A stretch of DNA of 64,000 bases from Nitrospirota bacterium (GTDB lineage Bacteria > Nitrospirota > Thermodesulfovibrionia > Thermodesulfovibrionales > Dissulfurispiraceae), in the NCBI GenBank assembly GCA_963790025.1, contig CAWBMP010000004.1, positions 1,216,001 through 1,280,000 on the forward strand, in the 5' to 3' direction. The position numbers and the translations under genes are program-made. This document shows positions 1 through 64,000 of the stretch, one piece after another; positions within the stretch are counted from its first letter, which is position 1; every line of letters starts with the position of its first letter. Below the pieces are notes generated by a model. The model searched no databases and was not told where the DNA came from. It saw nothing but the letters and a program-made list of their open reading frames with translations.

Positions 1-1
1 G

Positions 2-97
2 AGGGACTTATCAGTGCTATCAAGATTGTCAAAAATCGCAGAGAGTGAAAGAGGACGAAAAGCCATGAAACAAATATTTCACATGCTAAATGCATGA
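2..97 (+). CDS. C-terminal end (5'-partial) of a probable Y1/HUH (RAYT-like) transposase with a C-terminal HTH
   Basis: Frame 2 reads RDLSVLSRLSKIAESERGRKAMKQIFHMLNA*, an HTH recognition-helix-like segment. The stop lies within a motif ending CAAGCCTGACCCC, an arrangement recalled for this family. Only 31 aa are visible. Confidence 0.5.
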   Translation, partial: RDLSVLSRLSKIAESERGRKAMKQIFHMLNA

Positions 98-114
98 ACG
101 CAAGCCTGACCCCA
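87..114 (-). repeat. GGGGTCAGGCTTG-type terminal motif, copy 1
   Basis: Reverse complement TGGGGTCAGGCTTGCGTTCATGCATTTA matches 6710-6737 at 25/28 nt. Confidence 0.85.
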
Positions 115-279
115 GCAATCTTCTTACAGGAAGAACTTGGTGAGTGTCTGGCACCCCTGAGAAATATGTTGGTTGGAATAAGGTATAAAACAGCATTTCG
201 TGTAGAATCAGAATTTACACGCTGTTAATAGACAATCCTCTCCTCTGAGAGTTTTCTTAAATGCTTTTACAGTTTACAG

Positions 280-390
280 CTATTTTTTCTTGTGAGATGC
301 ACAGAATTTAGATTTCCCACTTGCGGACTTCTTACATTGCTTTCCTTCTTTCGTCTTTCCAGCACATTTCGCTTTCATTGCTGTTGCCAT
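280..390 (-). CDS. 36-aa basic CCCH zinc-finger microprotein (DUF5763-like)
   Basis: Below the ORF-track cutoff. SD GAGGAGG lies 4 nt before ATG. MATAMKAKCAGKTKEGKQCKKSASGKSKFCASHKKK*, with spaced Cys-Cys-Cys-x2-His. Confidence 0.7.
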   Translation of the reverse strand: MATAMKAKCAGKTKEGKQCKKSASGKSKFCASHKKK

Positions 391-745
391 GTTGCCTCCT
401 CTTAATTTTAGTTTAAACGAATTGTATCACATTGAGAAATAGATTGGGAATATTTTAAATTTATTTTAGAATTAGCTGTAGGCGATATCTGAAAGTGACC
501 TAAGGATGATACGGCCCAGGCCCATTCCAATTTATCACCTCTTCCGGAGCAAACCTGCCAACCCTGGCAAGGGAAGCGTCGGCTTTGTCCCGGAACAGGC
601 GCGGTGATTTGCTTCTTCCTGTAATCTTGCTTTCCATAACTTTCTGAGATATTGTATATTTCTACCGTAAATAGATGGTTTTTATTCCGTAATCGCATCG
701 TGAGAGGTTGATTGGAAAATAGAAAGAGGATTCTTAAGGAGAGAA

Positions 746-1336
746 ATGCAAGTAAATAGAACCGACCGTTTTTCTACTTTGTTAAGAAACAGCCCTTTTT
801 CTTTCATCTGGCCTTCGTTGGTTATGCTTATATTAATTGTAGCGCTCGTGATTTTTATTTATAGCGATATGAATGCACTTTTAATGATTATATTTATAAT
901 TGGTTTTTTAATATTTTGCATAATGGGAACTGTGGAGTTCAGGCTGGGACCGAAGAGAATTATATCCTTCATAATCCCAATTGTTATTTTGATTATCTCT
1001 GTTATTGGGGGATGCCCATATTTGATGCCATATCCGTCCGCACAGATGGTTGGAGTAAAGACAGCGTCAGAACTGAAGGCGTATGTTTGTAGCGGAAGAA
1101 AGTATGTCGGTGGGGAGCCGTGTGGAACAAAAAATGTTCAATGGAAACCAGGCATAGGAGATTTGGCACTAATATACGTATACGGTGTTAATAATGAGTC
1201 GGAAATTAATTATTTAGTAGAACTTGCAAGAATCAGTCGCGGTAGCACATATAAAAAAACATCAATAAAAATCAAGTTTTATTCAGACCTGAAAAAATCA
1301 GAACTTGTTAAAGACATCACCATAAAAGGAGAATGA
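746..1336 (+). CDS. Hypothetical membrane protein (3 N-terminal TM helices)
   Basis: 196-aa ORF with SD AAGGAG, a hydrophobic N-half and AT-rich sequence. Confidence 0.75.
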   Translation: MQVNRTDRFSTLLRNSPFSFIWPSLVMLILIVALVIFIYSDMNALLMIIFIIGFLIFCIMGTVEFRLGPKRIISFIIPIVILIISVIGGCPYLMPYPSAQMVGVKTASELKAYVCSGRKYVGGEPCGTKNVQWKPGIGDLALIYVYGVNNESEINYLVELARISRGSTYKKTSIKIKFYSDLKKSELVKDITIKGE

Positions 1337-1459
1337 TATGTCCCGAACATTTACAGTAATTGTAAACGGAAGCCGTAAAAATTACACCCCCTTAACTTTA
1401 CATTCACGTTCGTTTCTTCTGTAAATCTTCAGCCTCTACACGTATCTGATTACGAGGAC

Positions 1460-1668
1460 TTGTCGGTGGACTCACGTCTTTGGTTGGCGACCGCTGATCT
1501 TTCAAGTATCTGTCCTGTTGTCATCAAAATATAGCCAATTAATGATTGGCTATGGCAAATATATATTCCATTTTATTAAAATGAAATGATGTTATAAAGA
1601 ATCGGAGATAAATAAATGGAATATTATGTGCACCATGTGCCTGGGAGATTAAGAATTCAAACGCCGTT
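1460..1668 (+). repeat. 209-bp direct repeat, copy 1
   Basis: Aligns without gaps to 6493-6701 (offset 5033) with 5 mismatches. Confidence 0.95.
1531..1583. promoter_or_regulatory. Palindromic operator-like sites upstream of the HMA2 gene
   Basis: ATAGCCAAT-taatg-ATTGGCTAT (1531-1553) and CATTTTA-t-TAAAATG (1569-1583). Confidence 0.4.
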
Positions 1669-1948
1669 TATTCACCATAATGAGGCCAATGCCCATACAT
1701 TATGTGAGTATATCCGGGGGGTTACAGGCGTTACATCGCTTGAAGCCCATGCTCTTACCGGCAGCATCACGATTTATTATGATCCTAAATGCGTCAGCTG
1801 TGAAAAACTCCTTTGCATGCTTGAGAAAAGGGGATGGTTCAATCTGATGCATGCCAAAACAAATGATGAAGTAGTTAAAGAAGAATCCGAAAAGGTAATA
1901 GAAGCTGCCGTCAAGATAGCAGAGACGGTTGAAGGCGAGATTGAGTAA
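1616..1948 (+). CDS. HMA2 (heavy-metal-associated-like) domain protein
   Basis: Signature VHHVPGRLRI...GVTSLEAHALTGSITIYYD. Confidence 0.85.
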   Translation: MEYYVHHVPGRLRIQTPFIHHNEANAHTLCEYIRGVTGVTSLEAHALTGSITIYYDPKCVSCEKLLCMLEKRGWFNLMHAKTNDEVVKEESEKVIEAAVKIAETVEGEIE

Positions 1949-1950
1949 GA

Positions 1951-2211
1951 GTGGACGACAGAGAGCAAAGAGAACAGGCTTTCGCAGAACAACTGGCTAC
2001 CGAGATCGCACAGAATAAAGATGCCATTGCAGCAATCTTCAAGAGAAGCAAGGTGAGGCAATGTGGAGGTAAGTGCAAAGGGTTTAAGAAAGCGAATTTT
2101 AGCGACTTGTGCCCAGAATGTTTGCAAGCACTTGAAATTGAGACTGCCGAAATATTCTCTGTATCTCCCGAATTGAGTATGCTCGGTGATGTTATGAACA
2201 GCCGGGATTGA
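1951..2211 (+). CDS. Small hypothetical protein with CxxxC/CxxC motifs
   Basis: GTG start 2 nt after the upstream stop; CGGKC...LCPEC. Confidence 0.55.
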   Translation: MDDREQREQAFAEQLATEIAQNKDAIAAIFKRSKVRQCGGKCKGFKKANFSDLCPECLQALEIETAEIFSVSPELSMLGDVMNSRD

Positions 2212-2276
2212 AAATAGGGATAATCATTGCCATTGAATGAGGAGAAAAAATTAGTTTTGGCTGAAACGGTACAAGG

Positions 2277-2945
2277 ATGACTAAAACGGAAAAAAAATAC
2301 GAAATAACTAACGAAACAATGAGAAGTAAAAATGGAACTGGAAAAGGAATAGTGTTACACAGAATCCGAGCATTAAAGCATTTTGGGGATGTAATAAAAG
2401 GTGATTATGGAGGCTGGATACAAGAAGAATATAACTTGTCACACGAAGGCAACTGTTGGGTTGCCGAGGAAGCAATAGTTTGTAACAATGCAAAGGTTTA
2501 TGGTGACTCATTTGTATATGGCCATGCAAAGGTTTTCGATGAAGCAATGGTTTATGGCAATGCGAGAGTTTTTGGTGACGCACGAGTATATGGCAATGCA
2601 AAGGTTTTTGATGAAGCAATGGTTTATGGCAATGCAACGGTTTTTCATTATGCAAGAATCTTTGGCAATGCACATATTTATGACAATGCAAAAGTCTTTG
2701 GTGGTCCAACTATTTTTGATTTTGCAAGAGTTTTTAATGAAGCACGAGTTTTTGGCAATGCACGTGTTGGTGGTAAAGCAAGGGTTTCTGGGCGTGCACA
2801 AGTCTTTGATTATACAAAAGTCCTTGAAAATGCGGTAGTTTGTGATGAAGCAAAGGTTTCTGGCAATGCAATAGTTTCTGGTAATGGAACAGTATCTGGT
2901 AAGACCGAGGTTTTTGGAGACGAAAAAATTTATGGTAACGATTAA
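2277..2945 (+). CDS. Hexapeptide-repeat left-handed beta-helix protein (phage-related type)
   Basis: N-terminal LHRIRALKHFGDVIKGDYGGWIQEEYNLSHEGNCWV followed by many [NDE]A[KR]V[FY][GD] hexapeptides; 18-nt periodicity in the DNA. Confidence 0.9.
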   Translation: MTKTEKKYEITNETMRSKNGTGKGIVLHRIRALKHFGDVIKGDYGGWIQEEYNLSHEGNCWVAEEAIVCNNAKVYGDSFVYGHAKVFDEAMVYGNARVFGDARVYGNAKVFDEAMVYGNATVFHYARIFGNAHIYDNAKVFGGPTIFDFARVFNEARVFGNARVGGKARVSGRAQVFDYTKVLENAVVCDEAKVSGNAIVSGNGTVSGKTEVFGDEKIYGND

Positions 2946-3301
2946 ATTTCATAACAAATAAATAAGGCTCCTTGGCAATAAATAAAACACAGGGAATAGA
3001 AAAATACAGAGACCAAGCCCCTTTAATCACACGCTCCGTTCCGGCGACCTCCGGGGGCAAGCGTTTTACGATGAGAATCTATGCGAAATAAAGCCAGCGA
3101 TGCTGTGGATTTACTGAATGATTTCATTGGTGATTTAATCACCGGAACTAACGTCCTCCGTGAATACATGAAGGAGCAAAGGGAAGGGCGACTGTAAATG
3201 TCAGAGCGGTAACAACGGTAAAGATTGCAAATGCGGTCACTGCTCCGAACCCAAAAGTAAAACCTAAAACTGACAGGAAAACGGGCAAGTCTGCGAATTC
3301 C

Positions 3302-3341
3302 CCTGAGTGAAACGTCAATTAAAAAAGGCGTTTCACTCAGG
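3302..3341. terminator. 15-bp hairpin, probable terminator
   Basis: CCTGAGTGAAACGTC...GGCGTTTCACTCAGG downstream of ygiD. Confidence 0.55.
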
Positions 3342-3387
3342 TCTGCTTATAGTCATTGCGTGGAGCTCATGCCCTGGAAAGTCTTTT

Positions 3388-4167
3388 TCAACCTATCTGG
3401 ACAGCAAGCATTGAGACTGAGCCGCCATCAACCCCCTGTACCGGAAAACTAATCTCCTCATTTTCTTTGCGAAGACCAAGCACATAGAGCAACGGCAGGT
3501 AGTGGTCCGGCGTCGGGACAGAGAGCATGGCGTCTCGGCCCAGATTCTCGTAAGCGACAACATGGGTATCGTGGCCTTTTAGAATAAACTCCCGCACCTG
3601 TTTCTCGAATCGCACCGCCCAGTCAAAAGCCTGAACCCCATGGTCACCCCAGGCATAGGTGTGCAGATTGTGAACAATATTGCCGCTACCGATGACCAAA
3701 ACGCCTTCCTCCCTAAGAGCCGCAAGCCGTTTGCCTATTTCATAATGGAATCCAGGGGGCTGTCTCTCATCAATGCTGAGTTGAACAACGGGGATATCTG
3801 CCTTTGGAAAGATGTGAGTCAGCACGGTCCACGTTCCATGGTCAATTCCCCAGGTTTCATCTAGTCCTACCGCGACAGGGGAAAGCAGATCCTTGACTCG
3901 CCGGGCAAGTTCGGGACTACCGGGCGCCGGATACTGGACCTGATAGAGTTCTCGCGGGAAGCCACCAAAATCATGGATTGTTCGAGGCATGAGGTTCGCC
4001 GTCACCGAGCAAGCCGGTACGTACCAGTGGGCAGACACGGCAAGCACGGCTTTGGGATGCGGGATCGCTCTGCCGATAGAAGCCCACCCGTCAGTGTAAC
4101 CATTCTTGGATAACGCATTCATCGGATTGCCATGTCCAAGGAATATAACCGGCATGAAATCAGTCAT
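3388..4167 (-). CDS. ygiD: 4,5-DOPA dioxygenase extradiol (LigB family)
   Basis: MPVIFLGHGNPMNA, SAHW, DHGTW, GSGNIVHNL, PTPDHYLPL motifs. Confidence 0.92.
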   Translation of the reverse strand: MTDFMPVIFLGHGNPMNALSKNGYTDGWASIGRAIPHPKAVLAVSAHWYVPACSVTANLMPRTIHDFGGFPRELYQVQYPAPGSPELARRVKDLLSPVAVGLDETWGIDHGTWTVLTHIFPKADIPVVQLSIDERQPPGFHYEIGKRLAALREEGVLVIGSGNIVHNLHTYAWGDHGVQAFDWAVRFEKQVREFILKGHDTHVVAYENLGRDAMLSVPTPDHYLPLLYVLGLRKENEEISFPVQGVDGGSVSMLAVQIG

Positions 4168-4195
4168 GAAAACTTCTCCTTAATTTCCCGCCATT

Positions 4196-5098
4196 CTATT
4201 TGATAAACGTACCGTTTCGGTATTCTTCAAATGCGACTTCCAGTTCCTCATCCGTATTCATCACAATCGGGCCGTACCAGGCCACGGGCTCCTTAATGGG
4301 TCTGCCAGATATGAGCAGGAAGCGCACGGGTTCGCCCTCGGCCGAGACGGTCACCTGATCGCCGTCGTCAAAGAGCACCGCAGTCCCGTTGTGGATGAAG
4401 GGATCACGCTTCATGTCAAAATAGTTCTCGCCCAGGGCATCATAGGCAAAGGGGTTCTTCTCATTGCAGAAGACGCCTTTGCCCCCGATCACGTAGGCAA
4501 AGACCGTATGACCGCGCGGGGTCAGGTGGACGAACTCGGAAAGGGCCGGAAGCGAAATATCGAGATATTCAGGCTCGATTACGATGTCCCTAACCGGACC
4601 CTGTCTGCCCTCCACGGTTCCGCAGATGACCTTTATCTTCGCGCCACTCTTGGTGACGACCTCCGGCACCTGCGAACTCTTGATATCACGGTACCGGGGT
4701 GCCATCATCTTGTGTGATCTGGGGAGGTTGGCCCAAAGTTGAAATCCCTCCATAACCCCGTCGTTGTCTCCCCGCGGCATCTCCTGATGGATGATGCCGC
4801 TTCCCGCAGTCATCCACTGCATATCTCCCGACGTGATAACACCTTTGTTGCCCATGCTGTCTCCGTGCTCCACGTCGCCTTTGAGCACGTACGTAATCGT
4901 CTCGATGCCGCGATGCGGGTGCCAGGGAAACCCTTTGATATACTGATAGGGATCGGTGTTGCGGAAATCGTCGAGCATTAGAAAGGGGTCGAAGAGCGGG
5001 ACCTCGCTGTTGCCAAACACCCGCCTAAGATTGACTCCCGCGCCTTCCAGTGTGGGTTTGCTTTTGAACATTTTCCTGATCTTTCGGTTTTCCGTCAT
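4196..5098 (-). CDS. Pirin family protein
   Basis: DPFLMLD, GFPWHPHRGIETITY, MTAGSGIIHQE. Start moved to ATG 5098 behind SD GGAGGAG. Confidence 0.93.
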   Translation of the reverse strand: MTENRKIRKMFKSKPTLEGAGVNLRRVFGNSEVPLFDPFLMLDDFRNTDPYQYIKGFPWHPHRGIETITYVLKGDVEHGDSMGNKGVITSGDMQWMTAGSGIIHQEMPRGDNDGVMEGFQLWANLPRSHKMMAPRYRDIKSSQVPEVVTKSGAKIKVICGTVEGRQGPVRDIVIEPEYLDISLPALSEFVHLTPRGHTVFAYVIGGKGVFCNEKNPFAYDALGENYFDMKRDPFIHNGTAVLFDDGDQVTVSAEGEPVRFLLISGRPIKEPVAWYGPIVMNTDEELEVAFEEYRNGTFIK

Positions 5099-5162
5099 GG
5101 TACTCCTCCTTTCAACGGAAACTGCATCCGGACCGATAAAACGCCTTTGGTCACTCCCTCCC

Positions 5163-5717
5163 TCAGAGCATGATCGTCGCAACCCAGGCTGCGAACGCGC
5201 CCATGAATTTCGCGGCATGTTCCCGGGTTGAATCATTGCTGAGATTACCCTCCTCATCGAAGAGATTCGCTGCATTCCCGATGTAAGCTTCAGGTTGCTG
5301 CATAACGGGGATATTAAGGAACACCATTGATTGTCTCAGGTGATGGTTTGCGCCGAATCCCCCCATGCCGCCGGGTGAGACACTCATTACGGCGCCTGGT
5401 TTGCCGTCCCACGCGCTTTTCCCGTAGGGACGGGACCCCACGTCGATAGCATTCTTGAGCACCCCTGGAACTGAGCGGTTGTACTCTGGGGTGACAAACA
5501 ATACGCCGTCGAACTTCTTTATGCGTTGTCGAAACTCTACCCACGCAGCAGGCGGATTGTCATCGAGATCCTGGTTGTATAGCGGGAGTTCCCCGATCTC
5601 GACAATTTCGAGAGTTAAAGAATCAGGCGAAAGCTTTATCAAAGCCTTTGCCATTTTACGGTTGAATGACTCCTTGCGAAGGCTCCCTACAAGAACTGCG
5701 ATCTTATGCTGTGCCAT
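5163..5717 (-). CDS. NADPH-dependent FMN reductase / chromate reductase (ChrR/YieF family)
   Basis: VGSLRKESFN, TPEYNRSVPGVLKNAID, GGFGANHHLRQ. Confidence 0.92.
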   Translation of the reverse strand: MAQHKIAVLVGSLRKESFNRKMAKALIKLSPDSLTLEIVEIGELPLYNQDLDDNPPAAWVEFRQRIKKFDGVLFVTPEYNRSVPGVLKNAIDVGSRPYGKSAWDGKPGAVMSVSPGGMGGFGANHHLRQSMVFLNIPVMQQPEAYIGNAANLFDEEGNLSNDSTREHAAKFMGAFAAWVATIML

Positions 5718-5741
5718 TACCTTTCCTTCCTCATTGTCTTT

Positions 5742-6332
5742 CTAATTTCCTATGCCAATCTGTTTCATGTATGTCGCATTGTCCCAAAACAGCCATTCTT
5801 CGATCATCACGCCGTCTTTCCAATGTCCCACAGTGCACATGTTGATGGAAAACTTCTTACCTGTGGGCTGAATGAACTTCCCGTCCCCGATTGGCATCGG
5901 CTTGGTAAAGGTCCCGCTCATGACTCCTATTACGGAGGTCCATTCTCCAGATCCGATCTTTACCGGGTGAACTTTTATGTTCGTATCGGGCGCATACACG
6001 AACATCGCCTTGAGGTCTTCGATATGCCTATCGATGCCGGTCGTGTAATGCCCATCAGGCCAGTTGACCTTGACATCTTTTGAATGGCTCTCATGCAGCC
6101 GTGTCCATTCCTGATTGCTGAATACGACGAAATCCAGTTCATCAAAGGTCTTCAGGTTTGTGTCAACCGTTGCCTTATCATCAGTATACTTTTTTAATTC
6201 CTTTTTCACTTCATCGATCTTTGCCTGCATTTCAGGAGAGTAGCCGCCTTGCCGGTCACCTGCCAATACCGGGGTCATAAAAGCCAATAAAAGTGCTGCA
6301 ATCATACATAAACCAACAATTACGCCCCTCAT
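5742..6332 (-). CDS. Secreted SnoaL-like ester cyclase (NTF2 fold)
   Basis: Signal peptide; FDELDFVVFSNQEW, PTGKKF, EEWLFWD. Start ATG 6332 with SD AGGAG. Confidence 0.85.
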   Translation of the reverse strand: MRGVIVGLCMIAALLLAFMTPVLAGDRQGGYSPEMQAKIDEVKKELKKYTDDKATVDTNLKTFDELDFVVFSNQEWTRLHESHSKDVKVNWPDGHYTTGIDRHIEDLKAMFVYAPDTNIKVHPVKIGSGEWTSVIGVMSGTFTKPMPIGDGKFIQPTGKKFSINMCTVGHWKDGVMIEEWLFWDNATYMKQIGIGN

Positions 6333-6492
6333 TTTGCTCCTACTTAATCTCCAATTAGTTCTCACGAAGGGTTCATCCCATCACTATTATCATCCTATCA
6401 GAGTCGATGTCTATTGTCTATTAAATGATTTCCTAAGGTGTTTTATTCCGATTGTAACCTTGATGGAGTTTCGGCTTCCCGAAAGTATTGAT

Positions 6493-6701
6493 TTGTCGGT
6501 GTACTCACGTCTTTGCTTGGCGACCGCTGATCTTTCAAGTATCTGTCCTGTTGTCATCAAAATATAGCCAATTAATGATTGGCTGTGGCAAATATATATT
6601 CCATTTTATTAAAATGAAATGATGTTATAAAGAATCGGAGATAAATAAATGGAATATTATGTGCACCACATGCCTGGGAGATTAAGAATTCAAACGCCGT
6701 T
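6493..6701 (+). repeat. 209-bp direct repeat, copy 2
   Basis: Near-identical to 1460-1668. Confidence 0.95.
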
Positions 6702-6738
6702 GGAAACAATGGGGTCAGGCTTGCATACGTGCATTTAA
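6649..6738 (+). pseudogene. Truncated copy of the HMA2 gene
   Basis: MEYYVHHMPGRLRIQTP matches the first 17 codons of 1616-1948, then runs into the GGGGTCAGG motif and stops. Confidence 0.85.
6710..6737 (+). repeat. GGGGTCAGGCTTG-type terminal motif, copy 2
   Basis: TGGGGTCAGGCTTGCATACGTGCATTTA; inverted relative to 87-114. Confidence 0.85.
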
Positions 6739-6793
6739 GTGTGCTATATTTTGCTCAAAAGTTAAAAGGTGAGGCGTTAGAAGAGGAGGTTTT

Positions 6794-7276
6794 ATGGAAT
6801 TCAAGGGGATAAGAGTTGATATACCGGAGGGGTGCAACATCATATTGGGCCAGACTCATTTTATCAAAACCGCAGAGGACCTATACGAGATAATTGCGAC
6901 TGCGGTGCCACAGGCGAAATTCGGTGTAGCCTTCACAGAGGCATCAGGTCCCTGCCTTATCAGGACCGAGGGCAATGACAACGGACTCATTCAGGGCTGC
7001 GTCAAGATTCTTCAGGATATAGGTGCAGGTCACGTCTTCTGTATTCTGCTGAAGGAAGCCTATCCGGTCAATGTGCTCAACCAGATAAAGAACTGCCAGG
7101 AGGTATGCAGGATATATTGCGCAACAGCCAATCCTTTAGAGGTATTGGTCGCCGTCACCCAACAGGGTGGCGGCGTCATCGGGGTTGTGGACGGTTTTTC
7201 CCCAAAGGGTGTTGAAACCTCTGAAGACAAAAAACAGAGGAAAGAGTTCCTGAGAGATATAGGTTATAAATTATAG
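6794..7276 (+). CDS. Adenosine-specific kinase family / DUF355 protein
   Basis: [50 protein letters not shown]. Confidence 0.9.
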
Positions 7277-7299
7277 ACATTTATTCTGTCGACAGAAAA

Positions 7300-7455
7300 T
7301 CATTTGCCGACGCAGAACTCGTTGAAAATCCTATTTAGGATATCTAAGGCGGTTACTGTTCCGACTATCTCTCCCAGTTTGTCGAGGGCATCCCGTATTT
7401 CTAAGGCAACGATTTCGAGCTGCCCGGCAAGATTTTTATTTATACTCTGCATAGG
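7300..7455 (-). pseudogene. mnmE: 3' fragment of tRNA modification GTPase MnmE
   Basis: LEIVALEIRDALDKLGEIVG...DILNRIFNEFCVGK* is the MnmE C-terminus; no GTPase domain upstream. Confidence 0.85.
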
Positions 7456-7559
7456 GTTGCGCGAGTCCGAAACTATCAAGTTTCTGTGAGCAACAAAAAA
7501 GTGCAAGCGAGTCTGTAGAAGGACTCGTTCCAGCGCGCTTCGCATGATTGGACCTGCGT

Positions 7560-7901
7560 CTATACTGCTGAGTCGCCGCTCTCGCCAGTCCTTATCCTTA
7601 TGGCATCGTCCATTGGTGAGACAAATATCTTGCCGTCTCCAATCTCGCCGGTGCAGACAGCCTCGCGAATGGCCTTGATAATCGTGTCGGCTTCATTGTC
7701 TTTCACAACCAGCACTACCCTCTTCTTATCTATGAAAGGCACTTTACAAGTTCTGCCACGTACATTAATTTTACGGAAGCCTTTTTGCTTTCCATGACCC
7801 TCAACATTAGAAACTGTGACTCCCGGATAGCCTACTCTTTCCAATGTGTCGCATACCTCAGTTAACCTTGAAGGACGAATAATTGCCTCTATTCTTTTCA
7901 T
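7560..7901 (-). CDS. P-II family nitrogen regulator (atypical T-loop)
   Basis: MKRIEAIIRP, GHGKQKG, TGEIGDGKIFV, IRIRTGE. Confidence 0.93.
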   Translation of the reverse strand: MKRIEAIIRPSRLTEVCDTLERVGYPGVTVSNVEGHGKQKGFRKINVRGRTCKVPFIDKKRVVLVVKDNEADTIIKAIREAVCTGEIGDGKIFVSPMDDAIRIRTGESGDSAV

Positions 7902-7940
7902 TATACTCTCCTTTGAAAATTGTCTGCTGATTCACGTTTA

Positions 7941-7956
7941 TGCAATAAGTTTGCCA
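7941..7956 (-). promoter_or_regulatory. Sigma54 -24/-12 promoter of the P-II gene
   Basis: Minus strand TGGCAAACTTATTGCA (GG-N10-GC), about 40 nt upstream of the ATG. Confidence 0.7.
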
Positions 7957-8182
7957 TCGCAGAATGCCTTGAATTATAAGAATTCCTACTTTTTTGTTTT
8001 TTGCAATACAAAACATCTTTGTTCTGCTGTGACAATATTGCTGTGTTCCAGACAATCTATTCATTTCCAGACATAACCTTTACAGTGGCCCTGCATGCGG
8101 CGAGTGTTTGTTGCTGTGAGGATCATTTCGTTTGTCTTTTGGGATCGCCCATTTCCAACCTTTTAGTTACGGCTCGCCGGAA

Positions 8183-9001
8183 TCAATTATATTCTTCATG
8201 CTGGTGTCCGAATATATCGTGGATGATTTCAAACGCGGTCTCTTCGATGGATTTATTCGTGGTATCGACAGCTTTCCAGATCCGGTGCTTCTTTCTGAGG
8301 TCCCAGACATACTCGGTCTCGGCAAAGACCTTCTTGAATTCGCTGTAGCTCGGCGGAAGCGAGGACTTTTCTTGCCGCACTCTCCTGATTTTCTGAAGGG
8401 CCTCGGGATCGATTACCAGACAGACGATTTTGCGCTGATCGATTTCGAAAAGCTCTTCTGGCAGGGGGATGCCCGGAACGATCGGGACATTGGCTACCTT
8501 GTAGCCTTCCTGGGCCAGAAAAAACGAGGTCGGGGTCTTGGACGTCCGCGAAAGTCCGAGGATGACGATGTCCGCGTCACCAAGGTGTCTGGCGTCCCTG
8601 CCGTCGTCGTGTTCCAGCGTATACTCGATCGCATCGATGCGTTTGAAATATCGTTCGTCGACTTTTCTGAGCAGGCTAGGCGTTTCGAGCGGTTCCAGCT
8701 GAAGATAGGACGTGAGGTTGTTTATCATCGGACCCAGAATGTCCAGATGAAAAATCTTGTTTTTAAAGCAATAGGCGGTCGTATAGTCGCGCATCTCTCT
8801 TTTGACAAAGGTGAAAGCGATAAGGGCCTTGTCCGACTTGGCTTGGTCAAGGACTTTTTTGAGCCCGGCATTGGAATCAATGTCGTGGAAAAGCACGATT
8901 TTGGTGTGGACGTGTTCAAACTGCACCAGGGCCGCCCTCAGAATATGCAGGCCGCTCTGGCCTGTGGCATCGGAAATAATGACGATTTTTTTTACCGACA
9001 T
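8183..9001 (-). CDS. PEP synthase / PPDK regulatory kinase-pyrophosphorylase (DUF299)
   Basis: ISDATGQS, YFKRIDAIEY, HDDG, GLSRTSKTP, KSIEETA. Start ATG 9001 with SD GAGGTG. Confidence 0.92.
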   Translation of the reverse strand: MSVKKIVIISDATGQSGLHILRAALVQFEHVHTKIVLFHDIDSNAGLKKVLDQAKSDKALIAFTFVKREMRDYTTAYCFKNKIFHLDILGPMINNLTSYLQLEPLETPSLLRKVDERYFKRIDAIEYTLEHDDGRDARHLGDADIVILGLSRTSKTPTSFFLAQEGYKVANVPIVPGIPLPEELFEIDQRKIVCLVIDPEALQKIRRVRQEKSSLPPSYSEFKKVFAETEYVWDLRKKHRIWKAVDTTNKSIEETAFEIIHDIFGHQHEEYN

Positions 9002-9215
9002 ATTCACCTCTATAGTAGCATACCCTAACACCAACCGCGCCGCACAAGGATGCCGCCCGCGGAGGATGCAAGTAGTGTTGTGAATTATAACCCTTTGCAG
9101 CCTCAAAATTTAAGATGCTGATTTACTATAGAAACATTCAGTCTTGAGTTACCGCGCTCTGGCGAGGGTTTCTGTGAGCATCACACCTTGGACATCTGCA
9201 TTTGCAACACAACAG

Positions 9216-10271
9216 CTACTCCCCGACGACCAGAATTTCAAAGCTGTCTTTGAGCATTACCGGTCGAGTTTTGACTCCCATGGCTGAAGGAGAAGCCGGA
9301 GCAAATTTCGCCGCCGGCAGATAGATATAATGACTCTTGGTATCTATTGCCATTGTGCGCGCCCCCGGTTGTGTCAAAACCGTCTGAACTGCCTCAAACT
9401 TGTTTGGGGTCTTCTCCCGCACAACTGTAAGTGTGCCATCCCCGTTAGAGCTGAAGGCGAACCCTGTGCCAGGATCAAAGCCGTTGCCGTCGACGCCACC
9501 GCCAACAGGCACTGTAGCAATCACTTTACCAATCTTCGTATCCAGAACAGTCATAATCCTGTTATGGCATCCCGAAAAAACATGGTTGTGCTCCGTATCA
9601 AAGGCCATTCCTGTAGGTTCTTTACACGGCTTAAGCGAGAAGCGTTTTACCGCTGCCAGTTTCCCGCTGTCAATCGCAACGACTTCGCCTAAATCTTCGA
9701 TGTTAACGTAAACAGTGCCTTTCCCATCTGTCGTCGCAAATTCCGGCTTGCCGCCGAGCTCGATTCTTCCCGCGATTTCGCCGGAAACGGCAGCAAAGAC
9801 AGTAGCGTCATTACTTCGCCCATTAAAAGTGAATACCAGTCTGGTTGCCGGATCATACAGGATTGCATCGGGATTCATTCCCGTTTTTACCTCTCCAAGA
9901 ACTTTCAAGGTTTTGAGGTCGAAAATCGTGGCTGTGTTTGAATGCCCGTTACTGATAAACCCGCGGTTCAGCTCCGGAGCTATTGCAATTCCATGTACTC
10001 CGGGTGTGTCCGGGACATCGCCAATCACTTTGTCTGTGTCTATATCTATAACCATGACATGTGTCCCCCGGGAAACATAAAGCCTCCTGGCCGCACTATC
10101 GATGGTCAGGTAGTCCCATCCGCCCTCTCCGCCGAGTTTCAATCGTTTTATCAGATGGTAATTGACATCGGCCGCATGCAAAACTGCATGTTGCGTCAAG
10201 TCACCGCAAAAAAAGGCAAAGAATACTACGGATATAGCTACAAAATGTTTCACGTTTACCCCCTCATTCAT
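9216..10271 (-). CDS. Secreted YncE-family beta-propeller protein
   Basis: Signal peptide; GGEGGWDYL, GVHGIAI, NPDAILYD, GARTMAID. Confidence 0.9.
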   Translation of the reverse strand: MNEGVNVKHFVAISVVFFAFFCGDLTQHAVLHAADVNYHLIKRLKLGGEGGWDYLTIDSAARRLYVSRGTHVMVIDIDTDKVIGDVPDTPGVHGIAIAPELNRGFISNGHSNTATIFDLKTLKVLGEVKTGMNPDAILYDPATRLVFTFNGRSNDATVFAAVSGEIAGRIELGGKPEFATTDGKGTVYVNIEDLGEVVAIDSGKLAAVKRFSLKPCKEPTGMAFDTEHNHVFSGCHNRIMTVLDTKIGKVIATVPVGGGVDGNGFDPGTGFAFSSNGDGTLTVVREKTPNKFEAVQTVLTQPGARTMAIDTKSHYIYLPAAKFAPASPSAMGVKTRPVMLKDSFEILVVGE

Positions 10272-10734
10272 TCATCTCTTCGATCGTAAGTTCATCCTTG
10301 ATTGCGATACAACCGATGACGCTTTGTGCTGCTGGACATCGAATCAAGTATGACGAAAATGCTTCTCTTGCTTCAGCCGATTTCCGGGCTTGTACCTTGA
10401 GATGATATTTAACCCGAATACTTGTGATCTTCAGAATATTATTTACATCCTCGATATCTCCCTCAACATCTGCCCAATAAAGGTCTTCAGAAGTTCGAAT
10501 CTTTTTTCCAGCCAACGCCGCGGCCAGTGTTCCCATCATTCAGCCGGCTGTTGCAGCTACAATATGGTCGAGTGTGGCTGCATGCTCTTCTTCGGGTTCG
10601 ACCTTGTAGAATTTCTTGATTCCGCCATGTACACCATAATAAATTGGTTCGCTAAACCCCTCGATCATAGCTTTGCGGGTGGGACCCTTTTCCCGAACAA
10701 TCCTTATGCGGGACGTGTGAATAACCTCTCCCAT
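10264..10734 (-). CDS. OsmC/Ohr-like protein, candidate selenoprotein (in-frame UGA at 10542-10540)
   Basis: ORFs 10540-10734 and 10264-10539 are in one frame separated by a single TGA: HIVAATAG-U-MMGT...RCPAAQSV. This matches the OsmC AAxxxC ... CP motif. Confidence 0.8.
10508..10527 (-). promoter_or_regulatory. Candidate bacterial SECIS hairpin
   Basis: CUGGCCG-CGGCGU-UGGCUGG begins 13 nt after the UGA; G in the first two loop positions; several G-U pairs. Confidence 0.5.
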
Positions 10735-11080
10735 AATTCTCTCCTTTAGCAGTTAAAGTAACATGCCTTACTGATCACAATTATATCATGACTAAAATAA
10801 GGAACATCTGGGTCAGATCTTGGGATTTGAATTAGCCGAATATAAAAAACTCTTCGCCGAAGTGAATTGCAGATTAAAATCTTCAGCCTCGAATGACCTA
10901 GAACCGGTGTTGGCGTCTGTGAGCAAGAGTGAAAATCGGTTTTTCAACTTCTTCCTGAAATCTGCGACAGCGCCCCAATCAAATATGTAGCGAAGCTTCG
11001 TATACGCGAAGTAGTAGATTCCTTAATAGCGGATTTTTGCCATATGTAATCTGGGCACTTTATTCCGGCTTCGTTGCAAA

Positions 11081-11132
11081 AAATAAGGGACAGCGCCCAT
11101 TGTTAAGGAGAAGATGGACGCTGTTCCTATTT
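11081..11132. repeat. Inverted repeat AAATA(A)GG(G/A)ACAGCG(C/T)CCAT
   Basis: 11081-11100 pairs with 11114-11132 just after the stop of 11139-12590; terminator or HUH-type end motif. Confidence 0.65.
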
Positions 11133-11138
11133 GGTTTC

Positions 11139-12590
11139 TCAACGCTGCACCTGAATTGGCAGACCAGGCCTGTCTTCATTCAAAGGCACAATTACCAAGA
11201 AACGACGCTGACCGCCCTTATTGCCCTGTACCGCTCTGCGCAGTGGTCCGACCGCAACCACTATTGCCGCGCCGGCCGGGTTGGTCATGAACTTGGCGAC
11301 CGGCTCAAGGGGGCCAGATCCATCCGCATTGTCAACGAGCGCCAGCAAATAGGCCTTCTTCGCTTCGAGTCCTGTGACCGCTGCCTCCAGGAGGTCGACC
11401 AGTCCCTGGTTATTTACCGCCACGGTGGTCTCTCCTTTTCCAGTGCCGACTGAGACCAAGGTCAAATGAACTGCTTCACCGGAGGTGCCGATTGGCGAGA
11501 GGTTTTCAGTGCCTTCACCGCGGGGAACCGCGTTAGGTATATAGACCATCCCTTGAGGCGATTGGCCTGAATTAATTCTAGCAACAACCTTGTTGCTCAA
11601 AGTATCAATTGCCGTCACCGCGTCAGCATTCTCAAGGCCGACGTAAATCCGCTTACCGTCGCCAGAGGGCCAGAGCCCGTGGGGGAGTTCGCCGGTAGGA
11701 ATCGCGGCGACAAGTTCCGGCTGATCAGTTGTAGTAAAGACCTTGATCTCGTTGAGCCCGCCGATCGTCACATAGGCGAATTGACCGTTTGCGTTACGCA
11801 CAATATTGACGTGGTTGGTAATGGGGCCCGTGTCTATCACTGCTATGGTTGCAAAAGGCGGCTTTGCATTGAACACCTGCGTTTTCCCGATGTCCTTGAG
11901 CGTAAACCAAACCTGTTTGCCGTCCGGGGTAGCGGCAATGTCCGGACAGAAAGGCGAGGCTTGCTTTACCCGGCCGACGATCCGGTGGGTCTTTGTATCG
12001 ATCACCACCGTTTCCGGCGTGAAGCTGGAACAGACATAACCATATTTGCCATCAGGAGAGAAGATAGTCATGCCTGGTCCATTGGGTACCTGGATGCGCC
12101 GCATGGGTAGATAGGTCCTGCCATCAAGCACCTGCACGAAGTCCTCTCCCCGAACCGTTACCCAAACCTCCTTACCATTGGGCGTGAAGAAGGCCTCATG
12201 CGGGGCGCGCCCTACATAAGCGATGTGCTTGACGCGATTGGTTTGCGTATCTATGAAGGCCACCGAATTAGACCCGATCGATACCACAAGAAGCGTGCGA
12301 TGATCCGGCGAAAACCCCATGCCATGAACCAGGAGCTGGCCCTTGTAAAGAGGACTCAAGTTGCCCGGGGTGGGGTCGCCCAGACGGATTACCCCTAGCA
12401 ACTTATCTGTTGCCGGGTCGACCACCGAGACCGTGTTTGAAGTCTGATCCGAGAGGTAAACGCGGTCATGTGAAGATATCGGAATGTCCGGCGCGCCGGC
12501 GTGGCCCGGCACCTGGCCTGCGCTTGCCGATGCAGCCAGCAGCAAACTAAATGCAAGTGTAACTATTTTTTGTTGAATGCTGAAAGTCAT
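11139..12590 (-). CDS. Secreted YVTN/YncE beta-propeller protein
   Basis: Signal peptide; repeated PHEAFFTPNGKEVWVT, PHGLWPSGDG blades. Confidence 0.9.
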   Translation of the reverse strand: MTFSIQQKIVTLAFSLLLAASASAGQVPGHAGAPDIPISSHDRVYLSDQTSNTVSVVDPATDKLLGVIRLGDPTPGNLSPLYKGQLLVHGMGFSPDHRTLLVVSIGSNSVAFIDTQTNRVKHIAYVGRAPHEAFFTPNGKEVWVTVRGEDFVQVLDGRTYLPMRRIQVPNGPGMTIFSPDGKYGYVCSSFTPETVVIDTKTHRIVGRVKQASPFCPDIAATPDGKQVWFTLKDIGKTQVFNAKPPFATIAVIDTGPITNHVNIVRNANGQFAYVTIGGLNEIKVFTTTDQPELVAAIPTGELPHGLWPSGDGKRIYVGLENADAVTAIDTLSNKVVARINSGQSPQGMVYIPNAVPRGEGTENLSPIGTSGEAVHLTLVSVGTGKGETTVAVNNQGLVDLLEAAVTGLEAKKAYLLALVDNADGSGPLEPVAKFMTNPAGAAIVVAVGPLRRAVQGNKGGQRRFLVIVPLNEDRPGLPIQVQR

Positions 12591-12627
12591 GATACACCTC
12601 CTTGGATACGTCAGTTACGGCGCAGCC

Positions 12628-13020
12628 TTACCTGGTTCTTAGCTTCTCCAGACGCATGCGCATGACCTCGATTTCCTGCTCTTGGGTTATGATTATCTCC
12701 TGGGCAAGTCGTCGCAGGACAGGATCCTTGCCGTAAAGCAGTTCCGCCTTGGCCATATCGACAGCGCCCTGGTGGTGAGGAATCATCATGGCGGCGAAGT
12801 CGTGGTCGGGATCGCCGGTCATGGAGGCGTTATCCATGCCCTGATCCATCGATGTCATCGCCTCATCCAACAGTTGTTGAAAGGCTTTGTCGGTGCTGGA
12901 TCCAAAGGAAACAGAGAACGTACTTCCTGCAATTAAAACTGCTGCCAAGCATATCGTTGCAACCGGCAGTACATACATCCGTGCTCGTGCTTCATTTATA
13001 CGTCTCGCTATCCTGACCAT
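12628..13020 (-). CDS. DUF305 (CopM-like) Met/His-rich metal-binding protein
   Basis: GDPDHDFAAMMIPHHQGAVDMAK...LAQEIIITQEQEIEVM. Confidence 0.92.
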   Translation of the reverse strand: MVRIARRINEARARMYVLPVATICLAAVLIAGSTFSVSFGSSTDKAFQQLLDEAMTSMDQGMDNASMTGDPDHDFAAMMIPHHQGAVDMAKAELLYGKDPVLRRLAQEIIITQEQEIEVMRMRLEKLRTR

Positions 13021-13311
13021 GATTTGCCTCCTATAATGGCACCATCCCTATGGAGTGAATTCCCGATGCCTCCTTGTAAAGGGAAAATGGTTGATCGATT
13101 CCTATTTTAAATGTTAGCAGAAAGACATTATTATGCAAGCGAATCTCATCAGGACCGGTGTGGCTTACTTCCTGACCTGCTCCGTACCGGAAAAAGTCAG
13201 ACGGATCAGTACTTGCGTCTCCAAAGAAATTTGTTTAGGTATCGATTACCGCTTGTAATCAACACGAGTGTTTATTAGAGTTCCTGTTTCTTACGGTTCA
13301 AACAGACCCAT

Positions 13312-14499
13312 CTACATGGTTACAAATTCTCTTTTTCCATAAACAACCTTTTTGAGATAATTCTGAGTCTCCGCAGGCATTGAACGACGAATCTTCTCGT
13401 ACACTTCCTGCGGCTTCATGTCGTTTATAAGTTTTACCGCAGTATCCTTGTTTTGTGAAAAGACCCGCAAGACGCCTCCCACTCCACCGTTATAGGCAGC
13501 TATTGCACAATATTCGCGCGAAACAGAGTCGTTTATTTTTTCGAGGTAATTAAAATGAAGCAGATTCAAATACGCCGTACCAAGCTCTATATTGTTCCGT
13601 GCGTCGAACAGGTATTCACCTGTCGGGACCCTGTCGTTTTTCTTTACGAACCGGTAAGCATCTCTGCCGGCCTGGGAAGGTATAATCTGCATGAGCCCGA
13701 ACGCAGGTGCGCTGCTCACAGCGAACGGGTTGAAATCGCTTTCGGTCTTGATTATCGAATAGACCAGGCTTCTGCTGAGGCTATAGCGCTCTGCGAACTC
13801 AGTAACCAGTTGCCTGTATTTCTGCGCCCGCACGTAAATATGGTTCTCCACCATCCTAATCTCCACAAAGAAGACCTGTTTCGAATCATTCCCGACGGCG
13901 ATAGTTTTCGTCTTCATCTGTGCCGTGATGACATAATCAGCAAAGATCTCCGCCTGCCCTATATCCTTCACGGGTTTATTGTTCTGATCCAGCACTTCAC
14001 CATAAAGGAAAGGCCTTCCTTCGAGTTCTATAGTTTTTTCAGAATACATGTCCACTGCCCTGGGGTCATCAGGTGTAAGGAGGGTAGTTACGATCGCGTT
14101 CTTCAAACTTTTCCGGGGCATTTTATCATTCACCGTCTGAACGGTAATCATACCTCCGTCAAAGTCCACTAATGCCCTGCTCTGATAATTCTGTGTATAC
14201 TTCACGTACTGCTTGGGCTCAGGCATCTCAACATTCTTATCGCCCCATTCGCCGGCAACAGCCTTTCTGAATTTCTCAACCATTTGTTTGAAATTGCGGA
14301 TATCGCGTATGAGTGTCCCGGGATTGGCAGCATAGGCAACAGCTTTATTTCGGCCAACGATTTCCGTTGCGGCAACGGGGTTCCTGCTCATTGCTACAGT
14401 AGCCGCACTCCTGATATCTGCAGTACTGCAACCGGCAAAGGTTATAACTGAAAGAAGCAGAACGGCCTTCCTCGTCATATCGAATTTATTATATGACAA
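13312..14499 (-). CDS. mltC: Membrane-bound lytic murein transglycosylase C-like lipoprotein (DUF3393 + SLT)
   Basis: Lipobox FAGC; YVKYTQNYQSR; IKTESDFNPFAVS, GLMQI, AYNGG. Confidence 0.85.
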   Translation of the reverse strand: MSYNKFDMTRKAVLLLSVITFAGCSTADIRSAATVAMSRNPVAATEIVGRNKAVAYAANPGTLIRDIRNFKQMVEKFRKAVAGEWGDKNVEMPEPKQYVKYTQNYQSRALVDFDGGMITVQTVNDKMPRKSLKNAIVTTLLTPDDPRAVDMYSEKTIELEGRPFLYGEVLDQNNKPVKDIGQAEIFADYVITAQMKTKTIAVGNDSKQVFFVEIRMVENHIYVRAQKYRQLVTEFAERYSLSRSLVYSIIKTESDFNPFAVSSAPAFGLMQIIPSQAGRDAYRFVKKNDRVPTGEYLFDARNNIELGTAYLNLLHFNYLEKINDSVSREYCAIAAYNGGVGGVLRVFSQNKDTAVKLINDMKPQEVYEKIRRSMPAETQNYLKKVVYGKREFVTM

Positions 14500-14713
14500 C
14501 TCCGAGCCAATAAGCCAACAAAAACGGCTTAAAATAATTTCATGTGTTCCTTAACTTCCGCTCTGGCGACGAGTACAGCTGCTGCGGACTTAACCGGTGC
14601 CGATCGTGTCTTGGTGGTGCGTTCCAGGCGGTGATGCATCGCATCTTTTGGTACCTTTTTGGGGATGAACAAACCGCTAATAATTCTTAGATTCGCGTCT
14701 TTCGATCCACATA

Positions 14714-15202
14714 TTATTGGGAAATTTTATTTTTAATTTGCCCTATCGCCTGCTTATTCAACAGCTTCATGAATTTTGGATTTGCCATAAGAGCGGAAAT
14801 GTCACCTTCTTTAGCCGCTTTCAAGATTTCAGGGTCACGCATGACCTCTTTCAAATCCTGATCGTTTTGGAGTGCCTGGATGATACTCATGACTTCCACG
14901 TCGCCCGTCATCTTTTCCTGAAGAGATTTTACCTGGTCTCCCGCGGCTCCGTGGCTGCCCAGTGATCCCTTCGCGCGTATAGTGCGGATATTGGATTCCG
15001 GGATCTGTAAAGTTCCAAGGCTGACAGACCTGACCGTGTAAACACCATTTGACAAAGAAACAATCTCTCCTGCGATAACGGTTCCATCAGTGAGTTCGAT
15101 TTCCCGAATCTCAGAGGCGTGCGCCATAGTCACAAATACACTCAAGGTCAGGAATATCGGAACTAAGACGGCATATATTAGTGTAAATTCTCTTTTAAAC
15201 AT
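14714..15202 (-). CDS. Secreted hypothetical protein (IELTDG..GEI module plus STI1-like helical tail)
   Basis: Signal peptide; LMANPKFMKLL/DPEI repeats. Confidence 0.75.
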   Translation of the reverse strand: MFKREFTLIYAVLVPIFLTLSVFVTMAHASEIREIELTDGTVIAGEIVSLSNGVYTVRSVSLGTLQIPESNIRTIRAKGSLGSHGAAGDQVKSLQEKMTGDVEVMSIIQALQNDQDLKEVMRDPEILKAAKEGDISALMANPKFMKLLNKQAIGQIKNKISQ

Positions 15203-15358
15203 AAAATAACCTTAATCATAAGAGTTACAATCTGTCAAGATACAATGTTCGATTGTTGTCGCCACTTTTTTGCAGATATGTTACGCACCAGGACCTGTAA
15301 CTGGGGGGGTCTCATGGCCCATTCTCCGCTCGGTTCGTCACGCTTTGCTCAGGGCACC

Positions 15359-15862
15359 TCAGAAGGAGTGTTCGGCACCGCCGAAATTGTAAAAAACCGG
15401 AAGCTCTCTCTCGATCGGCCAAAGATATATATCTTTTATTTCAAAAACCGGATATTTGTATTCGGCCCCTCGAACTTTGACGGTTTTCAAGCCGGTGAAC
15501 AGACCCGCTATTGTGACATACCGCTTTTCCTCGTAGGTCTTGGGATTGAGACGCTTGCCGTCCTGGCTGAACAGGGCAAGATACCTGGCATTGGAATTAT
15601 TCTTTCTTATGATATACCCGTTGGAGTTCACAGGAAAGTAGACCGCTTCGATTGCCGGGGAACCCGTGTCCGTGACCTCGATTTTTACTATCCGACCGCC
15701 AAGGATAAAAAGCCTGCCTTCAAAAGAAACGGGTGCCGCGCTCATTTCTGGCAAAGGAACCTCTCTAGTGCCGGAATCCATGAGATCTTGGCGTATGACA
15801 GGCCCGCATGAAGCCACAAACAGCAATACTGCTGCAACACATACCGGCCATGCATTTTTCAT
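15359..15862 (-). CDS. Slp-family outer-membrane lipoprotein
   Basis: Lipobox VASC; ILGGRIV, VTIAG, YKYPV, IYLWP. Confidence 0.85.
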   Translation of the reverse strand: MKNAWPVCVAAVLLFVASCGPVIRQDLMDSGTREVPLPEMSAAPVSFEGRLFILGGRIVKIEVTDTGSPAIEAVYFPVNSNGYIIRKNNSNARYLALFSQDGKRLNPKTYEEKRYVTIAGLFTGLKTVKVRGAEYKYPVFEIKDIYLWPIERELPVFYNFGGAEHSF

Positions 15863-16107
15863 TCTTGTTTCCTCACTTTGCCATTCCTTCCAAATCCGGA
15901 CACAAGAGAATTTACCATAGTAAAACGAATTATGTCACGCAGTTTCGAAATCTTGCATATGAAAAAGGGTGCCAAATATGTACTGAACTTATACATCTGG
16001 ATTGAAGCGGAATCGTGTCCAGATTCGCAGGAATAGGTGTTTAGTTTCAGCCGGATATCCACCTAAACCACTGACAAATTCGACGGTGTCTGTGAATCTT
16101 CAGATTA

Positions 16108-17055
16108 TTAAATATCAATTTGATTATTCAAAGAAACGACTACCTGATTTCGACCCTGATTTTTTGCTTTATAGAGAGCCTCATCAGCCAGCTTAAGAAG
16201 CTTGTCCGGATGTCGTTTTCTCTCATCATCAAGACAAACCAGGCCCATACTGCAGCTAACCGTAAATTTAATATTGCCATCACTAGTGAAAACTTCCTTT
16301 TCAACGACCTGGCGAATCCTTTCGGCAAGGACTTCTGCGCCACTCAAGTCGGTATTTGTCAGGAGAATTGTCAACTCTTCACCACCATAACGTCCGGTAA
16401 TATCAGTTCTACGCATAAGAGACTGGATTCTCCTGGCTATAGTAGAAAGTACGTTGTCACCCATAAGGTGTCCATATGTATCATTCACCTTTTTAAAGTA
16501 ATCCAGGTCAAGTAGAATAAGACATAGGGGTATTTGATAGCGGGTTGAGCGCGCCACCTCCTCTTCAAAGCGTATCATAAAGTAACGTCTGTTATAAAAG
16601 CCGGTCAGTTCATCGTTTATTGCCATTTCATAAATCTTCTTTTGCTGTTCCTCGATTATACGGCGCATTGCGGTCTGCTGCAGGGCATAAGCCATTGTCT
16701 TGTACAAAGATTCCGGTTGAAGGGCGTTTTTTGTTATGTAGTCGGCAATACCGGACTTCATTGCCTCCACAGCGATCTGCTCACTGCCTTGACCGGTAAT
16801 CATAATGATCGGCGATTTACAACCCCTGTCGCGCAGAGTGTTAAAGACATCGATCCCGCTTTTTTCGCCGATCATGTAATCGAGAAATACAATGCTATAA
16901 GAGTCGCAGTCGACGAGTGCTTCAACATCCTCGACTTTACTGAACGATAGCAGTTCTATATCCCATTGAGGGATTTTCTCCAGACAGCGCCCCAGAAGCT
17001 CAATGTCTCCAGGATCATCGTCTATTACAAGTATTCTGATACGCTCTTTTTCCAC
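16108..17055 (-). CDS. Response-regulator diguanylate cyclase (REC-GGDEF)
   Basis: REC domain; DELTGFYNRR, DLDYFKKVNDTYGH, RxxD I-site, RYGGEEL. Confidence 0.93.
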   Translation of the reverse strand: MEKERIRILVIDDDPGDIELLGRCLEKIPQWDIELLSFSKVEDVEALVDCDSYSIVFLDYMIGEKSGIDVFNTLRDRGCKSPIIMITGQGSEQIAVEAMKSGIADYITKNALQPESLYKTMAYALQQTAMRRIIEEQQKKIYEMAINDELTGFYNRRYFMIRFEEEVARSTRYQIPLCLILLDLDYFKKVNDTYGHLMGDNVLSTIARRIQSLMRRTDITGRYGGEELTILLTNTDLSGAEVLAERIRQVVEKEVFTSDGNIKFTVSCSMGLVCLDDERKRHPDKLLKLADEALYKAKNQGRNQVVVSLNNQIDI

Positions 17056-17058
17056 AGC

Positions 17059-17517
17059 CTAATTTTGGATACAGGGCGTTAGTATTACTATCTGAAACCA
17101 GTATTTTTCGATGGTATTTATCACTTCGATAAAGGCATCTAATCCAACCGGTTTTACAATAAAAGACTTGCAGCCGAGATTATACGAGCGAACAATGTCT
17201 TCTTCCTGTTTTGAAGTTGTAAGGACAACCACTGTTATGTCGGACAAATGAGGGTCGGAATGTATCTTTTCCAATACCTGCCTGCCTGAAATCCTTGGCA
17301 TGTTGAGGTCAAGCATTAGAAGGTCCGGGCGCGGTGAATCATCAGGATTAGCATATTTGCCCTTGTGGTAAAGATAGTCCAGCGCTTCTTCCCCGTTAGA
17401 AACAATATACAATTTATTCGCTATCCTCCAGGCTTCCATCGCACGCCTTGTAATCTCCTGATCGCCGGGATCATCCTCAGCCAAAAGGATTATAGCAGGC
17501 TTTCCTTGTTGTATCAT
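17059..17517 (-). CDS. Single-domain response regulator (Rcp1-like)
   Basis: ILLAEDD, PDLLMLDLNMPR, VVLTTS, FIVKP. Confidence 0.93.
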   Translation of the reverse strand: MIQQGKPAIILLAEDDPGDQEITRRAMEAWRIANKLYIVSNGEEALDYLYHKGKYANPDDSPRPDLLMLDLNMPRISGRQVLEKIHSDPHLSDITVVVLTTSKQEEDIVRSYNLGCKSFIVKPVGLDAFIEVINTIEKYWFQIVILTPCIQN

Positions 17518-17541
17518 CCGGTCCTCCTTATTACGTTTCTT

Positions 17542-19287
17542 CTATTCATTTCCTGTTCCCAATGGAAAAGCGAACTTAAAGTGAGCACCCTGCCCTGGAG
17601 ATGATTCCACCCATATCCTTCCATTGTGTCGTTCGATTATTTTACGGCAAATTGCGAGTCCTATTCCAGTGCCCTCATATTCGGTCCGGCCATGCAAACG
17701 TTTAAACGGCGCGAATATCTGCTCTGCGTATTCCGATTTGATGCCGATGCCATTGTCCTTGACACCCAGCACAACATGGTCTTCCATCTTTTCAGCTGTA
17801 AGACTGATTGCCGGACGCGTCTTGCCTATGAACTTCAGGGCATTGCCTATCAGGTTCTGGTAAACCTGCGTCAGAAGGACCGGATCACCCCAAACCTCAG
17901 GCAACTCGTCACGGACTATTACGGCCCCGGTCTCTTCAATCCTGAGGGCAAGCATATCGAGGGCCTCATCCACACATCTATTGATCGACACATGCGCTGC
18001 CTTTATCTCTGAACGGGAGGTGCGTGACAGGCCCAGAAGGTCCTGAACAAGCGTTTGCATACGATGGGCGGCGTCTGTAACAAAGAACACATCTTTTTCG
18101 GCACGCTCGGGCAGGTCGCACCCCATATCCTCCTTGAGATAAGCGCTGAAGCTTATCATCTTGCGCAATGGTTCCTGCAGATCGTGGCTGGCTATATATG
18201 TGAAATCGTCAAGCTCATCATTTCGGGCTATCAGTTCCTTGTTGGCTGCTTCAAGCTGTGCGGTACGTTCCAATACTTTTTGTTCGAGTGTTTCATTCAG
18301 TTTTCTGATCTCTTCTTCCGCCTTTTTGCTGCCTGTGATGTGGCGGTAGAGCAACCATGCTGAACAGAACACAACGACTGACAAAATTGTCGCCAGTCCC
18401 GCCATTTTCAAGGTCTCGTCCCACCACTCGGAAAGATAGTCGTCTTTTGCTGACGCGACCAGTTCATACATTGGATAGACGGAAATCTTGCTATAGGCAA
18501 CTACCCGGTCGATGCCGTCAATAGTGGAACGGGTCCTGTATGTTGCCGAGGTTCGGCCCCTTTTAAACAGTCCTCGAATCTCTTCTGATGTCATCTTCTT
18601 GCCGATGGCGCTGCCATTTCCCTTGAGGTCCGGATAGCGGCAGATGACTCTTAGATCACTGTCGAATAATGCTATAGCCCCATGTTTGCCGACATTAATT
18701 TTAGAAAACGTCTTGACAAAATTATCCACAGCAATCGTCCCGTAGGCTACTCCGGCAAAAGAACCGTCCCGGCTATTAATACGACGGGCAATGATTATTA
18801 TCCACTTGTTGACGACACGGCCAAATACCGGCTCTGATATGAAAACTTCCCCCTTAGAGTCATTGCGCAGGTGGACAAAGTAATTACGGTCAGCCACACT
18901 CACCGCGGGGCCTGGCGCCATCCTGGTACCGTAGACTATTTCAGCCTTTGCATTGGTTATCCGCAAACCGTCGAGTTCCGGTATACGCGCATACTGCCTG
19001 GCAAGAGTTGCATTTATGGTCTGCTTATTAATGCCGCCGGCGGCGAGTTGCCTCTCTGCTTCGTCCACCACTGACATCAGTGTCACATCGATCTTGGTGA
19101 TGACACCATTGATGTACTCATCGAGGGCTTGCGACAGGTTCTCAGTCGTGATCGTGGCCCGTTCCTCATACTCAAGTCGGCTTTGGCGGATCGAAATGCC
19201 GGCCAGGGCAATAATGAAGAGATTAATCAACAGCACACCTATTGCCAGCTTTTTTACAAAAACATCAGGCGGCACTGCATCTTTCAT
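17542..19287 (-). CDS. Cache-domain sensor histidine kinase
   Basis: 2 TM plus dCache (DRNYF); SHDLQEPLR, NLIGNALKF, DNGIGI, GTGIGL. Confidence 0.93.
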   Translation of the reverse strand: MKDAVPPDVFVKKLAIGVLLINLFIIALAGISIRQSRLEYEERATITTENLSQALDEYINGVITKIDVTLMSVVDEAERQLAAGGINKQTINATLARQYARIPELDGLRITNAKAEIVYGTRMAPGPAVSVADRNYFVHLRNDSKGEVFISEPVFGRVVNKWIIIIARRINSRDGSFAGVAYGTIAVDNFVKTFSKINVGKHGAIALFDSDLRVICRYPDLKGNGSAIGKKMTSEEIRGLFKRGRTSATYRTRSTIDGIDRVVAYSKISVYPMYELVASAKDDYLSEWWDETLKMAGLATILSVVVFCSAWLLYRHITGSKKAEEEIRKLNETLEQKVLERTAQLEAANKELIARNDELDDFTYIASHDLQEPLRKMISFSAYLKEDMGCDLPERAEKDVFFVTDAAHRMQTLVQDLLGLSRTSRSEIKAAHVSINRCVDEALDMLALRIEETGAVIVRDELPEVWGDPVLLTQVYQNLIGNALKFIGKTRPAISLTAEKMEDHVVLGVKDNGIGIKSEYAEQIFAPFKRLHGRTEYEGTGIGLAICRKIIERHNGRIWVESSPGQGAHFKFAFPLGTGNE

Positions 19288-19454
19288 TTTTGGCCCTCTG
19301 AAAAATAACTATAAGATACGTAATTATATCAAAACTTGTCTTTATAAGTGTTGCGGTGCCGAAGGAACTGAGGGACAGCGCGTCACATATCGGTTAGCTG
19401 TCCTCGATGAATATTCATGGATAAAGTTACAGCAGGGGCAATAATATTGAATAA

Positions 19455-19490
19455 CAGGAGAAGGGCCGGCAGGAGACAGCCCTTCTCCTG
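19455..19490 (-). terminator. Terminator hairpin of the Hsp20 operon
   Basis: CAGGAGAAGGGC...GCCCTTCTCCTG just after the stop at 19496. Confidence 0.65.
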
Positions 19491-19495
19491 CTTTC

Positions 19496-19990
19496 TTATT
19501 CAGCCTTTATGGCAACTTTCTTTGTCGCCTTGACCGCCTTTTCCGATTTCGGCAATATTACCGTAAGCACTCCTTTTTTAAAGGTGGCGTCGATCTTCTC
19601 AGTTTGCACCTCAATGGGGAGGGGGATAGTCCTGCTGAAAGAACCGTAGGAACGTTCCATGCGGTAATAATCCTTTCCCTTGTCCTCTTTCTCTTCCTTC
19701 TTTTCGCCCTTAATCGTCAGCATGTCATTGCTCAGAGAGACCTCGATGTCCTTCTCATCCATTCCTGGAAGTTCTGCAGAGACCTTGATTTCTTTATCGC
19801 TTTCCGAAACATCGATGTTTGGTGCGAATGTGCCCAGCCTGCTCTCAAAAGGCTCTAATTCGAAACCCCTGAAGAAATTATCAAAGACCGAATTCATGTC
19901 CCTCTGCAAGAGTGCAAAGGGATTATCATCGCGACTTGCCGGACCGCGCTTCTTCCCGGATATAGAGGGCAAAAGGTTCCTGATCGCCAT
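19496..19990 (-). CDS. Hsp20/alpha-crystallin small heat shock protein
   Basis: AELPGM, ERSYGSFSRTIPLP, GVLTVILPK. Confidence 0.95.
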   Translation of the reverse strand: MAIRNLLPSISGKKRGPASRDDNPFALLQRDMNSVFDNFFRGFELEPFESRLGTFAPNIDVSESDKEIKVSAELPGMDEKDIEVSLSNDMLTIKGEKKEEKEDKGKDYYRMERSYGSFSRTIPLPIEVQTEKIDATFKKGVLTVILPKSEKAVKATKKVAIKAE

Positions 19991-20025
19991 AATAAGTACC
20001 TCCTTGTAGTTTGAAGGGTTAACAG

Positions 20026-20436
20026 TTATACTTCGGCCTTTACAGCTATTTTCCTTGTTTTTGCTGTTTCGGCCTTGGGTAAAACCAGCTTTAATACTCC
20101 GTTCTTCACCGAGGCCTGGATCTTTTCCCTGTCTATTTCATCCGTAAGGGTGAAAACCCTCTGGTAATCTCCTACTCCGTATTCGGCAAATGCAAGCCTG
20201 TGGTGCTCGGGCATTTCAGGCTCGACAGTGCCATAAATGGTGAGGACATTCTTATCCAATGTTATATCGACTGACTGCTCATCAACACCCGGCATGTCCG
20301 CGATTACCACAATATTATCCTTCCTTTCGATGATATCCACGGCAGGAGTGTACACTTTTGTCGAACGTGTCCGTTCCATTCCTGCTGGTGTTTCAGCCTC
20401 TTTTTTTTGCACTTCCTTTGCCCCCGTATCAGCCAT
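20026..20436 (-). CDS. Hsp20 small heat shock protein
   Basis: PAVDI, ADMPGV, NGVLKLVLPK. Confidence 0.95.
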   Translation of the reverse strand: MADTGAKEVQKKEAETPAGMERTRSTKVYTPAVDIIERKDNIVVIADMPGVDEQSVDITLDKNVLTIYGTVEPEMPEHHRLAFAEYGVGDYQRVFTLTDEIDREKIQASVKNGVLKLVLPKAETAKTRKIAVKAEV

Positions 20437-20454
20437 AATTAATACCCCCTTCTT

Positions 20455-20883
20455 TTATTCGGATTTAATAGTTATTCTCTTTGGTTTGTCCGCTTCTGCC
20501 CGTGGCAGGGATATGTAAAGCACACCCTTTCTGAACTTGGCCTCAACCTTCTCAGCATCAATTACAAAGGGAATTTCAAAGGTTTTACTGAACCTTCCGC
20601 GCCACCGCTCCCTGCGATGGTACGACTCTCCATCCTTTACATCTTCAGGCTCGCGCGAGCCCCGTACAGTAACAGACTTGCCCATAACCGAAATATCAAT
20701 GGTTCCTGCCTCAATCCCCGGCACCTCTGTGGTAACCATCGCATTGTCCGCTGCCAGCCAAACGTTAAACAACGGGAGTTCACTGGACGACACTTCGGGT
20801 CCTGAAAATACCCGGTTGAGCCGCTCCAGCTCGCTCCGCGGATCAATCAATCTGCCAAACCTTTCCCAATCTGTCCAAGCCAT
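20455..20883 (-). CDS. Hsp20 small heat shock protein
   Basis: EVPGI, YHRRER, GVLYISLPRAE. Confidence 0.95.
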   Translation of the reverse strand: MAWTDWERFGRLIDPRSELERLNRVFSGPEVSSSELPLFNVWLAADNAMVTTEVPGIEAGTIDISVMGKSVTVRGSREPEDVKDGESYHRRERWRGRFSKTFEIPFVIDAEKVEAKFRKGVLYISLPRAEADKPKRITIKSE

Positions 20884-21104
20884 AATCGGTCCCTCCTTTT
20901 TATACCGGCCTTCCAGGCCATAAAAACGATGCGCTTCATTAAATAGAGCTGAAGTTGCATTCCATAATTAAAGTTTACACCGCTTTTGAAAAATGTCAAA
21001 ACTGAGTCAAGCCATAAAGTTCAGAGTTATGCTTAAAAGATGTTTTCTAACCTCAATATTGCATCCTTCATGAATCTAAAGTATTATTTAACTAATCTAT
21101 TTCC

Positions 21105-23054
21105 ATGAAAAAGAACCTCACTCATAAGATTCTGGAAGACCACCTGGTGGAGGGTCAGTTGATACCCGGCAGTGAAATCGCCATCAAAATCGACCACACC
21201 CTGCTTCAGGACGCTACAGGGACGCTAGCCATGCTGGAATTCGAGGCACTGGGCCTTGACCGGGTGGCGGTGGAGTTGGCAACGCAATACGTCGACCACA
21301 ACCTCCTCCAGACGGACAACAAGAATGCTGACGACCATAAGTTCCTCCAGACGGCTTCTGCCCGGTATGGCATCCATTTCAGCAAGCCGGGCAACGGGGT
21401 TTCGCACCAGGTCCACATGGAGCGCTTCGGCGTTCCCGGCAAAACTCTTCTGGGCGCTGATAGTCATACCCCCGGGGCCGCAGGTGTCTCCATGCTGGGT
21501 ATCGGCGCGGGTGGTCTGGATGTGACCCTGGCAATGGCCGGCCATCCCTATTATCTCCCATGCCCCAAAGTGCTCGGGGTCAAGCTTATCGGGGAACTCC
21601 CGGACTGGGTGAGTGCCAAGGACGTGATTCTCGAGATGCTTTTCCGCTTCGGCGTCAAGGGGTGCGTGGGCAAGATCATCGAGTATTATGGTCCGGGAGT
21701 AAAATCTCTTTCAGCCACGTCCCGCGAGACAATAGGCAATATGGGCACCGAGACCGGTGCAACAACATCCATCTTCCCGTCCGATGAGAGGACGCGTGAG
21801 TATTTGACCGCCCAGGAACGGGGCGGTGCGTGGGTCGAGCTTTCCGCCGATCAGGATGCGGAGTACGATGAATATGCAGAGATCGACCTGTCAAGGCTCG
21901 AACCTCTCATTGCCCAACCATCGTCTCCGGGCAATGTGGTCCCGGTGCGCGAAGTGGCTGGGACGAAAGTGGACCAGGTGATAGTGGGCAGCAGCGTCAA
22001 CTCTTCATTCCGGGACCTCATGGTTACGGCAAAAATGCTTGAAGGCCGGCGCGTTCATCCTGAAACCAATTTCCATGTGAATCCCGGAAGCCGTCAGGTC
22101 ATCGAGAACGTTGCCCGGGCAGGCGGGTTAATGGCCTTCCTCTTGTCAGGTGTCCGTTTGCACGAGCCGGGCTGCCAGGGATGCATAGGCATGGGCCAGG
22201 CCCCGGGGACAGGAGAGGTGAGCCTCAGGACCTTCCCCAGAAACTTCCCCGGCAGGTCAGGTACCAAAGACGACAAGGTCTACCTATGCTCTCCTGAGAC
22301 GGCAACGGCTGCCGGCTTGAGAGGGGTCATCACGGACCCGCGGGACTTGGCAAAAGAAATGAAATATCCCAGGATCGAAGACCCGATAAAATACGCCATC
22401 GACGAGAAGTCAATCGTATTCCCGTCACAGGAACTGACAAAAACTGTTGCTGTAAGAGGGCCGAACATCAAGTCCCTGCCGGACCTTGAGCCTCTTCCCG
22501 AAACTATCGAGGCAGTAGTGGTGCTCAAGGTGGGGGACAACATATCGACTGATACAATCATGCCGGCAGGCAACAAAGTTCTGCCGCTGCGTTCGAATAT
22601 CCAGGCGATCAGCGAACATGTGTTTGAGCAAATGGACCCCGATTTTGCCGCAGCTTGCAGATCAAAGGGCACAGTGGTTGTGGTCGGCGGCGAGAATTAC
22701 GGCCAGGGGTCGAGCAGGGAGCACGCAGCGCTCGCCCCGCGTTATCTCGGGGTACGTGCAAAGATTGTGAAGACCTTTGCACGCATCCACAAGTCCAACC
22801 TCTGCAATTTCGGCATACTTCCTCTCACCTTTAAAGACCCGAATGACTACGATCGCCTGAATAAAAATTCGACGGTCCTGCTTCGAGATGTTCGTAAGCT
22901 GATTCAGAAAGGTGACCGGGAGATTCCGGTTGAGGTGGATGGGCATACCTTCATTACTGTCTTTGACGTGTCGGAGCGTCAGAGAAAGCATTTGCTGGCG
23001 GGCGGTACGCTGAATTTTGTAAGAAATGAATTAAAAGGTCAGGTAAACGCATAG
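21105..23054 (+). CDS. Aconitate hydratase (Aquifex/archaeal-type)
   Basis: QDATG, DSHT, CQGCIG, TFPRNF, ENYGQGSSREHAA. Confidence 0.93.
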   Translation: MKKNLTHKILEDHLVEGQLIPGSEIAIKIDHTLLQDATGTLAMLEFEALGLDRVAVELATQYVDHNLLQTDNKNADDHKFLQTASARYGIHFSKPGNGVSHQVHMERFGVPGKTLLGADSHTPGAAGVSMLGIGAGGLDVTLAMAGHPYYLPCPKVLGVKLIGELPDWVSAKDVILEMLFRFGVKGCVGKIIEYYGPGVKSLSATSRETIGNMGTETGATTSIFPSDERTREYLTAQERGGAWVELSADQDAEYDEYAEIDLSRLEPLIAQPSSPGNVVPVREVAGTKVDQVIVGSSVNSSFRDLMVTAKMLEGRRVHPETNFHVNPGSRQVIENVARAGGLMAFLLSGVRLHEPGCQGCIGMGQAPGTGEVSLRTFPRNFPGRSGTKDDKVYLCSPETATAAGLRGVITDPRDLAKEMKYPRIEDPIKYAIDEKSIVFPSQELTKTVAVRGPNIKSLPDLEPLPETIEAVVVLKVGDNISTDTIMPAGNKVLPLRSNIQAISEHVFEQMDPDFAAACRSKGTVVVVGGENYGQGSSREHAALAPRYLGVRAKIVKTFARIHKSNLCNFGILPLTFKDPNDYDRLNKNSTVLLRDVRKLIQKGDREIPVEVDGHTFITVFDVSERQRKHLLAGGTLNFVRNELKGQVNA

Positions 23055-23127
23055 GCAAAGGCAGAGTCTTATTTCTTTACTATGCCTCTACCTCTACCTT
23101 TGCTTTTCCTTTTTTTAGGAGGTGACT

Positions 23128-24324
23128 ATGAGTCAAGCAAGTAGCGAGGATGCTGCGCGGCTAAAGAATATCGGCCTGAGGGGTGTAAAGGTAGCCGACA
23201 CGAAAATCAGCGACGTAGATGGCGAACACGGAGTTCTCATCTACCGGGGATATCTCATCGAGGATCTGGCCCAGCACTCTACGTTTGAGGAAACGGCTTA
23301 TCTGCTTCTCTATGATGCGCTTCCTACGGACCAGCAACTGGAGGAATTCAGGGGCCGGCTGATCGAAGCAAGGAGTATGCCGGCGTTTATATTCAACAGT
23401 TTCAAACAACTTCCGACTGATGCCAGGCCTATGGACGTGCTCCAGGCATCCATCCCGCTCCTTGCAGCTGCTGATCCTGACCTGGAGTCGGAACCACGGG
23501 AAGCTAACATTGCCAGGGCCATTCGACTCATCGCGTACGTACCCGCCGTGGTAGCAGGCTGGGACCGGATACGGAAAGGCAATGAGCCTGTGCCGCCTGA
23601 TGAAACATTGTCCCATGCCGGGAATTTTTTATGGCAGCTCACCGGCAAACGACAAGATGCAGAGATTGCACGCGATCTCGATACGGCCCTGTTGCTTCAC
23701 GCAGACCATTCATTCAATGCCTCCACATTTGCATGCCGTGAAGTGGCATCCACACGGGCACACATGTATGCAGCAGTTGCAGCAGGAGTCGGCGCCCTTT
23801 CGGGCAGCCTCCACGGCGGCGCAAATGCGCAAGTAATGAAAATGCTTCTGGAACTCCGGGGCGAGAAGGACATTGCAGGATGGGTAAGAAGACAGTTGGA
23901 CGGCAAACGAAAGATCATGGGGATGGGCCACGCAGTATACAAGACGGTGGACCCGAGGGCCAGGTTCCTTAAGGATATGTGCTTAAGGCTGGGGAAAAAA
24001 CTCGGCGAGGAGCACTGGTGGAAGCTTTCAACCGGGATCGAAGAGAGTGCACTGGCCGAATTCGGGAAGCGGGGCAAGTCTACGATAAAACCGAATGTAG
24101 ACTTTTATAGCGCGCCCGTCTACCATATGATCGGGATACCTGAAGACCTGATGACGCCCGTTTTTGCCATAGCGCGGATTGCAGGCTGGACCGCGCATAT
24201 AATCGAAGAAAAATTCGCCGATGCCCAGGAAAAGCCGGCGCTCTATCGGCCGTCATCCGAGTATGTTGGCCATTACTGCGGCAGGACGGGCTGCGCTTAT
24301 ACCCAAATAAAGCAGAGACAGTGA
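23128..24324 (+). CDS. gltA: Citrate synthase
   Basis: HADHSFNASTF, GSLHGGAN, MGMGHAVYK, PNVDFYS. ATG 23128 follows SD AGGAGG (GTG 23122 is an alternative). Confidence 0.93.
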   Translation: MSQASSEDAARLKNIGLRGVKVADTKISDVDGEHGVLIYRGYLIEDLAQHSTFEETAYLLLYDALPTDQQLEEFRGRLIEARSMPAFIFNSFKQLPTDARPMDVLQASIPLLAAADPDLESEPREANIARAIRLIAYVPAVVAGWDRIRKGNEPVPPDETLSHAGNFLWQLTGKRQDAEIARDLDTALLLHADHSFNASTFACREVASTRAHMYAAVAAGVGALSGSLHGGANAQVMKMLLELRGEKDIAGWVRRQLDGKRKIMGMGHAVYKTVDPRARFLKDMCLRLGKKLGEEHWWKLSTGIEESALAEFGKRGKSTIKPNVDFYSAPVYHMIGIPEDLMTPVFAIARIAGWTAHIIEEKFADAQEKPALYRPSSEYVGHYCGRTGCAYTQIKQRQ

Positions 24325-24331
24325 GGACAAC

Positions 24332-25705
24332 GTGAAAACACAAAAGATAGAGTCAATCAATCCCTATACCGGAAAAGTAATGCAGGAATTTGATCTCATG
24401 ACAGAAAAGGAGATCACCGAAAAAATAACTCTGTCACGAAAAACATTTTCGACCTGGCGCACCATACCTGTCGCTGAGCGGACAAACTACGTGGGGAGGT
24501 TGGCCGGGCACCTCAGGGCGGAGAAACGGACGTATGCAGAACTGATGACGAAGGAAATGGGCAAGCCCATCAAGGAGTCGATGGGAGAGATCGAGAAGTG
24601 CGCATGGCTCTGCGATTACTATGCCGGAAATGCCTCAAAGTTCCTGGATACCGAGCACATCAAGACCGAGGCGGTTAAGAGTTACGTAATGTTCGAGCCG
24701 CTGGGCCTCGTCCTCGCGATCATGCCCTGGAACTTTCCCTTCTGGCAGGCGTTCCGATTCGGCATACCGGCGATCTGCGCGGGGAACGTTGTTGTCTTGA
24801 AACACGCATCCAATGTTCCTATGTCCGCCCTTGCCATAGAGGACGCGTTCAGGAATGCAGGGTTCCCGGAGCATGTGATGAAAACACTCCTCATCACCGC
24901 TGATGATGCACTCAAGCTTATTGATAAGGACCTGGTCGATGCCGTGTCATTGACAGGGAGCAACAGGGCCGGCGAGGCGGTCGGTGCCCTGGCAGGAGGG
25001 AAGATCAAAAAGCTCGTGCTGGAACTGGGCGGCTCCGACCCGTTCATTGTGCTTGACGATGCAGATGTCGCAAAAGCCGGCAGAATGGCTGCCAATGCCC
25101 GTACTATCAACGCTGGTCAGAGCTGCATAGCGGCAAAGCGCTTCATCGTCCATGAGAAAGTGGCCGTGGAGTTCAAGGAACACTTCGTCTCCCGCCTCAG
25201 GGAACTGAAGATCGGCGATCCCATGGATGAATCAACCGATATCGGCCCGGTCGCAAGGCAAGACATCCTCGAATCCCTGGAGGAGCAGCTTAGAGACGCC
25301 AGGGCAAAAGGCGCCGAAGTCCTGCAGACAGGGCCTTCACTAAAGCAAGGGCTTTTCTTTGCTCCCTGCGTAGTATATAATCCTGCGAAGAACATGAAGA
25401 TCATGACCGAAGAGATTTTCGGGCCCATTGCGCCGGTCATCATAGTTAGAGATGAGGACGAGGCGGTGAATGTTGCAAACGATACAGAGTTCGGTCTGGG
25501 TGCGTCCATCTGGAGCAGGGACCACGCCAGGGCGGAAAAACTCGCAGCTAGACTGGAGGCCGGGACCATAGCCATCAATGACATGGTTAAGTCCGACCCC
25601 CGCCTACCCTTCGGCGGCGTCAAGAAGTCCGGGTTCGGCCGGGAGCTGTCGCATTTCGGCCTGAGAGAGTTCGTGAACATCAAAAGTATTGTCGTGAGAG
25701 AGTAG
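24332..25705 (+). CDS. NAD(P)-dependent succinate-semialdehyde dehydrogenase
   Basis: IMPWNFPFWQ, LKHASNVP, LELGGSDP, NAGQSCIAAKR, EEIFGP, PFGGVKKSG. Confidence 0.9.
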   Translation: MKTQKIESINPYTGKVMQEFDLMTEKEITEKITLSRKTFSTWRTIPVAERTNYVGRLAGHLRAEKRTYAELMTKEMGKPIKESMGEIEKCAWLCDYYAGNASKFLDTEHIKTEAVKSYVMFEPLGLVLAIMPWNFPFWQAFRFGIPAICAGNVVVLKHASNVPMSALAIEDAFRNAGFPEHVMKTLLITADDALKLIDKDLVDAVSLTGSNRAGEAVGALAGGKIKKLVLELGGSDPFIVLDDADVAKAGRMAANARTINAGQSCIAAKRFIVHEKVAVEFKEHFVSRLRELKIGDPMDESTDIGPVARQDILESLEEQLRDARAKGAEVLQTGPSLKQGLFFAPCVVYNPAKNMKIMTEEIFGPIAPVIIVRDEDEAVNVANDTEFGLGASIWSRDHARAEKLAARLEAGTIAINDMVKSDPRLPFGGVKKSGFGRELSHFGLREFVNIKSIVVRE

Positions 25706-25707
25706 AG

Positions 25708-27342
25708 ATGAAGGCATCCGATCTGTTCGTGGCCCAACTCGAAGAAGAAGGCGTAGAATACATCTTCGGTCTGCCGGGCGAGGAGAACCTCGACTTTCTC
25801 GAATCCCTGCGCACCTCATCGATAAAAGTCATCATTACCCGTCACGAGCAATCAGCAGCGTTCATGGCCGCGACCTATGGAAGACTCACCGGGAAAGCCG
25901 GTGTCTGCTTCTCTACGCTCGGGCCCGGGGCGTTGAACCTCGTGACCGGCGTTGCCCATGCCCAGCTTATCGGTGCGCCCCTGGTTTCGATTTCAGGTCA
26001 GAAGGCGATCAGGGAGAACTGGCAGGCCAGGTTCCAGCTTGTCAATGTTGTGGAAGTAATGAGGCCGATCACCAAGGACTCGGTTTCCATCATAGATCCC
26101 GGCACCATACCTACCGTCTTACGGAATGCATTCAGGCTGGCACAGTCGGAACGACCGGGAGCAGTCCACCTGGAACTGCCTGTAGACGTGGCTGCCGGCC
26201 AAACAGATTCGCAGTTGCAGAAGCGGGGTTATACACGGAGACCCGCGCCTGATTACAAGGCCGTCACCAGGGCGGCCGAGCTGATCAATAAAGCGCGCCA
26301 CCCCCTGATCATTCTCTCGGCCGGGGCCAACAGGAACCTAGCAGCCAGGCAGTTAACGCGTTTCATAGAGAAGACAGGCATCTACGCGATACATACGCAG
26401 ATGGGAAAGGGCGTTCTGAGTGATGATTCGCCATACAGCCTCTTCGCTGCCGGCATCCACCGGCGCGATTACGTGAGTTGCGGGATCGACCAGGCCGACG
26501 TGATCATAACGATCGGATACAACATAGTTGAATATCCGCCGTATGTCTGGAACAGGGACCTCTCTAAGAAGATCATCAATATCGACTTCGCCGAGGCCCT
26601 CGCAGACAAATACTTCAATCCGGACATAGACGTTATAGGCGACATTGCCTGCTCGCTGAAGCAACTCGGTGAGGTGATCACCCCAAGGAAAAACGATGAG
26701 ATGTTCAGGGGCGTGCGGGAATTCCTTAATGGCAAACTATCGCTTGATTTCAAAAAACAGTATCCTCTGACCCCTCTCGAAGTCGTGCGGCATGTGCGGG
26801 AGGCCCTGCAACGCGAGGATGTCCTGACACTCGACAACGGAATTTACAAGCTGTGGTTTTCACGCCTCTACCCTGCTTACAGCCCCAACACATTCCTGTT
26901 GGATAATGCCCTGGCTACGATGGGAGCGGGCCTTTCAGCAGGCATCATGGCCAAGATGCTCAGGCCCAATCGAAACGTACTGGCCGTGGTGGGCGACGGC
27001 GGATTCATGATGACCTCCCACGAGCTTGAGACCGCCCTGCGATATAACGTCCCCCTCGTTGTCCTCGTCCTTAACGACAATGCCTTCGGTTTCATCAAAT
27101 GGGAGCAGCAGAGCAAGGGGTTCCCGAATTTTGCTCTCGATTATTCAAATCCTGATTTCGTGAAGTATGCCGAAAGCTTCGGGGCCGTTGGCATGAAGGT
27201 AAAAAAGGGAGATGATCTGTCCGACATCTTAGGCGGGGCGTTTGCACTGAAGAGAACCGTCCTTATCGAGTGCCCGGTCGATTATTCGGTCAACTTCGAG
27301 ATGTTCTCAAAAGAACTTGCGAACATAGTGTGCGAATACTGA
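25708..27342 (+). CDS. ThDP-dependent acetolactate-synthase-like enzyme, probable 2-oxoglutarate decarboxylase (OgdA-like)
   Basis: GVEYIFGLPGEENL, RHEQSAAFMA, LDNALATMGAG, GDGG...ND; directly downstream of SSADH. Confidence 0.75.
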   Translation: MKASDLFVAQLEEEGVEYIFGLPGEENLDFLESLRTSSIKVIITRHEQSAAFMAATYGRLTGKAGVCFSTLGPGALNLVTGVAHAQLIGAPLVSISGQKAIRENWQARFQLVNVVEVMRPITKDSVSIIDPGTIPTVLRNAFRLAQSERPGAVHLELPVDVAAGQTDSQLQKRGYTRRPAPDYKAVTRAAELINKARHPLIILSAGANRNLAARQLTRFIEKTGIYAIHTQMGKGVLSDDSPYSLFAAGIHRRDYVSCGIDQADVIITIGYNIVEYPPYVWNRDLSKKIINIDFAEALADKYFNPDIDVIGDIACSLKQLGEVITPRKNDEMFRGVREFLNGKLSLDFKKQYPLTPLEVVRHVREALQREDVLTLDNGIYKLWFSRLYPAYSPNTFLLDNALATMGAGLSAGIMAKMLRPNRNVLAVVGDGGFMMTSHELETALRYNVPLVVLVLNDNAFGFIKWEQQSKGFPNFALDYSNPDFVKYAESFGAVGMKVKKGDDLSDILGGAFALKRTVLIECPVDYSVNFEMFSKELANIVCEY

Positions 27343-27424
27343 GTCCAGAACACCTTATTTCTCGACACGGGACTACAAAAATTACTTTTGTGAAATATCT
27401 TTGATTTTATTGGACAAAAAAGAA

Positions 27425-27448
27425 TCGGGGCGAGCCGATTCGAACGGC
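27425..27448 (-). mobile_element. tRNA-Pro 3'-end fragment (att-site relic)
   Basis: Minus strand GCCGTTCGAATCGGCTCGCCCCGA is a T-arm plus the acceptor 3' strand CGCCCCG-A; no 5' half present. Confidence 0.7.
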
Positions 27449-27759
27449 AAGTCCATGCTATTTGCCTTTTACATTTCAAATAGTTAAACCTCCCATTCTC
27501 TCAGTACACCACCGAGAGTAAACGGAATTATCAACTCTAAAAACAATAAAAAAAGAAGTTTCAGTATTAGATGCGGCTGCAAAAATACTAAAGATCCTTA
27601 ATATTTTATTCAATTGAGTGAAAAGATTCACAGATTATGATCAGTCCGGTATGGCCTTCTTCCTCTCGTCATTTTATAATATTGTCTGGTATGCAATATT
27701 TCACGAAGAAATGCGTGTGCACGTAGAAATATTCTTGTATTTTTGTAATTTCTTATCTA

Positions 27760-27942
27760 ATGATGAGCAAACCGCAAAATGTAAATAGGATAGGTCGACT
27801 ATTCAGCTCTATGCTGAGGGTATTGCCCAGATTCAAATGCAATCAGGGTTTGCTGTTATCCGGTGCTGTCGCCTATCATACCCTTTTGTCAATTGTGCCA
27901 ATGTCAATTTTTGCCCTGTTTGGCGCTATTCAAATTCAATAA
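27760..27942 (+). pseudogene. N-terminal fragment of a YihY/BrkB family membrane protein
   Basis: FKCNQGLLLSGAVAYHTLLSIVP, truncated at 60 aa. Confidence 0.7.
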
Positions 27943-28028
27943 GTTATGGTACTCTTTTGCTATAACTTAATTGTTTACGGATAATTGATGGTCGGTCCTT
28001 AGAAAAAGGCAAGACGGAGGCACAAAGC

Positions 28029-29717
28029 ATGCGGGTGTCTATTTCTCGTGGGATCCTCCCTATCAAAGGATCGGAAGTGCCGACAGATATCATGGCCGGC
28101 CTCACGCTGGCTGCCCTTGCCATTCCGGAGGTCATGGGCTACACGAAGATCGCAGGCACTCCGGTGATCACCGGTCTTTACACAATCCTCATTCCCATGA
28201 CTCTTTTCGCGTTCTTCGGTTCATCCCGTCACCTGGTGGTGGGCGCTGACTCTGCCACTGCAGCCATTCTCGCTGGCACACTCACCGGGATGGCTGTGTC
28301 AGGGTCGGCTGAGTGGCTTGCACTGTCGGGCACCCTCGCGTTACTGTTGGCAGTTTTCCTGATCATCGCTTGTATCATTCGACTGGGGTTTCTTGCGGAT
28401 TTCCTGTCGCGCACCGTGCTGGTCGGCTTCCTGACAGGCGTCGGCGTTCAGGTCGCCGTCGGTGAGATTTCAGGCATGTTTGGTATTCCGGGGGGCGGAC
28501 ACAGTCCGGTCCACAAGATCATTATCGATCTTCAGCAGATCAACCAGATAAATTTTTACTCTTTGGCTGTCTCCATTACCGTGCTCGTGCTCATCGTCGG
28601 GTCAAAGAAGATCTCGAAAAAAATACCGGGTGCCCTGATGGCTGTGATTGGCGGCATCGCCGCCAACTCCTTGTTCAATCTTGAAGCTCACGGTGTACAT
28701 GTGCTGGGCAAAATTCCAGGAGGCCTGCCAAAGATCGGGCTGCCAGACGTCCTCTGGGAGAAGGGCCTTGTCTTGAAGTTGCTTCCGGCCGCCTTTTCGA
28801 TGTTTGTAGTCATTCTGGCCCAGAGCGCAGCTACCTCACGGGCTTACGCTTCCCGCTACAACGAGCGCGTTAGCGAAAATGTGGATTTGTTAGGTTTGGG
28901 CCTGGCCAACATAGGAGCTGCGTTATCCGGGACATTTGTAGTGAACGGAAGCCCTACCAAGACCCAGATGGTCGTCAGCGCCGGAGGACGCAGTCAGCTG
29001 GCGCAGCTTGCCACCAGCCTCATTGTCCTTCTCGTTCTGTTGTTCCTTACGGGTCCGCTGGCTAAGATGCCGAATGCCGTCCTTTCAGCAGTGGTTTTCC
29101 TGATTGGCGTCGAATTGATTGACATCAGGGGGATGAGTAATATCTGCATACAGCGCCCGTCGGAATTCTGGGTGGCGTTGATTACTGCCCTTGTGGTGAT
29201 CTTCATCGGCGTCGAGCAGGGCCTTATTCTTGCCATGGTGCTGTCACTTATGGAGCATGTGCGTCGGAGCTACCGGTCGAAAAACGACATAGTAGTGTCT
29301 GACAAGACGGGGGGCTGGCGCTTGCTGCCGGTAACTGAGCCGGAGCAAATGCGGCAGGGGCTTCTGGTGTATCGCTTTGCTCACACGATGTATTACGCTA
29401 ATGCGCAACAACTCTACGATCAGGTTGCCGACCTCTCGAACAGGGCACAGCCCCCGCTGGTCTGGTTCTGTATTGAGGCGGCGGCGGTGGCGGATGTGGA
29501 CTTCACCGCGGCATCAACCCTTCGTGATATCCACGGCATTTTGAAGAGGCAGGGGATCCGGCTTGTGTTTTGCAACGTAATCGACCTCGTCAAGGACGAG
29601 TTTGACAGATATGAGCTCACCGATCTGTTCGGTAATGACGCCTTCTACGGGAGCATCAATTCAGTAATAAGCGCATATGACAAGAGGTCGGATGGCTGCG
29701 AAGACAGAAAATTATAG
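28029..29717 (+). CDS. SulP/SLC26 anion transporter with STAS domain
   Basis: DIMAGLTLAALAIPEVMGY, GLYT, GSSRHL, YYANA, DVDFTA. Confidence 0.95.
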   Translation: MRVSISRGILPIKGSEVPTDIMAGLTLAALAIPEVMGYTKIAGTPVITGLYTILIPMTLFAFFGSSRHLVVGADSATAAILAGTLTGMAVSGSAEWLALSGTLALLLAVFLIIACIIRLGFLADFLSRTVLVGFLTGVGVQVAVGEISGMFGIPGGGHSPVHKIIIDLQQINQINFYSLAVSITVLVLIVGSKKISKKIPGALMAVIGGIAANSLFNLEAHGVHVLGKIPGGLPKIGLPDVLWEKGLVLKLLPAAFSMFVVILAQSAATSRAYASRYNERVSENVDLLGLGLANIGAALSGTFVVNGSPTKTQMVVSAGGRSQLAQLATSLIVLLVLLFLTGPLAKMPNAVLSAVVFLIGVELIDIRGMSNICIQRPSEFWVALITALVVIFIGVEQGLILAMVLSLMEHVRRSYRSKNDIVVSDKTGGWRLLPVTEPEQMRQGLLVYRFAHTMYYANAQQLYDQVADLSNRAQPPLVWFCIEAAAVADVDFTAASTLRDIHGILKRQGIRLVFCNVIDLVKDEFDRYELTDLFGNDAFYGSINSVISAYDKRSDGCEDRKL

Positions 29718-29907
29718 GATAAACTAGAGGAGACAAGAATTGAGCAGTCACTATTCTTGTGCATTATGTGCCATGCCCCTTACGTATTGACTTCTATTAT
29801 GGTCCGACGGTTTATGCTTTTATTTTTCAGACAAGCATGTATATGACTGTGCCCACTCGTTCGTCACGAGCGAAAGAGAGCGACGAACATAAGATGGCCG
29901 CCTGTAT

Positions 29908-30684
29908 TTACTGGACAGGGATCTGCTGAGGTTTTTCGATTTTCGTCCAGTACGCCTCCTTGATCTTCCCGGCCAGCATATCGATGTCGGCAGGCTTGTT
30001 GACGAAATCAAAGGCGCCGAGCTTTGCCGCCTCCTCCCTGTCGCCCTTGGTCTCCCTTCCAGAGAGCATGATAACCTGCATGGCGGGGGAGGATTGTTTT
30101 ACCCTCCTCAGCACCTCAATTCCATCCATCCCCGGCATTCTCAAATCCAGGATCATGATGTCCGGCTTCTCTCTTTGGACAAAACCAATCGTCTCCTCTC
30201 CGCTCGTCGCAACATCTGTCTTCAGGTTCCTCAGGTTCAGCCTCTTTGCAAGAGAGGTCACAAATTCGACCTCGTCATCGACAAGAAGAATCTTGAAGGT
30301 CGAGAAATCGCTTGGGACAATGGAGACACGGCACGGAGCGCGCCTCCCGATTTCTGCATACTTTTCAGGAATGAGGATCATCTCGATCCTATTTTCCTTT
30401 GCGTACTTGACAAACTCTTCCTCGGGAATGCCATCCATGGTGGTGAAGCTCACTCTTATCCCTTTCCCCACTTCAGCAATGATCTTCTCCGCTTCAGACA
30501 GGTAATAGGAAAGCTCACGTCGTGCGGTTTCCTCAGCGTTGGACCCTGCATACTCTGCAATAAGGGCACTGTTGAGCACATGAATGACGTGAAGCTCACC
30601 GCCCGTCGTCTTCGCCCTGAACAATCCATACCTCACAACGTCCTTCGAATTCAACGTGCCATCATAGACCGCCAATATCCTCAT
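29908..30684 (-). CDS. Universal stress protein-response regulator receiver fusion
   Basis: N-terminal ILAVYDG...APCRV (USP) plus C-terminal ILLVDDE...LDLRMPG...NKPAD (REC). Confidence 0.88.
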   Translation of the reverse strand: MRILAVYDGTLNSKDVVRYGLFRAKTTGGELHVIHVLNSALIAEYAGSNAEETARRELSYYLSEAEKIIAEVGKGIRVSFTTMDGIPEEEFVKYAKENRIEMILIPEKYAEIGRRAPCRVSIVPSDFSTFKILLVDDEVEFVTSLAKRLNLRNLKTDVATSGEETIGFVQREKPDIMILDLRMPGMDGIEVLRRVKQSSPAMQVIMLSGRETKGDREEAAKLGAFDFVNKPADIDMLAGKIKEAYWTKIEKPQQIPVQ

Positions 30685-30778
30685 GTCAACCTCCTTTAAA
30701 CGCCGTTATATGCCAAATACAAGCACTTCTTTATGAAAACAGCAATTGATTTAGCTTAAAAGCTCTCATTCTTTTCTT

Positions 30779-31444
30779 TTAAATGGCGGCTCCGGTATTG
30801 AGAATAATCACCGCTTCGCCATTTGCGCCCTGTTGGTCAAGGGTCCCGAACAGTTCCCTGCATACTTCGTTGATCGCTTCGACCCTATGATAATCTCCCT
30901 GTCCTGACAACTCCTTCATAGTTCCGTTCGGGACGATCGCAATTCTTATAGTATTATTTGCAGATGAGGTCCTCACGGTAATAGAGCCGCCTTTTTCGAA
31001 ACAATCCATCATCTCTTCAATAATAAAGAAGATGAGCAACTGAAGCATGGACGGGTTGCTGTGAATTAATGATATGTCCCGTTCGAAATCTTTCGTGAAC
31101 TCGACCCTTTTTTGGTAGGCATGTCTCGCCATCAAGGCAACAAGCTCCTCGACAATCTCGTTCACGCTAAAGGAAGAGCATTCGGAGTCCATCCTGTGGG
31201 CAAACCGGTTAAGGAAACCGATCAACTGAAGACCCCTCTCGATCTGGGAGTCGACCGATCGGAGGAACTTGTGAAGTTCGGCAATATCAGGCTTCTTGCT
31301 CATGGAGAGCAAGTCCTGCTGCAGACCGCCCGACTCCTTGATGATTGCAAGATGATTTTTTAATTCATGAGTGAATCCCGCAATGATCCTCCCGATGAAC
31401 CTGAACCGCAACTCCCTCATGCCGGCCGGGCCGTTGTCTCCCAT
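30779..31444 (-). CDS. Sensorless histidine-kinase-like protein (HisKA with degenerate ATPase domain)
   Basis: THELKNHLAIIKE; N/G boxes degenerate. Confidence 0.8.
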   Translation of the reverse strand: MGDNGPAGMRELRFRFIGRIIAGFTHELKNHLAIIKESGGLQQDLLSMSKKPDIAELHKFLRSVDSQIERGLQLIGFLNRFAHRMDSECSSFSVNEIVEELVALMARHAYQKRVEFTKDFERDISLIHSNPSMLQLLIFFIIEEMMDCFEKGGSITVRTSSANNTIRIAIVPNGTMKELSGQGDYHRVEAINEVCRELFGTLDQQGANGEAVIILNTGAAI

Positions 31445-31827
31445 TAGACCTCCTTTTCGGATTTATTGCTCTTTGCGTTGTCGATCTTCACTACAAGGTT
31501 CTCAATGTCCACTGGCTTCATGATGCAGTCGAACGCCCCGCTCTCCATCCCCTCGGTGCTTTCCTCGGAGGCCCCGAGCCCAGTCAGCATAATGACTTGG
31601 ATGGATGGGTTGAATTGCTTGATCGTTTTGAGCGCCTCGATGCCGCTCGTGCCCGGCATTCTCAAGTCGAGGAGCATGACATCCGGAGGATCGTTCCTCG
31701 AAAAGGAAATGGCGTCCTCAGCGCAATAGACCGACTTTGCATTGTATCCCCTTATTTGCAGACGTTCCGCAAGCGTTGAAGCGAATTCCATCTCATCATC
31801 AACAATAAGCACCTTTGTCTGCACCAT
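31444..31827 (-). CDS. Single-domain response regulator
   Basis: VLIVDDE, LDLRMPG, MKPVD. Confidence 0.93.
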   Translation of the reverse strand: MVQTKVLIVDDEMEFASTLAERLQIRGYNAKSVYCAEDAISFSRNDPPDVMLLDLRMPGTSGIEALKTIKQFNPSIQVIMLTGLGASEESTEGMESGAFDCIMKPVDIENLVVKIDNAKSNKSEKEV

Positions 31828-31838
31828 AAAACCTCCGT

Positions 31839-33608
31839 TTACCCAATCTCCTTGTGGACGGGTATCTCAATCAAAAACAATGTTCCCTTCCCCTCCTCGG
31901 TCTCCACTGTTATCGTCCCCCCGAGTCTGGTTATGATGCCGTAGGATATGGAGAGACCGAGACCCGTCCCTTTTCCTTTCTCTTTTGTCGTGTAGAATGG
32001 CTCGAATATATGCTTCAGTACATCCCTGGGCATACCGGGACCATCATCTTTTATGGTGACGCGTACTGTATCTTTGTCCTTAAGCTCGGTCCCTACGTCA
32101 ATCAGCCCTCCGTTTTTAACGGCGTCAACGGCATTGTTGATAATATTCAGAAACACCTGCTGGAGCTGTCCCTTATCGCTCAGCACCAGCGGAATGTTAT
32201 CTCCGAGATGCACGTAAAGGCGGACATTTCTATATAGCATCTCCCGCTCGACGAACCCCAGGACCTCCGTTATCGTTTCATTGATATCAGTCTCCATCGG
32301 TGTAACGTCCATCCTCCTGGCAAATCCCAGGAGGCGATGGGTGATCGTTCTGCAGCGGTTCAGACTGTCGGAAATCCCTTTTATCTGAGCAATGAAATTC
32401 TCCTTGTTGGGAAAGTCCCCTGACATCCCGAGGATATCTTTCATAAGTCCTGCTTTCTCATTGATGATCGCCAGAGGGTTGTTGATCTCATGCGCAACGC
32501 CGGCTGCAAGCCTACCGATTGACGCGAGCTTCCCGGCGTGCTCTGTCTCGGCGATCGCTTCCTCCCTCTTTTGCTCCGCCTCCCTGATCCAGTTCACCGC
32601 GGTGAAGGATATGCGCAGGTTTACGATGATACCGATCACGATGAGCGCCCCGATAAGATAAATCACCCCGAGCCCGCTTCGGAAAATTCCGAAGAGCTTT
32701 GAATATGCCGTCGACTTTATGACGACGCCCAGGAACCATGGGGAGTTCCGTATCGGGGCATACCCCAGGATGAAGCGGCTCTGATCGGCCACTATCATTT
32801 CGGTAAGAAAAACCCGCTGTTGGGGTACCGGCATAGGCAGAACGACCTTTTCAAGCACGCGGCCATGGGACCGCGAAGGGGTTTGAAGGGTCCCTTCCCG
32901 ATTGATAATGAACGCATCGTCGTCCTGCTTGATATTGATTGTCGACAAATACCTGTGCAGCGTCTCAATATCGATCGTGGCCCTCAGAATCCAGAAAGTA
33001 TCTTTCCCGGGGATCTCTCTCCGTACCGCTATCGCGAAATGAGGGATCTTACGATATCCCATGAAGACTTCGCTGATGTAGACCCCCCTCACCGTAGCCT
33101 CATTAAACCAGTCCTGGCCTGAATAATCTTTCCCCTGGAGCTGGTACGGGCCTGCATACGAGCGCTGGATACCTTTTGCATCGATTACTCCGAGGTCGAC
33201 AAGCTCTCCGAATTCATTCTTGAAATTGACAAACAGGGAATAAAGCACTTTCTTATCGGACACCTGGTCGTAGGTGTAGGTCGCCGAAAGGAACCGAAGG
33301 ACAGCGAGTTTCTCTTCCAGGAGGAACCCTACGGATTGTGAGGTGCTCTCCAGCTGCCACTTAACCTGATTGTTGATGTCTTCTTTCACATTGTTTTTCA
33401 GCCAGAGAAAACTGGCGATTGTGACGATGATGAGCGGGACGCCGGCGAGCATACCGATGAGCAGAAATATCTTGATCTTGAGGCTTTTGTACGTGTCTTT
33501 CGTCAGGAGCGAGGTGGGTTTGTCGCCCATATCGCGAAAGCGAAAGACTTTACAACAACCGACAACCCATTCCTTTATTTTTCCTGCAAACTGACGGGGC
33601 TTCGACAT
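31839..33608 (-). CDS. Cache-domain sensor histidine kinase (NtrB-like)
   Basis: AGVAHEINNPL, NIINNAVDA, DDGPG, GTGLGL. Confidence 0.93.
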   Translation of the reverse strand: MSKPRQFAGKIKEWVVGCCKVFRFRDMGDKPTSLLTKDTYKSLKIKIFLLIGMLAGVPLIIVTIASFLWLKNNVKEDINNQVKWQLESTSQSVGFLLEEKLAVLRFLSATYTYDQVSDKKVLYSLFVNFKNEFGELVDLGVIDAKGIQRSYAGPYQLQGKDYSGQDWFNEATVRGVYISEVFMGYRKIPHFAIAVRREIPGKDTFWILRATIDIETLHRYLSTINIKQDDDAFIINREGTLQTPSRSHGRVLEKVVLPMPVPQQRVFLTEMIVADQSRFILGYAPIRNSPWFLGVVIKSTAYSKLFGIFRSGLGVIYLIGALIVIGIIVNLRISFTAVNWIREAEQKREEAIAETEHAGKLASIGRLAAGVAHEINNPLAIINEKAGLMKDILGMSGDFPNKENFIAQIKGISDSLNRCRTITHRLLGFARRMDVTPMETDINETITEVLGFVEREMLYRNVRLYVHLGDNIPLVLSDKGQLQQVFLNIINNAVDAVKNGGLIDVGTELKDKDTVRVTIKDDGPGMPRDVLKHIFEPFYTTKEKGKGTGLGLSISYGIITRLGGTITVETEEGKGTLFLIEIPVHKEIG

Positions 33609-33743
33609 AGTCCTCTCTCGTCGGTATCGCCTGAACTACTGCATTCCTCCGCAAAAGCTGATTCGAGGCAAACGGCGTCTACTCGACATTCGACAAACCG
33701 GGATCAACGTTTATGTTGTAACACATTTCGTAGCAAAACGCAA

Positions 33744-33766
33744 TGGCGCAAGCTAATCATGCGCCA
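33744..33766 (-). promoter_or_regulatory. Possible sigma54 promoter / palindromic site
   Basis: Minus strand TGGCGCATGATTAGCT (GG-N10-GC) within TGGCGCA-N9-TGCGCCA. Confidence 0.4.
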
Positions 33767-34005
33767 ACATGTTATGAACAGCTTTTTGAGATCATACGTT
33801 ACAATTTTCAATGACACTGTTTCAAGTTTCATCCTGATTGCTTTTTTTACAGGTGTTAAAGTAGTATGTTATAAAAGAATTATATATAATATTCAGTAAA
33901 GAAGAATGATCGGCGGACATCAGAAACGCGAGAGTATCGTTATTTTTAAAATAAGGCGCTTTACAATACAGCAAATAGTGCAAAACTCGTTTCAGGGAGG
34001 TTCGC

Positions 34006-34464
34006 GTGAAGAAACATAAAGACATAAAAGTGCTGCTGGTCGATGATGAAGTTGACTTTGTAAATACCCTTGCCCAGCGGCTGAAAATCAGGGACCTGAA
34101 TGTCAGTTGCGTGTATGACGGGGAACAGGGTCTTTCGAGGGTAAAAAAAGAGGAGCCCGATGTCCTTGTGCTCGACCTGAAGATGCCCGGACTCCAAGGC
34201 ATGGATGTGCTTCGTGAGGTGAGAAAAACAAATCCCAATATGCAGGTCATCATCCTTACCGGTCACGGGACCGAGAAGGACGAAGAGGAAGCCAGGAGGC
34301 TTGGAGGGTTCGATTTCCTCAGTAAACCGGCCGATATCGACCTCCTGATGATCAAGATCAAGGAGGCATACTCCGAAAAGATTGAGAGGGCGATGACCGC
34401 CATCACCTTCGCTGAAGAAGGAATTTTCGACACCGCTCGCAAAATAATGAAAAAAGAAGAATAA
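34006..34464 (+). CDS. Response regulator receiver protein
   Basis: VLLVDDE, LDLKMPG, LTGHG, SKPAD; tail AITFAEEG. Confidence 0.92.
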   Translation: MKKHKDIKVLLVDDEVDFVNTLAQRLKIRDLNVSCVYDGEQGLSRVKKEEPDVLVLDLKMPGLQGMDVLREVRKTNPNMQVIILTGHGTEKDEEEARRLGGFDFLSKPADIDLLMIKIKEAYSEKIERAMTAITFAEEGIFDTARKIMKKEE

Positions 34465-34508
34465 ACGACTGGCCCTCTAAAATAGGGGGTTAATGGCTGA
34501 AAAACTGA

Positions 34509-36008
34509 TCAGGGGAACAGCTTTACCTGGTCTTTTCTCAGCTGAGAAAAGTTCTCTTTCGGAAAATGGAAAAGGGGTTTAAAAATCCTGTTCATCAGGG
34601 TGAATAACTGGCGACACTTGTAAGCGTCATGATGGGAGTCTCCCCTTAGTTCAGACGCTTGCCAGCTCTGCTCGTCGGTTATGCGCAATTCAACCACCAG
34701 AGTGTGCTGTTGGCTTTCCTTGCTGAGCCGGTCTCTTTTCAGGTATAAAGGCGTCCCCGGAACAATGACTTTACCCGTGCCCACTGTGCGGTGGATCGGC
34801 AGGGAGAAATTTATTTTGCACTGGAACTTTCTGTGGCCCAAAGAAGAATGCAGGTTCTTTGCAGCATTAACACTCAGGGCCTTAAAGAATTGTTTTGCAT
34901 TGGCAAGCAGCTTATTTTTCCGGGGTATTTCATTGCTGCCTTCGCTTAGGGAAAGACTGACCATCAGTCGACGTACGGCTTCCATCATACTCTCCGGATT
35001 ATCGAACAATGTCTGGGTTATGGATTGGGAGACCGTATTTTCCTGTAATATGACGCCCCTCTTCTGCAAAGCATGAAAAAGCTTGAGCGTATCATCCTTG
35101 CTCCTCAGGATAAAGGTGATGGCAAGGATGTCCCTGATATCATGGACTTCCCCGTCTACATCCTTTCCAAGCTTGGTAAACATACTTTCCGGACTCTTTA
35201 GCCTGGCTTTAATGTCAGAGATATCGACCTTAACGCCGTCACCGCTGTTGAAGACCAAACATCTCTTTGCCGTATCAAACACCACTGATTCTTTTAGTTT
35301 GTGAAAAAAAGTGGAAATCTTGACAAAGGCCCTCTGGGCGGATGCCCCGTCAGGGAGGAAGCCAGGATTTTCCCAGTTGTAATTATACAAGTCGTCAAGA
35401 TTTTGGCCCTTCATTTCCAGAAAGAACCCAAGCTGCGCATAATCGTTGATGTCCTGGCTGTCCTCCTCGATTGACTTGATCAAGTGGCCCATCTTGAGAA
35501 TAGCACAGGCAATCTGTTGCCACCCGGATGGGACTTTGATGTTCCTGCCCTTGTAACCATAAAAAACATCAGGATATTTTCTAGATGAGGCGAGAAGAAA
35601 AAGATGGCGCACATCATCATCGATTATATTTCGGAACTCCGTATTCGTCAAAATCTCTTCTGCCCTTCCGATAGTCGTGAGGCAATGACGATAAAGACCG
35701 GAGTTCCGCGACTTCACACTGAGCAGCCTCTTAAGCTGGTACTTTACAAACGGGAACAGCCATTCTAAAAAATACTTGTTAACACGTTCAACGTACTTGT
35801 GCGCCCTTTCTCTCTCACTTCCCTGTAATTCGTCCTTGCCAAGGGTATCAAACCCCCGGTTGCCCATCATTTTGGTCGCCTGTTTCAGGGCCGTTTCATA
35901 ATCTCTGGCGTGTAATAATAAATATGGGGTCATTTCGGTCCTATCCAGGATAGAACCGAAAATGTCGTGATAAAGTTCCTGCCTTGTTGATATTTGTCTC
36001 ATCGACAT
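34509..36008 (-). CDS. RelA/SpoT-synthetase-fold nucleotidyltransferase (TIGR04552-like)
   Basis: RLKSPESMFTKL, DIRDILAITF, VELRI, GDSHHDAYKCRQ. Confidence 0.65.
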   Translation of the reverse strand: MSMRQISTRQELYHDIFGSILDRTEMTPYLLLHARDYETALKQATKMMGNRGFDTLGKDELQGSERERAHKYVERVNKYFLEWLFPFVKYQLKRLLSVKSRNSGLYRHCLTTIGRAEEILTNTEFRNIIDDDVRHLFLLASSRKYPDVFYGYKGRNIKVPSGWQQIACAILKMGHLIKSIEEDSQDINDYAQLGFFLEMKGQNLDDLYNYNWENPGFLPDGASAQRAFVKISTFFHKLKESVVFDTAKRCLVFNSGDGVKVDISDIKARLKSPESMFTKLGKDVDGEVHDIRDILAITFILRSKDDTLKLFHALQKRGVILQENTVSQSITQTLFDNPESMMEAVRRLMVSLSLSEGSNEIPRKNKLLANAKQFFKALSVNAAKNLHSSLGHRKFQCKINFSLPIHRTVGTGKVIVPGTPLYLKRDRLSKESQQHTLVVELRITDEQSWQASELRGDSHHDAYKCRQLFTLMNRIFKPLFHFPKENFSQLRKDQVKLFP

Positions 36009-36024
36009 CCTCGGGGCAAATACT

Positions 36025-36597
36025 TTATTGCAGCTTCTTAAGGAGCCATCCCATATTTTCTCCGAGCGCCTTCATGGTCTGAAGTCCTTCCTCATCTTTC
36101 TCAACCTCACCTATCTCCCTGCCGAACGCCAGATTCCAGTAACTCGACCCGGGGACAACCATCTGGCTGATGAGAAAAAAATGGTTGAGTGTATCGAAGG
36201 CGTGGATGCTTCCGGCCCTGCGGGCCACGACCACTGCCGCACCGGCTTTACGCCTGTACAGATCGCCGTTGGCCCTCGCAACCATTCCCGCCCTGTCAAC
36301 AAGCGCCTTCAACTCGCTCGTGATATCGGCAAAATAAGTAGGAGAGGCCAAAATAATACCATCGGCCCCGACCATCATATCAATGCATTCGTTGATAATA
36401 TCATCTTTGACTGCGCAATGTTTATCCTTGTTGCTCCAGCATTTGTAGCAGGCAATGCACCCATGGACCTTCTTGCCTGCAAGCTGCATCATCTCTGTAT
36501 CGATCCCTTCCTTCTCCAACTCTTTAAACACTTGCCTGACAAGAATTGCGGTATTGCCATCTTTACGGGCGCTCCCGTTGAATGCCACTACTTTCAT
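36025..36597 (-). CDS. Iron-sulfur flavoprotein (flavodoxin family)
   Basis: FNGSARKDGNT, CIACYKC...C, ASPTYF. Start ATG 36597 with SD AAGGAGG. Confidence 0.9.
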   Translation of the reverse strand: MKVVAFNGSARKDGNTAILVRQVFKELEKEGIDTEMMQLAGKKVHGCIACYKCWSNKDKHCAVKDDIINECIDMMVGADGIILASPTYFADITSELKALVDRAGMVARANGDLYRRKAGAAVVVARRAGSIHAFDTLNHFFLISQMVVPGSSYWNLAFGREIGEVEKDEEGLQTMKALGENMGWLLKKLQ

Positions 36598-36764
36598 GGT
36601 GTCCTCCTTTACAAAAAAATTAACCATAGAGAAACATAGATAAAACAGGGCATAATAAAAAAACCTCTAAAAGCCTTCCCCTATTTCACATGCCGTTATC
36701 TTTTTTCTCTGTGCCTCCGTGTCTGGCCTAAGGTCCGTAATGTTGGTTGTGGTTGCCTATCACC

Positions 36765-37673
36765 TCATGAGGAAAGCAGAAATTCAAGGAGTGCTTTTGC
36801 GGTGTGCAATCTGTTTTCAGCCTGATCAAACACAGCGCTCTTCGGCCCGTCAATGATCTCGTCTGTTATCTCCTGTCCTCTGTGTGCCGGGAGACAGTGC
36901 AGAACAATGGCGTCTTTTTTTGCGCCGCTGAGCAAAGCGCTGTTTATCTGGTAATCGGCAAGATAAGATTTTTTATTTTCCGCCTCTTTTTCCTGCCCCA
37001 TGCTTACCCAAACATCAGTATAAACAACATCTGCATTGGCGACAGCTTCGCGGGGGTCCGTGACGATGGTTATTGTCCCTTCAGATCTGCTTCGCGCCGT
37101 TTGGAGAATCCCGTGGTCAGGTTCGCAGCATTCGGGACAGGCTATTACCAGATCGATACCCATGAGGGCCGCTGCTTCAATAAGCGAGTTGGCGACATTA
37201 TTGCCGTCTCCTATATACGCCATGCGTATACCTTTCAGGGCGCCTTTCTTTTCCGAAATTGTCATAAGATCGGCAAGTGCCTGGCATGGGTGATGAAGGT
37301 CCGAGAGGCCATTGATCACCGGTACCGATGCAAACGATACAAACTCCTCGATTGATAAATGTGTATTTGTCCGGAGAACAACAGCACTGAGATAACGGGA
37401 CAGGACGCGTGCAGTATCGGCAATAGTTTCGCCTCTGCCGAGCTGTATTTCTCTCGGGTTGAGATATAGCGACTGTCCTCCTAACTGGTAAATACCGACT
37501 TCAAACGATACCCTTGTACGGGTCGAAGGTTTCTCAAAAAATAAGCCGACGCTTTTGCCGATTAGCGGGCATTTATGAGCGTCAGCACCGGATTTCAGGC
37601 CCAGCGCCCTTTTCAGCAGGTGTTCGGCATCATTTTTTGTGAGGTCATGTATGGCAAGAAAATCGCGCTTCAT
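36765..37673 (-). CDS. argF: Ornithine carbamoyltransferase
   Basis: STRTR, HPCQALAD, HCLPAHRG, QAENR. Confidence 0.97.
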   Translation of the reverse strand: MKRDFLAIHDLTKNDAEHLLKRALGLKSGADAHKCPLIGKSVGLFFEKPSTRTRVSFEVGIYQLGGQSLYLNPREIQLGRGETIADTARVLSRYLSAVVLRTNTHLSIEEFVSFASVPVINGLSDLHHPCQALADLMTISEKKGALKGIRMAYIGDGNNVANSLIEAAALMGIDLVIACPECCEPDHGILQTARSRSEGTITIVTDPREAVANADVVYTDVWVSMGQEKEAENKKSYLADYQINSALLSGAKKDAIVLHCLPAHRGQEITDEIIDGPKSAVFDQAENRLHTAKALLEFLLSS

Positions 37674-38869
37674 AGTGACCTGCCCAACAGCTCCTCCAGC
37701 AACTCAACCAGCATGTCTATCTCTTTCTCCTCCACAATGAGAGGGGGAGTGAAACGCAGAATATTGCCGCCGCCCGTACAGTTGATCAGAATGCCCCTGT
37801 CAAGACACGCCTTGACAATAGGCATTCCGTCACGCGTAAGCTCCATGCCGACAAAAAGCCCCTTGCCCCGTATATCGACAATTTGCTGATGGTATTCCTT
37901 AAGCTGTATCAGCCGCTCCCTGAAATACGCGCCTATTCTATTGCAGTGGTCCAAGACAAATCCGTCCTCGAGAATTGCCTCCAATGTCGCAATCGCAGCC
38001 GCACACGCCAGCGGATTGCCGCCAAAAGTAGAGGCATGAGTGCCGGGCTTGAACACGGCAGCGACTTTATCGGTAGCCAGCAACGCGCCTATAGGCATGC
38101 CGCCACCAAGACCTTTAGCAAGGGCCATTATGTCTGGGGCCATATTATAATGCTCATACGCAAAGAGCCTGCCTGTCCGTCCCATCCCGGTCTGCACTTC
38201 ATCGAGAATCAAAAGGAGCCCGTGCCTGTCGCAAAGTTCCCTCACCTCGCCCAGATAACCATCGGACGGGAAGTTTACCCCTCCTTCCCCCTGTATAGGC
38301 TCGAGCATGACCGCACAGGTTTTTTCCGTTATTGCAGCTTCAAGCGCACGTATGTCATTAAACGGCACATGCTTGAACCCCGGCATCAGCGGCTCAAAAC
38401 CATGCTGGAATTTCTCCTGTCCGGTTGCTGCCAGCGCTGCAAGCGTTCTGCCATGAAAGGATTTCCATGCAGTTATGATTTCGTACCTTTCAGAACCGAA
38501 ATGCTCTCTTGAATATTTTCGCGCAAGTTTTATTGCCGCCTCAACGGCCTCAGTGCCTGAATTGCAGAAAAAAACTTTATCGGCAAAGGAGTTTGTAACG
38601 AGAAGCTTTGCGAGTTTTATTTGGGGCTCGATATGATAAAAATTTGACACATGTATTATTCTCTGCGCCTGCTTCTGAATTGCGACAACAACCTTGGGAT
38701 GGCAATGTCCGAGCACGTTCACGGCGATACCTCCCAGAAAATCGAGGTATTCCTTGCCATCGGCGCCCCAAACCCTCATTCCGCGTCCTTTTCTGAGCAT
38801 AACAGGGAACCGGTTATAGGTATGCATCAGGTAGTGCTCTGAATCTTCAATGATTTTTCGGGGTTCCAT
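37670..38869 (-). CDS. argD: Acetylornithine aminotransferase
   Basis: NSGTEA, FHGRT, EPIQGEGG, DEVQTG, AKGLGGG; overlaps argF. Confidence 0.95.
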   Translation of the reverse strand: MEPRKIIEDSEHYLMHTYNRFPVMLRKGRGMRVWGADGKEYLDFLGGIAVNVLGHCHPKVVVAIQKQAQRIIHVSNFYHIEPQIKLAKLLVTNSFADKVFFCNSGTEAVEAAIKLARKYSREHFGSERYEIITAWKSFHGRTLAALAATGQEKFQHGFEPLMPGFKHVPFNDIRALEAAITEKTCAVMLEPIQGEGGVNFPSDGYLGEVRELCDRHGLLLILDEVQTGMGRTGRLFAYEHYNMAPDIMALAKGLGGGMPIGALLATDKVAAVFKPGTHASTFGGNPLACAAAIATLEAILEDGFVLDHCNRIGAYFRERLIQLKEYHQQIVDIRGKGLFVGMELTRDGMPIVKACLDRGILINCTGGGNILRFTPPLIVEEKEIDMLVELLEELLGRSL

Positions 38870-38909
38870 GGGAAATGATAACACAGAGCCAAATAGCAGG
38901 GCAACTTAA

Positions 38910-39089
38910 GGGCTCGCGAAGAAATAACTTATACATTGATGCATCTCAGATTAAGGCCACCTTTGACCGACCCTCAATCACAAAATCCTCAACGTAGCTA
39001 TGCTACGCCTGCGGTTTTGTTCAATCGGCTCAGTCAAATCTGACCCGAATCTTAGCGCCTGAATGCACAAGTTATTTCTTCGCAACCCC
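38910..39089. mobile_element. MITE-like element with about 21-bp TIRs and TAA flanks
   Basis: GGGCTCGCGAAGAAATAACTT ... AAGTTATTTCTTCGCAACCCC; TAA on both sides; internal hairpin CGTAGC-TAT-GCTACG. Confidence 0.75.
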
Positions 39090-39193
39090 TAAGGCTTTTA
39101 AAAGACAGCCGGTTTATATTATTATACATGCTCGGCTTAACTCTTGCTTCAGGATTGTTGATTAAAAGTTATATTTAAAAATTGGAGGATAGT

Positions 39194-40333
39194 ATGCTGA
39201 AACGTTATCTTTTAGCCCCGGGGCCTACACCTGTGCCTCCCGAGGTATTGCTTTCAATGGCGATGCCGATCATTCACCACAGGGCGCCTGATTTTTCGCC
39301 TGTCCTTGACTCTGCAAAAACAGGGTTGCAGTGGCTGTTCCAGACAAAAAACGATGTTCTTATCCTCACGTCGACCGGTACCGGCGGCATGGTGGGCGCG
39401 GTGAATAATTTCTTTAATCCCGGAGACAAAGTATTAGTGGTAAACGGGGGTAAATTCGGAGAACGCTGGACAAAAATAGCCCAATCATACGGCCTGAAAG
39501 TGGAGGAGATACTCGTTGAATGGGGATATTCGGTAAAGCCTCAAACGGTCGAGGCCGCACTGAAGAAAGATCCTCAAATTAAAGGGGTCTTTGTCCAGGC
39601 AACCGAGACTTCCACAGGTGTGTTTCACGATGTTGAAGGACTGGGAAACGTTGTGAGGAAATTTGAAGATACACTGTTCATTGTTGATGCAATCAGTGCG
39701 CTGGTTGCCCATGATATAAAAACTGATGAATGGGGAATCGATATTATGGTCGGCGGCTCGCAAAAAGGGCTTATGCTGCCCCCGGGGTTGGCCTTTGTGA
39801 GTATAAGTGATAAGGCATGGAAAAGAAACGAGTCCTCAAAAATGCCGAGGTTCTATTTCAATTTCAAAAAAGAGCGGGAGAACCTTGCAAAGAACCAGAC
39901 GAACTTCACCTCTGCGGTGACTTTAATTATTGGACTCAATGAAGCGATAAAGATGCTGCGCAAAGAAGGGCTCGAAAATGTATTTGCAAGGCATGCCCGC
40001 CTTGCCCGTGCAACCAGGGAGGCGGTAAAGTCACTGGGCCTTGCCCTCTATTCAAAAGAGTCCCCGAGCAACTCTGTTACGGCAATAGAGGCCCCTGCAG
40101 GAGTTGACGGGCAGGCAATTTACAAAAATTTGAGAGAGAAATACGGAATAACCGGAGCCGGCGGACAGGACAAAGCAAAAGGTAAGATATTCAGGCTGGC
40201 CCATCTCGGGTACGCGGACATCTTCGATGTTATTACAGGTATTGCCGCACTGGAAATGGTACTGAAGGAACTCGGTTATGACATCAAGCTTGGGACAGGC
40301 GTGGCAAAAGCGCAGGAAATATTGATGCAATGA
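39194..40333 (+). CDS. Class V PLP aminotransferase (serine-pyruvate / phosphoserine aminotransferase type)
   Basis: LAPGPTP, ETSTGV, VDAIS, GSQKG; upstream of serA. Confidence 0.9.
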   Translation: MLKRYLLAPGPTPVPPEVLLSMAMPIIHHRAPDFSPVLDSAKTGLQWLFQTKNDVLILTSTGTGGMVGAVNNFFNPGDKVLVVNGGKFGERWTKIAQSYGLKVEEILVEWGYSVKPQTVEAALKKDPQIKGVFVQATETSTGVFHDVEGLGNVVRKFEDTLFIVDAISALVAHDIKTDEWGIDIMVGGSQKGLMLPPGLAFVSISDKAWKRNESSKMPRFYFNFKKERENLAKNQTNFTSAVTLIIGLNEAIKMLRKEGLENVFARHARLARATREAVKSLGLALYSKESPSNSVTAIEAPAGVDGQAIYKNLREKYGITGAGGQDKAKGKIFRLAHLGYADIFDVITGIAALEMVLKELGYDIKLGTGVAKAQEILMQ

Positions 40334-40346
40334 GGAGGCCCATTCA

Positions 40347-41924
40347 ATGAAGGTTCTTGTTAGCGACAGCATTTCACCTACCGGTGTCGATATACTTAAA
40401 AAGGCAGGGCTTGAAGTCGATGTAAAAACCGGCTTGAAACCTGATGAGCTGAAGGCCATTATCGGGGAGTACCACGCACTGATAGTCAGGAGTGCAACCA
40501 AAGCGACTGCTGAAATCATAGAGGCAGCCGAAAATCTGAAAGTTATCGGTCGTGCAGGTTCCGGCCTTGACAATGTAGACAAGGTTGCCGCATCCAAAAA
40601 AGGCATTGTGGTGATGAACACCCCTGGAGGCAACACGATTACAACTGCCGAGCACACCATTGCCATGATGTTCGCCGTTGCACGGAGAATCCCGCAGGCA
40701 AAGGCTTCGATGGCTGCCGGGCAATGGGAAAAAAAGAAATTCATGGGTACCGAGCTTTACAATAAAGTCCTCGGCGTCGTGGGGTTGGGCAATATCGGCG
40801 GTGAGGTGGCAAGAAGGGCCCAGGGCCTCGGCATGCAGGTTATCGCCTATGATCCTTTTCTCAATGAAGAGAAGGCCGAGCAGACCGGAATTGAGAAGGT
40901 AGAGATTCCGGAACTGATCAAGCGGGCCGATTTTATCACAATACATACCCCTTTAACTCATGAGACAAAGAACCTTATCAGGGCAGAAACCATCGCAACC
41001 ATGAAAGACGGTGTCTATATCATTAACTGTGCCCGCGGCGGTATTGTGAATGAAAAGGACCTTTATGAGGCACTGGAGAGCGGAAAGGTTGCCGGCGCGG
41101 CCCTGGATGTTTTCGAAAAAGAACCGCCTGTAGATAGCCCGCTGGTGGCACACCCTAATGTTGTATGCACACCCCATCTCGGGGCCTCGACACAGGAGGC
41201 GCAGGAGAATGTGGCATTGGCCGTTGCAGAACAGATAGTGGATTATCTCGTAAACGGCACCATCAGGAACGCAGTCAACTTCCCCTCAATTCCGGCTGAC
41301 CAGGTGGCGGCTTTGCAACCATACATTACACTTGCCGACAAACTGGGCGGTTTTGCCTCGCAGTTGTTCGGGGATGAAATGACCGGCGTTTCTATAGAAT
41401 ACAGGGGAAAAGTGGCGGGGTTAAATATATCTCCCCTGACCCTCGCGGTTATCAAGGGGCTGCTTGACCCGATTTTGCTGGAGACGGTGAATTTTGTCAA
41501 TGCCTCAGTAATTGCCAAAGAGCGGGGAATCGAGGTCAACGAGACCAAGAGCAGTGATGCCGGTGATTACAACAGCTTGATAACAATCAAAATAAAATCG
41601 CGCAGGAAAGAGCTCATAGTGTCAGGGACTTTATTCAGCAGAAAAGACCCGAGGATAGTGCAAATAGACAAGTACACCGTTGAAATTGTTCCCGAGGGGA
41701 ATATGCTGGTTATGTATAACAATGACAAGCCCGGAGTTATAGGCAATATCGGTTCGATGATGGGAAAAAATGATATCAATATTGCCAGGATGCACTTCGG
41801 CAGGGAGAGCGCTGGCGGCAATGCAATATCGGTCGTCAACATTGATTCATCAATATCCGACGAATTGCTGGAAGGGATAAAGAAATTACCCAATATCCTT
41901 GATGTCAAGGTCATAAATCTATAA
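40347..41924 (+). CDS. serA: D-3-phosphoglycerate dehydrogenase
   Basis: GRAGSGLDNVD, GLGNIG, NCARGG, TPHLGAST; ACT domain DKPGVIG. Confidence 0.96.
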   Translation: MKVLVSDSISPTGVDILKKAGLEVDVKTGLKPDELKAIIGEYHALIVRSATKATAEIIEAAENLKVIGRAGSGLDNVDKVAASKKGIVVMNTPGGNTITTAEHTIAMMFAVARRIPQAKASMAAGQWEKKKFMGTELYNKVLGVVGLGNIGGEVARRAQGLGMQVIAYDPFLNEEKAEQTGIEKVEIPELIKRADFITIHTPLTHETKNLIRAETIATMKDGVYIINCARGGIVNEKDLYEALESGKVAGAALDVFEKEPPVDSPLVAHPNVVCTPHLGASTQEAQENVALAVAEQIVDYLVNGTIRNAVNFPSIPADQVAALQPYITLADKLGGFASQLFGDEMTGVSIEYRGKVAGLNISPLTLAVIKGLLDPILLETVNFVNASVIAKERGIEVNETKSSDAGDYNSLITIKIKSRRKELIVSGTLFSRKDPRIVQIDKYTVEIVPEGNMLVMYNNDKPGVIGNIGSMMGKNDINIARMHFGRESAGGNAISVVNIDSSISDELLEGIKKLPNILDVKVINL

Positions 41925-41925
41925 G

Positions 41926-42005
41926 AAGCGTACTTCGTTCGGCGTACTGCGCTAAAGGAAAACCAATTAATATATCCTTCGACGCAGTACGCTGAACGCT
42001 GAACG
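41926..42005. repeat. Heptamer-based palindrome
   Basis: TACTTCG TTCGGCG TACTGCG ... CGCAGTA CGCTGAA CGCTGAA. Confidence 0.75.
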
Positions 42006-42023
42006 AAAAAAAGAGGTATTACT

Positions 42024-43310
42024 ATGTCAACAGTCGTTGTAGTCGGCTCCCAATGGGGTGATGAGGGAAAAGGGAAAATTGTAGATTTTCTGACTGAAAA
42101 GGCTGATATGGTTGCACGATATCAGGGAGGGAATAACGCGGGTCATACCGTTGTAATAAAAAACGAAAAATACATTCTCCACCTTATCCCATCAGGAATT
42201 CTCCATAAAAGAAAAAAGTGCATCCTTGGCAACGGCATGGTGATCAGCCCTGAAGCTCTTATTTGTGAGATGAACAATCTCAGAGATAAAGGCATAGCCA
42301 TAGACAACAACCTGCTGATATCAAAGAACGCCCATGTTATTATGCCTTACCATAAAGCTCTGGAGCGCGAACACGAGAACGGGAAGGGAAGCAATAAGAT
42401 CGGCACCACCGGCATGGGGATAGGCCCCTGTTATACAGATAAGGCGGCACGGCACGGTGTCCGGATGATGGACCTGTTGGCCCCTAAGATATTCAGGGAA
42501 AAACTGACGTCGAACCTCGTCCTGGTCAATTTCCTACTGGAGCGTTTCTACAATGCCGCGCCTCTTAACGCAGATGAAATATATGATAAATATATGGACT
42601 ATGCCGGAGAGCTTGCAAAGTATATAACAGATACAGACATCATTGTTAATGACGCCATGGAATCAGGCAAAAAGGTGCTTTTCGAAGGAGCACAGGGAAC
42701 ATTACTCGATATAGATCACGGTACTTACCCATTTGTGACCTCATCCAATACCATAGCTGGGGGCGTGTGTGCAGGAGTGGGCGTGGGTCCTACAAAGATC
42801 AAGAAAGTTTTAGGGATCACAAAGGCATATACTACAAGAGTCGGCGAAGGTCCGTTCCCTACCGAGATGAAAGATGAACTTGGCGAGGCGCTAAGGCAAA
42901 AAGGCGGCGAATTCGGGGCCACCACCGGAAGGCCGAGGAGGTGCGGCTGGCTAGATACGCTTATACTAAAACATGCTATCCGCATCAACGGGCTGACAGG
43001 AATAGCCCTGACAAAACTTGACATCCTTGATGGGATGGATACAATAAAAATATGTACCAGCTATAAATATAACGGCATCAGGTATAAAAACTTTCCAAAA
43101 GAAATAGAGGTGCTTGCACAGGCACAGCCTGTTTATGAGGAATTAAAAGGGTGGAAAGATAGCACTGTCGGGATTAAGGAATTCAAGCTGCTGCCCGCCA
43201 ATGCAAAAAAATACATTAAGAGAATAGAAATGCTTCTGGACACAAAAATTCAGATAATTTCCACGGGGCAGAAGAGAGACGAGATCATCGTCCTAAAAGA
43301 ACAATTTTAG
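42024..43310 (+). CDS. purA: Adenylosuccinate synthetase
   Basis: QWGDEGKGK, GNNAGHT, EGAQG, GATTGRPRRCGW. Confidence 0.98.
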   Translation: MSTVVVVGSQWGDEGKGKIVDFLTEKADMVARYQGGNNAGHTVVIKNEKYILHLIPSGILHKRKKCILGNGMVISPEALICEMNNLRDKGIAIDNNLLISKNAHVIMPYHKALEREHENGKGSNKIGTTGMGIGPCYTDKAARHGVRMMDLLAPKIFREKLTSNLVLVNFLLERFYNAAPLNADEIYDKYMDYAGELAKYITDTDIIVNDAMESGKKVLFEGAQGTLLDIDHGTYPFVTSSNTIAGGVCAGVGVGPTKIKKVLGITKAYTTRVGEGPFPTEMKDELGEALRQKGGEFGATTGRPRRCGWLDTLILKHAIRINGLTGIALTKLDILDGMDTIKICTSYKYNGIRYKNFPKEIEVLAQAQPVYEELKGWKDSTVGIKEFKLLPANAKKYIKRIEMLLDTKIQIISTGQKRDEIIVLKEQF

Positions 43311-43435
43311 GGTTTCGTCGTCGAAAGCTCATATGCTTCGGTGCGCTGCATACCTCGTCACTGAGGCGTATCAAAAAGTACGCCTCATTCCTCACGATTT
43401 GCACGCATTGCCTGTAAACTTTTTACGACGAAGCC
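43311..43435. mobile_element. MITE/REP-like element
   Basis: TIR GGTTTCGTCGTCGAAAG / CTTTTTACGACGAAGCC; internal hairpin TGAGGCGTA-N8-TACGCCTCA. Confidence 0.65.
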
Positions 43436-43452
43436 GAAGTTTGAAGTAGTCT

Positions 43453-44151
43453 ATGACAGGCTTTAATAGTTTGCTTAACTTTATCTTCCCATCGACGTGT
43501 CCGGTGTGCGGCAGTGATTCGGACAGTTACAGGCACAATCCGATCTGCATCTCCTGCTGGAAAAAAATCGAACGGTATTCAGGTCCTGCATGCCTGACAT
43601 GCGGCATCCCGGTAATCTCGGTCCATGCAACACATTGTGAATCGTGCCTGCAAGCGCCCCCGCCCTATTCAAAGATTATCTATTATGGTATTTATGACGG
43701 CACCTTAAGGAAAGCCATTCACCTCCTTAAATTCAGAGGTATAAAAAGACTTGCCCGTCCTATTGCGGCGCTTCTTTCCGAACTGCCTGTTCCCGGGGCC
43801 GACGGTATTGTTCCAGTTCCCCTGCATTCCAAAAAGTTGAAGGAAAGGGAATTCAACCAGACTGCATTAATCAGCAGACACCTGTCCCGCGACCTGGGTG
43901 TCCCCCTGTTGCTGGATGCCTTGAAAAAAGACAAGGAAACTCCGGCGCAGATCAATGTCACAGGAAAGGAACGGCTGAAAAATGTCAGGAACACATTCAG
44001 CGCGGGCAAAGCTGTAAAAGGTCTCGGCCTACTTCTTGTGGACGATGTTATTACCACCGGGGCCACTGTGCGCGAATGTGCAAAGGTGCTGACCAAAGCG
44101 GGTGCGAAGAGCATCACGGTTGTAGCACTTGCACGTTCGATGCCGAAATAG
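43453..44151 (+). CDS. comF: ComF family phosphoribosyltransferase-like protein
   Basis: Double zinc ribbon; VPVPLH, FNQ, LLVDDVITTGAT. Confidence 0.92.
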   Translation: MTGFNSLLNFIFPSTCPVCGSDSDSYRHNPICISCWKKIERYSGPACLTCGIPVISVHATHCESCLQAPPPYSKIIYYGIYDGTLRKAIHLLKFRGIKRLARPIAALLSELPVPGADGIVPVPLHSKKLKEREFNQTALISRHLSRDLGVPLLLDALKKDKETPAQINVTGKERLKNVRNTFSAGKAVKGLGLLLVDDVITTGATVRECAKVLTKAGAKSITVVALARSMPK

Positions 44152-44159
44152 AGTCTAGT

Positions 44160-44208
44160 ATCGGCAGGGGCAGGCTTTTTATCGGAGCGATAGCCTGCCT
44201 CTGCCGAT
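44160..44208 (+). terminator. Hairpin after comF
   Basis: ATCGGCAGGGGCAGGCT...AGCCTGCCTCTGCCGAT. Confidence 0.55.
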
Positions 44209-44285
44209 CCCTTCCTTATTGTCTTATTATGTTAGAATATTATTCAGTGCTCAAAAAAGCATAATTTGTAAAGTGAGGATACAAT

Positions 44286-45194
44286 ATGGGAGTCCTGGAC
44301 TGCATCGGCAATACGCCCCTTATCAAACTTGATGTTCTAAATCCAAATCCTGAAGTTGAACTGTTTGTAAAACTTGAAGGTAATAACCCGGGCGGGTCGA
44401 TAAAAGACCGCACCGCCCTTTATATGGTAGCAGCGGCTGAGAGGGCTGGAGAGTTGACAAGAGATAAAATAATTCTTGAGGCTACCTCCGGCAATACCGG
44501 TATAGGGCTGGCTATGGTTGCAACGGCAAAAAAGTACAGAGTGAAGCTTACTATGCCTGCGTGTGTAAGCGTGGAAAGAAGGAAGGTGCTGGAAGCCTTT
44601 GGAGCGGAACTTATACTGAGCCCGGCTGAAGAGGGGACAGACGGTGCGATACGCCTCGCTCATAAGATAATGTCCGAAAACCCGGATCTATATTTCATGC
44701 CTAACCAGTTTGACAATCCAGCAAACATACTCGCACATTATGAGACAACCGGCAAGGAAATTATCGAACAGACCAAAGGCAGAATTACTCACTTTGTAGC
44801 CGGCATCGGCACCTCAGGTACAATTATGGGGGCAGGTAAGCGGCTTAAGGAGTACAATAGCGCCATAAAGATTATTGGCGTCGAACCGGTGATGGGCCAC
44901 AGAATCCAGGGTCTAAAGAATATGTCAGAGTCCATTGTGCCGAAGATTTTTAACCCGGCGTGCATGGATGAGCGGCATATTATCAATGATGAGGAGGCCT
45001 TTGATACAACACGGATGCTGGCTGTGAAGGAAGGACTTTTTATGGGTATGTCAAGCGGCGCCGCAATGCACATCGCCATTAAAAAGTCCAGCGAACTGGA
45101 GAGTGGAGTAATTGTGGTGATATTCCCAGACAGAGGTGATCGTTATCTGTCAACCGCGCTTTTTACATCGGTATGCGGAAAATGCCCGCCTTAA
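44286..45194 (+). CDS. PLP-dependent cysteine synthase family protein (CysM-like)
   Basis: KLEGNNPGGSIKDR, ATSGNTG, GIGTSGT, PDRGDRYLS. Confidence 0.92.
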   Translation: MGVLDCIGNTPLIKLDVLNPNPEVELFVKLEGNNPGGSIKDRTALYMVAAAERAGELTRDKIILEATSGNTGIGLAMVATAKKYRVKLTMPACVSVERRKVLEAFGAELILSPAEEGTDGAIRLAHKIMSENPDLYFMPNQFDNPANILAHYETTGKEIIEQTKGRITHFVAGIGTSGTIMGAGKRLKEYNSAIKIIGVEPVMGHRIQGLKNMSESIVPKIFNPACMDERHIINDEEAFDTTRMLAVKEGLFMGMSSGAAMHIAIKKSSELESGVIVVIFPDRGDRYLSTALFTSVCGKCPP

Positions 45195-45290
45195 AAAACA
45201 GGTGTAGGCATAGGCAAAGGTATCATGCTGGGTTGAATTCTCGTTCTTAACCTTTGCCTGTATCTTTACCTGACTTTAAAGGAGGTTCAG

Positions 45291-45521
45291 ATGGCTGAAA
45301 TAGAGGATGTTGCTGAAAAAATAGCTGCAGCTTTCGAGGACTTATATTTCGTACCAGGGAAGAAGAAACTCTTTAATTCAGTATTTAACCGGTACCTGCC
45401 CATGGCAGATCCGGAGGGGAAAATGGTGGAGCCCTATGATGCTATTGTAGAACTGGGCTACCGTCACAGGGAAGAATATGATAAAATGGTAGCCGAATTT
45501 AAAAAACTCTCCATAATTTAA
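45291..45521 (+). CDS. Small hypothetical protein
   Basis: 76 aa, strong SD AAGGAGG. Confidence 0.75.
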   Translation: MAEIEDVAEKIAAAFEDLYFVPGKKKLFNSVFNRYLPMADPEGKMVEPYDAIVELGYRHREEYDKMVAEFKKLSII

Positions 45522-45552
45522 TCTAAAAAATGCAATGCGGAAACCACAGAGA

Positions 45553-46323
45553 TCACAAGTTTTCTCTGCGCATTCTGTGGTGGACCGCATTATTCGGGTC
45601 AATGAGCAAAACGTAAAGGGCGCCCAATCCCCCATCACACTGCCGCGCCGAGGCAAATGCAATGACATTTTTTCTGTAGCGGTTTGTAAGCCAGGCGATT
45701 AGAGCGCTTTTAAGCACAGGGCCGTCCGGCGAGCGGAGTCCCCTGCCATGGATTATTTTAATGCACCAGAGACCCTTTACCAGGGCCTCTTTAAGTAACC
45801 TTCCTATTGCCGCCTCAGCCTCCTCAACAACAAGCCCGTGCAGGTCCAGACAGTCCTGGACAGAATAAGCCCCGCTGTGCAGCTTTTTAGTAATGCTTGC
45901 CCCCGCCGAGCACTCAAATCGCTTACGAGTTGCGTGTTGAGTGCTCGGTAAGTGGGGGTTGCCGTAACAGGCCGGCAAATAAGCCGGGTTTACCCATTCT
46001 ACATATTCCTCCGTATCAGGCAGATTAATCGGAACACGGCCGTTGACAACTTCTTCGAGGACCCGCACCGCATCATACCGCCGGATACGGCACCCGCACA
46101 TGGGTACAATTTTTTTGGGCTGAACAGGGATCTGCCTGTATTCCTCAATTTCACGCACTTCCTTCATGGCAGCGGCAAAGAGTTCTTCATCGCTAAGGCG
46201 TTCTGGCTTTTCTACTTTAGAAGGATCCACCGCACCGGCAATTCTTTTACGCTCGATTATTTCTTTCAGGTTTTGAAAAGGATGGAATGAAACGGTTTCC
46301 GGTGCGCGTTTTTTGCTGCCCAT
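45553..46323 (-). CDS. Smr/MutS2 domain protein
   Basis: LDLHGL, IIHGRG, DGGLGALYVLL. Confidence 0.9.
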   Translation of the reverse strand: MGSKKRAPETVSFHPFQNLKEIIERKRIAGAVDPSKVEKPERLSDEELFAAAMKEVREIEEYRQIPVQPKKIVPMCGCRIRRYDAVRVLEEVVNGRVPINLPDTEEYVEWVNPAYLPACYGNPHLPSTQHATRKRFECSAGASITKKLHSGAYSVQDCLDLHGLVVEEAEAAIGRLLKEALVKGLWCIKIIHGRGLRSPDGPVLKSALIAWLTNRYRKNVIAFASARQCDGGLGALYVLLIDPNNAVHHRMRRENL

Positions 46324-46460
46324 TGCCCACCTTCCTTAATTTAGTGCTGAAAAAATCTGTATTACTTTTATTATACCCACATGAGTTTCACATGGTAAAG
46401 AGCAATCTGTGAGCCCACTACCGCCCGCCACTCTGGCCTTTAAAGTGGTACAATTGTTTA

Positions 46461-47606
46461 ATGAACGTGTTGGCGGCAATAGTTGGGGTGTTGCTTATCA
46501 TGGTGATTCTGTGGGAAGGATTCGAGATCATCATTCTCCCGCGTAGGGTGACACGGCGGTTCCGTTTCAGCCGATACTTTTTTCGCTCCTTCTGGCACAC
46601 CTGGAGGGCGATGGTCAGCGCTTTCGTTCCGCAGAAGTTCCAGGAAACCTGGCTGAGTTTCTTCGGCCCGCTTTCTAATCTCGTTATGATTAGTGTCTGG
46701 GTCACCGGGCTAATAACCGGCTTCGCACTGGTCCACTGGGCAGGCGGTTCGTCGGTCGGTGGAGTAGATGGAAGTGCCGGGTTTTTTACGGATATTTACT
46801 TGAGCAGTACTACTTTCTTCACTCTCGGATTGGGAGATGTAACCCCCCGAAGCAACCTGGCTCGTTTTCTCACGGTAATCGAGTCCGGGCTGGGGTTTGG
46901 ATTTCTCGCCCTAGTTATTAGTTACCTGCCGGCCCTCAACCAGTCCTTTGCCCGCCGGGAGGTAAGCATTTCGCTCCTTGACGCCAGGGCCGGCTCGCCG
47001 CCCAGTGCATCAGAGATGATGCTCCGGCACAGCGACGGGCACGGCATGGAGACACTCCGGCAACTGCTCAAGGAGTGGGAGATCTGGTCGGCTGAGTTTC
47101 TCGAAGGCCATATCTCTTACCCGGTCCTCGCCTATTTTCGATCGCAGCACGATAACCAGTCGTGGCTCGGCGCCCTGACAGCAGTCCTCGATACTTGTGC
47201 ACTCGTGATCGTCGGAGTGGAAGGAAGCTGTAAGCGTCAGGCAGAACTGACCTTCGCCATCGCCCGTCATGCTGTGGTCGACCTCGCGCTTGTGTTCAGA
47301 AGACCGCCTAGGAAACCGGCACACGACCGGCTTCCCCCGGACATGCTTGCCAAATTACGTACCATTTTGAAGGATGCCGGACTTAATCTTAACGAGGGAG
47401 AGGCCGCTGACCAAAAACTGACGGAACTGCGACAGATGTATGAACCTTTTGTCAATGGTCTCTCCATCTTCTTTCGTATCAAATTGCCTCCATGGGTTGT
47501 TCCTGAGGGGAAGATGGACAACTGGCAGACAAGCGCGTGGGAACCAGGGGGTGTGAGTTTCCGAAAAGCCGATGGGGAAGGTCGTGCCGGGAGAGAGCAT
47601 TTCTAA
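46461..47606 (+). CDS. Potassium-channel-family (Ion_trans_2) membrane protein
   Basis: Pore motif TTFFTLGLGD; HISYPVLAYFRSQHDNQSW. Confidence 0.85.
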   Translation: MNVLAAIVGVLLIMVILWEGFEIIILPRRVTRRFRFSRYFFRSFWHTWRAMVSAFVPQKFQETWLSFFGPLSNLVMISVWVTGLITGFALVHWAGGSSVGGVDGSAGFFTDIYLSSTTFFTLGLGDVTPRSNLARFLTVIESGLGFGFLALVISYLPALNQSFARREVSISLLDARAGSPPSASEMMLRHSDGHGMETLRQLLKEWEIWSAEFLEGHISYPVLAYFRSQHDNQSWLGALTAVLDTCALVIVGVEGSCKRQAELTFAIARHAVVDLALVFRRPPRKPAHDRLPPDMLAKLRTILKDAGLNLNEGEAADQKLTELRQMYEPFVNGLSIFFRIKLPPWVVPEGKMDNWQTSAWEPGGVSFRKADGEGRAGREHF

Positions 47607-47619
47607 GGATCTGGGCATA

Positions 47620-48270
47620 ATGATAGTCATTAAAATCTCCTTTATTTTCATAGTGTTTGCTCTCATCCACAGCCTTTGTTTACGAGAATTTGCAAAGGAC
47701 TTTGTTCAAAAGATTCTTGGCGAAGCATTTGTAAAATCCTTTTACCGCATTTCTTATACCTTTTTAAGTGTGATTACTACTGCTGTCGCTTTTGCACTTA
47801 TTTTGTCCCTTCCCGATCAAGCCGTATTCAAATGTCCTCCATTGCTTAGGTGGCTAATGTACCTGGTAAGATTTGCAGGGGTGCTATTCGGAGCGCTTAC
47901 CTTCAGGGTACTTGATTTCCGGGAATTCGCAGGATTCAGGCAGGCATGGCGCTATGTCCTGGGAGAAATCCCTTTGGGTGACAAAGAAGGGCTGACCATT
48001 AACAGGCTTATAACATCCGGCACTTATGGCATTGTAAGACATCCCCTTTATCTGGCCGGCATTGTCCTGTTCACTTTTGCACCTGATATGACCCGCAACT
48101 GGCTGACAGTGGCTGTTCTTGCCGATGCATACTTCATTTATGGAGCTGTTGCTGAAGAAAAGAAACTTATTGAGAGATTCGGAGACGAATATTTGCATTA
48201 CATGCAACGGGTCCCCATGTTTGTCCCCGGGTTAAAAATCAACAAGGAAAAACCTGCCAGGTTTTTGTAG
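47620..48270 (+). CDS. Isoprenylcysteine carboxyl methyltransferase / PEMT-like membrane protein
   Basis: GTYGIVRHPLY, EEKKLIERFGDEY...VP. Confidence 0.85.
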   Translation: MIVIKISFIFIVFALIHSLCLREFAKDFVQKILGEAFVKSFYRISYTFLSVITTAVAFALILSLPDQAVFKCPPLLRWLMYLVRFAGVLFGALTFRVLDFREFAGFRQAWRYVLGEIPLGDKEGLTINRLITSGTYGIVRHPLYLAGIVLFTFAPDMTRNWLTVAVLADAYFIYGAVAEEKKLIERFGDEYLHYMQRVPMFVPGLKINKEKPARFL

Positions 48271-48417
48271 GGGTGGACCCAAATGTCTCAAAATGTCAGA
48301 TAAACACCGATATGTTATTAGGCTATTTCTTACAGAAAAATCAGCCTTAGACTGATTTCATAATAAGTCCGGAACAGTTTAAAATCCAGATACTTCATTT
48401 TTAAGTGGAGGTGTAAA

Positions 48418-48588
48418 ATGAGTTGCCGGTATTTTAAGGAAGATTATGTAGCGTTTTGCAGTGCGTCTGACTTCCCTTATATCCCCAGCATATGTGAAAT
48501 GGAGCAACTTTGCTTTAAGGATTTCAGTGCCTGCCCAATTTGCCATGAAATTGAAGATAATAACGCTCTCGTTATCGGAAAAGTTTGA
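48418..48588 (+). CDS. 56-aa Cys-rich small protein
   Basis: Not in the ORF track. SD GGAGGTG; MSCRYFKEDYVAFCSASDFPYIPSICEMEQLCFKDFSACPICHEIEDNNALVIGKV*. Confidence 0.7.
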   Translation: MSCRYFKEDYVAFCSASDFPYIPSICEMEQLCFKDFSACPICHEIEDNNALVIGKV

Positions 48589-48617
48589 CCATAAAAAGTT
48601 AAATTAAGGAGGAACCA

Positions 48618-50144
48618 TTGAAAAAAGATTTCAGTCTTTTTAGAGAGGGCTTCGTCCAGCATGATGCGGACTATGCCGTTGCCGAAATCGACGAAATAGC
48701 TGCGACCGAAAGCGCCGTGCCGGTGGATACTGAAATAATTAAAGAATCCATCGAACAGGAGTATGATCCATTAAAAGCCTATCTGAAAGGTATAAGCCTG
48801 ATCCCACTTCTGACAAAAGAAGGAGAAGTTGCAATAGCCAGGCAAATTGAGACATGCAAATTCAAAATATGCAATGCAATTTTTACTATGCCTTTTTTTC
48901 TTAACAAGCTGGTGGCCCTGGGCCGGCTTGTGAAAAAAGGAGAGGCCCCACTTTCAGAATTTGTGCAGGACAGTGAAGATCTGCCGGAAGAAGAAATCCT
49001 GGCTGAGAAAAAACGGTTCACAAAGATTACCGAATCGATCAACAGTATTTTAAGCAGAAGGAGAAAGCTCGAAAGGGACGTCAGGCTTACCGCTGGAAGT
49101 AAAAGCTCAAAAACTCGGAAAAACCCGCTTACTGTAAAATTATTACAGGACAGCAAAAATCGCATTCTTAACAAGATTCAGGAGCTTAATCTTAAAGACA
49201 ACGTCATAAATGCCTTTTCGGAAGAATTAAAAAAGATGTGTGGTCACCTTGATCGCTATTATGAGGAATTACACAGGATAAAGGAAGCTAAGAGCAGCAC
49301 TTCGGAGTGCAGGCGATGCAGCGCTGAGATAAATAAGCTGGTATCCAGCCTGGGATTGAGTCCACTAGAAATAAAGCATATAGTCAAAGAACTTGAGGCG
49401 GCTGAAATCGAGCTGACCGAATCAAAGGGGAAGCTTGTAGAATCGAACCTCCGGCTGGTGATCAGCATCGCAAAACGCTATATGGGAAAGGGCCTGACCC
49501 TGGGGGACCTGATCCAGGAAGGCAACATCGGCCTCATGCGGGCGGTTGATAAATTCGAGTATCAGCGGGGGTATAAGTTCAGCACTTATGCCACGTGGTG
49601 GATACGGCAGGCGATCAGTCGTGCTATAGCAGACCAATCAAGGATTATTAGGATTCCAGTCCACATGATAGAAAATATCAACAGGGTCAATAAAATCACC
49701 AAGGAGCTTTTACAGGAACTCGGAGTCGAACCCTCACCGGAAGAGGTGGCTAAGGTTGCAAAGATGCCCCTTGATAAGGTCAGGAATATTCTAAAAATAT
49801 CAAAAGAACCTATTTCCATCGAAACGCCGATCGGCGAGGAAGACGACACTATGCTCAAAGACTTCATTGAGGACAAGTCGAATCTTTCCCCGCTGGAACT
49901 CGTAATGCAGGAAGACCTGAAAAAGCATGTTGACAGCTTGCTTAACTCACTCTCTCCCAAAGAGGAACTTGTATTGAGAAAAAGGTTCGGTATCGGCGAG
50001 GAGAACCCCCTCACGCTTGAAGAGGTCGGCCAGGCGTTCGATGTGACAAGGGAGCGTATCAGGCAAATACAAGTCAAGGCGATAAGGAAATTAAAACATC
50101 CCTCAAAGAGCCAGTGGCTGAAACATTTCCTCCTAAGCGCCTGA
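48618..50144 (+). CDS. RpoD-like sigma70 factor (no clear region 1.1)
   Basis: [56 protein letters not shown]. Confidence 0.92.
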
Positions 50145-50162
50145 CCAATAAGAAAGCTGAGA

Positions 50163-50219
50163 GCTAAAAGACGAGAGCTAAGGGCAAAGAAAAAAAGCCT
50201 TAATCTCTCGTCTTTTAGC
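50163..50219. terminator. Hairpin between convergent sigma and purB genes
   Basis: GCTAAAAGACGAGAG...CTCTCGTCTTTTAGC. Confidence 0.55.
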
Positions 50220-50224
50220 CTCGT

Positions 50225-51517
50225 CTAACTGAATACGCGGCTGAAAATGAAATCTATGTGCCTTAAATAATATTTTAAATCGAATATTTCTTCTATTTCC
50301 CGGGGAGAAAGATATGCCCCGATGCCACCGTCTTTTTGGAGCAATGTCATAAAACTCACCCCCTTGCTCCAGCTTTCCATTGCATTCTTCTGGACCATCC
50401 CATATGCGTCCTCGCGCGAAACTCCCTTCTCAGTGAGGGCGAGCAAAACACGCTGGGAATTATAGAGCCCATAGCTCTTATCGATATTAGAGAGCATTTT
50501 TTGAGGATATATCTGGAGGTCGCTCAATATTCCGGTCAGCCGGTCGAGCATGTAATCAACAAGAATGGTGCTGTCGGGAATGATGATTCTCTCGACCGAG
50601 GAATGGGATATGTCCCTTTCATGCCAGAGGGCGACATCTTCGATTGCAGCAATAGTATTGGAGCGGACCAGCCGGGCGAGCCCCGACAGGTTTTCAGATC
50701 CCACAGGATTTCTCTTATGGGGCATGGCTGATGAGCCTTTCTGTCCTGTCGTAAAAGGCTCTTCCGCTTCACGAACTTCGGTCTTTTGCAGATGCCGTAT
50801 TTCAACGGCAATTTTCTCCAAGCCCGCAGCAATGAGCGCCATGACAGTCATAAACTCCGCGTGCCTGTCCCGTTGAATAATCTGTGTTGCCACTGGTTCA
50901 GGGGCGAGGCCGAGTTTCTTGCATACCCGCTCTTCCAGTTCAGGGGGAATATTTGAAAAAGTCCCGACTGCACCCGAAATTTTGCCGATGCTTATTATCT
51001 TCTTTGCCTGCTCAATCCTCTTGAGGTTTCTTTTTGCATCTTCGTACCAGAGGGCAAACTTCAGCCCGAATGTCATGGGTTCGGCATGGATGCCATGGCT
51101 CCTGCCCATGCAGGGGGCGTCCTTATAAGCAAATGCCTGCTTTTTCAAAACACTCATCAACTCACTGAGATCATCAATTATGATATCGGCTGCCTGCATC
51201 ATCAGCAGAGAAAGAGCGGTATCGAGCACGTCAGACGATGTGAGTCCTTTGTGAATGAATCTCGATTCCGGCCCAACGTGCTCGGCTACAGAGGTCAGGA
51301 AAGCTATGACATCGTGCTTTACTGTTTTTTCAATTTCATCAATCCGTCCAATATCGAATCCGGCTTTTTCCTTTATGATTTTTACTGCCCCGGCAGGGAT
51401 TTCGCCCATTTCGGCCCATGCCTCGCATACTGCTATTTCGACCTCCAGCCATTTCTGAAACTTGTTGACCGGGTCCCATAATTTCCCCATTTCAGGACGA
51501 GTGTACCGCTCTATCAT
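50225..51517 (-). CDS. purB: Adenylosuccinate lyase
   Basis: MIERY, HDVIAF, GSSAMPHKRNP, HERDISHSS. Confidence 0.97.
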   Translation of the reverse strand: MIERYTRPEMGKLWDPVNKFQKWLEVEIAVCEAWAEMGEIPAGAVKIIKEKAGFDIGRIDEIEKTVKHDVIAFLTSVAEHVGPESRFIHKGLTSSDVLDTALSLLMMQAADIIIDDLSELMSVLKKQAFAYKDAPCMGRSHGIHAEPMTFGLKFALWYEDAKRNLKRIEQAKKIISIGKISGAVGTFSNIPPELEERVCKKLGLAPEPVATQIIQRDRHAEFMTVMALIAAGLEKIAVEIRHLQKTEVREAEEPFTTGQKGSSAMPHKRNPVGSENLSGLARLVRSNTIAAIEDVALWHERDISHSSVERIIIPDSTILVDYMLDRLTGILSDLQIYPQKMLSNIDKSYGLYNSQRVLLALTEKGVSREDAYGMVQKNAMESWSKGVSFMTLLQKDGGIGAYLSPREIEEIFDLKYYLRHIDFIFSRVFS

Positions 51518-51531
51518 TTTGCTCTCCTCTC

Positions 51532-52407
51532 TTAAATATTTAACAATCTTACTATCTTAATCGAGTCTGCAACGACTTTTCCAATGCCGAATGTATTCCC
51601 TTCCGGATTCTTAAGCCTTACAAATGGAGCATCCTTGTCCACTGTCTCTTGACACTCCCGTTTTAATCTGACGGGATTGCCATTGCTCGCCCGCAGGTAT
51701 TCATCCTTATCCAGAAGTATTGCACGCAGATGCTTTAGCGCCGCATCAAGCGTATGCAAGGCCTCCGTCTTATGGGGGAGTTCGTCGATTGTGGCTGCAT
51801 TCTGAAGAATGAAATCCCCAATCCTGGCCCTGGCAAGTTCTGTGACATGCGCACCGGTGCCGAGGGCGTTGCCGATGTCATTGCACAGTGAACGGATATA
51901 CGTTCCTTTTGAACAGGCGACATTCAGCCGGAGATACGGCATATTAAACTCCAATATTTCAATTGAATAGATGGTTATCAGTCTCGGTTTTCTGTCGACC
52001 TCGATGCCCTTTCTGGCAAGTTCATAGAGAGGCTTGCCACCTATTTTGATCGCCGAAAACATTGGCGGCGTTTGCTCGACTTCGCCTCTAAACCGGGGCA
52101 GTATTGTTTCTATGTCATTCCGTGTAACCACTGGGGTCATGGCCCGGTGAGTTATAATGCCTTCGGAGTCATACGTATTTGTGGATTCACCGAGCTTTGC
52201 CGTTACAATGTATTCTTTATCCAGATCAGACAGGTAACCGGCAATTTTGGTGGCTTCGTTCAGGCATATGAGAAGAACCCCGGTCGCCATAGGATCAAGT
52301 GTGCCCGCATGGCCTGCCTTGCGGACTTTGAAGAGTTTCTTTACCGCGGTAACAGCATCATGGGAGGTGCTGTCACGGCGTTTGTTGAATTGAAGTACTA
52401 TATTCAC
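51532..52407 (-). CDS. truB: tRNA pseudouridine(55) synthase
   Basis: GHAGTLDPMATG, PPMFSAIK, CSKGTYIRSL. Confidence 0.96.
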   Translation of the reverse strand: MNIVLQFNKRRDSTSHDAVTAVKKLFKVRKAGHAGTLDPMATGVLLICLNEATKIAGYLSDLDKEYIVTAKLGESTNTYDSEGIITHRAMTPVVTRNDIETILPRFRGEVEQTPPMFSAIKIGGKPLYELARKGIEVDRKPRLITIYSIEILEFNMPYLRLNVACSKGTYIRSLCNDIGNALGTGAHVTELARARIGDFILQNAATIDELPHKTEALHTLDAALKHLRAILLDKDEYLRASNGNPVRLKRECQETVDKDAPFVRLKNPEGNTFGIGKVVADSIKIVRLLNI

Positions 52408-52414
52408 ACTTTTT

Positions 52415-54610
52415 TTATTGGATCGCGGGAAGAGTTCCGAGTCCTTTCAGTGTAAGAAGAAACAATAGGCTGGTCTCCGAAGGATGTATTGTATCAGGCG
52501 GCTTCCTCTGGAATGATGCATCAATACTCCAGCATTGTTTGGTATAAATGGCATGCAGTGCATAGTCACGCAGACCTACATTGCTGTCATAAAACACATT
52601 TGCGGCAGCCGTCAATGTCTTGCTTACAACACTGGTGACGCTGAAACTATACTGTTCCGTACTGACTGCCGGCGGGGCCGCATACGTATAATACCGTCCA
52701 ATGGACGCAGTCGTCCCCGGATAAACTGTTGCCGAAAGGCTGCCGTTGAAGGTCTGCACTATCATAGTATTCAAATCGTCTGTCATGGTCAGGTTTAAGC
52801 TGTAAGGCCCGTGGCTTATAGACCAATCCAGTTCGGTAGGCTGAAGTGGGTGCGCCGGAGCGACAGCGGTTAAATCATATGGCTGTATGAGACGGGTTGA
52901 AATAGAGACGCTTTTTAAGGTGAGCGTGTCCAATACAGCAATTTGCCCCAAAGAGGACTTATTATTATTCCCGGCGATTTTGTTGGCCCAGTCAACGGAA
53001 TCAAAGAGAGGCAATGGATGAGTGGTGAAAGCGGGATTAAAAGAATACGAAATCGAAGGCTCAATACTATTGGTGCCTGATTCATATTGTTTAAAAAACC
53101 TTGTCAATGCCTTTGCCGTATATTGAAGGGTTTCACGATGAGGGTCGGAGCTTACAGTGCTGTTAGCAGTGCCGATAGTAGTAGTGGTCCCGATAGTAGT
53201 ACCCATATTCGAGAGTTTATAGGCGGTTTCATCCAATGAAAGTGATTGAAAGAACTGCACCCAGTCACCGAATGTATATGAGATAGTCGGGTTGATATCG
53301 AGCCGCTGCCCTGTTGCGCTATTGATGTCAAGCGACTGAACACCTGGATTGGTTGATCTTGTAAAATTAGCGATGCTCGAATTCATGGAAAAAAGCAGCG
53401 GTCCGATGCTGGTTGTGTTGACAACATACCCCAGTTCGGGCAGCCGCTGGGCCACATTGGGCTGGGCCGGCAGAGGGGGTGTCTGCAGTTGAGGAGGTTG
53501 CTGCAGGTCTACCCAGTACTGGCCGAGAAGGTAGAGACGGGAGTCCTTAAAGGGGACGGAAATTTCTCCGGAGGATTGGGTATACCGTTCTATCCTTTCG
53601 CTCCGTTGGGTCGAAAATTGATTATAGTAGTCCCACTGGTTGACATAATTGATATCGACATACGTCTTGATGTCACCGAACATCTGGTCATGACTGCCCT
53701 TAAATACCAAATTGGTTTTATGTTCCACACTATCGCTTAGGTGATACACAGACCACTTACCTTTATCGTCAAAATCAAGGTACCGGTATTCAAGCCCTTC
53801 CCCTGTGCCACGTTTGCTGTAATAATCGAGAGAGAGCGTTGCATCCTTGTTCTCGTCGATGGCCCAGAAAAATTTGGGGCTGAATTGGAAGCCCTTTACA
53901 GAGCTGTTGCCAAAAAGAGGAGTCAGCAATCCGGTTTCGCGGTCTTTGCCTACAGGCAACCTGAAATAAGGCGAGTAGAGTAACGGCAAACCGTCAACAC
54001 GATACACCATATTCTTGCCGGCAACTCTGTCGCCAATGAGAATATCGACATTACTGCCTTTAAAACACCAGTCAGGGCTGTCAGCACCGAACACTTTGTT
54101 CTCATAAGGACTCTTGTATCGGCCTTCGACCTCAGCTATGGTTTCGCAGGAGGTAAACGTTGCAGCCGTCGCATAGTAATGGGAGTCATCTATTTTTTCG
54201 ACTTTATCGCTGTTGACCCAGAAATCGATCTTTCCTCCAGCTCCCGCCTTCGCCTTTTGGTCCTTAAGCAGGATGACTGCATTGTACATTTTCCCGGTCC
54301 TCGTGTCGAGACTCAACTCGGCACGCTCCGAGTTTATCAATGTAGTCGGGTCTTCGTAAATAACATGGCCTTCCACCTCGACATAGGCAGCTTTTTCAAA
54401 TAAGACCGCCCTGTCGGCATACACAACGGTTTTGTCCTTTTCAAGTTTGACATTGCCGGTTGCAACATACTTGTCTTCTTCCTTAAAGTGTTCCAAATAG
54501 TCTGCCGTGATTGTTGTCGGAGACGCCGCCTGAAGGGCAGAAAAAAGGGGTAAAAAACAAAAGGTAATAAAAACAAAGCACGTTAAAGTAAACCAGGAGG
54601 CTTTAGACAC
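52415..54610 (-). CDS. lptD: LPS-assembly protein LptD
   Basis: Signal peptide; OstA-like N-domain (ITAD, ATFTSC), RETGLLTP, RLPEL, QCW. Confidence 0.85.
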   Translation of the reverse strand: MSKASWFTLTCFVFITFCFLPLFSALQAASPTTITADYLEHFKEEDKYVATGNVKLEKDKTVVYADRAVLFEKAAYVEVEGHVIYEDPTTLINSERAELSLDTRTGKMYNAVILLKDQKAKAGAGGKIDFWVNSDKVEKIDDSHYYATAATFTSCETIAEVEGRYKSPYENKVFGADSPDWCFKGSNVDILIGDRVAGKNMVYRVDGLPLLYSPYFRLPVGKDRETGLLTPLFGNSSVKGFQFSPKFFWAIDENKDATLSLDYYSKRGTGEGLEYRYLDFDDKGKWSVYHLSDSVEHKTNLVFKGSHDQMFGDIKTYVDINYVNQWDYYNQFSTQRSERIERYTQSSGEISVPFKDSRLYLLGQYWVDLQQPPQLQTPPLPAQPNVAQRLPELGYVVNTTSIGPLLFSMNSSIANFTRSTNPGVQSLDINSATGQRLDINPTISYTFGDWVQFFQSLSLDETAYKLSNMGTTIGTTTTIGTANSTVSSDPHRETLQYTAKALTRFFKQYESGTNSIEPSISYSFNPAFTTHPLPLFDSVDWANKIAGNNNKSSLGQIAVLDTLTLKSVSISTRLIQPYDLTAVAPAHPLQPTELDWSISHGPYSLNLTMTDDLNTMIVQTFNGSLSATVYPGTTASIGRYYTYAAPPAVSTEQYSFSVTSVVSKTLTAAANVFYDSNVGLRDYALHAIYTKQCWSIDASFQRKPPDTIHPSETSLLFLLTLKGLGTLPAIQ

Positions 54611-55997
54611 GATTATAGTTCTCCCTTAAATCCCCTAATACCGCTTTTTCTCCCAGCGACTCCTTTGCTTCGCCTATCGTGAAAAAAGAGCCGGTAATAA
54701 CTATAAGCGCCGGCTCCGGAAGATTGGACGGCTGGTAAAGCGCGGTCTTTTTTGCCAGTGCAATTGCATCACTTATGGAAGAGGCAACAGTAGACTGAAA
54801 GCCCAGTGATGCAGCGTGCTCAGCAAGCAGACCGGGCGGCGCCGATCTTCCATAAAGGAGCGCAGTAAAAATTACTTTGGATGCAAGAGGCAGAAGGGGA
54901 GCAAGTATACCGGCAATATCTTTGTCCGACATGATTCCCGCGATGAGGATGACCCGATAATTTGTGAACTGTTTTCTTATAAATTCAGCGAGGGCAGACG
55001 CAGCGTTAGGGTTATGGGCCCCGTCAAGTATGATCGGCGGATTGCCATCTACGAGTTCGAGCCTTCCCAGCCACCTGGTGGCTTCAAGACCTTCCCTTAC
55101 TGCTTTCAGCGTACTGCGTTCTGCGTACTGAGTTACAAAATCACACTTTCTACTATTTTTACCGGAGAGCGTCGTACTCAGTATGCTGAACGCTTTAACG
55201 GCAACGCACGCGTTGATGACCTGATGCTCTCCGGCAAGCGGAACATGAAGATCGATAAAAGTTTGACCATCGCTGCAATAGTCTAACCTTGTTCCCGCCA
55301 GGTCCGTTGATTTCAAAGTGCCGCTGAAATCCTTGCCATAGATAAAAAAAGGTGATGACTCCGCATCTGCTTTGTCGCGTAGTATCTGCTCCACTTCCTG
55401 CTCTTGCATTGAACAAACAACCGGAACGCCATTCTTTATAATGCCTGCCTTCTCTGACGCAATTTCGCCGATAGAATTTCCGAGGAACTCTTTATGGTCA
55501 TAACTGATACCGGTGATAACAGAAACTGCAGGCAGTACGGTGTTGGTTGCATCCAGTCTGCCGCCCATCCCGACCTCGATAACAGCCCAGTCAACCTTGT
55601 TTCTGGCGAAATACAGAAAAGCCATAGCTGTTACAAACTCAAAAAATGTAGGTTCCCCTGCCTGAGCAGTAACGGGAGCCGATACTTCTTTTAATTCCCC
55701 TGTGAGCCGTTCCACTTCTGTTTCTGAAATCTGATTATTGTTTATCCTTATCCTCTCGGTAAAGCTGACCATGTGCGGGGAGGTAAAGAGTCCGACGCTG
55801 AAACCCCTGGACATAAGCATGGAGGCGATCATAGCCGATACCGAGCCTTTGCCGTTTGTGCCGGCAACATGCACTGAAAGGAACTCGTGGTGGGGATTGC
55901 TCAGGACGGCAAGGAGTTTTTCAGTCCTTTCGAGACCGAGCTTTATGCTGTGTTTCTGTAGGTCATACAGGTATTTGATAGCGCCGATATAACTCAT
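54603..55997 (-). CDS. folC: Bifunctional folylpolyglutamate/dihydrofolate synthase
   Basis: HVAGTNGKGS, TSPH, EVGMGGRLDATN, DGAHN. Confidence 0.96.
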   Translation of the reverse strand: MSYIGAIKYLYDLQKHSIKLGLERTEKLLAVLSNPHHEFLSVHVAGTNGKGSVSAMIASMLMSRGFSVGLFTSPHMVSFTERIRINNNQISETEVERLTGELKEVSAPVTAQAGEPTFFEFVTAMAFLYFARNKVDWAVIEVGMGGRLDATNTVLPAVSVITGISYDHKEFLGNSIGEIASEKAGIIKNGVPVVCSMQEQEVEQILRDKADAESSPFFIYGKDFSGTLKSTDLAGTRLDYCSDGQTFIDLHVPLAGEHQVINACVAVKAFSILSTTLSGKNSRKCDFVTQYAERSTLKAVREGLEATRWLGRLELVDGNPPIILDGAHNPNAASALAEFIRKQFTNYRVILIAGIMSDKDIAGILAPLLPLASKVIFTALLYGRSAPPGLLAEHAASLGFQSTVASSISDAIALAKKTALYQPSNLPEPALIVITGSFFTIGEAKESLGEKAVLGDLRENYNRV

Positions 55998-56845
55998 GGT
56001 TCCTGGGGTGCGGAGGACAAATGATCAAGCAAGATGAATATGGTATTTTTCAGTTCTTTTCTCTCGACAACAAGGTCTAGCATGCCATGATCGAGCAGGA
56101 ATTCGGCCCTCTGAAAGTTTTCAGGCAGTTGCTGCTTGATGGTTTGCTCAATCACCCGGGGGCCGGCAAAACCAATGAGGCTTTTGGGCTCGGCGACAAT
56201 GATATCGCCAAGCATGGCGAAGCTTGCAGTAACCCCGCCGAAAGTGGGGTCCGCGAGAATGGAGATATACGGGACCCCGTTCTCCCTTAGCCTTCCGATG
56301 GCAGCAGATACCTTTGCCATTTGCATAAGCGAGAACATGCCCTCCTGCATACGCGCGCCCCCGGAAGACGAAACGGTTATAAGAGGTATTTTCTGTTCCA
56401 TGGAGCGCTCTGCGGCCCGTGCGATTTTTTCACCCACAACAGAGCCCATGCTTCCACCCATAAAAGAAAAATCCATTATGGCCAGCACGACCGGTCTCCC
56501 GTTTATCGTAGCGTTTCCGTATATGGCCGCTTCTTTAAGTCCGCTTTTTTTTATATTTTCCTTGAGTCTGTCTTTGTAAGAGATGGAATCTTTAAATTCA
56601 AGGGGATCGGCAGTAGCGAGATCGCTATCGATCTCGACGAAGCTGCCCTCATCAGCTATGAACCGGATGCGTTCGGAAGCGCTAATCCGGAAGTGGTAGT
56701 TGCATTTTGGACAGACCTGGAGATTCTTCTCAATTTCCTTTTTATAGATAATCTCCTTGCAACTGTCGCATTTTATCCACAACCCCTCGGGGATTTTAAC
56801 TTTTTTTTCTGTTCTAATTTCCTTTTTTTTCTTAAACCAGCTCAA
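55994..56845 (-). CDS. accD: Acetyl-CoA carboxylase carboxyltransferase beta subunit
   Basis: PEGLWIKC zinc finger, GGSMGSVVGE, GGARMQEG, FAGPRVI. Confidence 0.97.
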   Translation of the reverse strand: MSWFKKKKEIRTEKKVKIPEGLWIKCDSCKEIIYKKEIEKNLQVCPKCNYHFRISASERIRFIADEGSFVEIDSDLATADPLEFKDSISYKDRLKENIKKSGLKEAAIYGNATINGRPVVLAIMDFSFMGGSMGSVVGEKIARAAERSMEQKIPLITVSSSGGARMQEGMFSLMQMAKVSAAIGRLRENGVPYISILADPTFGGVTASFAMLGDIIVAEPKSLIGFAGPRVIEQTIKQQLPENFQRAEFLLDHGMLDLVVERKELKNTIFILLDHLSSAPQEP

Positions 56846-57642
56846 ATCGCTTCCCTTAGTCCCCTGATAAAGATTTCCGCCTGTTCAGGAGTTTCGTTAA
56901 GAACTTTTACCAGCGCACTCCCCACAATAACGCCATCTGCTACCTGTGCTACTACTCGGGCCTGCTCCGGGGTTGCAATACCAAAGCCGACTGCCACCGG
57001 CTTATCCGTGGCCTTTTTAAGCAGGCTTAAACGGTCATTGAACTCCTGGTCAAGTTCGAGTTTAGACCCTGTAATACCGGTCATGGAAACATAATATACA
57101 AAACCGCTGCTGGCCAATGCTATCTTTTTTATACGTGCGGCCGTCGAGGTCGGAGCAGTGAGGAAAATTGTATCAATGCGCCTTCCACCTGATGCGTCCC
57201 TCGACAGTCTCATGAGCACTCCTGCCTCTTCGGGGGGGAGATCGGGAACAATGACCCCGTCGACCCCCGCCTGTATTGCATCCCGGATAAAAGCCTCCTC
57301 TCCATATTTAAATAAGGGGTTGTAGTAAGTCATAAGTATCAGCGGTATTTCAGTGTGGAGCCTGATCTCCCTTACCAGGGAGAGTACTTTCCTGAGTGTA
57401 GTCCCTGATTTCAAGGCCCTTCCCGCAGCTTTTTGTATGGTAGGGCCATCGGCAAGGGGATCTGAAAAAGGCACCCCGAGCTCAATAATGTCAGCTCCGC
57501 AGCGCTCCAAAAGCAAGACGTATTTCAGTGTTGTTTCGGTATCAGGGTCGCCTGCCATCAGGTAGGGGATAAACGCTTTCTTATTCTGCACCCGTACTGC
57601 TCCGAACAAAGTGGATATTTTGGTTTTTTTCATGGGTTTCAC
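56842..57642 (-). CDS. trpA: Tryptophan synthase alpha subunit
   Basis: [32 protein letters not shown]. Confidence 0.97.
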
Positions 57643-58835
57643 TCGCAGAGATTAATTCCTTTTATCTTTGCCACCTGTTGTACATCTTTATCTCCCCTGC
57701 CGGAAAGATTGACAATTATTATACTATCGCTAGGCATTTCCGGGGCCCGCTTCATCACTTCTGCAATGGCATGGGCGGATTCAAGTGCCGGGATTATGCC
57801 TTCGGTCTGAGAGAGCATTTCAAATGCCGACAAGGCTTCATCATCAGTTGCGAAGGTATACTGTATTCTTCCTGATTCCTTGAGGTGTGAGTGCTCGGGA
57901 CCCACAGACGCATAGTCGAGTCCCGCTGAAACAGAGTGGGTGTCGAGAACGTTACCGTCGTCATCCTGAAGCAGGTACGTTTTACATCCCTGTAAGATGC
58001 CGACCGAACCGCCGGCAAACCGCGCCGCATGCTTCCCAGACCCGATTCCCTGCCCTCCCGCCTCAACACCGATCATCCTGATCTCAGTATCCAGAAATTC
58101 ATTAAACAAGCCGATTGCATTACTGCCCCCGCCCACGCAGGCTATTAAACAATCCGGCAACCGGCCCTCTGTTTTAAGTATCTGCCTGGCCGCCTCCTTT
58201 CCTATAACTGACTGAAAGTCTCTCACCAGCATAGGAAAGGGATGCGGACCAAAGGCGGTCCCAAGAACGTAATGGGTGGTACGGACATTGGTGGTCCAAT
58301 CTCTGAGCGCCTCATTAATGGCATCTTTGAGCGTCCTGGAGCCAATATCGACCTCTTTGACCGTGGCGCCGAGAAGCTTCATTCTGAACACATTCAAAGC
58401 CTGCCTCTGTATATCGACCGTTCCCATATAAATATCGCATTCTAATCCTGTGAAGGCGGCGCCTGTAGCGGTTGCCACACCATGCTGCCCGGCACCGGTT
58501 TCAGCTATTAACCTTCTCTTGCCCATTTTTTTTGCAAGGAGGGCCTGTCCCAACGCATTATTGATTTTATGCGCTCCGGTATGGGCCAGATCTTCACGCT
58601 TTAAATATATTTTTGCGCCACGTAGCTTTTCGGTCAGCCGTTTAGCGAAATAGAGGGGGGTCGGTCTTCCTATGTAGGTTGACTGCAGATGCCGCAGTTC
58701 TTTTTGGAACGCAGCGTCCTTCCTGGCTTCATTATAGGCCTCCTCAAGTTCTTCAAGCGCTGGAATAAGTGTTTCCGGGGCAAATCTGCCGCCATAAAGC
58801 CCAAAGTATCCCCGTTTGTCAGGCAGGTTCTTAAT
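57639..58835 (-). CDS. trpB: Tryptophan synthase beta subunit (non-canonical ATT start or frameshift)
   Basis: The frame of ORF 57639-58553 stays open upstream: [17 protein letters not shown]...[18 protein letters not shown] at 58835 with GGAG 7 nt upstream gives 398 aa. Confidence 0.92.
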
Positions 58836-58983
58836 TTTATTTCTCCGGTACCCTTTATTGGCCGGATCATGGAAAGCCTCCGGGATTTGGTATTATATCA
58901 CACATTATTATAAGCAATATAACTTTACGTATGCCTCCAACCTTCAACCTATTAACTTACTGCCCGTGATATAATAAACAATA

Positions 58984-59595
58984 ATGCACATTAAAATTTG
59001 CGGCATAACGAACATTGAAGATGCGCTTGCAGCAGTTGATTATGGCGCTGACGCGTTAGGGTTTGTGTTCTACCCGGCAAGCCCCAGGTATGTTTCTCCT
59101 CAAACCGCGCGGGAGATAACGTCTTTTCTGCCCCCGTTTGTTACTACTATCGGCGTCTTTGTGAATGAGGAGGAGTCTAAAATAAAGGAAATTATGAAAT
59201 ACGCGGGCATAAATGTGCTGCAGCTGCACGGTGATGAGCCCCCTGAAATGTGTTCTATATGGCATAAAGTCATAAGGGCGCTAAGGGTGAAGGACCTTAT
59301 CGATCTGAAACCGCTTGCAGCCTGCAGCGTATCGGCATTCCTCCTGGACGCCTATTCGTCCGGACAGTTTGGCGGAACTGGACAGATATTTAATTGGGAC
59401 ATTGCCGTTGAAGCGAAAAGGTACGGACATATTATTCTTTCCGGGGGACTTAATCCGGATAATATCGAAAAAGCAATCAAGTGGGTAAGACCTTATGCTG
59501 TTGATGTCAGCAGCGGAATAGAAGCCGAGAAAGGCAAGAAGAACTTGAAAAAAATGAAGCTGTTTATCGAGCGGGCCAGGGGTGCTCACTGGTAA
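58984..59595 (+). CDS. trpF: Phosphoribosylanthranilate isomerase
   Basis: [29 protein letters not shown]. Confidence 0.96.
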
Positions 59596-59611
59596 GCACC
59601 CAAAGACTTGA

Positions 59612-59977
59612 TTACTTCGATGCCACCCGTATAACAGTCTTTACGTTTCCCCTGGGGTTGAAATCGCCGATCACTTCAATTGACCTCGGCTTCAGAAGAC
59701 GTTTCAGGTCAGTGTAAATCTTGTTTGTCACTTCCTCGTGCGATATATGGATGTCCCTGAACGTATTAAAATAAAGCTTCAGTGATTTCAATTCAATGAT
59801 TTTTTTTGCCGGAATATAATTCAGTTTTATCGTTGCAAAATCTGGATACCCTGACCTAGGGCAGAGGCAGGTAAATTCAGGAAACTCAATCGAAATGTCA
59901 TAATCCCGTTCCGGAGACGGATTGTCCCAAACTTGGAGTTGCGTTTCTTTTATGGCCTTTTCACCATAGCGCATCAT
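59612..59977 (-). CDS. queF: NADPH-dependent 7-cyano-7-deazaguanine reductase (type I)
   Basis: [33 protein letters not shown]. Confidence 0.95.
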
Positions 59978-60345
59978 GTAGTCTAACAGGATCCGGCCAG
60001 ATTTTGGCAATATTATTCAGGATTACTGTAGCCGGCAATTTATCCCAGCTTAATGCTTAGTTTCTTCCCAAACACAAGCATAAGTGGTGTTTATATCGGG
60101 AAGAAAGTGGGATATTTTAATCGTATGTCTGAAGTTTCAGCTCTTTCTGGTAATGGAGACTAACACATCGAAGACTTTCTGTAACTGTTTCCCCGGAATA
60201 AAACGCAGCTCGACTGTCGAGTTCACCGGAAGGTCCTGGCTTACAGGTTTTTAATCAAACGAGGTTTCCCTCGGCCCTTTGAATTGAGAATCTGTGAAAT
60301 GTTATGCTGAAAAAGTGCTCGGACAGGTAAATATCATAGGTTTTT

Positions 60346-62835
60346 ATGAGTAAGTTGTCTTCTTTAAGTCTGAAGACTAAAATCACCATGACTGTGCTGC
60401 TGTTGTTTTTGTGCAGCATCTGGCTGCTGACGTTCTTTATTTCAACGCTATTGCAACAGGAAATGACTGCCCAGATAGAAGCACAGCAATTCTCAACAGC
60501 ATCGTATATTGCAGATAGCATCGAGAAACAGGTCAAACTGCGTTTCAGTTTGCTGACTGCTGTTGCATCCTTAATCACCCCGGAACTCATAGCAAACCCT
60601 GTCAAATTAAGAGAGTTTCTTCATGGCAGGACTTCGTTATTGACCGTGTTCCAGCTGGGGCTGACGGTGCTTTCAAAGGAAGGCAAGGTGATTGCAGACT
60701 ACCCCGTGGTACCAGGACGGACAGGCGGATCTTTGTCAGACCGTGAATATTTCAGGGATGTGGTCGCCAGTGGAAAGCCGGCGGTTGGCAAGCCGGCGTT
60801 GGGTCGATTTTCAAGAAAGCCTATTATCGGTTTTGCTGTTCCCGTTCTGGCTCGGTCAGGACAGCTCACGGGCGTACTGGCAGGATATACGCTGTTGTCC
60901 GACCCGACACTTTTGGGGACAATCGAGAGCTCTGCCTATAAGGATTTCCCTGACAGGTTTTTGGTAGGGTCCCGAAAATATCACATGTATATCACTGGAA
61001 GCGATCCAACAAGGATCTTGGAACCAAGACCGGCATACGGCGTTAACCCCTTGTTGGACCGGGTCGAGGCCGGCTTTGAGGGCTCAGGAATAACCGTCAA
61101 TTCAAGGGGAGTTAGAATACTCATATCTGCCAAACATATCCCTACGCCCGGCTGGTTTATTCGAGTCGGGCTGCCGACAGAGATGGCATTTGCACCGATT
61201 AGTTCAATGAAGCAGTGGGCATATTCTATCGCCCTTGGAATGTCACTCATCAGCTCTTTTTTAGTATGGCTCATTATCAAGCAGGCGCTACACCCTCTAT
61301 ACACTGCAAGCAGATTAATTCAGGATATTACTGAGGAACGGTTGCCCTTACAGAATATCCCCGTAACTCGGCATGATGAGATTGGCCAACTGCTTACCAG
61401 TTACAACTTGCACCTTAGTTACCGCAAAAAGGTGGAGGAAGAGATGCGTCTTCATTTTGAGCTAATGAAAAACATGTCGGAAGGCGTTTCCGTTGTTCGT
61501 TTCAGCGATGGCTTGATTGTCTATGCAAATCCGAAGTTTGAAAAAATGTTTGGCTATGAAACAGGCGAAATGATCGGAAAACACGTATCGATAGTCAATG
61601 CACCTACCGACAAGACACCTGATGAGACTGCAAGAGAAATAACAGAAATTATGGAGAGCACCGGCGAATGGCATGGTGAAGTCAATAATATAAAAAAGGA
61701 CGGCACTTTTTTTTGGTGCTATGCAGCTTGTTCCATGTTTGATCATTCCGAATACGGCAGAGTTGTTGTCTCAATGCATACCGATATCACCGAGCGCAAG
61801 AAAGCCCAGGAGAACCTTCATGAACTTGCTCAGCGTCTTCAATTAGCCACCAAATCGGCTAAGCTTGGAGTTTGGGATTGGGACATTACAAAAAATCAGA
61901 TGGTTTGGGATGATCGTATGCTTGAACTCTATGGACACACGCGTGAAACTTTCACAGAGGGAATCCATGCTTGGGAAAGCGGCCTGCATCCCGAAGACCG
62001 CGATAAGACGGTAGAGGAGTATCAGGCCGCCCTGCGAGGCGAAAAAGAATGGGACGCCGAGTTTCGGATATTGAACCCTGATGGGACAGTTAAACACATC
62101 AAGGCTGATGGGTTGGTGATACGGAACTCGGAAGGCGAGACTGTACGCATGCTGGGCATCAATTGTGACATTACTGAACGAAAAAAGGCCGAGGAACAGT
62201 TACGAAATCTTTATCTGAATCTCCAGGCCATGAGAGAGGAAGAACGGGCCAAAATAGCCCGCGAAATACACGATGAACTAGGACAGATTATGACCGCAAT
62301 AAAAATGGATGTGGCGTGGATGAAAAGAACATATTCTGATCACAAAGGGATTTTTGAAAAGACATCAGCATTATTAGGGCTCATCGATGCGACAATAAAA
62401 TCAATCCGGAAGATATGTACGGAACTTAGGCCGGATATATTGGATCATCTGGGGCTTATGGCAGCAATTCAGTGGCAAGCCCAGGAATTCCAAAACAGGA
62501 CAGGAATCCAATGTCAAGTTGACGTACAAGACGGTATAAAGGTGGACAGCGGTCGTTCTACAGCTTTATTCAGGATATTTCAGGAAGCACTTACAAATGT
62601 CCTTCGCCATTCAAATGCTACAAAGGTGATAGCAAGTCTGAAGGACGGAAATGGCAATGTAATACTTGAGGTCAGCGATAACGGAAGAGGAATTACCGAA
62701 GAGGAGATGTTAAAACCTGATCATTTTGGTCTTTTGGGTATTCGTGAACGCGTATATCCGTGGAGAGGAATCGTCAGTATCAGCGGCAGAGCAAATGAAG
62801 GCACTAAAATCGAAGTAATTCTTCCCGTGAAATAA
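60346..62835 (+). CDS. Cache-HAMP-PAS-PAS sensor histidine kinase (HisKA_3)
   Basis: DREYF, HDEIGQL, two PAS/PAC domains (DITERK), IAREIHDELGQ, QEALTN, DNGRG. Confidence 0.93.
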   Translation: MSKLSSLSLKTKITMTVLLLFLCSIWLLTFFISTLLQQEMTAQIEAQQFSTASYIADSIEKQVKLRFSLLTAVASLITPELIANPVKLREFLHGRTSLLTVFQLGLTVLSKEGKVIADYPVVPGRTGGSLSDREYFRDVVASGKPAVGKPALGRFSRKPIIGFAVPVLARSGQLTGVLAGYTLLSDPTLLGTIESSAYKDFPDRFLVGSRKYHMYITGSDPTRILEPRPAYGVNPLLDRVEAGFEGSGITVNSRGVRILISAKHIPTPGWFIRVGLPTEMAFAPISSMKQWAYSIALGMSLISSFLVWLIIKQALHPLYTASRLIQDITEERLPLQNIPVTRHDEIGQLLTSYNLHLSYRKKVEEEMRLHFELMKNMSEGVSVVRFSDGLIVYANPKFEKMFGYETGEMIGKHVSIVNAPTDKTPDETAREITEIMESTGEWHGEVNNIKKDGTFFWCYAACSMFDHSEYGRVVVSMHTDITERKKAQENLHELAQRLQLATKSAKLGVWDWDITKNQMVWDDRMLELYGHTRETFTEGIHAWESGLHPEDRDKTVEEYQAALRGEKEWDAEFRILNPDGTVKHIKADGLVIRNSEGETVRMLGINCDITERKKAEEQLRNLYLNLQAMREEERAKIAREIHDELGQIMTAIKMDVAWMKRTYSDHKGIFEKTSALLGLIDATIKSIRKICTELRPDILDHLGLMAAIQWQAQEFQNRTGIQCQVDVQDGIKVDSGRSTALFRIFQEALTNVLRHSNATKVIASLKDGNGNVILEVSDNGRGITEEEMLKPDHFGLLGIRERVYPWRGIVSISGRANEGTKIEVILPVK

Positions 62836-63009
62836 GGCGAGTATATAACAGTAAAACACCTTTGACCTCAATTCCGATATATATTCCTGAAATGATTGAC
62901 GTCTTCCAGCTAATTTCTTTAAGATCATGCTCCAAGATGGGACTTTGTATTTGTCCGCTGTCCGGAAAAAGATTAATGTGGCAGCATTCTCTCTGAACAT
63001 GAAAACAAA

Positions 63010-63960
63010 TTATTTTTCTAAGGGACACTTTTCCGTTTCAAGCAGGACTCTTCTGTCGAAATCGAGCCGGCTGGTATGGGACAAAAAATTGTCCTTGAAA
63101 AGTTCCTCTATGCATACAGGGTTTTTGCATTGCCTTACAAAGCAGAATATACCGTTCAGCTGCGGGTGCCGCACAGGAAGGACTGTGCTGGACCTGTCTA
63201 AAATGCTTTCAGGAGCAGTAGGGCCAAAAATGCCAATGGCCCTGATTCCAAGAGCATCGGCAAGATGCAGTGGGCCTGCGTCGACACCTATGAACAGGTC
63301 GGAGGCCTCTAGGAGCTTGAGAAACTCCTCTGATTTTTTCAGGCTTTTACCGAAAAAGAACAGGTCTGTTTTCCACCCGAGGTTTCTCGACTCTTCCTTT
63401 TTCAACGCAATTGTTATGTTTGCCTTTGGGAAACGAAGCGTGATTTGGCTGATGAGGGCTTCCACCTCGCCGGCTCCCAGACTTTTAGTAATATCGGTTG
63501 AGAAAGGAGAGATGAGTATAGAACTGATATCCGATAGTTCAGGCACTCTGGCAGTAGTCGCCGGGGTTTCCATTAAAAGATAGTCCCTGATCAACTTATA
63601 GAGATTGTACCCTCTGGAAACATTGGAAAATGTCCCGAACGTTGAAAACTTGGAGGCAAAAGTTATAAAGAATTTTGAATCATCTCCGTGGCTCCAGGGA
63701 TTCAGACCCAAATCGATCTTCCTCCTGCCCAGAGTCCGCATGATCATCAAGAACTTGATAAGGTTCTTTCTCTTGTTCACTGAGTACAGTTCCAGCTTCC
63801 CGTTGATGATTTTTACTGCATATGGGACCATCTGCGGCGAGGTCACCAGAATAAAGTTCTTTCCGGGATAAAGAGACATGAACTCGTCTATGGCCTTAAA
63901 TGCCATAATGCTGTCTCCATAACGGGCGAAAACCGAGAAAAGTATAGTTGATGCATGCAA
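63010..63960 (-). CDS. Glycosyltransferase family 9 (heptosyltransferase-like)
   Basis: RYGD, FIGVDAGPLHLADALG, IFGPT. Confidence 0.88.
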   Translation of the reverse strand: MHASTILFSVFARYGDSIMAFKAIDEFMSLYPGKNFILVTSPQMVPYAVKIINGKLELYSVNKRKNLIKFLMIMRTLGRRKIDLGLNPWSHGDDSKFFITFASKFSTFGTFSNVSRGYNLYKLIRDYLLMETPATTARVPELSDISSILISPFSTDITKSLGAGEVEALISQITLRFPKANITIALKKEESRNLGWKTDLFFFGKSLKKSEEFLKLLEASDLFIGVDAGPLHLADALGIRAIGIFGPTAPESILDRSSTVLPVRHPQLNGIFCFVRQCKNPVCIEELFKDNFLSHTSRLDFDRRVLLETEKCPLEK

Positions 63961-64000
63961 AATGTCTACGTGTGTCAGTTCAGCATTTCGGGTGATATGG

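Follow-up and report, generated by a model that had tools for sequence, protein, structure and literature searches.

A tricarboxylic acid cycle operon of a Nitrospirota bacterium with a candidate 2-oxoglutarate decarboxylase and a cyanobacterial-type succinic semialdehyde dehydrogenase

Does a non-phototrophic bacterium carry, among its core tricarboxylic acid (TCA) cycle genes, the bypass from 2-oxoglutarate to succinate that is known from cyanobacteria? The question is raised by a 64,000-nucleotide stretch of a Nitrospirota genome, referred to here as the window, in which genes for aconitase (acn) and citrate synthase (CS) are followed by genes for an aldehyde dehydrogenase (ALDH) and a thiamine diphosphate (ThDP) enzyme. 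The original prediction read these genes as a TCA operon holding the OgdA and SsaD bypass that Zhang and Bryant reportedly described in cyanobacteria in 2011. Judging from sequence and genomic setting, we put the probability that the operon is a 2-oxoglutarate decarboxylase/succinic semialdehyde dehydrogenase (SSADH) bypass within the oxidative TCA branch at roughly 60%. It is probably a variant of the known pathway, with a thiamine enzyme on the branch next to the cyanobacterial one.

The proposed route would begin with citrate synthase and aconitase, which would form isocitrate, and an NADP-isocitrate dehydrogenase, which is encoded elsewhere in the genome, would convert this to 2-oxoglutarate. 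The ThDP enzyme would then carry out a non-oxidative decarboxylation to succinic semialdehyde, and the coupled SsaD would turn the semialdehyde into succinate with NADP+. Such a route would proceed without CoA or ferredoxin, skipping 2-oxoglutarate dehydrogenase or 2-oxoglutarate:ferredoxin oxidoreductase as well as succinyl-CoA synthetase.

Positions 21105-27342 hold four co-directional genes in the order acn-CS-ssaD-ThDP:

21105..23054, plus strand, aconitate hydratase of the ~650-aa PRK07229 type, at the head of the operon (NF005558, 951.6 bits, cut-off 612; PF00330 and PF00694 also match)
23122..24324, plus strand, citrate synthase of the type II/2-methylcitrate-synthase-like family (PF00285, 423.9 bits; TIGR01800, 414.1 bits)
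24332..25705, plus strand, ssaD, succinic semialdehyde dehydrogenase, NADP-type and like that of cyanobacteria (PF00171, 468.5 bits)
25708..27342, plus strand, ThDP enzyme of the PRK08322 family, clade X, a candidate 2-oxoglutarate decarboxylase (NF006187, 763.2 bits, cut-off 509)

Read from the sequence, these coordinates and the gaps of 7 nt (CS-ALDH) and 2 nt (ALDH-ThDP) agree with the tight linkage first described. Between acn and CS there are 67 nt if CS begins with the GTG at 23122, or 74 nt if it begins with the ATG at 23129; the latter, which is preceded by AGGAGG, is probably the citrate synthase start. On the evidence of the 2-nt gap, ssaD and the ThDP gene are translationally coupled, and the four genes would be transcribed together. 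A sigma-70 scan of the gap upstream of acn (20884-21104) found nothing promoter-like on the plus strand.

The four-gene order recurs in seven of eight examined relatives from the same family and in 10/11 examined genomes of a family (f19) from a different class of the same phylum, so the linkage is not due to chance, and the operon reading of the original prediction is borne out. In all eight orthologue loci of the own family the ssaD gene immediately precedes the ThDP gene, as it does in 28 of 29 loci from f19, where the remaining one has just 319 nt of upstream sequence. Flanking genes differ among genomes, and across 19 loci the constant part is the four genes themselves; neither icd nor sucCD was found adjoining the cluster at any of the 19. 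Distant members of the ThDP family in the phylum (42-56% identity, eight regions) showed no ALDH or TCA neighbours in the sequence available around them, which for three of the eight reaches too little way upstream for a judgement. The module seems to have been transferred laterally between the two classes, and composition, phylogeny and patchy distribution suggest that it was laterally acquired. A SulP/DauA-like transporter gene downstream (28029-29717) was considered as the module's succinate exporter and rejected, since relatives do not share its position next to the cluster.

The citrate synthase raises the idea that the cluster serves propionate metabolism of the methylcitrate type, with the CS-like gene encoding 2-methylcitrate synthase, the aconitase acting as the isomerase, and the ThDP/ALDH pair working on pyruvate or another product. 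The best model, TIGR01800, takes in 2-methylcitrate synthases as well as citrate synthase II, its score for this protein falls just below the cut-off of 421.3, and a propionate/acetate-CoA ligase-like gene adjoins sucCD elsewhere in the genome, away from the operon. We consider this scheme very improbable, as neither a prpB- nor a prpD-like gene occurs in the cluster, whose constant part is limited to the four genes, and the ALDH is specifically SsaD-like.

The identity of this ALDH speaks for the bypass reading. Its top PDB matches are the SSADH structures 3vz1, 4it9 and 3vz3 at 458 bits, compared with 391/385 bits for Sad/YneI and 269 bits for the GabD-type SSADH 3jz4. According to the accessible text of PMC7510979, 3VZ3 is the SSADH of Synechococcus PCC 7002, and the same text gives the roles of the catalytic, substrate-binding and NADP residues. 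Nine of the nine residues named there (W130, N131, W135, R139, K154, S157, E228, C262 and S419, in that paper's numbering; add 3 for the window protein) are kept. In an alignment to 3vz1_A, the segments GQSCIAAKRF, LELGGSDPF and MPWNFPFWQ, which carry the catalytic Cys262, Glu228 and Asn131, are identical, as is the LKHAS motif with the NADP+ determinants Lys154 and Ser157. Arg139, Trp135 and Ser419, reported in the same text to bind the carboxylate of succinic semialdehyde, are all conserved.

A related-locus search with an OgdA-type alignment recovered 18 cyanobacterial loci, and in 14 of them an ALDH 47-49% identical to the window protein is encoded directly upstream of ogdA on the same strand. 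The best NCBIfam model is NF006915 for the window and cyanobacterial proteins alike; the window SsaD scores 533.6 bits against a cut-off of 730, and since the cyanobacterial SsaD beside ogdA (645.5 bits) also falls short, the cut-off is stricter than the subfamily. By these sequence comparisons the ALDH is a cyanobacterial-type SsaD, and the SSADH assignment of the original prediction stands.

What could supply its substrate? In this genome, which is 98.8% complete, we found no sucA, no group-II decarboxylase/glutamate decarboxylase (GAD) and no GabT above the cut-off (best 251 bits, compared with 506). This leaves decarboxylation of 2-oxoglutarate by the adjacent ThDP enzyme as the one evident source of succinic semialdehyde.

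The ThDP enzyme has the three expected domains (PF02776, PF00205 and PF02775). Its close homologues are annotated as acetolactate synthase large subunit, the best NCBIfam model (NF006187) bears that name, and the nearest solved structures, 13bb_A and AlsS, were deposited under it. One might accordingly take it for an acetolactate synthase, either catabolic or anabolic and free of a small subunit, with the TCA genes as incidental neighbours. The name is generic, however: an OgdA orthologue from cyanobacteria reaches a still higher score with the same PRK08322 model (875.6 bits), and the label therefore carries no weight. The AlsS models NF006378 (443.3 bits, cut-off 510) and TIGR02418 (415.4 bits, cut-off 551) and the IlvB model TIGR00118 (357.5 bits, cut-off 538) all fall below their thresholds, and bona fide AlsS representatives group in a clade of their own (100% support), the window enzyme lying outside both the AlsS and IlvB clades.

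Proteins of the AlsS kind (B. subtilis and K. pneumoniae; 4rjj, 1ozf) share the superfamily, a similar length and the lack of a small subunit, and they rank second among the groups of solved relatives (302-351 bits); they differ in carrying the signature FVSHQY[LM]Q where the window enzyme has HNIYKFFE, and the genome has no match to alsD (PF03306). The IlvB/IlvN synthases share the ThDP fold and its three domains, whereas identity to the genome's own IlvB is 30%. As the original prediction noted, no small subunit is encoded nearby; a canonical ilvB-ilvN pair, with the only ilvN of the genome, lies on another contig (C3). Acetolactate is moreover not an ALDH substrate, yet ssaD is coupled to the ThDP gene throughout the loci counted above. 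For Sll1981, overexpression cut isobutanol five-fold, which the authors, in the accessible part of PMC6158846, read as 2-oxoglutarate decarboxylase (KGD) rather than AlsS activity. By family scores, tree and context, then, the enzyme is neither AlsS nor IlvB, and an acetolactate synthase here seems to us quite unlikely.

Decarboxylation of 2-oxoglutarate is a more delicate matter. The original prediction placed the enzyme in the OgdA subgroup by its N-terminus. The N-terminal GVEYIFGLPGEENL is indeed present, but the PGEE(N/T) motif is common to the whole PRK08322 family, clades X and Y included, and so is not diagnostic of OgdA. Phylogeny, proposed as a check, separates the enzyme from AlsS and IlvB and also sets it outside the cyanobacterial OgdA clade. 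An IQ-TREE analysis of 55 rows places it in clade X (SH-aLRT 99) and the cyanobacterial proteins in a separate clade (support 98-99), and FastTree with 148 rows gives the same split. A tree constrained to unite the window group with the cyanobacterial clade is worse by 213.7 log-likelihood units and is rejected (AU test, p-AU 1.4e-39; the group was chosen once the tree had been seen). Identity to cyanobacterial OgdA is 40-43%.

The predicted pocket differs as well. Docking into a model of the Microcystis enzyme MaKGD, as given in the accessible text of PMC10418658, named V382, A408, L467, Q254, K386 and K471 as 2-oxoglutarate contacts. Two of these six, A408 and K386, are kept; the others are changed (Q254H, V382N, L467F and K471E, which are H251, N377, F462 and E466 in the window enzyme), K471E being a charge reversal at a site where two relatives have K. 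Ten of the 17 MaKGD residues reported there are retained, mostly cofactor binders, and the ThDP cofactor residues E50, GDGG, D462 and M410 are conserved. Cyanobacterial OgdA proteins from loci with an upstream ssaD carry 14-17 of the 17 residues of this assayed enzyme. The HKESHQ loop of the OgdA-type clade is replaced by NWQARFQ.

The genome also encodes a second PRK08322 protein (C4:1665480-1667090), which is 48-52% identical to cyanobacterial OgdA and has five of eight OgdA signature residues, compared with one of eight in the window enzyme; it has no ALDH neighbour, and by sequence it could be the genome's real OgdA. Given the separate clade, the two of six contacts and the closer paralogue, we infer 2-oxoglutarate decarboxylation by the operon enzyme from its context and not from orthology.

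These observations favor an alternative in which the enzyme acts on a different 2-oxo acid, as a decarboxylase or carboligase (for example on another dicarboxylic acid or one specific to clade X), while the SsaD-like enzyme oxidizes the product or merely shares the operon and the paralogue is the true 2-oxoglutarate decarboxylase. Varied chemistry in the family is hinted at by PRK08322 members paired or fused with other ALDH types, lactaldehyde-dehydrogenase-like (P0176, L088, L107) or GabD-like (L057). Several features pull the other way. The partner ALDH retains all the residues with which the solved cyanobacterial enzyme binds succinic semialdehyde, ThDP chemistry yields succinic semialdehyde solely from 2-oxoglutarate, and the genes stay linked to those for citrate synthase and aconitase in both classes. 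Of the 37 f19 genomes that gave a match, 27 have the operon-type enzyme as the sole family member at E <= 1e-100, and the MaKGD contacts, as the accessible text describes them, come from docking into a model and not from a structure. We regard a different substrate as unlikely, though as an alternative that carries real weight.

Clade X contains two natural ThDP-ALDH fusion proteins, P0123 (52% identical to the window enzyme) and P0176, which shows that enzymes of the clade feed aldehyde dehydrogenases; the ALDH part of P0123 is unclassified and about 29% identical to the window SsaD. Our literature search found no assayed member of clade X. The best solved relative, 13bb_A (558 aa, 382 bits), is known by its deposited name, 'acetolactate synthase'; it shares the clade-X signature residues N377 and I379 and has H/M in place of Y380/K381 of the window enzyme.

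The reference systems for the bypass reading are the cyanobacterial OgdA/KGD and SsaD pairs, namely A2770/A2771 of Synechococcus sp. PCC 7002, Sll1981 of Synechocystis and MaKGD (MAE_06010) of Microcystis, as described in the accessible portions of PMC10418658, PMC5160925, PMC7510979 and PMC6158846. Like them, the window locus pairs a PRK08322 ThDP enzyme that has kept its cofactor residues with an upstream SsaD-type SSADH of identical active site, and the predicted net reaction is the same, 2-oxoglutarate to succinate. Unlike them, it has a ThDP enzyme of another clade with a remodelled predicted pocket, and the pair sits inside an acn-gltA operon of a non-phototrophic host with dsrAB.

Use of the bypass outside cyanobacteria is not new, as the accessible text of PMC9751133 already proposed that OgdA/SSADH replaces 2-oxoglutarate dehydrogenase in Thiomicrorhabdus and other Gammaproteobacteria. 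The gammaproteobacterial loci examined here have OgdA-type genes, with the signature QVAHKYL(K/H) that sets them apart from the window enzyme, and downstream rather than upstream ALDH genes, whose products are just 26-34% identical to the window SsaD. A literature search on 2-oxoglutarate decarboxylase in Nitrospirota (including Thermodesulfovibrio and Magnetobacterium) and in Desulfobacterota, which had most subscription journals outside its reach, returned no description of the operon, and papers containing both 'oxoglutarate decarboxylase' and 'Nitrospir' did so in unrelated contexts in their accessible parts.

The host was expected to be non-cyanobacterial and probably anaerobic, and its gene content agrees: the genome bears dsrAB (sulfite reductase) and several 2-oxoacid:ferredoxin oxidoreductases and lacks sucA. 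A look for sucAB and korAB, suggested along with the original prediction, turned up no sucA and six POR_N matches. Two of the matches belong to PorCDAB-like sets that score below the PorA cut-offs, two are IOR-like proteins, one is a PFOR of 1200 aa, and one is a VorB-like alpha subunit with no recognizable beta subunit adjacent. The two PorABCD-like enzymes could be 2-oxoglutarate:ferredoxin oxidoreductases, and since sucCD and an sdhA/frdA homologue are also present, the bypass may be redundant. Its physiological role may be that of an oxygen-insensitive, NADPH-yielding route in a dsr-bearing anaerobe.

We tentatively extend this to a broader picture, which we hold to be possible, if somewhat short of even odds. 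Clade X may be a second, separately specialized lineage of 2-oxoacid decarboxylases with a rebuilt pocket, which in Nitrospirota recruited a cyanobacterial-type SsaD and joined acn-gltA as a laterally moving cassette for the oxidative TCA half-cycle, giving dsr-bearing anaerobes a CoA- and ferredoxin-free, oxygen-tolerant path from 2-oxoglutarate to succinate.

If the enzyme does decarboxylate 2-oxoglutarate, metabolic reconstructions of sulfur-cycling Nitrospirota that name the gene 'acetolactate synthase' would be wrong and would overlook an entire oxidative path leading from acetyl-CoA to succinate, one that avoids oxygen-sensitive ferredoxin oxidoreductase. The activity would then extend beyond the cyanobacterial-type clade and offer a second active-site solution for engineering succinate, 4-hydroxybutyrate or 1,4-butanediol. 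With another substrate, clade X would instead be a large enzyme family linked to aldehyde dehydrogenases. As the pathway concept is already known, the advance is incremental either way.

Two short features follow the operon, in a window with no whole tRNA (ARAGORN) and no Rfam family:

27446..27466, plus strand, terminator-like hairpin with T-run about 100 nt past the ThDP stop codon, a weak consensus match only
27417..27448, minus strand, att-like relic, 32 nt that duplicate the 3' end of a tRNA and its trailer

Terminator-like sites are about as frequent in shuffled sequence (7.0 +/- 2.7, compared with 10 in the region), so the hairpin is not significant alone. The att relic that had been noted beside the operon is real as a sequence feature, lying directly downstream of it. 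The 32-nt copy was absent from the loci of all 19 relatives searched. It matches exactly the 3' end of a complete tRNA located at about position 667690 of the same contig (G000:C4), some 576 kb away.

In cyanobacteria the OgdA/SsaD bypass is well established, and PMC5160925 terms ogdA and ssaD an operon. We identified four co-directional genes at window positions 21105-27342 as a predicted variant of this known pathway.

Genes of the operon (window coordinates)
21105-23054, + strand, aconitase (NF005558, 951.6 bits; cut-off 612)
23122-24324, + strand, citrate synthase (PF00285, 423.9 bits; TIGR01800, 414.1 bits, slightly below the cut-off of 421.3)
24332-25705, + strand, aldehyde dehydrogenase (ALDH, ssaD; PF00171, 468.5 bits)
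25708-27342, + strand, ThDP enzyme with three domains (NF006187/PRK08322, 763.2 bits; cut-off 509)

Open reading frames, profile matches and intergenic gaps of 7 nt (citrate synthase stop to ALDH start) and 2 nt (ALDH stop to ThDP start) bear out every coordinate of the four-gene operon in the original prediction. The citrate synthase start is more probably the ATG at 23129, which is preceded by AGGAGG. Upstream and divergent lie three tandem Hsp20/alpha-crystallin genes (164, 136 and 142 aa; 19496-20883, - strand), and a SulP-family transporter gene follows about 690 nt downstream of the operon. A signalling cluster at 29908-33608 (- strand) comprises a Usp-receiver fusion, a stand-alone receiver, a dCache histidine kinase and a 221-aa histidine-kinase-like open reading frame without a Pfam match at the threshold used.

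Among solved structures, the top matches of the window ALDH are the succinic semialdehyde dehydrogenases (SSADHs) 3vz1, 4it9, 3vz2 and 3vz3 (454-458 bits), compared with 385-392 bits for Sad/YneI-type SSADH and 269 bits for GabD-type SSADH (3jz4). PMC7510979 describes 3VZ3 as the Synechococcus PCC 7002 SSADH with NADP+ and succinic semialdehyde, and names SSADH catalytic residues (Cys262, Glu228, Asn131), binders of the substrate carboxylate (Arg139, Trp135, Ser419) and NADP determinants (Lys154, Ser157). All of the residues named there are kept in the window ALDH, in aligned segments that are identical or residue-conserving. In our species-genome collection, 14 of 18 cyanobacterial loci carry an ALDH 47-49% identical to the window's upstream of the OgdA gene and on the same strand, the same ssaD-then-ThDP order as in the window. 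NF006915 is the best NCBIfam model for both a cyanobacterial SsaD and the window ALDH, with both scoring below its cut-off, and a 74%-identical SsaD is present in a genome of a Nitrospirota bacterium. The closest structures, the kept residues and the identity to ogdA-linked cyanobacterial ALDHs uphold the earlier SSADH claim and identify the gene product as a cyanobacterial-type SsaD.

The ThDP enzyme is a member of the PRK08322 family but not an OgdA orthologue, belonging to a distinct group, clade X. The family name of PRK08322, 'acetolactate synthase large subunit', is no evidence of function, because this model gives 875.6 bits to a cyanobacterial OgdA orthologue from a Merismopediaceae locus. 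For the window enzyme, neither the AlsS models (443 vs 510 and 415 vs 551) nor the IlvB model (357 vs 538) reach their cut-offs; the canonical ilvB-ilvN pair of the genome lies on a different contig from the operon, and no alsD was found in the genome. In a FastTree phylogeny of 148 rows, PRK08322-type sequences split into two signature groups: the OgdA type (QVAHKYLK), with cyanobacteria, a Methanoperedens-named cluster and many Proteobacteria, and clade X (N-x-[ILM]-Y-K), which includes the window enzyme. An IQ-TREE analysis of 55 rows (LG+C20 PMSF, quick search) gave SH-aLRT support of 99% each to clade X and the cyanobacterial clade and 100% each to AlsS and IlvB, with the backbone joining the OgdA-type lineages and clade X weakly resolved at 80-89%. 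Constraining the window clade together with the cyanobacteria, a group named post hoc with the tree already seen, changed the log-likelihood by -213.7 units (p-AU 1.4e-39).

The scores, the location of ilvB-ilvN elsewhere and the separate AlsS and IlvB clades indicate that this enzyme is neither IlvB nor AlsS, in line with the original prediction, which saw no ilvH small subunit. Its placement in the OgdA subgroup does not hold, given the 99% support for clade X and the rejection by the AU test of a join with the cyanobacteria; the phylogeny that had been proposed as a check thus sets the enzyme apart from AlsS and IlvB, but also from cyanobacterial OgdA. The N-terminal motif behind that placement is truly present, although not diagnostic of OgdA. 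GLPGEENL is carried by 9/11 cyanobacterial and 9/33 clade-X rows. PGEE(N/T) is common to both groups, in contrast to PGAK or PGAS in most AlsS-like rows and YPGG in IlvB, so the motif marks the PRK08322 family rather than OgdA.

Kinetics and strict specificity are given for MaKGD, the assayed Microcystis 2-oxoglutarate decarboxylase, and for ScKGD in PMC10418658, together with 17 numbered MaKGD residues; according to that paper, soluble MaKGD required a plasmid supplying the trigger-factor chaperone. The 18 cyanobacterial proteins keep 14-17 of these 17 at one constant offset, which links their loci to the assayed MaKGD without need of its own sequence. The window ThDP enzyme keeps 10 of the 17, most of which belong to the cofactor site (E50, the GDGG motif, D462, M410, Y531). 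Only A408 and K386 are kept among the six residues placed at 2-oxoglutarate by docking, the changed contacts being Q254 to H, V382 to N, L467 to F and K471 to E. By similarity alone, the better OgdA candidate is a second PRK08322 member in the same genome (G000:C4:1665480-1667090; locus L002:1501-3123; 721 bits). This paralogue is 48-52% identical to cyanobacterial OgdA and keeps five of eight OgdA signature residues, whereas the operon enzyme is 40-43% identical and keeps one of eight. Its neighbours encode an RND efflux permease (pump) and a GGDEF-EAL protein, no ALDH gene lies close by, and its relatives are named Nitrospiraceae or Nitrospirota.

We favour the operon ThDP enzyme as a putative 2-oxoglutarate decarboxylase feeding SsaD. 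Its coupled partner is an SSADH, and to our knowledge succinic semialdehyde can be obtained by ThDP chemistry only from 2-oxoglutarate, which favours the latter as substrate. The coupling itself is old and strict and argues for the same reading: ssaD lies immediately upstream of the ThDP gene in all eight orthologue loci from Dissulfurispiraceae relatives and in 28 of 29 loci from f19, a family in another class of the phylum, the 29th locus ending 319 nt upstream. Further favouring a 2-oxoglutarate substrate, the complete four-gene order is kept in 7/8 fetched Dissulfurispiraceae regions (the exception, which comes from a different genus, lacks citrate synthase in the 1.5 kb available) and in 10/11 f19 regions (the eleventh has an aconitase-like fragment of 70 residues only). 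In two genus mates among the seven, at loci L110 (genome G007) and L115 (genome G003), the cassette aconitase match is split into two or three pieces, reflecting either frameshifts or assembly errors. Two natural ThDP-ALDH fusions in clade X, P0123 (1016 aa; ThDP part 52% identical to the window enzyme) and P0176 (1019 aa), indicate that clade X enzymes pass aldehydes to dehydrogenases and add to the case; the ALDH domains of these fusions differ in type from the window SsaD and share about 30% identity with it. Another PRK08322 family protein, P0129 (677 aa), is an OgdA-signature ThDP enzyme fused to a C-terminal cyclic-nucleotide-binding domain. The ThDP reading frame at locus L159 (G142:C42:1-6000) runs on upstream for 1078 aa in the direction of ssaD; since tblastn puts the two genes about 100 nt apart, the extension is probably open-frame read-through, not a fusion.

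The gene content of the genome, which is 98.8% complete, bears on the same question. Neither a group-II decarboxylase nor a GabT match above cut-off was found in it, so there is no evident path from GABA to succinic semialdehyde, and this, along with the absence of sucA, favours the 2-oxoglutarate reading. So does the finding that the operon-type enzyme is the sole match at E <= 1e-100 in 27 of 37 matching f19 genomes, which are MAGs in which absence is not proof. In our view, the pathway logic of the original prediction, a putative bypass from 2-oxoglutarate to succinate, was right. The genome also encodes sucCD and an sdhA/frdA homologue; an NADP-isocitrate dehydrogenase gene lies on a contig other than the operon's, and icd is found within the cluster at none of 19 loci. 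A search for sucAB or korAB, suggested earlier, found no sucA and six POR_N-containing oxidoreductases. The bypass may therefore replace, or run alongside, a 2-oxoglutarate:ferredoxin oxidoreductase. One VorB-like 2-oxoacid:ferredoxin oxidoreductase alpha subunit (G000:C2:324965-326008; locus L116:3966-5009; NF005507, 532 bits) stands without an identifiable gene for a beta or gamma subunit beside it.

A dsrA match above cut-off, a dsrB-like neighbour and a cytochrome bd oxidase mark the host as a sulfur-cycling organism, either anaerobic or microaerotolerant. Close homologues of its ThDP enzyme are named Nitrospirota, Dissulfurispiraceae, Deltaproteobacteria and Syntrophaceae. Matches at E <= 1e-100 occur in 61 of 201 genomes of the phylum sample, including 37 of 44 from f19 and none of 13 from the other Dissulfurispiraceae genera sampled; a separate search found the gene in the host's genus and in two other Dissulfurispiraceae genera. 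In the IQ-TREE phylogeny, the window enzyme nests among f19 sequences, to which it is 80-83% identical, compared with 57-59% for the window's housekeeping PurA in the same genomes (one marker only); this PurA is 84% identical to that of a genus mate and 70% to that of a family mate. At 54.7%, the GC content of the operon exceeds the genome mean of 47.4%, and only 0.64% of 1713 equal-length windows reach that value. A 32-nt stretch 75 nt downstream (27417-27448, - strand) duplicates the 3' end and trailer of a tRNA; it is identical to the end of a complete tRNA located about 576 kb from it on this contig. Taken together, the distribution, the nesting within f19, the PurA contrast and the GC content indicate that the four-gene module was transferred laterally, and these sequence features suggest a laterally mobile cassette. 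The att relic proposed beside the operon is real as a tRNA 3' fragment, but it is absent from 19/19 relatives' loci, and it is perhaps, though not necessarily, related to the module's transfer.

An OgdA/SSADH bypass has been proposed for Thiomicrorhabdus in PMC9751133. Our literature search found no published description of an acn-CS-ssaD-ThDP operon in Nitrospirota. Related gene pairs in anaerobes were reportedly already pointed out by Zhang and Bryant in 2011. Compared with the cyanobacterial bypass, the window SsaD is of the same type, whereas the ThDP enzyme falls in a different clade. The present analysis adds a candidate ThDP partner from outside the OgdA clade, its coexistence with a closer OgdA-like paralogue and the apparent mobility of the cassette. 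Near OgdA-signature ThDP genes, 21 of 62 non-cyanobacterial loci (e.g., L035, L042, L047, L057, L088 and L107) have an ALDH of another type, mostly directly downstream and 26-34% identical to the window SsaD. The three classifiable neighbours are GabD-like or lactaldehyde-DH-like, and the pattern looks like non-orthologous replacement of the partner.
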